Below are positions 1-64,000 of a DNA stretch of 64,000 nucleotides, one piece after another (positions within the stretch are counted from its first letter, which is position 1; each line of letters opens with the position of its first letter). The translations under genes were made by a program, and so were the position numbers. The notes beneath the pieces were generated by a model, which did no database searches, had not been told where the DNA came from, and saw only the letters and a list, made by a program, of their open reading frames with translations. Source of the DNA: Adineta vaga (Eukaryota; Animalia; Rotifera); the NCBI GenBank assembly GCA_021613535.1, contig CP075496.1, forward strand, positions 7,626,001-7,690,000. Direction: 5' to 3'.

Positions 1-1395
1 CTTTACTCAGTAAATCTAATTCTCTTTTTTTTCGATCTTTCGATTATATCTTACCATCAACATTGATAAATTCCACTTCCACACAATTGTCTTCTGTTAA
101 TTGGTACGTAAACACGTCGATTCTAGCAGATCGTATGATATTTTCCACATCATCGTATGACATTATTTTTTCGTCGGGAAAACGAATGATAATCGTATCA
201 AATTCGTATACTTGTACTATCGATAAATCTCTTCCTTGTAATTGTGATTTCGTTTGATACTGTTTATAAACTTTTTTGAATTCTATTAAAAACAAGAAGT
301 CAAACAGAATTTTGTTATTCGAAAAGTAAACATTACCTATTTCATTATTACATTGAATTAGACAAATTTGTTCATCTGTTGTTGAAAAATCAGTTAGTGT
401 GAATTGAATATTATTTCCAATTAGTAACGAAAGATATAATTTAATACGATTTTCAGCTATTTTATCTTGTTTATTATTCAAGACACTTTTCAGTACAAAA
501 CTAGTTCGATCAATTAGTTGTTTTGAACGTTTAAATTTAATGTCATGTTTACTAAAAGTTGGAATTTGTGAATTCAATAATTTCTCTATATCTAAAGTAA
601 TAAAAGCAAAGCGTAGAAAACTTTCGTTTGAAAAACAAACGAGCAAATCTTACCATTAGTTGGATCTAATTGAATTGTAACACGTCGAAAATATTCATTT
701 TCACTTTCACTTAATTTCTTTTCGATGGTATAATTTTCTACATTTAAACTCATTTCAATAATTTCTATATCGATTTGTGGTGCATAATACGATGATGGAA
801 AACTAATATCGACTTGTTTATCACTATCATCTTTTATAATATTTAATTGTACAGGACTCGTTGGATTTGATTGCTTAGTAAACGTTTGAGGGCGATAAGT
901 AGGTTTTGTGCAAGTCGTCTCAATCGAATTAATCGAACAAGTAAATGAGCATCAACATGTCGACAATCCAATTGTTCAATAATCTTTCGATTTTCACCAT
1001 GACTAAAATCATGTGGATAACGACAGTTCGGTATTTTACAATGACCAAATTCACGACATAAATGAAGTTTTCCACATGATGTTACTGCATTATGACAGCG
1101 ACCAGAAAGAAATGCTTCACAAATATCGAGCTATATAAAAGAAAATCATTAGTTTATTTTAGAGAAAAAACGTTCAATCGATTACTGTTGGTTCAACATG
1201 AATTGTAATGGAATTATCTTTATTGATTACTAATTGAAATAAAGTTGGACTGAGTACTCGAATTTCACGACGGATTTCTTCAGTATAACATTGTGTACCT
1301 TGAGCTATAAGTGCAAGGCTAATTTGTGAATCTTTTAAGACAAGAAGTTGTTTAGCGAGAAAAATTTCAATAATTTTGTTTGATAGATCTGTCAT
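1..1395 (-). CDS. ZAP/PARP12-like N-terminal CCCH zinc-finger protein followed by RRM-like domains; 3' end runs off the window; contains an apparent frameshift at ~844-950
   Basis: Splicing ORF 1174-1395 (donor after ...VEPT at ~1186) to an acceptor at 1131 gives LDICEAFLSGRCHNAVTSCGKLHLCREFGHCKIPNCRYPHDFSHGENRKIIEQLDC. This matches the C..C..C..LHLC..GxC..C..H pattern of the ZAP/PARP12 N-terminal fingers. Further exons at ~654-950, ~337-591 and ~55-282 have canonical GT-AG junctions. Confidence 0.65.
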
Positions 1396-1918
1396 TATGG
1401 AAAAAATAACATCTAAAAATGAAATGAAAGAAAACGTTTTTCATGCTTTCATTTATGAAGAAAAAACCCACAGAATGATAAAAAACACGAACACGTGTCA
1501 TCGACACTAAAGAATAGAAAGAGAAAGAAAAAAAGACATGATTTTCACATACAGTACTTACATTTCTTTTACTCATGATATGAAATATATTTTGTTGCAT
1601 TGAGTAATAAATCTTCCAAAAGTCATCTCAAATGATATTTCTATAATATTTTCACACATTCTTATCAACTATCTTTAACTTACACACATTACACTATAAC
1701 AAATAAATATTTAGATATAGTCTGCATACATATATAAATTACAAGGGCCAGTTCTGATGAATGAATATTGAAGTTTATTTTTAATATTGATTTTCAACAA
1801 ATGAAGAGAGTAACATTCATTATGAATATTTATTCATAATAATAATGTTTCTTGTTTTTTTTTATTGAATACAAAAGAAAACCAAAGGAACAGTAACAAC
1901 AAAAAGTAGTGTCTGATT

Positions 1919-2122
1919 TCATTTTTCTAATGGTGTATAATTCAATAATTTTTCGATGAGATCAACATGGGATAATAACATACGACGACAACAATATCGT
2001 TTAAGACCAAGTACATCAAGTGCATCACCTTCTGTGTATTCACATCGTAATAATTCAATGTAAGCTTCCCATTTATTTCCAATAACTTTGCCACAAGTGA
2101 AACAACGAATTGGTATAATCAT
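1919..2122 (-). CDS. POLR2L: DNA-directed RNA polymerases I/II/III subunit RPABC5 (RPB10)
   Basis: [21 protein letters not shown]...[23 protein letters not shown] is near-canonical RPB10, 67 aa, in a single coding exon. Confidence 0.98.
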
Positions 2123-2404
2123 TCTTATTTATTTGATTTTCTTTTCTAAAATCTGAAAGTAGATGAAGATATTATATCTGTAACTGCAACGAAATGAAAT
2201 GAGTTGCTTTTATAATGTGCAATCAAAGATGATGTTCTACTACAGAATATAAAACCTTTCATTCAATCTACCAATCCATGATTGGCGCCACAATAGAAGT
2301 TATTTCAGAGCATTATCTTTATTCAGAATTTAAAGAGAATAAAATATTCCTGATGAAGATTTATCAGTAACACAATATAATTAAAAATAAGTGAAAGCAC
2401 ATTT

Positions 2405-7747
<5,343 letters not shown>

Positions 7748-8792
7748 TTGAAATTCAATAAAGAATTCTCTTGCTGTCCTTGAATCTTCTATTTCTCTTC
7801 TGTCAGTATTTATTTGCTTTTCAAACAATGATATGATGTTCGAGCATTTTTATTACATATATTTGGTAAGTGATTATAAGAAAGCCAGAAAGACGTCACA
7901 CAGTATATATGTCGACCAATCAGATCATTTATAAACATGCGTCATCAGTAAATTGTTCTGAGTTTGAAACAACAAGCAAGAATCTTCAATGATAACGAAT
8001 CAATCAGTTTACTCTTTCACTTCTGATAGATAAGAAAGCAGACTGTTCGTGTGATGTTACGCTGTGTATATCGAAAGAAATAGACCAGCCGGCACTTTCA
8101 AAATAGATATTTATCAGACCCGTCAAATTTCATGTGCAACTTCAAAGAGCGAGAGAAATTAACGAAAATTACGGTTCAAAAAGATGTTTATACCTAACTA
8201 TATTTTTGAGAGTGCGGGTATGTGTTTCATTACTCATCTAACATCTACACATGCCTTCGTAAAAAGCGTACCGAGCTTGAGAGGATGTAGTACATATTAC
8301 TTCAGTTCTCATTATCCTAATTTAATAACTGTAACGTAAGCATTATATGTATTTTCAACAACGTATAGAACACGATCAAGATTATTATTTCTTCAATACT
8401 ATTGCTGGTTTCAACTGCACACCAATGAAATATAGAAGAAAATAATATTCTATCAAAGACTACAAGTAATCAACGTTGACTAGAGACATCACTACTTCCG
8501 AACAATTTTTCAAACCACACCCTCTATAAGTAATACAAACCGGAGTGCATGCGAAAACAAACAATCTTGTTATATAAGGTTCAATCAAGTATATTTGTCT
8601 ATCATCATCAGTATTACTATTAAAACTAATTTTTCTCGAATTTTCAGTTGATAAATGTATAATATAGAGTATTGTAGAAAAATTAAAAACCTTTTTCCTA
8701 TATTATTTTTCTAACTTTTTCATTAAAAGAATATAAAATATTCATACAAAAATCAGTTATCTATAAAAATATGCATATACTAAACTTCAACA

Positions 8793-14322
<5,530 letters not shown>

Positions 14323-16228
14323 CTTCAAAACTAAAAATGAACTTTCCAGTAAAATACTCACAATTTACTCTCTAGTCAATTTTTACTCAATTTCAAAAAG
14401 TTTTTAGGAAAACAATGTTAATATAACTTTTTCTTTACGCTAAGTTAAAAATCTTTCACAAAAGATTCGAATGATCACTCGAACTTGTTAAAAAAACTCT
14501 TCAAAGAAAACTTTCTCTCATTATTTTCAATGACGGAAGTGAATAAAACTACCGACATATTATTTATCTTTATTATACCCTTTCTACTAACATGATATGC
14601 CGCAAGTGACTTGTTACAAGAAGAATTACTTAGACCAAACAAGGTTAATTGCTATTTTAAGTTACAATTATCCTATATATACTCGATGTAAATAAGAATA
14701 TCTTTTTATATTCTACAGAAATAACATTTCATTTATCTTTATCATCAATAGAGTGAAGAATAAGAATGTCTAATTACCGAGATTTAATGTCGTAATCAAA
14801 AGTTGATCTAAACTACGACTACAAACGTTTTTACGAACTTAAAGCAATTTCTACATGTTTTCTTTTTATCTAGTTCGCCATTTATGAAGGAAAAAGAAAT
14901 GTCAACAACACGTCGTATTTTTAGATACGACGATAGACTGTTAGACTTCCAAATAAAATATCACAAAAGAAGATAGAACAAACAAAACAAAGTGTCAGAT
15001 ATTTTCTTGGTTACAGCAATAAAGAGTTGTCTGCGAAACGAAAGAACCATTTATTCTAGCTTCAATCAATGTATTAGACGATAGACAAATCTAGTGTAAG
15101 ATCAATAGTACATTCTTATCTTCCATATCTAGGTTCGTCTCTTGAAATCAATAAACAAAAGAAATATACATTTATATATCAACGAATTTACTCTATTAGA
15201 TATGAGTATGACTTAAAAATAACTACATTATGAGTGATTTTAAAAAAATATATAAAACGTTAAAGCAAAGAAACCTATTCAACTGTAACAAATCTCATCA
15301 TTTATCGGTTGCATACTCGCTTTTATGACACAAATATAATGCATATACGAATAATAAAATCAAAAGTAAATAGATGTCGATAGAAGAATTTGATTCGAAA
15401 TCAAAAGGATTCCTTTCTTTAGATGCATATTTGATCATTAGTTTTACTTGTTGTTTTCATTCAATCAAACGTACTCAAATCAAAAACTAGACTTTTACCT
15501 TTCTCTCTCGACGCTATTCCACATACGTTTCGATTTTAATTAACTTTGTATGCTTTTTGTGTGATTATTCAGTTGAAAACACATCGTATATTCTCTCGAG
15601 TATTCAATAAAGAACATTCTCGAGAAGAAAAAGAAGAAAAAGAAGATATAAAAATAAGTTTTCTTCAAGAAATCTGTTCTTTCAAGGTCTTTCAGTCTAT
15701 TATAATTATTATATTTCTGTTGTGAACATTATATAAAGAAGGATTATTAACTCAGCACAAAAAAAAAATAAACGGAAATCACCTACTAAGCACTAATAGA
15801 TCAATTGCTTGATGAATCAACTTTCTGTAATATGTCAAAATTTCTATCAATTACATTCGTATATAGTTTCTCTGGAAAGGTTATGCTCGATTCTTTTTCT
15901 TTTTCGAATCGAAATAAAACAAAATTCCATTACAATTTATAATAATAACGAGAATTTTTTATCTCGCATGCTGCGTGCGTTCTTTACTTGAAATATCTGA
16001 ATTTATTAATCAATGTCTGTCATCTTCAGGAATATTTCATTGGTTAAGAACAAGAACTTCCATCTATATATGAAGAAGGTGTTCGTTGTTTTTCTGATTG
16101 GTTATTTCTCATCTGACGTTCACTCACTCACAGATAGTTTGTTTTGGTACATACGAACGATATTGATATTTACTCTTTTCAAATTTCAATTACGAAGAAA
16201 TAAACAATAACTAATAGATATTTTCTAG

Positions 16229-17631
16229 ATGTTTTTTCGATATTTCATAACGGTGCTTTTATTTTTATTCACATCTGCTATTGATCCATTCGAAAAATTT
16301 GCTGAATCAACTACACGTCATACAAATAATTGGGCTATTCTTGTTGATACATCACGATTTTGGTTCAATTATCGACATGTAGCTAATGTACTTTCTATTT
16401 ATCGTAGTGTTAAACGACTTGGTAAGATTTTCTCATAGAAATGCTAAGAAACTAAATTCATCAACAGACACTAAAAATAATCCATAGAAAGGAATTCTTT
16501 TCAATTGCATAATAAGCTTTCGATGCACTTTTTGTTTATCTTTCTGATAGACAGACACATCTGTTATACTTTATATGTCATAAATTCCTTAAGATAAAGC
16601 TCACTATAGGATAAGTAACTGTTTTCATAGAAAGCTAAGAAAAAAAAGAAGCTATGATTAGAATCTTCTTTTTATATATGTAGTCATTCGCATAGAAAAT
16701 TGATTAATGATTCTGTTCATCATTTATTGATGATGACAGTCAGATTCTATAAAGGAATATGATTGATGATAATACTTTTATTACATCTTTAGGAATACCC
16801 GATTCAAATATCATTCTTATGTTAGCTGATGACATGGCATGTAATGCTCGTAATCCACGTCCAGCTGAGATATTTAATAATGTTGCTGAACAAATTAATG
16901 TTTATGGTGATGATGTTGAAGTTGATTATCGTGGTTATGATGTGACTGTAGAAAATTTTGTTCGCGTATTAACAAATCGTTTACCTGAAGTTACACCTGT
17001 TTCTAAACGTCTTCTATCAGATGAAAGTTCAAATATATTTATCTATATGACTGGTCATGGTGGAGATGGTTTTCTTAAATTTCAAGATAATGAAGAAATA
17101 TCTGCTGTTGAATTAGCTGATGTATTTGAACAAATGTGGCGAAAAAAACGTTATCATGAACTTTTCTTCGTTGTTGATACATGTCAAGCAGCAACGTTAT
17201 TTGAAAAATTTTATTCACCTAATATATTGGCTGTTGGTTCATCGAAACGTGGTGAAGATTCTCTCTCACATCATGTCGATCCAAAGATTGGTGTTTATGT
17301 TATTGATCGTTTTACGTATTATGCACTTGAATTTTTAGAAAAATTAAAACAAGATTCTCAAAAGACGATCAATGACTTTTTTCATTGTTGTCCAAAACAT
17401 TTATGCATATCAGAAGTAACATGGCGAACAGATTTATTTACTAAACGTGATTATCGAAAAACACTATTAACAGATTTTATTGGAAATGTTCGACGAACAG
17501 ATATTGTTATGTTAGATAATCAATTTTTGAATAATATTGTTCTGAATTCCACAAATGACGCAAATACAAATAAGGAAGATCAATCGAAACAACAATTTAC
17601 TTATATTTCACAAATGCCAATAATGGACTAA
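16229..17631 (+). CDS. PIGK: GPI-anchor transamidase catalytic subunit (GPI8/PIG-K, peptidase C13); exons 16229-16421 and 16793-17631
   Basis: Signal peptide, [56 protein letters not shown], catalytic His in YMTGHGGDGFLKFQD and catalytic Cys in DTCQA. Confidence 0.96.
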
Positions 17632-19208
17632 TCTGTGATTCAAATCTGTATAAAAAAATTCCTTTTTTTCCTCTTTCTCTATTACAAAAACAAAGAACAT
17701 ATCCAATTGATTTCGGTTGGAAAAACTCTCTTTCGATTGTTTTTGTCATAACATCATAGGGTAATGGTTTAAAACTTTACTAACAGACTAAGTCGATTCA
17801 TTATAAGACAAATATTCATCTTCAAGATAATAAGAATGACACATTGTTTTTTTCCAAAATGTATGAATCATTGTGAGAGCAACCAGTATATTTCAGTGGT
17901 TCTTTTCTTTTCTTAAGAATAGTCATTTAAAGTTACGCCTTTCTCGCAAACATTTACATGTATTTTTTGTTATGCAGTGGACGAATAGAAGTAAAGGATT
18001 GTTAAATAATATTATTTTCAGGAAATAACTCAAATGTATATAGACGTATGTTAGATATAGAAAATGTTATTCGTATTTTTAACGTCGAGAAACATACATT
18101 CCACCTATTTATGATGATTTAATTATATATTGTTTGTATAAATAGTTCTTTGAAGTTAAGAATATTATTTTAGAAGATATGTTTTTCATGGCATAGATTA
18201 TTTACATTAGCATTTGAAATAGAAGAGATGTTTTTTGTACTTAACATGAAGACCTGTGACCCAAGAGAAGGTTATAATGTCCTTGAATGTCGAAAGAAAA
18301 TAAATAGATCCTAAGCTTTTTGTTTGCATTATTTCTAAAAAGAAGTTTGTCTAACGAAACATCGTTTTCGGTTAATAAAAATCTGAATTTCATAGTTAAC
18401 ACTACATTTTATCTGATATCAAATAAAGAAGAAGCGAAACAGACACTTTTTGAAATTATTATCCGATTATCTTTTCTTATCTTATCTTTATAAACCCATA
18501 AAACACCTTTCTATCCAATAATTCTTATCGTTCATTGTAAATAAGCACTATAACAACATAATCTTTTTCTATTAACATAGTAGCAAATTAATAATATTAA
18601 TAATTTTATTTTTAGATTTTTTTTTCTTTAATTCATCAACAGTGACTTGCTCTTTTATGAAGATCAATAGCTTTTGGGTATGTCTGTTTGTTTTGCATTG
18701 TCATCCTTTATGTGATCGTAAATCGTCGAAGAAAACATGTGGCATGTTGTTTTTCTTCGACACACGACCTATATCTCTTCTTCTTCTTTTTTCTCTCTCT
18801 CTCTCTATTTCTCCCTACACATTTCTTTTCATATATTAAACAGACCTTCTCATGCACTTTCTCGTCTCTTCTCTCCTTTTCATTTAACAAGGTATACTTT
18901 CTGAGTAACCTTCATCATCTTTACAACGAAAACTTTGTCCATCAATAGAAGGTGTGTCGAACATTTTTCTTTTCTTATCGTTGACATTGACGTCTTTGCT
19001 AATCTCACTAAAATAGTTTATGCATCTTTTTTACATGAGATCTCTCTTTCTTTTTTCTCGTTTGACTAAAATATACAGCATTACGTGTCATTTGTAAATG
19101 ACTCATTGTATTGCGTAACTATTTTAATAATATAATATGTATACATAGCGGGATATTTCTTTTTAGTATCTGATTTGAATAGCCTGTAACGATTGATAAT
19201 CTACAATA

Positions 19209-22200
19209 ATGACATCAGTAACTAAGAAGTTATTTTCTGCCTTAACAAGTGCCTATAGAAATATCAATCCGTCCACATTGAATGGTAAGTATTTGAAAAA
19301 CAAATTTCGTTAGTTTTTCTATTTCCATGTGAATTCTTGTTTGGTTTTGTAGGTGCTATTGATATTATTGTGGTCAAACAAGAAGATGGAACACTTCGCT
19401 GTACACCATTTCATGTTCGTTTTGGAAAATTGGGTGTTTTACAAAGTTCCCAGAATAAAGTAAATATAATAAAATAGACAGTGTGAAATTGTGTTTCTTA
19501 CCTTGAGTCAGTCATGCATCGAACTCGAATGTTGAGGTTTGCTCTTGAGTTCAATTATTATTAAAAGTACAAAAATTCAAGGTCTCCGCATCGCTATGGA
19601 GAAGAGAATTCTTTAATATAGCTACCTAGTCAATCAAAGAATTTATGTTAATTATCGCAATGATCTATTATTTATAAATTTTCTCTACTTTGTTTTTTAG
19701 GTATATATAACCATAAATGATGTACCGGTCGAAGATTTATTTATGCAACTAGGCGAAGCCGGTGAAGCTGTCTTCATTGAAGAAAATACTGTTAGTTAAT
19801 AGAATAATCAATTCAATATAACTCCATTTCTTTTATTTAAATTTAGAATACACCGGTTATGGCACCAGTTCGTCATATGGAACCATCTGATTCGAACAAT
19901 TTTCTTGATCCCGATAATTTAATTTCATTAAACCCTAATAATCATACTCATGGGCATTTATCGAGTATTGATTGTTCACCTCAAATAATCAATAAAGAAC
20001 TTGACGAAACAAAAGCAAATGAAAATCATCAACCTAGAGAAGAATATATTTACGAACAAGATTCAAAGCCCATCATAAATATCGATGTATTACATTCCAA
20101 TACAATAATGTCATCACGTCGTCGATGTAAGCGACGATTATTAAATCGTTCCGTTCAATTTAGTAGACAAATTAGTGAGGATGATGAACAAGATACTTTT
20201 AAACAATTTTCCTCGTTAAAACGTCGTTCACGTGTTCGTAAACGTGATTCAACACCAATCACAGCAGATACGAATATCAATGAGACAGTTCGTTCATCAA
20301 TTACACTTTTACGTAAACGTAGTGCAAGTGAAAATGATATTCCATTGTTTCAATTTGATTTGGAATCTACACCATTCGTTGATGTTCATAGTCGGCTCAA
20401 TAGTATTGATATTCGTCCAAAAACTCTCAATTTAAATGATATGGACAAAGGATGCCAAACAGATGATGAGGAAAATAATAATGAACAGATAATACGAGCT
20501 CTATCAAATCCAATAGTAATCGAACAATCATATGAAACAACGAATATGCCCGTTGAACAAACAGATATATTAAATAGTTCTATTCTATCACAATCAGCAC
20601 CATTAGAAGGTACAAATACTAATACCATTCGCATTAGTCAATCGGATGAACGAACAAATGATTTTGATTGTTCACCGACATCATCTTATCAGAGGTAGGT
20701 TCATTATTCTTTGGCAACAAAAGAATAGTAGCAATATTTTTTCTCAATAGTGCGTTATCTCCACGACCCACAAGTCCAAAATCAGACACTGAATATGAAT
20801 TAGAAAAATCTTCGCAACCATCACCGAGCGTGGGTTGGCAATGGAAATGGGGTGAATTACCTGAACAACGACAAAGTATGTTTAGATATTTATGGCCATC
20901 GTCATCAAAGAAAACGTCACCAAAAGAGGGCGTGTATCTTGATGATATTACAAATAATCGATGTGCAGATCGATCACTTTATTTACCACAGTTGTAAGTT
21001 GTTTTTTATTTGAATGAATTGCTGAGAAGGAGTCATTCAATCTTTTATCAAATTCCAAATAGAATAAACTTGTATACTTTTAGGGATTATCATCAAAATC
21101 AACTACGAGCAACAAACGATGATGATCAAGAATCTGGAACAGGAAATTCAATTCCACAATCACCATTTCGTGAACATGAAACTTCGTATGTAAACGTATA
21201 CAATACTGAACTATTCAATAATTTCACAAAACACAGAATTTCATTCTAAAATAGATTTTTTTAATATAATATTATTCGTATGTTTATCGGTGTACATTAC
21301 AAATTCTTATTTCTAGTTGTCTTCTTGGCGATGCTCAACTATCTCTTTGTGGTAATATTAATAAACAATCAACAATCTCAGATGAAATATTCAATGCACA
21401 TCTTGTTTCTTATGAAACATTTGTTAATAATCCAGCGATTATTAATGATGCAAATTTAGTTGTGCGAATTAATGGAAAGTATGTTTCAAATTGTGTCTAC
21501 GAATAGAAATTGAATATTATTATCTATACTTTAGATATTATAATTGGAGTGTTGCTTCAGCATTGATTACAGCTACAAGTATATTTCACAAACAGCTACC
21601 GACTGAAGCAATTGAACAATTACAAGATAAACATATGGCACAAGCAAAACCACGGACAACAGGAGGTGGTTGGTGGTTACCATTTTACAGCAAAAAAGTA
21701 AGAGAAATCTATACATTTCACATCTAATCAATGCTTCTTTCTTTCATAGTCGGATATGAAGAATGAAACGCCAAAATTAACAACACCAACAACAGCTACT
21801 GATAATATTCCAGCAGCTGCTAAATCTGAAATGCTTCCTTCGATAACAACTCGTCCTGATTCACTTGATACTCCTCAATCTGAAATTTTAGCACCAACAT
21901 TAGCTCGTCATAATTCTTTGCATAATCCGATAACAAAAAAGGATTCGTAAGTTAAACTAACGTTTCTTTCTATTTAACAGAGATGTCCTTGTTCTTCTCT
22001 CTAGTAAATCTGATAATGATAGTGAACAAGAAGATAGCGAAGTACAAAAATTAACTGCAAAAATGGAACAAGAAAAAATTCAACCTCGGCCACGTTCATC
22101 ATCAACACATTCGGCTCAACATTCCACTTTAAAAAAGACAATGATACTTTCATCTGATCAATTAAAACGTTTAAATCTTAAATTAGGCAAAAATAAAGTC

Positions 22201-23344
22201 GAATTTAGTGTCACAACTGCATTACAAGGCACAACAATAGTTGAATCAAATATATTCTTTTTTGATCATATGACAAAATTTGTTATTTCTGATATTGATG
22301 GAACAATAACAAAGTAAGAAATCGCTTCTTCTTTTTCTTCTTTCGAAATTTTCATTGAGAATAACTATTATTTACAGATCTGATGTTTTGGGTCATATTA
22401 TACCATTAGTTGGTGGCGATTGGTCACACGATGGTATTGCTGAATTTTTTAATGCTATTCAAGAAAATGGTTATCAATTTATTTACTTATCGGCACGTGC
22501 GATTGGACAAAGTCAAATAACACGAAATTTTTTGAAAAATATCAAACAATCGAATAGAGAATTACCTGTTGGACCATTACTTATTTCGCCGGATTCGTTA
22601 ATGATTGCACTTTATCGGTTTGTATTTATCGTATGAAATCATATTTAATTATGAGTTTCGTTTTTGATTATTGTAGAGAAGTTATTGCGAAAAAGCCTGA
22701 AGATTTTAAAATCGAATGTTTAAAAAATATTGCGAGTCTTTATCCAGGCAAAAATCCATTTTACGCTGGTTTTGGTAATCGAATTAATGTAAGCTTTTTC
22801 TTTGTTTGATATCGGATTTTATTTCCTATTATTTTATTCTAGGATCAATGGGCATATACTGCTGTTGGTATTCCGGTGACTCGCATTTATACTATAAATC
22901 CACGTGGTGAAGTTGTTCGTCAAAAATTATCTCAAGCTTTGTTAACTTCGTATGTTATACATCATTTATTTCTTCTTTTAACAAGTATTTGTTTTCTAAA
23001 ATATTTATAGATATAAGAATTTACATGAAATCGTCGATCTTTTATTTCCACCTATGGATTCCTTTTCTGCTAGTGAAACATATTCAGTTTATACATATTG
23101 GCGTGAAGAACCTGCAGTTGATTTTTTCGAAGAAGAAATACGTGCAGAATTAGAAGAAATTTCTAAACGACAAAAATCAACAAAAGCAAATGCTAAAACT
23201 AAATCTACAACATCAGCAGCAGCATCGACTCCAACTGTTAGTAATCCGCCGAAAACAACGCCTACAACAACTATATTGAAACCTAGTGGTGATAAATTAT
23301 TAACTATTGCTCAAGCAACTGAGAATACAGTCAAACGAGCATAA
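19209..23344 (+). CDS. LPIN: Lipin / phosphatidate phosphatase (LPIN/Pah1); multi-exon
   Basis: N-LIP domain ([37 protein letters not shown]), WQWKWGELP, middle domain (LSLCG...YYNWSVA), and C-LIP HAD motif [34 protein letters not shown]. Confidence 0.95.
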
Positions 23345-24378
23345 GAAAAAAAAACTAGATGATTTCCGCTGTTGCTACTATTTTTTTTTATTGAATCATG
23401 TCAGATAAGTTTATCCAACGACGATGTATATGGTTATTCCTATATTTTATTGAGATTTTCATTACATGATTCCTTTGATGAATGTCTTTTCGTTTTCTTT
23501 CATGGAAACTTATGTGCTTGTATTTATTTGGCTGCAGTTTTCTTTTTTTTCCTTCCCCTCCTGTTTTAAAATGACTTACAAAAAGAGAGAAAAACCCAAT
23601 GAAACATATACATATATAAACCAAGAGAATATCATAAAAATATATTCGAAATGAAAAATCAATCTCTTTCATTTACTAAATCATCAATAACGATATCTAT
23701 GGAATGTAAAATATGACAATAATTAATGAGAATATCATTTCAGAAAGTCATAATAACAGCATATATTGTTCTATGGAACGTATGATGAACCCAAAGGGAA
23801 CTTCAAGTTCAAACACAATATTTCTTCCCATGATCTGTTTTTACTTTTTTTATTTGGATATTTATTTATATGAAAATAGCAAATCGACATACATATCCGA
23901 TGCTAGCTGATGTTCGAAACTCATTTTCACGCATATCTCGTAAACATCAAACTTTTCTTATGAAATTGAAGTACGTTTATACTTGAATGAACATATACCT
24001 ATAGTGTAATTTGATGTTTTCAATGACGTTCATTGTCATGATTGATGGGAAATCTCAATGAAATGTCTAATTACTTAGCGATATGTTGTTAGCTGGAAAA
24101 CTTTGTTGACTCACTAATATCTAGTAACATGTTCGAAAAAGATTGACAAGGATATATTGTTAGAGAATATTTATTAAATAAGAATATGAACAGATGAATA
24201 AATTTAGAAGATCTAAATACAATAAAACATCGAGACATTCATAGGTCGACTTAACTTCAGGATATCCTTTGAGGTTACTTTTATAATTTACACTCTAATT
24301 TACTGTAATCGCTTCATTTTTCATTATTTAATCGTAATAAATTAAAGATAAATCGATGTGATATTTTTGATTTTCATT

Positions 24379-26321
24379 TTAACAACCATTTAATATAAGA
24401 TCAAACCGTTGAATGCGACAATTGTTTGTATCAGCAACATATAAATTATAATCTGCATCAAATCTCATTTGAGATGGACTATTCAATTGTATATCACTGT
24501 TACCAGCCGTTCCATTTCCAGCAATGGTTCGACCTTGTCGACTACCATTTAACCATACTAATATACGATGATTAAGAGTATCAGCGATAAACATATTATT
24601 TGCATCGGATGAATCAAGTTGGACAGCACTTGGATTATTAAGTTGTCCCCAACCTGCTACAGTCGTACATGTACTTCTACTATTGATAGTATATTTTTGA
24701 ATACGATTATTAGACATATCAGCAATGTAAAGAGAATTTGTTTGTTGATCAAATGCAAGACCTGATGGATTATTGAAAAGTGTTGAATTAGATTCAGATG
24801 CATTTGTTTCACCAACAATAACTGTGGCGGAATTTAATTCCAAATTCCAAGAAAGAATACGTCGATTTTGTGAATCAGCCATATAAAGGATGGATGAAGA
24901 TGATGTAGGAATGATTAAGCTGTTGATCTCATTGATTTGCGTCAGATCAGATCCCTTACCATAACGTCCAATCAATGTCACTCCATCTGGTGAACTCATA
25001 TTACTATTGAGAGAAAATACCTACATGTTCAATAACAATTTTTTGGCTTTCCATCATTATTCAATTGAATACAAAAAAAATAATTTAATACATACTTGTA
25101 TGCGATAATTATCTAAATCGGACACATACAACTGATTGTCACGAACTATAAAAAAAGAAACATTGAAGTTTCAATAGAATCATCATAGTATAGATAGAAC
25201 TTTTGAAAACCTACCAGTAAGTGCCGTTGGTCTAGCCAATAAATTATTCCAAGAACCATAAGAACCTGTACCAGCAGTAAGTATTCCTTCTTTAGCATTC
25301 CGATTCCATTTAGTAATACGATTAGTTGTAAGAATCAGCTACTAGGACTGTTCCATCAGCATATACATAGATATCAGAAGGATATCGTAAACCAGAAAGT
25401 GACGATGACGGTAAACTATTAGATAGACCAGCTACGGTAATACCTCTCGGATTCCAAGATGCTTTTGCAGTGCACAATCGTTTGTATCCTTTAGATACAG
25501 AGAATGTCAGACGTTCGAAAATACAATAGAATTTGGTATTACCTGACAGATGTAGCGAATCGGTTGTTAATGGTAGACCTATAAATTGCAAAGATATGTA
25601 TATAATATACAGTGAAGACACAACTTCATGAGTACCTATTTCATTTATTACTTGAAACAAATTCGAAAGGAAAATATCTGTTACATGACATCTCGACGGT
25701 AGATTTAATAAAACAAACGTAAAATGCTGAATAGAGTTAAATGAAAGTAGGGAAAAGAAGCACTGATGGCATGAATAACTGCAGATTCAATGACTTTTAA
25801 TTTTTTTTTATAGAAATTCGTCAGAACTTTTTACTATAGTAGTATAGATATGTTTGAATGTTAAATATCCTTACCCGTTGACGTTGGAAATTTCATCGGA
25901 AGAGGTGGTTGCGAACAGGGTGGTTCTTTAGTAACGAATCGAAACAAATGTTAATCATTCTTATATATTAATCTATGAAATATTTACTTTTCGTTTTTGT
26001 TAAAATAACTGGTACACCGATAATTGTTCCCAATAATAATAAAATGAAAACAATTAATGATACAGCACAACCTACTACTTTCCTATTCAAAGAAATATTA
26101 TTTTGGATTTTGAAAAACATTACTAAAAAAATTCGTCTACCAATTTGTTTTTTGTGATTGAAGATCTTGTTCTGTGTCAACACGTCGTTGTTGTTGGGAG
26201 AATGTACGTCGAAGAGAATCTAACTAGAAGATACATATTCGAAATGTCTTTTCAAACGGTAATTCAAACAAATATCTACTGCCGGTTGAATTTGGCCTGT
26301 TTTATGACGCAACCAAATCAT
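24379..26321 (-). CDS. Type II membrane-anchored NHL-repeat (beta-propeller) protein; multi-exon
   Basis: Single hydrophobic helix (VVGCAVSLIVFILLLLGTIIGVPVIL), CxxAxWN..GITVAG motif, and several NHL repeats (LYIADMSNNRIQK, FIADTLNHRIL, LYVADTNNCRIQRF). The start codon is inferred from a short upstream exon. Confidence 0.8.
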
Positions 26322-26878
26322 ATGTATATATTTATATCAAAAACAGGATTGGTTGGGAAAATCTACTAAAATACAACCAAGTTGAAAGTACGATCTTTAG
26401 AAAAGTAATTAGTAAATGATGTTTTAAATAAGAAAAAGCGACCTACGCATAAAAACGTTTAAGTATAAAAGATTTTTTTTTCTTGATACTTGAAGAAAGA
26501 AAAGAACAGTTGGTAATTACTTGCAAATAATTAGAAAAAGGCATTTCTTTCACTGAAGTTTTCATCAGCTAATATCTAACAAAATTTATCAGGAAAAACA
26601 GTACTTTTGCTAAGTAAAAGATAACATAGAATTCTGTTCGCGAGTAATTTCACCTTAGGTAGACACAGTCAACACTTTTTTCTTAACTGAACATATAAAT
26701 GTGAGATACGCCTACGTAAGATAAATATGAAAAAATGAGACTGTATGAAGCGCGCACGACTGATTTAATAAAAACTGTTCTTGACCTTACAATCAACATA
26801 GAATACTGAATTCTAACTGTTATCCATCAAAGAAAAAACATTTGTTCTAGATTTAAATATAATTTTCATTTATTAGAA

Positions 26879-28521
26879 ATGGAACTAACAGTTATGAGTA
26901 TCCGAGTGAGTATCATAAATATCGAAAAATATCTTTTTTTTAAACATAGAAAATCCACTAGTCCGACAACCGACAACCTCCTGTAATAACACAACAACCA
27001 CATCCTTTGTATCGATGGTGGATGCGACATCATATGCATATTGGATTAGCTAGTATGGCAGGTTCAGCAATCTTATCGTGTGTTATAGCAGTAATACTTC
27101 TACCAATTGCTGTGCAAAAACCATCAGAAGGTTTGTCATAATAAAACAAGCAAAAACACATATAAATTTATTTTTGTTGTTCGATTTTAGAAGAAGAACA
27201 GTGTAATTTGTCACGTACTCCAATAACAAGACCATATCCATGGAGTACTCAATCACCATGTTAGTTTTCACATTTATTTTTTTATTTCTTAAAAACAAAT
27301 ATTTCGATTTATTTTCTTTTACAGTTCCACAAAGAAATATAACTGTAGGAAATCGTTCATCACCAGGTACACAACAGAGCAACTTTGTTTCAATTTTACC
27401 TTTCAGTTTTTTTTTCTCTCTTACATACAGTTATATTCGATCGTCTGTGTGCATCCAATGCTAGTTGGCGGACCCGAGCAAATACTATCGCTGGATCATC
27501 AAATGATACAGATTCACTTTCACGAACAAATCTTAGAAATCCGAATGATATATTGATTGATTTCGACGGTAGTTTATTTATCGCTGATTCCAATAATAAT
27601 CGTATCGCATATTGGTCGGTAAATGCAACGGAAGGCTTTATCGTTGTTGGAACAGGAGCCGTTGGTTCATGGATTAATTTACTTAAATATGCTGCTGCTA
27701 TTGTAGGTAAGCAAAAGAGTTTTGAGTAAAAATAAAGATTTTTCATATCGTCTGATTATATTTTCTGTTGTAGCGTGGAATGATCAATTAATTGTGTCAG
27801 ATCTGGATAATTATCGAGTGATGGCATTTCCATACAGTACAATTGAAGGCGCACCAGACGGTGTAACAATTGTCGGTCATTATGGAGCAGGATCTGCTTT
27901 AAATCAGATTAATGCGGCGTATTATCTATGTGTAGATACAATTCGCCAAATACTTTATTTATCTGATTCAGGAAATCATCGTATATTAAAATTGAACTCT
28001 GCTGATTATACATTACAGCTCGTGGTTGGTACTGGAATGATCAACTCAGATAATGTTAGTCTTAATCTTCCATTAGGTCTTGCTGTTGATGAAATCACTG
28101 GAGCACTTTATGTAGCAGATTCTCAAAATCATCGAATACAAAAATTTGACTTAAAGTCAAAAGAAGGTTTGACAGTAGCTGGTGGCAAAGGTTCTGGACA
28201 AGGGCTTTCTCAACTTTTTCTACCTTCGGGTGTAACAATTGATACAGCTGGAAATATTTACATTGCAGATACCGGAAATCATCGAATAATTCAATGGCTA
28301 GTCGGTGCTGATCAAGGACGTTTAATTGCAGGTAAAAATTAGTAAAAACTTCATACTTAATGATATATTATCTTATCTTAGGTACTGGTATTTCTGGTAA
28401 TAGTGATATTCTACTTAATCATCCTGTTCAATTAAAATTTGATCGTCACTATAATCTCTATGTTGTCGACCGAAACAACAGTCGAATACAGCGTTTTGAT
28501 TTATCATCCAATGGATGCTAA
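26879..28521 (+). CDS. Type II membrane-anchored NHL-repeat protein, paralog divergently oriented to the previous gene; multi-exon
   Basis: TM segment IGLASMAGSAILSCVIAVILLPIAV, LCASNASW, and NHL repeats (LFIADSNNNRI, LYLSDSGNHRI, LYVADSQNHRIQKF, IYIADTGNHRI). Ends RIQRFDLSSNGC*, like its neighbour (RIQRFDLILNGC*). The start is uncertain. Confidence 0.8.
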
Positions 28522-28956
28522 ATAACTAAAAATTATCGTAAAATTTGAACTGTTTTTAAAACATCAGTCGTTTTATTTTTTTTTATTTGAAAATAAAAAA
28601 AATATACTTGCGAATATCTTTGATATGAATCTATTTCGGTGGATATTGATCACTCGGACAAAATGTATCTTTTTTTCAAAATGACAGGTTTATATCTTTC
28701 GTAGAGATGTATGAAAATAACTGTCGTAGCAAGAACACAATGAGTCTGTTCTGATAAACTACTTACTGTGTGTGATGCCATTGGTTTTCTTATTATGTGT
28801 ATTCTGAAAATGAGCGTCATCTTTCGTCAGATGGAACTCACTCGCTTATGAGTCCGTCAAATTATAGTGTTCTGTTTCTAGTAAAATCAAAGAAAATAGA
28901 AGAATATCAACTGTATATCCTCATCATAACATTCTTTCATTCATTTTAATACATTC

Positions 28957-31900
28957 ATGACTACGATTCAACTACGTGATAATACGTCAAACCTTGGTAA
29001 AATGCTACGACTTATACAATAAGATTTGATTATTAATCAATCACGTCTTCTTCTTTTTATTTAGATACTCCGGTATTATCAATATTAAAAATTTCACCAC
29101 AACGTGATCAACAAATCTTTCGTACTGCATTCATTCAGTCTACAGCTAGTCTATTCGTAATAGTATGTGGAACATGTGCTGCACTAGTATATTGCATATT
29201 AGAACCATTTATACAAAGCATTCTATGGGCCATCCTTGCCGGTGCATTTTTATTTCCATTTAAAAATCATTTTACTTCCTTAGCACTTTATTATTTACAA
29301 CAATTAGATAAGAATTCATATGTGTTATGTTATGGTTTAGTTATACTTTTACCGTTACAAATTTTTGATAAAACTATCGAATCTATTGGACCAATATGTA
29401 TTCGAAATTGGAAACAATTAATATTAATTTGTATTTTCTTACCCTCTATTGAATTTCTACAATCAGATATTGTTTATCGATGGATAAAAACAATAGAATA
29501 TGATTATTTTTTATTCTTTGAAAAATACATACATTTATTCGATTCTCTCTGGGTGATATTAATGATACTTATTTATTTATGTGCTGTTTTAACTGTTTAT
29601 AATTGTTCATTGACTATACAATATTTATTGAAAAGTTTAGCCATACCAATCTGGTTTTGTTTATTTATTTATCTTTCACAAATCTTTCCCATTAATTATC
29701 GGTTGATAATACTTACATTTACTATGATTTTAATATGTTGTGGTTTTTTACTCGATCAAAAGATTAACCGTAAGTCATTAACAGATATTCAAAAGATAAA
29801 TCAGCGAAAACTCATGTTGTAATCAGTGAAGCGCTAGAAACTGTATGGCTTATACATTTTTTTCTCATTTGATATAATTATTGATATCTAACGAGGTTTT
29901 TGAGGGTGTGAATGTGGGTCTTTCTTCCCATCTGGCACTAACAATCCCACATTTAGCAAAAAAGTCTTTTCGCTTAAATATCTTTCGCGGGTTTCTCACC
30001 ATATCACATATAACATTCAATAGATTCTTTCTTTTAATCTAGAGCTAAACTCTACTCAGATTGATCAAGCATCAATGCATATTAAAATATTCAATACTTT
30101 CGATCGTTTTCGAATCTATCTACAAATGAAAACTAGGACAACAGTTATTTCATCATCATCTTCTTCATCAACGACATATTTCTCATTTATATTCTGGTCT
30201 TTCATGGCTCTGAAAATCTATCAATTCTATTGGTATTTAATTCCGATATCGTTATTTATTATCATTTATAAAATTATTAAATGTTTTCTTCTCTATACAT
30301 GTATTTATTTCAATCGACAAGGACGTTTACAACATATCATTCAACGATTTATTCAATTTTGGAAAAATCGGTAAAAAAATCTTTTTTTTTCTTTCTTATT
30401 TACAGTTTCTTTCTCATTTTTATTAGACGTGAAGTTATATTACCATCGCCATTACATGGTATCCTACAATTGTTCATGAAGGGAGATAAGAAAATCAATC
30501 ATATTTTACAAGAAACGATTGATTGTATTGTTAGTGCGTGTATGATTGTAATATTATTTATCATCGTTCTTTTTGGTTCTATATTTCTTATTATACAGGT
30601 TTAAAAGTCGTTTGATTTAATAAATATTTTTACATTTTATTTTTTAATATAGATTCAACATGAAAGTATACATATGATTAAATTAGTTAGTAGTTTTATT
30701 AATGAAACTATAGTATTACAACATATCTTGCCAGATAAAGATCATGTTAGTCATTTGATGAACACAGCTGTTAATAAATTTTATATTATCGGGCGACGTT
30801 GGATTACGACACAGGTTAACAAATTTTGATGAAACTAATATTTGTAAATGGATTTTTTATTGAATAGGTTGCTACAATACAACCACCGCGAGTCGAACCA
30901 CAGTGTTGTCTTCCCTTAAATGTCGTATCCGATGAATCGCCGTATATGAATGTGAGTATCATTGTAATGAGAGAAAAGAAACGGCTTAACAAGTAATATA
31001 TATTTCTCATATTGATTGATAGGTAGATACATTTGCCCATGATAGTTTATCCAATAAAAACCTTGAGGAGCAAGTATTACAAATATGGGATCGTCTGTAT
31101 ACCTATATAACAAATACTTCAATATTTAGTTCACATAAAAATCAAAGTCGAATATTAAGTTTATCATCGAATCGAAGTTTTACTCTAACGAATTTTCAAC
31201 TACATATTGAGGATTTCTATGCTCTTATACGTAATAATCTTGATTTATTGCATACTATTTTCGATACGATTCGATCAAATGCTACACTTGTATTAACATT
31301 AATTTCAACAGTCATATCATTATTATATACCGGTGGTTTTGCTCTCGTGAATTTTTTTGTTTCATTTATTGTATTTATTACTTTACTTTTCTATCTTTTA
31401 TCACATTCAAATCAGCGAATCTATCTACCAACTCAATGGCTTAATAACATATTAGCAATAGGTGGTTCAGGTCTTGGTCAAGCTGTTAATGATGTAGTAA
31501 CCAGTGTTTTTATTGCTTCAGTTAAGATCGCTGCTTTTTACGGTCTTTATACATATGTATTACATACTTTATTCAGTTCAAATCTTGTTTTTCTACCATC
31601 GGCAATTGCTGCTATATGTGCAGTGACATTAAAATCTTATTGGGCAGCATTACCAGGTTGTTTAGATTTGTGGCTTGTACAACAACGTCCATTCGGTGCA
31701 TTACTATTATTAATTGGTCAGATTATACCGGTTTATATTGTCGATACGGCTTTCTATAGCGAAGTAAAAGGTGGTGGACATCAGGTAAATTAGTTTGAAA
31801 ATTTATGACAATATCTTTATTTCATGTAAAAGTATAACATAAGAAAAGAATTTAAGATTATCATCTCAGTATTGAGCGTACTATAGTGTATTCTTGAAGT

Positions 31901-32149
31901 TGATATTTGTTTAAATATGACAAATGATGAATATAAGTAGTAGAAAAACCATCCAATTACATCTTTTTTATTTTATTATTCCTTTCATAGTATTTAACGG
32001 CATTAGCTATCGCTGGGGGCGTGTATTATAGTGGTATTGAAGGTGCTTTCATTGGTCCTATTATTTTATGTTGTTTATTAGTTGGTATTCGAATGTACAA
32101 TGAAACAATTGCTACAATTCCATCAAATGATATAAGAAACACATCATAA
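28957..32149 (+). CDS. TMEM245: Transmembrane protein 245 (AI-2E/PerM-like polytopic membrane protein); multi-exon
   Basis: N-terminal VYCILEPFIQSILWAILAGAFLFPFK, SVKIAAFYGLYTY, YWAALPGCLDLWL and C-terminal YLTALAIAGGVYYSGIEGAFIGPIILC match TMEM245 motifs. Confidence 0.85.
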
Positions 32150-32270
32150 TCATTTATGTGATTCAATCAGTAATCAATTTTCTGACACAAGAATTCTCAT
32201 ATTATATTTTTTTCCGAAAATAAAGATTTTATATTTAGATTTAGAAGTTTTCTAAAACTTTCAATTCTAG

Positions 32271-37596
<5,326 letters not shown>

Positions 37597-37955
37597 GTTA
37601 TGTTATGAAATGCAATGTATTTAATCGCATGAATATTATTTATCACCAGGGAACTGTTTACAAATCATTCACTTAGGAAATATTTTGAATACTATCTCTT
37701 TTTAAATGATCTATTGTTTCTTATTTACTAAATCTCGCATTTTTCATTAATAGAAATATAATAGAGTATGAATTATCAATAATTAGTAGATGTTTCGAAG
37801 AAAGAATATTATACTTTATTTTTATTGTGAAGTGATAAATTTGTTATAATTATGCAAACATTTTTGAAAAGAAATTCACACTGAAATGGTAGATTATTAG
37901 ATAAAAACACGCTTAAAATATAGTAAGCAGGATTTAATAAAAATAAACAAATTAA

Positions 37956-40900
37956 TTAGTCTTCAAACCAGGAAGAAAGCCAATCTACAATACTACGTCG
38001 TCGTCGCCCTACAGTTAATGATAATGCTAAAAGAAAAGTCAATATCCATCAGTCATACTATACCTGTTGTACAACTTGGATAATAACACGGTCGAGTACC
38101 ATTTGTTGATGGATTCGCCTCACAATTTGAACAAGCTGCACCTTGTCCATCAATACAGAATCGTTGTCGAAAGTATGAACCAGTACCACATGTTTGACTA
38201 CATTGACCATTAACCCATGATGACCACGAACAAACTAGTGATATGCATTCGATGATATATATTTTCTTTTGAACATTTATACTGCTTACCATTGCAAACA
38301 TTTGTATTACATAATACAGTAGTATTTGTAAATATTCCACATGCACTTGAATTCGAACAAAGTGTAGGAATAGAATCATCGGACGAAGCAATATTGTAAC
38401 ATGTTCGATTTACTATCTGAGTACCATTACCACACGTTCTTGTACATGTAGTAGCGGGTACGAACGGACCAAATTCACAAACTAAATTAGATTAATATAT
38501 TAAAATATGATTTTCATAGATCTTCTCATGTTTAGTCAAACCTTCACATGATGATTCTTGACATATTTGTGTCTGATTATTGACACCCTCACAAGTATTA
38601 CATGGTGTGTTTGAATTTAGATACAGACAAGATCGTTCACGTGTTTGAGTACCTAAACCACATGATGCATCACATATTGACCACGCTGTCCAGCTAAAAT
38701 ATGAGCAATCTATTCGATAAAAGAAAGGAAAAAAATAGAGGTACATTTTGATATCACAGGTGATTTTATCACAAATTAAGAAATCTTACTGGAACAATTA
38801 CTAGATAGTAGCATCGCTTGTGGAACAGTATCTGCAGTGTTATTGAGTTTCATGCATTGATAGGTACGACATGAATTTTCTATCCAAACAGATCCAAGCT
38901 ATAGAATATTTTGAAAAGAGAATTTTATCAATGAATTAAATGTTAAATATATATATATAGATATATACGTACAGTATGTTTTACATTGTTTAATCCATAG
39001 CAACCACAATCACACCATAAACTACATGAATTTGTTGCACTATTCCATGCATATGGTGATCTACACATACATCCAGGTAATTGTGATAAACACCATGTTG
39101 TGTTCGTTGGATCAGAACATAGTGAAGGACATGTTGTCGTTGATGAATTGACAAATACTTGATTTGTTAGACATACTAATCCAATAAAAGAATAAACTAA
39201 ATGATAATTAAAAAAACTATAATCGATTCTTTACAAGGACAATCAGCTAGTTCAATACAATTGGTTACATTGAATGCTACTCCATCACAGCCTTTACCAC
39301 CTAAAATAAAGAGAACATTTTCTTTATTCTTCAATGTCAAAATGAATGCAACGATATACCGTTTGAAGGTGCTGGACTATCACAAATACGAGTAGTATAT
39401 TTTGTTGAAGTTTTACCACAAGTCGCTGAACAAGCTGACCATGGTTTCCATGAACTCCATGCACCATCAACTAGATCAAACGAATATATATTTATTCAGT
39501 AAGATGTTGTTTTGAAAGAGTCATACTTGGACAATTTTGTGAAGCGGTACACGCTTCTGTAAGTGTTGAAGAACCAGGACATGATATACCACCGAAGGTT
39601 GGTATTATTTGTGCACACGTACGGGTACGAACAGTCTGTAATACGAGTAAAAAATATGTTTAATGTAAATTACTTTTAAAATGATAATTATCTTACAATT
39701 CCAGTACCACATGTAGCTGAACAAGGGCTTTGTGTACTCCATGTTGTCCACTGTCCATCGACTATCATATGATGAAAGAAAAATATCACAATCACTATAT
39801 ATGTATATATGACAATATACAAACCTGGACAGGTAACATTTGTTGCACATGTAATCGTTTGAGTAGCGGAACCAAAGCATGGCTGTCCGCCATTAGATTG
39901 ACCAGTACATAATCTTGTTCTTGTTTGTATACCGCTACCACATGAAGCAGTGCATTCAGAATAATTATCCCAACTACTCCAAACACCATCCACAGGACAA
40001 CCAATCGATGAATTACAAGATTCGATTTCATAATTGGAACCAACACATGGTAAACCAGTTGTGTTACATAGGCGGATCTTCAAAAAACAAAATTAGCAAA
40101 AAAAAGAAATAATTGTACCATCATAACTAGAACATGAACATACTCTTCGGTGAATACCAAATCCACCTGAAAATGAAGTAGAGAACAACTTATATAGAAC
40201 AATTAAAATTAATCTAAAAGTAACACGTACATGTTGTTGCACATTCAGACCAACTACTCCAATTTCCCCATGCACCAATATCTAGTAGATTCAATAGTAA
40301 ATGTCGTCATTTTTCTTTTTTTTCTATCTAAATACTTACTAACAGTAGGACTTGACGCTAAACATCAGATGGAAAACAGAATTATGAACCTTATCTCCTT
40401 TCTCAATAGTTCGATTACATACCACAAGTCGTATTACCACATGCACCGTCAATTTCAATAGATGATCCAACACAAGATAAACCACCGTTTGATGGTACAG
40501 GATTAGAACAAGTTCGATTACGATATCGTCGACCACCAACACATGTTGATGAACATGTTGACCAAGCATTCCAAACAGTCCAACTACCATCTATTGGACA
40601 TGTAGTTGATCCATTACAAATTGCTGCTTCTATTGAATCACCGACGCATAATTGTCCACTTTAATTAAAAAAAGAGAAGAAAGAATTCAATTGATAGATC
40701 TTGGTTTTTATTGAGTAACTGACCCATTTGAAGGCGGAGGTGAATCACATGTACGAAAACGATATTGATTACCAATAGCACACGATGTTGATGAACAATT
40801 TGTCCAACTTGTCCAATTTCCCCATCCACCATCAACTGTAACATATGTAAGTTATATGATGATATTCAATCATTTAAACAAAATGTCTATACTAACCTGG

Positions 40901-43900
40901 ACACGTTATATTTGTGCTACATTGTTGTGCTTCCAAAGAAGAACCAGCACATTGTACACCTCCTTCTGTCATTGTACAATCTCTTGTTCTAGACCGATGA
41001 CTTGTAATAAAAATTTCGTAAGTGAAAATTATAACATACCGAACTTGAAGACCAGTACCACATGTACCACTACATACGCTCCAACTAGTCCAATTTTCCC
41101 AAACGCCAATCACTACAAACAAAAAAGGATAGAGTAAGTTGGAGTATTTTGTTAAAGAAAAATTCTACTGACAAGGACATGTTGTATTTTCATTACATGT
41201 TGCTATTTCCAAGGCAGGTCCAATACATAATTCATTGAAATTATTTGTATTATTACAGTAACGAATCTAAATATAGTTGAAAACAAATTTGAAACTATAT
41301 CTCCAAGTAGAAGATACTAACTCGAGTATGAACACCTGCACCACATGTTGTACTACAAGGTGAATAACTTCCCCATTCACTCCAATTACCGTTAATCGGA
41401 CAACTAACATTGGTATTACAATTCTGTGTTCGTAATGCATCACCAGAACATAATAAGCCACCCATTGTTGGAGTTGAAGTATTGCAAGCTCTATATCAAA
41501 TTAGAATCAGATACATTGTACATTTAAATCTTTAAAAACTCTTACCTAGTTTGATACTGAGTACCGTTTCCACAACTAACAGAACAGGATGACCAACTAG
41601 ACCATTGACTCCAATTACCAGTGACTGATTCAATAAATAAATAAATATACATGTATATTACCTCCATTTCTCAAGGAATAAAAATGTTACTCACCTGAAT
41701 TCCATGGTGTTGGAGCTGTAGAAACAGAAACAGAGAGATTACTTGCAAAAATCTTGATTATATCAATACATACTAGTACAAGTAAATCCTGAATCACATG
41801 CTTCGACAAGAACTGAATTACCAACACAATTCATTGAACCACTCGGTAAACATGTTCGATTACGTATCCGAATCCCATAACCACACGAAACCTTTGAAAT
41901 ATATATATTAAAGATTTGGAAATTTATTTCTCAATGGTTTCTTACTGAACAATTTGTAGCATTCGACCATTCACTCCAGGATCCCATAACTATCGGAATA
42001 AATAGAATTTTGTTATTAGAGAAATATTTGCAATTTTTCTACCTGGACAAGTAACATTAGATATATTACAGAGCATACTATCAACTGCTGAACCAATACA
42101 AACTATGCCGCCAAATTGTGGTGACGGATTTGAACAATTTCTAAGTAAAAGATCAATCAAATTTGCTTACTTCTATTTTGTTATTTTACCTATATCGAAG
42201 TCGATAACCAATACCACATGTTGATGAACATGCAGATTGTGTCCAATTTGACCAACCACCATCAACTAAAATCATTTACATAGATCAATTCTGAAAATAA
42301 ACTTTTCCCTTCGAATTAATATACTTGGACAAGTAATATTTGTAATACATGTTCTTGTATCTTTTGAATCACCAATACATTGTAATCCTATCGATAGAGT
42401 GATTTTCATGAAAGAGAAGTCATCAATCAAATATAATTCTTCATTACCTCCATGTTGTGGTAATGGGACATTACAATTACGTGTGCGTACTTGTGTCCCA
42501 TTGGCACAACTACAGAAAGAAAATTCTTTTCGATTTCTTGTTTTCAAATAGACGATACACACGTTACTGAACATGGTCCATATTCGGTATAATTCGACCA
42601 ACCACCATCGACTATAAATTACAATAATTGTATTTTAATGACTCTTTATTAAAGTATCTACTTGGACAAGTGATATTAGTGGCACATGTTTCATATTCTA
42701 GTGCTGCACCAATGCATGGATAACCACCATTTGATTGTCCTGTACAATTACGATATCCTGTACAAAAGAAATGATATGGGATGAAAAACATATTGTTACT
42801 ATTAATTTAAAACTTACTTGCTCGAGTTCCATTACCACAAGTACCTGCACATGAACTCCAAGTTGTCCAAATGCTCCAACTTCCATTTACTATTATTCCA
42901 AAATAGTTATATTTATAACATACAAACACAATAACTTACTAGTATTACCAATAGTTACTGCAAAAATAAAGCGAAGAAAAATAAGGATTATTAAATATTT
43001 AAAAGGTAATTTTCAATACATACAAAAGACACAAGAAATCTGATCATTGCATGTTTGATATTGATAACTTGATCCTATACAAGGAGCTCCATTATTAGCT
43101 GGTGATGGATTTGTACAATCCCTGCAAAAAATACATTTTCTTACGTACATATACCCATATTTATGAAGTCTTTTTAATCAAACGATACCTTGTTCGTGAT
43201 TGTAAACCTCCCGAACAATTTAACGAACAACTCGTCCAATCTGTCCACAGTGCCCATCCACCGTCGACTAAATTGAATTGATAATAGTAATAAAAATAGA
43301 TTTAAAAAAAAGGTCATCTCCTACGATCTACCTGGACATGATACATTTGTTAGACAGTAAGCTGTTTCAAGTGGTGAACCAATACATAGATCACCGCCAA
43401 AGTTTGGTATTGGATTATTACATTCGCGAACCTATAATCGTCAAATTTCAATTTTAAATATTCTTGCTGTTTTTCCATCGAAAAACAACTCACTCGAGTA
43501 TAGATACCAACACCACAAGTAGCACTACATGCTGAATAATTACTCCAAGTATTCCAACCACCGTCAACTAAATCAACGCATACGACGTTAACATTTAACA
43601 TTGAAAAGATTAAATAGGCAATTTACTAGGACATGATCTGTTGAGATCACATACTTCTTCCAATCTAGTTGCACCAACACACATAAGACCACCTCCCATT
43701 GGTAGAGTACAATTACGTGTTCGAATTCTTGTACCATTACCACACGTACCTACACAAGTTGTGCTTGTACCTTTTAAAATTAAGAATATAAAAATCAAAT
43801 ATACTGGAGTAAATAAAAATTTCACAACATACTCCAAGTTCCCCAGGCGCCATCAACAGGACAAGCGATACCAGTTAAACATGTTTCTGTTACAACTGCT

Positions 43901-46832
43901 GCTCCTTCACATTGCTGACCACCATTTGACGGAGATGGGTTTGCACAAAGACGCTACATAGAATTCAATCATTCATTTATGAGCTCATCATCAATTCTAT
44001 GATTTTTACTTACTACACGTGATCTAGTACCATTACCACACGTACCACTACATTCTGAAAAATTTGACCAAGTTGTCCAATTACCATTGATTGGACATGA
44101 TTGTGATGAACTACAAGATGTAATATTAATAGGTGATCCTAAACAATAATTGCCACCATAGCTTGGCAAAGGATTCGTACATGTTCTAATAAATGAAGCC
44201 AAAGCAGTTTTCAATCATGAATAAATAATCAACTCAAACCTTGTTTGTACATGAACACCGGTACCACATGTAGAAGAACAGGCACTCCATGATGACCAAG
44301 CAGTATAACCACCATTTGCTAGTTATTGATAAATAAGGGAAAAACGCTTATTTCATTTCAAATCGTAAAGAATCTTACTTGCATTATATGGATTTACTTA
44401 AAAAAACCGAAGAATAAAACATAATAATCAAGATAAATAGTAGCTTTGTTTTAGCTTACCTATACAACTAACATTTGTATCACATAATTGTGTATCAATT
44501 GCTGAACCCAAACAAATACCACCATTGGATGTACCAGTACAATTACGTGTTCCTAAAAACAAACAAACAAATGACTTATAATAAACTTCTATTTTAAATC
44601 GTCCAACATACGATAGACTGTTGCTGTGCCACACGTTGCCGGACATGAAGACCAAGTTGACCATGTTGTCCAATTTCCGTCAACTATAGAAACATATTAA
44701 TATTTTTCTGATTCTTCCACTCATCAGTATACCTGGACAAATCACAGTTGTATTACATGTTGTTACATTTATTGCTTCACCAACACAACCAAAACCTACG
44801 CCAAGACATTGTCGAGTTTGATACTGATAACCAACACCACACGAGACCGAACATGCACCAAAATTAGTCCAATTACCCCAATAACCAACATCTATTCAAA
44901 TAAATATTCTGTTCTATTGTATTTTCTACAAATCGTTTTTTATTTTGTTTATATACAAACCATCACATTGATATGTATCACTATATCCCGAACAATTACG
45001 AAACTGTAGACCGTAGCCAGAACATGTCAATCCACCAGCTGTTTGATTAACACAACTACGACGACTGGCTTGTAACCCGGAAGCACAAATTGCTGAACAC
45101 GCCGAATAATTACTATAACTAGTCCATGTTCCATCAACTGCGAACAAAACAAAAAGAAACATACATAGATCAGTCATTCAAATAACATACCGGGGCAAGC
45201 TCCAGCATAGCAACTCGTTATACTAACACTGGATCCATTACAAGAAGCGGAACCTGCTCCAACATTTGATCCACTTGAACAATTTCGATAAGCCGTACGA
45301 TTTCCATTGCCACAAGTAACACTACATCCACTCCATGCTGACCAACTTGACCAAACATCTGTTCCAGGACATTCAATGTCCGTTGAACAATTAACTAACT
45401 GTACACCTGAGCCATTACAATATAAACCACCATAATCTGGCAGCGGATTTGTACAAGTACGGTATCTTATTGAAATATGATTAAATTAGAGATCGTATAT
45501 TGAAAAATGAAACTATGTTTAACTTACTGTGGCCGTGAACCATTACCACTAAAATAGAATATAACAACAAGAAAACTTTCATTATAAGAATTTGATTTAG
45601 AAATTTAACAAATCATACCAAGTTGCTGAGCATACAATCGGGATAGAATCTTCCCAATCAGACCAACCGCCGTTAACTATTAAGTGCAAAATAACAGATG
45701 CAATAATAAGAATAATACATTTCTGCTAACTAATAGAACTTACCTGGTGTCGGTAAAACACCTACAGAAAAATAAAAAATAAAAGAAGAAATATTTAGTT
45801 TCCTTTTTCGTACATTGTTTTTCTTACTCGTATTGCAAATCGTTCCTATTTGAGTAATAACACCACCGGGGTTACAGATGTAGGTAGCACATGTTCCATT
45901 CCATACTGAATTTAACTAAATCAAAACAAATATCAAATAGAATTTTAAAATTAAGGAAAAAGTAATGCATTACTGAATGATAAGCCGATGATGAATCAAC
46001 ACAGCCACAATCACATTCTCGTACACATGATCCACCGATCGTTTCACGAAAATAGCCAGGATCACATACACACCCCGTAGTTTGCATCATACAATTGGAA
46101 CTATTACGAGATTGACAAGTAACACTACAATCAGTATAATTTCTTTCGATATGACTATTGATTGGACACGATTCTATGTAGAGATTGAAATCATCTCATC
46201 AGAATTGAATCTAACTATTAATATGAAAAACTAACCAGGACAAGCAGGTAGTTCTGCACAAGATTCTGATATAACATCATTGCCATCACAAAGACCACAT
46301 GGTTGACCGCCAGATGTTAAACATTGCCGTGTTCGTAATCGGTAACCTGTATTACATGTTGACGAACATGGATATACAGTAAAATTAGTCCATGAACAAA
46401 ATGGACATAGGTTTCGTGAACAATTCATCGTTTGAACTTCATATGAAGTATTAGCAGGTAATTCCCAACATGTATTGCATGTTACTGTTGTATTTGTTGT
46501 ACAGTTTCTTGACTAGAATAAAATGTTCGATTATTGAATAAGTCAAATTCATAATCATTACTCTAATAAATGTTCCATTGCCACTAGTAAAATAGAAACA
46601 AAACAATGTTAAATCAAATTTTATTGATAAACAATAACAATTTATTTTTACTTACCAAGTGACACTGCATGCCCATGTAGTCCATGTTGTTACAGAACAT
46701 TGCTGTGAATAAACCACATCTTTACAAAAATACAAAACATCATAGTACTAATAGATATAGACATGAATTCAATTCAGATATACCAGTATACAAAACAGTC
46801 CATAATAATAGAAGGCAGACGAAAGACTTCAT
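37956..46832 (-). CDS. Large secreted thrombospondin type-1 repeat protein with two TIL domains (SCO-spondin/hemicentin-like); many short exons
   Basis: Signal peptide [16 protein letters not shown]; about 28 TSP1 repeats by manual count (VDGxWxxWxxWxxCSxTCGxG..RxRxC); TIL-like Cys modules at ~45970-46175 and ~38975-39178; last exon G|[16 protein letters not shown]. Confidence 0.88.
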
Positions 46833-47794
46833 TTGATCGAAAAGATTTATTCTAATATCGTTCCGTGGGTCCAAAAGAAATTGCGGTTCGACCTAATTCT
46901 GCTTTAATATTTGTACGTCTATGTAGAGAATAGTTGGTGTTGTTGTTATTATATGATTGAGTCAGTTGCGAGCGAGAGAAATAACAATAGAGTTGAATAA
47001 TATTTTAGATGAATTTTTAATCAACGTTATTTGTTGTCAACCTTGAACAAAAAATTAGACGGACAAAAAAATGAATAAGAAAACGAAAGAGAGAGACAGA
47101 GAGAGAGGACGAGCGGCATAAAAACGAAGAAAACAAATAAAAATATTATAGAAAAGTCGAAAAGAAAACTTTTTGATGAAATGTACTATTGTGAATCAAT
47201 TAAAAAATATCATTAGACGTGAATAATCACAATCGAACTTCGAATAAGAAGCCATTTTAAAACATTGACAATGACAGTGAGAGAAAGATCGAATGAAACC
47301 AATAAAAATCTATCTGTAGAGCTCACAATCACTTATATTACTAGTATATGTAAATAATTTATTACATATACTTTTTTCAACATTCTTCGAACAAAAAAAT
47401 TTGAAAATTTATACCTTCTATCAATTATACTTCAAGAGTAAGAGAAGAAAATTAGATTAATTTATTTTCAATTAATTATTACGAAAAGAAAATATACTTA
47501 ATCGTACATCAATTCATCATAGTTATAGTATCGTTCTAAAAAGCATCTTAAATGAAATAAATAATATTTTTTGACATTTAGTCATTATTAAAATATGTAC
47601 TTTATATTCTATTCGCAACTAAATACTCATAAGACGTTATAGTGTTCACTTTCCTTTTGCACTTCAAAAGCATTTCAAAACAATTTCAATCTGAGTTCTT
47701 AACAGCAAGTAAACTACACGTTTCTCTTATTTTTCACTTTTGTAAAGAAGCAATAAGAGCCGAAAATTCGAAACAACCCTTCGTTAAATTCATC

Positions 47795-48442
47795 ATGCAA
47801 AAACCAAACTATATCGCTTATCCAAATCAAGTCACACGACCATTTCGTCCTGTAGCACCGGCTAATTTTCAAGAAGGTTCACCACCATTTGTTAATCAAT
47901 CATTTGATCGTTTCAATGGAATACGTCAAACTATTCAGCCTTATCGATACATTTCTCGTCCATTACAACACTATCAAAGTAATCTAGGACATCCAGCACC
48001 ACGTAAACTTCCACCTCGACTTCAGTATCAACTTAAACTAATACCTCCACGACCACCTATCGAGATAGCTTATCGAAAATTTAATGAACCAAATATAAGA
48101 ATGCCAGCACCTGCATCACAAAATCCAATTAATGAAGACAATGTTAAACAGAATGAACAACATCGAAAAAGTTTTGTATATGATTTAGATAGCGATGACT
48201 CATCGAGTCATGGCAGTCAACGAATTGTAACAGAGAATATTAATCGAGGTACAAAAAGTCGAATTGATCAAGATGGATATGATATGACTAATAACAAAGA
48301 TGTACATGAAACAAAACAGCAGAAAACATTTCAATCACGAAAGAAAGAGAAATCCTTATGGAATATCGAACAAGACTCATCGGACGATGATCATTCTCAT
48401 ACATGTGGTAATCATATTCCTCAACGTCTTCATAATTCGTAA
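47795..48442 (+). CDS. Hypothetical Pro/Arg/Gln-rich, probably disordered protein (~215 aa from the first ATG)
   Basis: An 800-nt stop-free frame in ~70% AT DNA, ATG at 47795 and an AATAAA downstream; no recognisable domain. Confidence 0.55.
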   Translation: MQKPNYIAYPNQVTRPFRPVAPANFQEGSPPFVNQSFDRFNGIRQTIQPYRYISRPLQHYQSNLGHPAPRKLPPRLQYQLKLIPPRPPIEIAYRKFNEPNIRMPAPASQNPINEDNVKQNEQHRKSFVYDLDSDDSSSHGSQRIVTENINRGTKSRIDQDGYDMTNNKDVHETKQQKTFQSRKKEKSLWNIEQDSSDDDHSHTCGNHIPQRLHNS

Positions 48443-49298
48443 GAACCTTGCGAGAATAAGTGATCGATTCTATTAAACAGGAAACATATTAAGAAGGCTT
48501 TTCGTTTGATAAAAATGTATATTTTTGTGAATAAAACGTGGTAAAAATCAATCTAAAAGATTTCTTTTTTCTTTAAGGCATTTTATTACTCAAAACGTTT
48601 ATTTTAGCCTATAAAACTTCAAACCGAAATAATACTATTTCTTTACTAGATGGATGTCGTCAATATTTTTTTCTACACTATTTATATAACTGATTTATGT
48701 ACAATATTCGATGCACAAGTAAAACTAATTTTTTGTTACGCAATTTGCAGCTTGACAAAAATAAAAAATTCCAGATTGTCCTAAATAAATACTTCCAAAA
48801 TCTAGTCAATTCGCAAAAAATAACATTCAAAACAGCCACTTTCATATTACTGATGGTTGAAAGCATTATTATTATTCTCCTCCAATCAGAAGAATTATGC
48901 AAGTTTAATAGCACAGATAGCGAGCGAACATACCATTAAGTCATAATACATAAGTGTTTGTCTAACGCCCGTTACCTGTCCTTCTCATACTAGATGTTTT
49001 TGCATAATTTTCTTTTTCAAAATATCATATTTATAAAATATGTCTTTAGAGAACAGAAAAGTGACATCAATGATTGTGTTTTTTCTTTGCATCTATACCG
49101 CTACTCTTTCTTACTCACGCTGATGCATAAATTATTCTACAGGTAAAACTCCCGTCGACCCAACAACAGTCACCTAGTGGATAGCAGTGTTTACACACAT
49201 AAGTTACACCTTTCAATATTCGATCATGTTTCCTTCTTTATTTGGTAATCAAGTCAAAAAAAACTTTACAATATGTCATAGCTAATCATTATTATCCT

Positions 49299-52200
49299 CT
49301 ACATTATCGAGCATGCTCGACTTTGTGCAATCACCGGAGCACTACCAATACGTGCCAGCTTCCTCTTCTCTCCTACTTTCATCTTTTCCTCTCTCCGTAA
49401 ACTTGTCTTTGGTCGTTGCATATCGAGTAAATGCCGTCGTGGTTGAGTCGGCTCAACTTCAGGCACAGCTTGTTTCAATCGTGCGAGAATCATTTCAAAT
49501 TCTTTTCCACTCCATCTTTCTTTTCCATCACTTGGATGTCGAAAATCGATATAAGATCGTTCAGCAAATACCATTGACATCGGACCAGCTGGTGGCCATG
49601 TTTGTGTATCTTCAATCAACAGGGGAACGATCAACTTCTCCAAAGCATCAGACAAAGCCATTTCTCGTCGACAATTGATCGATTTTGTGTATTTCGGTGT
49701 TACGCATGACAAAATACATTTTGCATGACGAATACCTGTGTCAATCTTTTCAAACAGTGAATCACCGCCACCCATCTGAAAAATATCTAACCAACAACGA
49801 TAACCAAGCTTCGTTAACTTCTTGTACAAGATGACAATCTCTTTTTGACAATCCCACTGATACGAGATCATGACTTGTGGATGAGTGACGACCAGTAGCG
49901 TATCATCATCATCGTCGTTCTTGTCTTTCTTCTCATCTTTTGTCGTCGTCGTCTTCGTCGTCGTCGCTGGTTCAGTTTTAGTACTCTGCGTGGTGGTGAT
50001 CGTCGTCGATGGTGGTGCAGTCGAAGGTGTTGGCTGAAGAAAGATCAGATTATCAACACGAGGTACAAACCAATTGCGATACTGGTCACCAATCATGTCT
50101 GGATCAGGTGCAACGTGATAACGAATTTGACCCAGCAATTCAGTGAACTTATCAGCTGGCCAATAGTCTTCATCGTTCGCTTTTCGATCAAAGAATCGGA
50201 TGTACAAGTATTCACTCATGATCGGTCCCAGAGCACCTTCGGGTGGCCACGTTTGCTTTTCCATTTGTAGAGGAATCAATGGTTTGCCTGTACTGATCGT
50301 GAGATGGACTTCACGTGAACAATTGTCGGATTGTGCATACTTTTTGTTCAAACAACAGACAACAACTTTTGCACCACGAATACCAGCATCGATCTTTGCA
50401 AACAGTTTATCACCACCACCCATTTCACCTGTGTCCATCCAACAAGCGTAACCAGCTTGTTCGAGATGTGATTTTAGTCGAGTAACAGCTTTTTGCGAAC
50501 CCCACTGATACGAGAGAAACACAGGCGGCAGTCGCTTGATATCAATGTCGAGATCATCAGGAATGAGTTGACCAGCAGTTGCCATTGCTTTTCGAATGAT
50601 ATCTTCGACGTCTTGTCGACCGATTTCGTTGAGCATTTTTACTAATCCATATGTTGCTTCATCTGCTTTGTGTGTCATATACCATTCATTGAGTAATGAC
50701 ATCGACGGATCTAATTGCATAGTCCAATGTTTGAGTTCACTTGTGGAATATCCAAAACGTTTGCCAAGTAGTCGCCAATCATTTGAAGCACGAACATTGA
50801 GAAGTCGACATGCTTCGTGACCCCATTCTGATGGTACATAACTCAATGTCTTTGCGTCGATACGTTCAATATCGCGAGCTTGAGACTGAACTTGTTCGTT
50901 GAGTTGAATGATGTTTGTATCGACGACATCGACTCGTGCATCCAAATTAGTCATCTATGTATACGAATAAGAGAAAAAAAAGCATAATTATTGATGATGA
51001 AGGAAATGTTGACGTATTAGTTGTATGTCATCTCGAACTGTTTGTATCTGAGACACTATAGCATCTAGTCGATTCTCGATTCGATCCAAATAATTAATGA
51101 GAACATCATTAGTGGTAGTTGTAGAATCAGGTTGATGGAGATTAAGTGATGAGGAGGCGTGAGCTAGAGAATGGTGAGCAGTCATGGTCTAGAAATGTGC
51201 AACAAACATCAATGAGTTCTACACTCGAAACTGGCTCAAAGTAACAATTGAAACTGAGAGGAAGAGGTACTTACATGTAGTTCTTGTCGTTTCACTAGTT
51301 TCGTTATATTGTTAACATTCTTCTCAGTATGAACAACACGTTCTTCGATTTGAGACATTTCATCCAATGTTCGATTCAGTGTCGCTTGATGTTCTTCGCT
51401 CATCTTATTTCCATCAATCATATCGAGCAACATTCGACATGCTGAGTTCGATTCAAACTCCAACAAATCATCACGTTTATTGGCAAGAATCGTTTTATGT
51501 CGAATGCCAATCAGTTGACATGTGTGAAATATGTATGAACATAGATCAGCAGAGATGTTCTTTGTATTTTTGATTAAATCGATCAACAATGTGAGATACT
51601 CATCAGCTGCTTGTTCACCATTGATGATGGTTGATGCCACGAGATATTGTTGCAGACAAGTGAATGCTTCGAATGTTTGTTGTTGCTGGGAAACGAGAAG
51701 AATGAGTTGTTGTCGATGTTTGTCGAAGAGATGTGGTTGTGTGCTGGCAACATGGCTGAGTAATCGGCAGATAGTTTGAGTTGTATTCGGTTGATGATAA
51801 ATGTCGATGGAGGTGAATAAATAGTCGATTTGTGATTCGGTGATGATGTGTGGATGTGATTTGAGAATAATATCGAGAAGTGATGCGATGGTCGGAAGAT
51901 GCTGTGCATTGTTGTCGAAAAGAAGATGAATAAGATCGTTGAGTCGATGATGAAATGGTTGTGGATGTTTCGCGTATATTGTCTAAATAGATATGAAAGA
52001 AATGATTTTACCAAATAGGAAGTTATGAAACTATCAAACTTCACTATGTTAGTCTATATGCTAGTTGTACGTGTTGAAAGAAGAATATGAATACAGAGTC
52101 AAATATAGATGTTGTAAGGAAAGAATCTAACGTTATATCTTTCTCAGAGAATTGTTAGATTAGGTATGTAACAACCTGATATAATGGGAGATTTGATTGA

Positions 52201-55145
52201 ACTATCTATATTTGAAGCTAGAATAGTTCGTTGTGAAACAACTTCGTTAGGTGTCATATAAGACCGATAATCTGAACGCTGGCTTAACCAATTCATATTG
52301 AATTTTGGAAAATCTATTGAGACACATCGTGGAAAAGGTATTCCTGATGATATTTTATGCGTCTATGCTTAAAGGTCTTCAGCAAACTACTACTACGTCA
52401 AGTAACAAACAAACTATTATACATCATTTTTCAAGTTTTTTAAAGCTACAATCAATCCAATACTAAACATCATAAATTCATTTAATGCCATCTACGCATC
52501 AAATATTGAAAAAGATGATACTTACATAGAGTATTGCTATCATCATCATCTGCTTGTGATCGATTATTTCTTTAAGAAACTGTTCACTGTGTTCAGCCGC
52601 CATAGTTGGAAATTTCAGTCCCACAATAATCCAGAACGTAGTCCACCATGAATGTATGCTATCCTCATTTTCATCATATATCAACTCAAATAAACGATCC
52701 ACACATCTCTCATATGCACGAGCATCATTCTCATTATCAATACATGGTCCCATTGCAAACCATATAACCAAAGCTGTATAATGTTCCGTCGTTGGCAAAC
52801 CACTTTCATTGTGCAACGGACAGTTCAATGCTGACAAACAGTATCTCGCTAACTCTTCGTGCATAATAGTCGGAAAAGGTTTCAGTGGTTGCAAACATCG
52901 TCTCAGTAGTTTGCCAAGAACCTGTGAACAAACAGCAATACATGGCAAACGTTTTAGTTGTAGACAGTACAGTATACATACCCTCAAAAACTGCTCATAA
53001 TGTGATTCAACAACATATTTGTCATCATCGACACTGTCCACATGTTTCTGAAGAATGCTAATGAGTTGACGACATATATCGACCGTCATTTGTTTTTCGT
53101 CGACGAGTTCTGTCATTGGTTCACCCATTGTATACACATGTTTTGGATACGCTTGTCCATTATCGATATTGATAGGTGATGACCACTTGAGAACTGCTTC
53201 TAAAGCTGGTTGATGCGTTGCTCGGAGCATCGATGGGTTTGTTGTTGCTCGATCATGAATTAATTTGAGCATACCATCTAGATTGTCTAATTCAGAATTT
53301 GTTGAACTGACTATAATCTGATCGTATGCGCTGCATGATTGGATGAGATGAGTAAGTTGTTGATCCAGTTGCTTCCATGGATAAAACTCACTTATACTTA
53401 ACAGACGTTTCGCACAACTAGGAGCTTCGATAACAGTCAGATCAACAATTGCCACTATGAGATCAAAGCAACTATTTCCAAGTTTCTTGTTTAGCTTCTT
53501 TTTCGTGAGTTCATATGACAGTGGTGAGACAAGATGTTTACAAAAAGAAGATCGACATTCGAGATCGACTACTGATGAGCACATACGAATGAAAGTTTGG
53601 ATGAGTTCTTCGAGATTTGTGATTAAGTCGAAGTGGGGAGCAATGACATGAGAGAAGAAACATTCTGCTTCTTTGAAGAGGTTGTGCGAAACAAGTTTTT
53701 CGATGGCTACATAGATTTGAGATGGATCGTTTTTGAATAAATCTGGATGTTGTTGAAGTGATTTTGCAAGAAGACTAACATATTTTGGAGAGACAGGTGG
53801 TGCGATTGCAGCTGATATGTGCTGCTGTGCATCGGTCGGCGATGTAAACATGTCGAATAGTGTCGGAAACGTTCGTTCAATAATGCATGAAATTTCCAAC
53901 CAAATTGTCGATTGATGAAAATTTTGAGCAGCGTTTCTTCGAAATGAATAGACATGTATTCATCAATAGGAGTATAGGTGAGGGTAACAAGTATTTCAAA
54001 AAGATATCTTTGATCTAGGTATGTCGATTGCTATGAATTAGGTTATTACAAGCTGTAAGAACTATCGTTTTCCAACGAATTTCTATAAAGTTAATCACAA
54101 AAACTCAATGAAATATACCTCACAAAGGAAAATATGTTTAAAATATGTAACATAGGATAATTAGAACAAAACAAAAGATATAAAAACATCCATTCATAGA
54201 AATTTTTCACAATTGTGAAAATATAAGTTGTAAAATGATGGAATACTTGCTTGTATGAACTTCACATAGTCAAATTAGATAAAAAAAAATAAACTTTGTA
54301 TACATGACCTGTTCACTTGCAGTAATGAATTTAAGAAGCTGATATCATAGCCCCATTAAATTTTAACTATTGTGAGCTATCTACGATTTCATTCAATATT
54401 TGGAACTCTGCATATTAATTCTCACGTTGCTAACAGTATTATCAACATAAAAATTCTTTATAACATCACGTATTTCTACTTAAAGTACACTTCAATTAAC
54501 TATTTAACAATATCAACACTCTTACAGTGATAAACGATCAACAAAATGTTTGGCTGTATGATAAAATTACCTGTAGAATTGTTGATAACTACTTCTCATT
54601 ATCATCATTGTTTCTAATTTGTTTAATTTATTCACATCAGAACTTATCGGTGAAAACATGCCTCTTGTTAGAAAATATTTCCATTGTTCTTCCACTTTAA
54701 CATCACAATTCTTCTTTGAAAATTCATGTTTTTGCAAACAAAGAAGAATCTTTTCCATTAAATCAACACATCCATCGTTGCACAAACGTTCGCCCAATCG
54801 ATATGTATAATATACTTTTTCAATCAGTCGCAAATTGAGCATCTTATTTGTGTCTGGTACATCTAATAAATGACAAAATATTCGAACTAATTCATCGTTC
54901 GACGGTAACGGACCATTAGACAGTGTCTTCAAAGTTACATCAATAAAAGTCAGCTTGATGTTTGCACACTGTTCATTATCGGCTGCGACATAATCAGTGA
55001 GAGCATCTAAAGATTTGATTTTAAATGATGGTTGATCAGTTTCTGAAATATTGATTGATAATTTATGGAATTGATCGAATATAGCAGGCCATTGACTTTC
55101 GAGTTGGTCATTATCATGAGGAAGCTGTCGAATAAGAACATCCAT
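49299..55145 (-). CDS. Helical-repeat / coiled coil / Death / TIR / TIR / CaaX protein, copy A (exons ~55145-54570, ~53936-52526, 51982-51275, 50954-49299)
   Basis: Death-fold segment DWRLLGKRFGYSTSELKHW..SLLNEW..LVKMLNEIGRQDV; TIR_2-type domains VFLSYQW..WMDTGEMGGGD..SDNCSREV and VMISYQW..WLDIFQMGGGD..SINCRREM; C-terminus CSIM*. In-phase GT-AG junctions link the upstream ORFs; the exon 1-2 junction is the least certain. Confidence 0.85.
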
Positions 55146-56752
55146 ATTTTCTATACCCTAGGATTGGAAAGAAAATTAAAAAACTTCTAGTTAATGTCAA
55201 TAAAAACGTCGACAAAGAGAAAGCAGGTATCAGCGTAACTTCGTAGGGAAGAAAGAAAAATATTATTACCACTATAGTCTAGGTGACGACGAAGAAAAAG
55301 AACTCTTTTTTTCTTCGTCAAGAAAAAATAAGTTTTTATCTATCAACATGTTTTTCTTTGTTCTCAGAGTATATCTTGTGACAACATACATATACAAATA
55401 CTTTTTTAAAAGATCGAGTAAAGAACTGATATCGTGAAATATATATAAATATGTATATAAGAACTTGAGAGATTAAGCACAATATAAATATGTAAGTTTT
55501 ATACCGAACTTATTTTAATATCTCATTCATAATTATGATTTTAATGCAAACTAAAAATATAGTTGTTTAGTTGATATCATATAGAAATAAATCATTTACT
55601 TCAAAATTAAATTTAATAAATGCATCAACATCGGAACTAGAATTAGTTTTTCGAAAGAGAAGTAGTCCATTGACATAATTATATTGCGATATAGCCATTA
55701 TTATGAGACTGGTGTGCAAGATAAATAAACCATGAATTAGAAGAAGTTATAATTTCTTGCTAATTTTTTTCAATTGAATGATGAAATTGTAATTATTTGG
55801 TACAAAAAGATGGACAAGGGATAACTGATTTTCAACAGAAAATTACAATACAGAAACGACTTGATATAAACAATCTGACAATTTTTGTAATAAACATAAA
55901 TTTTGCTAAAATATTCACATAAAAATCGATAACAATATTACGATAAACATTGTTCCGATGATAGACGAAACTATCACCATTTTTCAAGAAAATAATTATA
56001 AATGCATTCATACTACTATACGATAACAAGGAAAACATATATCCATCATTCCTGCTGAAGAATACAGGTTTAAATCTACATATATTCCAGTTTTATGGTA
56101 AAATTAGCTTTTAACGAAAACAACATCCATATTGTACTTTCATTTATAGTTGACTATTAGAAAGTCGCATATGTATGCCATAAAAACACTCTACATTGAA
56201 ATCAATCGTATTTTTGTTTTCGACTGAATATTTAAGTTACTCTATTTATCACCACAGATTACCGACAGTTTTCTTTTCATATTAGAAACATTGACAGCTA
56301 ATGATATTGGTTTTAAATTAAGATATTTCCACAGACAAAGCACAATTTGAAAACATCCAATAATCTTCTCAATACATGATCTCAGAAATATTTATTCATA
56401 ATTCAGTTTGACAGTACTTAAGAAACTCAAAGTAGAGTATTTCTTTATCATTAATTATATTTATTTATTAAGTGCATTTAATTCATGGTAACTTCCCTTT
56501 GTGACTGTTTCAAAAAGCTTGTTATCCTTACTTAACTAACTTCATCGAATGAACAGGCTCACTAATTTTTTTATTGAAGTTCAAGCACATGCATGCTGCA
56601 GAGACTACTCTCCTCGTGTACTAACGATTAAATCGACAGTAATGTTCTTCCATACGTAGTGTATCGATTCAACTGCAAATATGTATCATCATTTATTTTT
56701 TATGAAATTAGAAAAAATTTTACAGTATGTCATAGCTAATCATTATTATCCT

Positions 56753-59700
56753 CTACATTATCGAGCATGCTCGACTTTGTGCAATCACCGGAGCACTACC
56801 AATACGTGCCAGCTTCCTCTTCTCTCCTACTTTCATCTTTTCCTCTCTCCGTAAACTTGTCTTTGGTCGTTGCATATCGAGTAAATGTCGTCGTGGTTGA
56901 GTCGGCTCAACTTCAGGCACAGCTTGTTTCAATCGTGCGAGAATCATTTCAAATTCTTTACCACTCCACCTTTCTTTTCCATCACTTGGATGTCGAAAAT
57001 CGATATAAGATCGTTCAGCAAACACCATTGACATCGGACCAGCTGGTGGCCATGTTTGTGTATCTTCAATCAACAGTGGAACGATCAACTTCTCCAAAGC
57101 ATCAGACAAAGCCATTTCTCGACGACAATTGATCGATTTTGTGTACTTCGGCGTTACGCATGACAAAATACATTTTGCATGACGAATACCTGTGTCAATC
57201 TTTTCAAACAGTGAATCACCGCCACCCATCTGAAAAATATCTAACCAACAACGATAACCAAGCTTTGTTAACTTCTTGTACAAGATGACAATCTCTTTTT
57301 GACAATCCCACTGATACGAGATCATGACTTGTGGATGAGTGACGACCAGTGGCGTATCATCATCATCATCGTTCTTGTCTTTCTTCTCATCTTTTGTCGT
57401 CGTCGTCTTCGTCGTCGTCGCTGGTTCAGTTTTAGTACTCTGCGTGGTGGTGATCGTCGTCGATGGTGGTGCAGTCGAAGGTGTTGGCTGAAGAAAGATC
57501 AGATTATCAACACGAGGTACAAACCAATTGCGATACTGGTCACCAATCATGTCTGGATCAGGTGCAACGTGATAACGAATTTGACCCAGCAATTCAGTGA
57601 ACTTATCAGCTGGCCAATAGTCTTCATCGTTCGCTTTTCGATCAAAGAATCGGATGTACAAGTATTCACTCATGATCGGTCCCAGAGCACCTTCGGGTGG
57701 CCACGTTTGCTTTTCCATTTGTAGAGGAATCAATGGTTTGCCTGTACTGATCGTGAGATGGACTTCACGTGAACAATTGTCGGATTGTGCATACTTTTTG
57801 TTCAAACAACAGACAACAACTTTGGCACCACGAATGCCAGCATCGATCTTTGCAAACAGTTTATCACCACCACCCATTTCGCCTGTGTCCATCCAACACG
57901 CATAACCAGCTTGTTCGAGATGTGATTTTAGTCGAGTAACAGCTTTTTGTGAACCCCACTGATACGAGAGAAACACAGGCGGCAGCCGTTTGATATCGAT
58001 GTCGAGATCATCAGGAATGAGTTGACCAGCAGTTGTCATTGCTTTTCGAATGATATCTTCGACGTCTTGTCGACCGATTTCGTTGAGCATTTTGACTAAT
58101 CCATACGTTGCTTCATCTGCTTTGTGTGTCATATACCATTCATTGAGTAATGACATGGACGGATCTAATTGCATAGCCCAATGTTTGAGTTCACTTGTGG
58201 AATAGCCAAAACGTCTGCCAAGTAGTCGCCAATCATTTGTAGCACGAACATTGAGAAGTCGACATGCTTCGTGACCCCATTCTGATGGCACATAACTCAA
58301 GGTCTTTGCGTCGATACGTTCAATATCGCGAGCTTGAGACTGAACTTGTTCGTTGAGTTGAATGATGTTTGTATCGACGGCATCGATGCGTGCATCCAAA
58401 TTAGTCATCTATGTATACGAATAAGAGAAAAAAAGCATAATTATTGATGATGAAGGAAACGTTAACACATATTCTGCGCTCGAAACTGAAAGGAAGAGAT
58501 ACTTACATGTAGTTCTTGTCGTTTCACTAGTTTCGTTATATTGTTAACATTCTTCTCAGTATGAACAACACGTTCTTCGATTTGGGACATTTCATCCAAT
58601 GTTCGATTCAGTGTCGCTTGATGTTCTTCGCTCATTTTATTTCCATCAATCATATCGAGCAACATTCGACATGCTGAGTTCGATTCAAACTCCAACAGAT
58701 CATCACGTTTCTTGGCAAGAACCGTTTTATGTCGAATGCCAATCAGTTGACATGTGTGAAATATGTATGAACATAGATCAGCAGAGATGTTCTTTGTATT
58801 TCTGATTAAATCGATCAACAGTGTGAGATACTCATCAGCTGCTTGTTCACCATTGATGATGGTTGATGCCACGAGATATTGTTGCAGACAAGTGAATGCT
58901 TCGAATGTTTGTTGTTGTTGTTGCTGGGAAACGAGAAGAATGAGTTGTTGTCGATGTTTGTCGAAGAGATGTGGTTGTGTGCTGGCAACATGGCTGAGTA
59001 ATCGGCAGATAGTTTGAGTTGTATTCGGTTGATGATAAATGTCGATGGAGGTGAATAAATAGTCGATTTGTGATTCGGTGATGATGTGTGGATGTGATTT
59101 GAGAATAATATCGAGAAGTGATGCGATGGTCGGAAGATGCTGTGCATTGTTGTCGAAAAGAAGATGAATAAGATCGTTGAGTCGATGATGAAATGGTTGT
59201 GGATGTTTCGCGTATATTGTCTGAATAGATATGAAACTTAGTAAGAATGTAGTGGCATCATTAATCAGAAAACCATAGATCGAACATATATGTGATAGAG
59301 GAAAAAGAGTTTTTATTATTTGCTGCACATGTTCGACTTGTAAATTATATGCATGTAACATGCAGTATCTATACTATTCCAGTGCTTTAGTATCCGTACT
59401 AGGACTGTTTATTCTAGCATTGTTGCTATGTTCATCACGATTAGAATTGTATTTGGGTAGTAGTAACATTTCATGTACGGATAAAAGTAAAACGTTAAAC
59501 TTACGGATAGTACGCCGATCAATATCATAAGTTTGTGATCGATGATTGCTGTAAGAAACTGTTCACTATGTTCAGCCGCCATAGTTGGAAATTTCAGTCC
59601 CACAATAATCCAGAACGTAGTCCACCATGAATGTATGCTATCCTCATTTTCTTCATATATCAACTCAAATAAACGATCCACACATCTCTCATATGCACGA

Positions 59701-61724
59701 GCATCATTCTCATTATCAATACATGGTCCGATTGCAAACCATATAACCAAAGCTGTATAATGTTCCGTCGTTGGCAAACCACTTTCATTGTGCAACGGAC
59801 AGTTCAATGCTGACAAACAGTATCTCGCTAACTCTTCGTGCATAATAGTCGGAAAAGGTTTCAGTGGTTGCAAACATCGTCTCAGTAGTTTGCCAAGAAC
59901 CTGTGAACAAACAGCAATACATGGCAAACGTTTTAGTTGTAGACAGTACAGTATACATACCCTCAAAAACTGCTCATAATGTGATTCAACAACATATGTA
60001 TCATCATCGACACTGTCCACATGTTTCTGAAGAATGCTAATGAGTTGACGACATATATCGACCGTCATTTGTTTTTCGTCGACGAGTTCTGTCATTGGTT
60101 CACCCATTGTATACACATGTTTTGGATACGCTTGTGCATTGCCGATATTGATAGGCGATGACCACTTTAGAACTGCTTCTAAAGCTGGTCGATGCGTTGC
60201 TCGGAACATCGATGGGTTTGTTGCTGCTCGATCATGAATTAATTTGAGCATATCATCTAGCTTGTCTAATTCAGAATTTGTTGAACTGACTACAATCTGA
60301 TCGTATGCGCTGCATGATTGGATGAGATGAGTAAGTTGTTGATCCAGTTGCTTCCATGGATAAAACTCACTTATACTCAACAGACGTTTCGCACAACTAG
60401 GAGCTTCGATAACAGTGAGATCAACAATTGCCACAATCAGATCAAAGCAACTATTTCCAAGTTTCTTGTTTAGCTTCTTTTTCGTGAGTTCATATGACAG
60501 TGGTGAGACAAGATGTTTACAAAAAGAAGATCGACATTCGAGATCGACTACTGATGAGCACATACGAATGAAAGTTTGGATGAGTTCTTCGAGATTTGTG
60601 ATTAAGTCGAAGTGGGGAGCAATGACATGAGAGAAGAAACATTCTGCTTCTTTGAAGAGGTTGTGCGAAACAAGTTTTTCGATGGCTACATAGATTTGAG
60701 ATGGATCGTTTTTGAATAAATCTGGATGTTGTTGAAGTGATTTTGCAAGAAGACTAACATATTTTGGAGAGACAGGTGGTGCGATTGCAGCCGATATGTG
60801 CTGCTGTGCATCGGTCGGCGATGTAAACATGTCGAATAGTGTTGAAAATGTGCCTTCTATGGTGAGTAAAATTTCCAACCAAATATCTGATTGATTAAAA
60901 TGCTGAGCTGCAAATCTTTAATGTAGAGAAAATTAAATTAAATCAAGAAGCAAATGACTATTTTTTCGACCAAGAACGAAGACAATATTTAGCTAAATTG
61001 TTATTGGAAAGTGATAATCAAACTGTAAACACATAGCTTCATAAGTGGTATAAAAAAATTTCGTTATAAGGAGAACGAATTAATTTTCGAGCTTTTGATA
61101 ATACACATTCTTATGTGTAACACGTTTCTTACGCTAAAGATAAAATTACCTGTAGAATTGTTGATAACTACTTCTCATTATCATCATTGTTTCTAATTTG
61201 TTTAATTTATTCACATCAGAACTTATCGGTGAAAACATGCCTCTTGTTAAAAAATATTTCCATTGTTCTTCCACTTTAACATCACAATTCTTCTTTGAAA
61301 ATTCATGTTTTTGCAAACAAAGAAGAATCTTTTCCATTAAATCAACACATCCATCGTTGCACAAACGTTCGCCCAATCGATATGTATAATATACTTTTTC
61401 AATCAGTCGCAAATTGAGCATCTTATTTGTGTCTGGTACATCTAATAAATGACAAAATATTCGTACTAATTCATCGTTCGACGGTAACGGACCATTAGAC
61501 AGTGTCTTCAAAGTTACATCAATAAAAGTCAGCTTGATGTTTGCACACTGTTCATTATCAGCTGCGACATAATCAGTGAGAGCATCTAAAGATTTGATTT
61601 TAAATGATGGTTGATCAGTTTCTGAAATATTGATTGATAATTTATGGAATTGATCGAATATAGCAGGCCATTGACTTTCGAGTTGGTCATTATCATGAGG
61701 AAGTTGTCGAATAAGAACATCCAT
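56753..61724 (-). CDS. Helical-repeat / coiled coil / Death / TIR / TIR / CaaX protein, copy B (exons 61724-61150, 60915-59505, 59220-58507, 58408-56753; ~1450 aa)
   Basis: Tandem duplicate of copy A. All three introns splice in frame (QQFYR|FAAQHF, IGVLS|TIYAK, QELH|MTNLD). Confidence 0.87.
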
Positions 61725-62031
61725 ATTTTGTATTTTTATAATAATAATACTACTACGAACGTTGTATTTTTATTTTCGTAATGACGTGAAAAAATAGAAA
61801 GTATAAACGTATGTATGTCGACTGTAGAAAGAAAAATAACGTTGCTATGTTCGATATAGTAACGAAGAAGAATGATGTTCTTTTTTTTGTAGGTAAATAG
61901 AATTTCAAGCTTTGGTCTGGTAAATGCTTTCTTTTATTTTCAAATAATATTTTGCGTCAATTTATATATACAAACGTTTTTAAGATACATCTACACACAA
62001 AGGATCGAAAAAAATATATATCTATAGAATT

Positions 62032-64000
62032 TTAATCATAAATCTGTTCAATATTCTCGCGATCATCGAATTGATTCAAATCCAATGTAAGACAATGACT
62101 TGTAATGCAATCACCGGGCTAAAAATAGAAATAAAGACAAGGAAAAGCATTTTGGAATTCAATTGATGAGGTTTCAAAATGAATTAGTTTACTTCAGGAT
62201 AAATGCCAACAAGTGCATCAGCACGTGAATAGAATTGTTCTTTTAATGAGATAACAATACATTGAAATTCAGATGCCGATTGTTCACGAATGAAATCAGC
62301 TACTTTGCCGATGTTTGTATTATCGAGAGCAGCATCGACTTCGTCCAGTAAGAAGAATGGAGCTGGTTTAAAACTGCAATACAAGCATTATACATGAATT
62401 CATATGACACTAAATTCGATTCATAGACTAACAAGACTTGTCTCTATCAAGCTGTTTGTATTATATGAACGAACCTTCGTAAAGCAAATAGTAAACATAT
62501 AGCTGCAACTGTTTTTTCACCACCAGATAAATTTTCCATTGCTTGAAAACGTTTACCAGGTGCAACACAATTATATGTTATTCCACCACGATATGGTTCT
62601 TCAGCATCTTCAGCAGTTAAACAAGCTACAGCAGCTTGTGAATTCGTTAATGATTTATAAATATCATCAATACATGCTGATACATGTTCATAAAGTGCAT
62701 TAAATCGATCACAACGTTCTTTTTTAACTGTTTCAAAAGTTTGTCTTGCTAGTTTAGCTGCATTTCGTGCACGTTCAAATTCGGCATTTGTCAATTCAAA
62801 TGTAGATTTTACTTCACGTGAACGTGCATCAATGACTGAAGTTTGTGGAAGATGTTTTTGAAGTTGAATTTCAATATCAGCCATTTGTTTAATTAGTAAT
62901 TTTTCTTCTTTATCAATTTGATCATAATTTATTTTCTTTAAATCATCACGTAAACGTTTGAAATTTAAGTCAAATTTATCTTCTTTTTCATAGATTTGTT
63001 TTGTTTCAACTTGACTTGTTAATGTTCCATCGCCATTTGATAATGTCGAAGAATCCGTCGTTGTTGTTGATTGAGTCATTAACATTGTTGTGGAAGAATT
63101 ACTTTGAGTTTGAGTACTAACGACACTTGTATCGTCGGATGAAGACGTTTCGGCAAGAGAGATTTTAGCCATAGAACCAGCATTACCACGAAATGGCAAT
63201 GAAATTTCATTTAACTAAAAGAAAAAAAGTGAGTTGTATCTTTGTCATAATTGAGAAGTTTAGTTTTAACGAAAGAGAAGATTTAAGAAATGTTTAACTC
63301 TATACCTTCGCTGTTCGGTAAAAATTATGTCGATCCAAACGTAATTTATCAATATCACTTTCGATAAGTTGTAATCGTTTTCGTTGTTCATTAAAATCTT
63401 TATTTAATTGTGTAGCACGTTTACTATAATCATTTAATTCACGTTCTTGAAATTCAATTTTCTGCTTATGATCCAATAATCGATCCTTAATATCACCAAT
63501 TTCTTGTTGAAGATCTTCAATAATCTAAATAAATATCGAATATAACTTTCCGAATTACTTTGAAAATAAATTCTATCTTCTGTACTTTGCGATATTTTTT
63601 TTCATTTTTTTGACATTTTTGTAAAGCATCTTCTAATGTCGTAACTTCATTTTGAATTTCTTCTACATGACCAGCAGTATCACGAGATCGTTCGAATTCA
63701 AGCATTGTTTGAATTTTTATTATTTGATTTTCAAATTCTAAACGTTCTTGTGCTCGTTTTTCAGCTGCTTGTAATTCACGATCTTCGTAAACACTAAAAA
63801 AACATCGAATATTTGAAACAAAACTTAAAAAACAAACTAATGAGTTAATCTACCGAATATTGGAAACATGAATTTGTTTACAAAATTCAGTGAATACTAC
63901 ATCTTCGATTTTATTTTTTTCGATACGTAATTTTGATATACGTTTTTCTCGTTCGTCGATCGATGCTTGTAGAACATTAATTCTCGGCTAAATATATAAG
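62032..64000 (-). CDS. SMC1: Structural maintenance of chromosomes protein 1 (cohesin), 3' portion; 5' end is beyond the window
   Basis: [31 protein letters not shown] (signature), [20 protein letters not shown] (Walker B/D-loop), [22 protein letters not shown], preceded by coiled coil. Confidence 0.96.

Follow-up and report, generated by a model that had tools for sequence, protein, structure and literature searches.

SARM1 and C. elegans TIR-1 couple an N-terminal ARM/HEAT-type solenoid and an oligomerization module to a TIR_2-type TIR domain with a glutamate at the catalytic position, and have established roles in axon degeneration and p38 signaling. MyD88, a protein of ~300 aa, places an N-terminal Death domain and an intermediate domain ahead of a single scaffold-type TIR and is presumed to act by higher-order assembly. 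K-Ras4B is a small GTPase anchored through a disordered basic tail with a C-a-a-M ending, CVIM; in CaaX boxes of this kind the X residue decides the transferase, and methionine directs the protein to farnesyltransferase. Among invertebrate proteins, ecTIR-DC family 6 (Gerdol et al. 2017, Dev Comp Immunol 70:145), as described in PMC6836662, combines ARM-like repeats, a Death domain in central position and a pair of TIRs, has neither signal peptide nor transmembrane segment and is confined to invertebrates.

Here, we describe two neighboring genes of the rotifer Adineta vaga that join an α-solenoid, a coiled coil, a Death domain, two TIR domains of the NAD-cleaving type and a C-terminal CaaX box in one chain, place them within an invertebrate protein family, and weigh the mechanisms that this architecture suggests.

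Two intact tandem genes

Two five-exon paralogues lie in tandem on the minus strand of the window (the whole 64,000-nt stretch of DNA that was analyzed), and all features given below are on that strand as well. Copy A (49299–55145; UJR31959.1, I4U23_019432) encodes 1429 aa and copy B (56753–61724; UJR31960.1, I4U23_019433) encodes 1431 aa; both A. vaga GenBank entries are labeled hypothetical proteins. The region 49258–55154 aligns with 56712–61733 in four collinear blocks of 96.7–99.2% identity (blastn; repeat search). A tandem pair had been proposed in a sequence-only reading of this DNA, and it stands; the length proposed there, ~1450 aa for each protein, was too high, and a 60-nt in-frame intron that interrupts the large helical ORF had been missed.

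Splice joints in RNA-like contigs place the copy A exons at 55145–54571, 53936–52982, 52921–52526, 51982–51275 and 50954–49299 (including the stop), separated by GT..AG introns. The spliced coding sequence of 4290 nt (1429 aa) has no internal stops, and its exon-by-exon translation is identical to UJR31959.1 (P0181) over the whole length. For copy B, the exon borders (61724–61150, 60915–59961, 59900–59505, 59220–58507 and 58408–56753) were set by homology to copy A, the splice sites being canonical (GT..AG) and the frames free of stops, and the deposited model (P0184) differs solely in retaining the 60-nt intron 2. The introns vary widely in length. A frameshift in exon 4 of copy A, hinted at by the ORF table, was rejected: the frame is open and merely lacks an upstream start codon.

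We took contig sets X1, X12 and X15 as RNA-like and X13 as DNA-like, the RNA nature being a guess. Four introns are removed in X1, X12 and X15, at joints reading CT..AC on the plus strand and GT..AG on the minus strand; in X13 the same joints are absent and the introns are covered. All five exons are joined in one 4413-nt contig (X15, record 20), which makes the Death-TIR-TIR exon and the ORFs of helical sequence parts of one gene, as the sequence-only reading had assumed. The RNA-like contigs carry both A-type and B-type letters, with the copy B letter in 22 of the 40 variants listed, and their B-specific loose ends occur at two places, the 5' UTR and the joint of exons 3 and 4. We conclude that both genes are intact and, on our guess as to the contig sets, transcribed.

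Comparison of the two coding sequences gave a dS of 0.07 and a dN of 0.013 (dN/dS 0.18), values by which purifying selection acts on both copies and diversifying selection is not evident overall. In the Death-TIR-TIR exon, 544 of 551 residues are identical, and the tandem pair is a clean example of homogenization between duplicates that is confined to exons. A reading in which either copy, or each of them, is a duplicate in decay, or in which the models are an annotation artefact stitched from unrelated ORFs, could appeal to the tandem arrangement, the very unequal intron lengths and an extra stop-ended ORF in copy A. It is refuted by 1429 and 1431 open codons with canonical splice sites, by this dN/dS ratio, by spliced contigs of A and B types of which one covers all exons, and by orthologues of equal length and domain order in Rotaria and A. 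steineri; we regard its probability as negligible.

A candidate cassette exon in copy A

Intron 4 of copy A holds a candidate cassette exon of 150 nt (51039–51188; 50 codons), in frame and bounded by an AG acceptor and a GTTCGA donor. By BLASTP, the residues that it encodes match an insert of 52 aa in the Rotaria models P0168 and P0169 (E = 1e-8); copy B has no counterpart of the cassette. RNA-contig depth over the cassette region is low in X1 and X12, and zero over the remaining introns; no splice joint that includes the cassette was seen in the RNA-like contigs. The same intron contains a coiled-coil ORF (50988–51185) that the main transcript splices out. Given that splicing, we consider this ORF less likely to be a stop-terminated terminal exon encoding a TIR-less decoy, a form for which the RNA-like contigs likewise showed no joint. 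A cassette with its own GT donor and homology to the Rotaria insert fits the ORF better, and copy B would then have lost a conserved alternative exon.

Domain architecture

Residues 1–835 of copy A (51404–55145, introns included; exons 1–3 and most of exon 4) are predicted to form an N-terminal α-solenoid. The AlphaFold2 model of this part (pLDDT 89.4, pTM 0.70) has ~47 helices, and its best Foldseek matches are HEAT/ARM solenoids, namely Kap121p, SF3B1, RRP12, CAND1 and importins (E ~1e-5). Because Pfam returned only sub-threshold matches on the helical exons (ARM_CPL3, Cnd1 and CUL7/9 ARM), the assignment to the HEAT/ARM class rests on the structure model. The rotifer and mollusc N-terminal domains are homologous (hhalign probability 99.6%, E = 6e-25, 645 columns). 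Judged by the helical solenoid modeled at its N-terminus, the protein probably lacks a signal peptide and a transmembrane segment.

The solenoid is followed by a coiled coil at residues ~836–913 (50850–51403, as 51403–51275 and 50954–50850) that is split by intron 4. Over residues 830–915, 68% of the a/d positions are hydrophobic in the best register, and the C-terminal model contains a long helix in this part (model residues 2–35). Spacing between the motifs that flank the coiled coil is constant at 80–81 aa in rotifers and molluscs. A two-copy complex prediction for P0181 residues 836–1005, covering the coiled coil and Death domain, gave a score of 0.06 and a mark of 0.32, which weighs neither way.

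The Death domain lies at residues 927–1001 of copy A (residues 49–123 of the last exon; 50586–50810; PF00531 E = 1.3e-10, 41.7 bits) and at 58040–58264 in copy B (E = 2e-11, 44.3 bits), against a curated cut-off of 22.6 bits. In the C-terminal AlphaFold model, residues 42–126 adopt a six-helix Death fold with pLDDT ~80–90. Two TIR_2-type domains come next, TIR1 at 50115–50522 and TIR2 at 49467–49874 in copy A, and at 57976–57569 and 57328–56921 on either side of the linker in copy B (56921–57976 overall), with a PF13676 E-value of 2.7e-44 for the two domains in each copy. Pfam scores for the Death domain and both TIR_2 domains exceed the curated cut-offs, and the C-terminal AlphaFold2 model shows two α/β TIR folds; the Thr/Lys/Asp linker between them is disordered.

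Copy A closes with a basic disordered tail (49448–49314; pLDDT <50) directly before the CaaX box CSIM (49302–49313), and translation of the copy B ORF gives the same box at 56756–56767. The last 45 aa hold 12 K/R against 4 D/E. Among 150 relatives, 89 end in C-x-x-x, where ~3 would be expected from a cysteine frequency of 1.9%; the endings are mostly C-[VTSI]-[ILV]-[LM], and a serine three residues before the cysteine (position −3) is invariant in a 33-sequence alignment. Judged by these endings, the CaaX box is a family-wide feature and no chance ending. The disordered basic tail, the C-a-a-M ending and a conserved serine just before the cysteine are shared with K-Ras4B-type anchors, but the cargo here is a death-fold/TIR signaling protein instead of a small GTPase, and prenylation is predicted.

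Pfam, AlphaFold and translation together confirm the domain order given in the sequence-only reading (helical repeats, then the coiled coil, Death, two TIRs and CaaX). Its ARM/HEAT-like part corresponds to the 835-aa solenoid, its heptad coiled coil to residues 830–915, and its Death segment at ~50590–50830 in copy A to the Pfam domain at 50810–50586; the two TIR_2 domains, the linker, the basic tail and the CSIM end are all present, and the CaaX signal that it recognized recurs among the relatives.

TIR domains of the NAD-cleaving type

Foldseek searches returned SARM1/TIR-1 structures as the best 25 matches (TM up to 0.76 on the TIR, E = 3e-6), with SPARTA and RPS4 next and MyD88 first appearing at rank 48. 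When the PDB was searched with a family profile, the top matches were NADase-type TIRs only (Cat1, AbTir, PdTIR, SARM1 and TIR-APAZ; SARM1 at E = 9e-7), and no MyD88 or TLR chain appeared at E < 0.01. A single-sequence search with the last exon found Cat1 alone, SARM1 and AbTir being reached only by the family profile. The catalytic-position glutamate of each TIR (SDNCSREV in TIR1, SINCRREM in TIR2) aligns with the glutamate of W-x-x-x-E, at the beginning of helix αC, in AbTir, PdTIR and Cat1; the tryptophan of that motif is replaced here by asparagine (S-x-N-C-x-x-E). In TIR2 the glutamate is invariant in both the 33-sequence alignment and a 45-sequence alignment. By sequence and predicted fold, the TIRs are of the NAD-cleaving type of SARM1 and bacteria, and NADase activity itself is a prediction: the glutamate is necessary and not sufficient, and TLR TIRs also have a glutamate in the equivalent motif, yet are no NADases.

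The rotifer proteins are not SARM1 orthologues. They share with SARM1 and TIR-1 the solenoid, an oligomerization module and the TIR_2-type TIR with its glutamate, but they have two TIRs, not one, and TIR identity is ~17–24%. No SAM domain was matched by Pfam at E ≤ 0.01 in the full protein; the coiled coil and Death domain fill the position where SARM1 has SAM, and the CaaX box stands in place of its N-terminal mitochondrial signal. With MyD88 they share the Death–TIR succession and presumed higher-order assembly. MyD88 differs from the 1429-aa rotifer protein in size and in having one scaffold-type TIR where the rotifer protein has two of TIR_2 type behind a Death domain at 927–1001, and the TLRs upstream of MyD88 have no reported equivalent in A. 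vaga. The label of a MyD88/SARM1 hybrid, used in the earlier reading, holds as an analogy only: the family profile found no MyD88 TIR at E < 0.01, and Pfam no SAM domain.

These comparisons bear on whether the proteins are MyD88-like adaptors without enzymatic function, whose TIRs would bind other TIR proteins while a death-fold signalosome with kinases forms on the Death domain and the CaaX box sets the membrane site, with no cleavage of NAD+. Death plus TIR is the MyD88 combination, and more than 30 other TIR loci in A. vaga could supply partners. Proteins of the ecTIR-DC group have been hypothesized to be adaptors or regulators (PMC6321704), and the only suggestion on a family member that we found in the searchable literature, made for a clam gill transcript, is that it relays TLR signals (PMC6836662). 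Three points speak against such a scaffold: TLRs are reported to be missing from A. vaga (PMC8609888); by both profile and fold rank the TIRs match those of NADases and not those of MyD88 or TLRs; and the TIR2 glutamate is invariant across phyla, where a pure scaffold could do without it. We therefore consider this alternative unlikely, though it carries more weight than any of the other rivals.

An invertebrate family with a conserved CaaX end

Searches returned 963 homologous proteins at E ≤ 1e-10, of which ~40 cluster representatives of 1100–1570 aa carry the C-terminal Death-TIR-TIR module. Full-length homologues occur in at least six phyla, including molluscs, annelids, nemerteans, hemichordates and echinoderms (Rotaria, Adineta, Haliotis, Patella, Aplysia, Nucella, Mizuhopecten, Tubulanus, Dimorphilus, Saccoglossus, Ptychodera and Antedon). 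Length and domain order are unchanged in the Rotaria and A. steineri orthologues, and the Death-TIR-TIR module is 42–46% identical to proteins of Haliotis, Patella, Aplysia and Mizuhopecten. The architecture conserved in invertebrates is a HEAT/ARM-like α-solenoid, a coiled coil of ~80 aa, a Death domain, a pair of TIR_2 domains, a disordered basic tail and a CaaX box. Four loci make up the family in this genome, and the set is conserved.

By a citing paper's description and by homology to the mollusc proteins, both genes appear to belong to ecTIR-DC family 6. The architecture described for that family does not differ from theirs, and the mollusc proteins are homologous over their full length. 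The rotifer members have a shorter tail and end in C-S-I/L-M (farnesyl type), whereas the ending is C-a-a-L, of the geranylgeranyl type, in most members from molluscs. NHR-Roc-COR-Death-TIR-CaaX proteins (such as Ornithodoros XP_064476392.1 and a paralogue at G000:C4:5.68 Mb) resemble the family in their CaaX end and in a Death-TIR module homologous to its own, but carry Neuralized and a Roc-COR GTPase instead of the solenoid and coiled coil, have a single TIR, and end in C-x-x-C-a-a-L.

The sequence-only reading had not recognized this domain combination from any characterized protein. That it is uncharacterized still holds, but by the citing paper's description it belongs to a described family, with homologues across phyla; the architecture is already catalogued and not categorically new, and its function is experimentally untouched. 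In the searchable literature other than Gerdol et al. 2017, we found no report of a conserved CaaX box, NADase-type TIRs or a coiled coil fixed at 80 aa for the family, and searches on TIR prenylation, bdelloid TIRs and Adineta NADases yielded nothing on it beyond mentions of ecTIR-DC.

Proposed mechanism

We put at roughly one half the probability that these proteins are prenyl-anchored, oligomerization-activated SARM1-like NADases or signaling scaffolds that work independently of TLRs. As the X of the CaaX box is methionine, we propose that the C-terminal cysteine is farnesylated, and together with the basic tail it would hold the protein at a membrane, on the cytosolic side. By analogy with the ARM domain of SARM1, the solenoid may be a sensor or autoinhibitor that keeps the protein inactive or binds a ligand or partner. 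Activation would lead to self-assembly through the coiled coil and Death domain, and assembly would bring the TIRs together to form composite active sites. These sites could cleave NAD+, causing local depletion or producing a nucleotide signal, and death-fold partners might be recruited in addition or instead. The reported absence of Toll-like receptors from A. vaga suggests that the protein is probably a sensor-effector in its own right and not a TLR adaptor.

The same biochemistry could serve a role outside immunity, such as regulated destruction of cells or neurites, stress signaling or recovery from desiccation; this possibility departs from the tethered-NADase reading in physiology, not in mechanism. 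The closest solved TIR relatives are SARM1 and C. elegans TIR-1, the conserved four-locus set is unlike the large lineage-specific expansions typical of pathogen receptors, and the low dN/dS ratio gives no overall sign of diversifying selection. Enrichment in immune and cell-death pathways is, on the other side, common to Death and TIR domains, and we hold a non-immune role to be distinctly improbable.

More tentatively, and with less confidence than we place in the mechanism itself, the ecTIR-DC 6 clade and its single-TIR and Roc-COR relatives with a K-S-K-S-C-a-a-X end may form an unrecognized class of prenyl-anchored animal TIR NADases. These would be membrane-tethered, SARM1-like executioners or signal generators that cleave NAD+, assembled via a coiled coil of fixed length and a Death domain and independent of TLRs, as in the TLR-less bdelloids; the invariant serine three residues before the prenylated cysteine might be a phospho-switch for membrane release. 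If so, SARM1 would be one among several enzymatic TIR lineages in animals and no lone exception.

What appeared as a striking architecture is a catalogued invertebrate family that lends itself well to experiment. Its members join TIRs of the SARM1 type to a Death domain and to a lipid-anchor signal that is conserved; the family keeps the catalytic-position glutamate from rotifers to echinoderms and persists in an animal reported to be TLR-less. NADase activity and prenylation, if true, would extend animal enzymatic TIR signaling beyond SARM1 and would offer a TLR-independent TIR pathway to study.

Transcript structure of the tandem pair

On the minus strand between 49258 and 61733, one gene is present as two head-to-tail copies aligning in four collinear blocks of 96.7–99.2% identity. 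To copy A (49299–55145) we compared four public contig sets; X1, X12 and X15 were classed as RNA-like, a guess at their kind based on contig totals of 38–50 Mb and zero depth over long introns, and X13 as DNA-like because it totals 147 Mb and covers the introns. The RNA-like sets have four joints in common, all GT..AG on the minus strand, which skip 634, 60, 543 and 320 nt; a search of X13 for the same joints found none. These joints delimit five minus-strand exons (55145–54571, 53936–52982, 52921–52526, 51982–51275 and 50954–49299) that join into a stop-free frame of 4290 nt, or 1429 codons.

The sequence-only reading, which proposed a tandem pair of Death-TIR-TIR-CaaX immune receptors, would have failed if the upstream helical ORFs were separate genes. 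One 4413-nt contig (record 20 of X15) runs through all five exons, which puts the Death-TIR-TIR ORF on the same single transcript as the helical ones. The 60-nt intron had escaped that reading because it lies in frame within a large ORF. Whole-protein analyses used the deposited copy A protein (UJR31959.1, I4U23_019432; handle P0181), identical at every residue to the exon-wise translation, and exon searches were run separately.

Copy B (56753–61724, minus strand) has, by homology, a copy A-like structure with canonical junctions throughout and a product of 1431 aa. Its deposited model (UJR31960.1, 1451 aa) keeps the in-frame 60-nt intron 2 (59901–59960, minus strand; VCILYCLQLKRLPCIAVCSQ) and so gains 20 residues; the homologous 60 nt are removed in the RNA-like contigs and in the deposited copy A model. 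At positions where the copies differ, the RNA-like sets show both letters, with the copy B letter in 22 of 40 listed variants, and two loose contig ends match B-specific sequence in the 5’ UTR and at the end of exon 3. Both copies are transcribed, according to these contigs of guessed kind. X13 depth over 49250–55200 is ~220–260 in exons, roughly twice that of copy A-specific introns (~127–140), as expected if exon words of both copies merge into one contig. Directly upstream of copy B, minus-strand ORFs at 62184–63199 show an SMC-type ABC signature (LSGGEKT) together with a C-terminal Walker B region; they probably represent the 3’ exons of a gene of the cohesin/SMC kind.

Domain architecture and predicted structure

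The analysis confirmed the proposed pair and its domain anatomy with small corrections. Within the last exon, Pfam places a Death domain at 42–44 bits (cut-off 22.6; E 1.3e-10 and 2e-11 in the two copies), followed by two TIR_2 domains at E 2.7e-44. The copy A Death domain spans 50810–50586 on the minus strand, matching the position read from sequence. An AlphaFold2 model of residues 879–1429, based on 33 homologues, opens with a long helix and a six-helix death fold; TIR1 and TIR2 follow, separated by a disordered Thr/Lys/Asp linker, and a disordered basic tail closes the chain. The twin TIR_2 domains, the linker and the basic tail with its CSIM end had all been proposed from sequence.

The suggestion that the helical part is ARM/HEAT-like also held: residues 1–835, modelled on 15 rotifer homologues (pLDDT 89.4, ~47 helices), match exclusively HEAT/ARM solenoids in Foldseek (karyopherins, SF3B1, RRP12, CAND1). 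Between solenoid and Death domain sits the heptad segment. From DxIDG to IDxKT, the motifs flanking this coiled coil (P0181 residues 829–910), the spacing is 80–81 residues in proteins of rotifer, gastropod, bivalve and nemertean origin, indicating that coiled-coil length is tightly constrained.

The TIR domains resemble SARM1

The best fold matches of the rotifer TIRs are SARM1 and C. elegans TIR-1, which fill the top 25 PDB places in Foldseek (E from 3e-6, TM up to 0.76 on the isolated TIR) and are followed by prokaryotic TIR-APAZ and plant RPS4, whereas MyD88 first appears at rank 48. A profile built from 45 TIR1 and TIR2 domains likewise matches Cat1, AbTir, PdTIR, SARM1, TIR-APAZ and TcpB, but no TLR or MyD88 TIR at E<0.01. 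Its invariant Glu (S-x-N-C-x-x-E) aligns onto the W-x-x-x-E Glu of the matched enzymes, the catalytic residue (E642 in SARM1), and is kept in TIR1 and TIR2 of both copies. This Glu is necessary for NADase activity and no proof of it. The main rival to a putative NADase is a non-enzymatic scaffold.

A family-wide CaaX tail

The C-terminus of both copies is CSIM, preceded by a tail containing 12 K/R versus 4 D/E. Among the 150 best cluster representatives, 89 have a C-x-x-x end, against ~3 expected at a Cys frequency of 1.9%, and the remainder are mostly fragments. The tail consensus is K-S-K-S-C-a-a-L/M with an invariant Ser at −3, the only informative residue in the underlying 33-sequence alignment, which was selected for a Cys ending. 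Rotifer members mostly end in Met (farnesyl type) and other members mostly in Leu (geranylgeranyl type). We found no TIR family with a CaaX anchor in the literature searched, which stopped short of the full text of Gerdol et al. 2017.

Proteins of a related Neuralized-Roc-COR-Death-TIR family (handles P0075, P0106, P0115, P0117, P0122, P0131 and P0140; ticks among the sources) end in C-x-x-C-a-a-L, a possible dual-lipidation signal.

An ancient architecture

Used as the query of an exhaustive HMMER search, the last exon returned 4387 matches at E≤0.001, 963 of them at E≤1e-10. About 40 cluster representatives (50% identity) are 1100–1570 aa long with the module C-terminal. Named sources include rotifers (Rotaria, Adineta steineri), gastropod and bivalve molluscs (Haliotis, Patella, Aplysia, Nucella, Mizuhopecten), the nemertean Tubulanus, the annelid Dimorphilus, the hemichordates Saccoglossus and Ptychodera, and the crinoid Antedon; all these homologues are annotated as ‘uncharacterized’ or ‘hypothetical’. 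The N-terminal domain of the rotifer proteins is homologous to that of the mollusc ones (hhalign 99.6%, E 6e-25, 645 columns), which makes the whole architecture ancient and rules out a rotifer invention. One Ptychodera flava protein (XP_070543498.1; P0055) fuses an EDC3-like N-terminus (LSM14, FDF, YjeF_N) to helical-Death-TIR-TIR and is probably two genes merged in one model.

In the six-contig, 100.8-Mb A. vaga assembly, the full architecture occurs at four loci: the two tandem copies, a locus on contig 1 and another on contig 4, 2 Mb off. A. vaga also has a Neuralized-Roc-COR-Death-TIR relative (paralogue on contig 4, G000:C4:5681792-5682411).

Evolution of the pair

Between copies A and B there are 38 substitutions plus a QQ indel (dS 0.07, dN 0.013, dN/dS 0.18 by codon-by-codon count), a ratio indicating that both are constrained. 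Their homology is confined to exons, the identical 60-nt intron 2 and about 10–70 nt of flank; introns 1 (634 versus 234 nt) and 3 (543 versus 284 nt), promoters and farther flanks gave no alignment. Such divergence despite low dS suggests gene conversion that homogenised the exons only, not a very recent duplication.

Intron 4 of copy A contains a candidate cassette exon (51039–51188, minus strand; 150 nt in frame, 50 aa, AG acceptor, GTTCGA donor) whose product is homologous to a 52-aa insert in the Rotaria gene models P0168 and P0169 (BLASTP E 1e-8). In copy B it is deleted, with ~222 bp. RNA-like depth over it is low and non-zero in X1 and X12, versus zero in other introns, and no splice joint for it was seen in the RNA-like sets; its inclusion in transcripts is a candidate lead.

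Proposed mechanism and place in a known family

Beside the demonstrated architecture, expression, conservation and TIR type, the receptor mechanism of the sequence-only reading is plausible and putative. Prenylation and charge are predicted to anchor the protein to a membrane, where the solenoid would keep it off or sense a ligand or partner; coiled coil and Death domain would drive assembly, and the paired SARM1-like TIRs might then act by NAD+ cleavage, by nucleating a signalling complex, or by both. A. vaga reportedly lacks TLRs (PMC8609888), making a pure TLR-adaptor role unlikely there. A second rival keeps identical biochemistry and assigns it a stress or neuronal role instead of one in immunity.

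On novelty the sequence-only reading was wrong: PMC6836662 already describes ARM-like, central Death and two TIR domains as ecTIR-DC family 6 (Gerdol et al. 2017). ecTIR-DC proteins are common across invertebrates and missing in vertebrates, with an adaptor or regulator role hypothesised only (PMC6321704), and the searchable literature yielded no functional characterisation of any family 6 member. The rotifer genes are thus new members of a known family that lacks functional characterisation, and its family-wide CaaX end and NADase-type TIRs make it worth pursuing.
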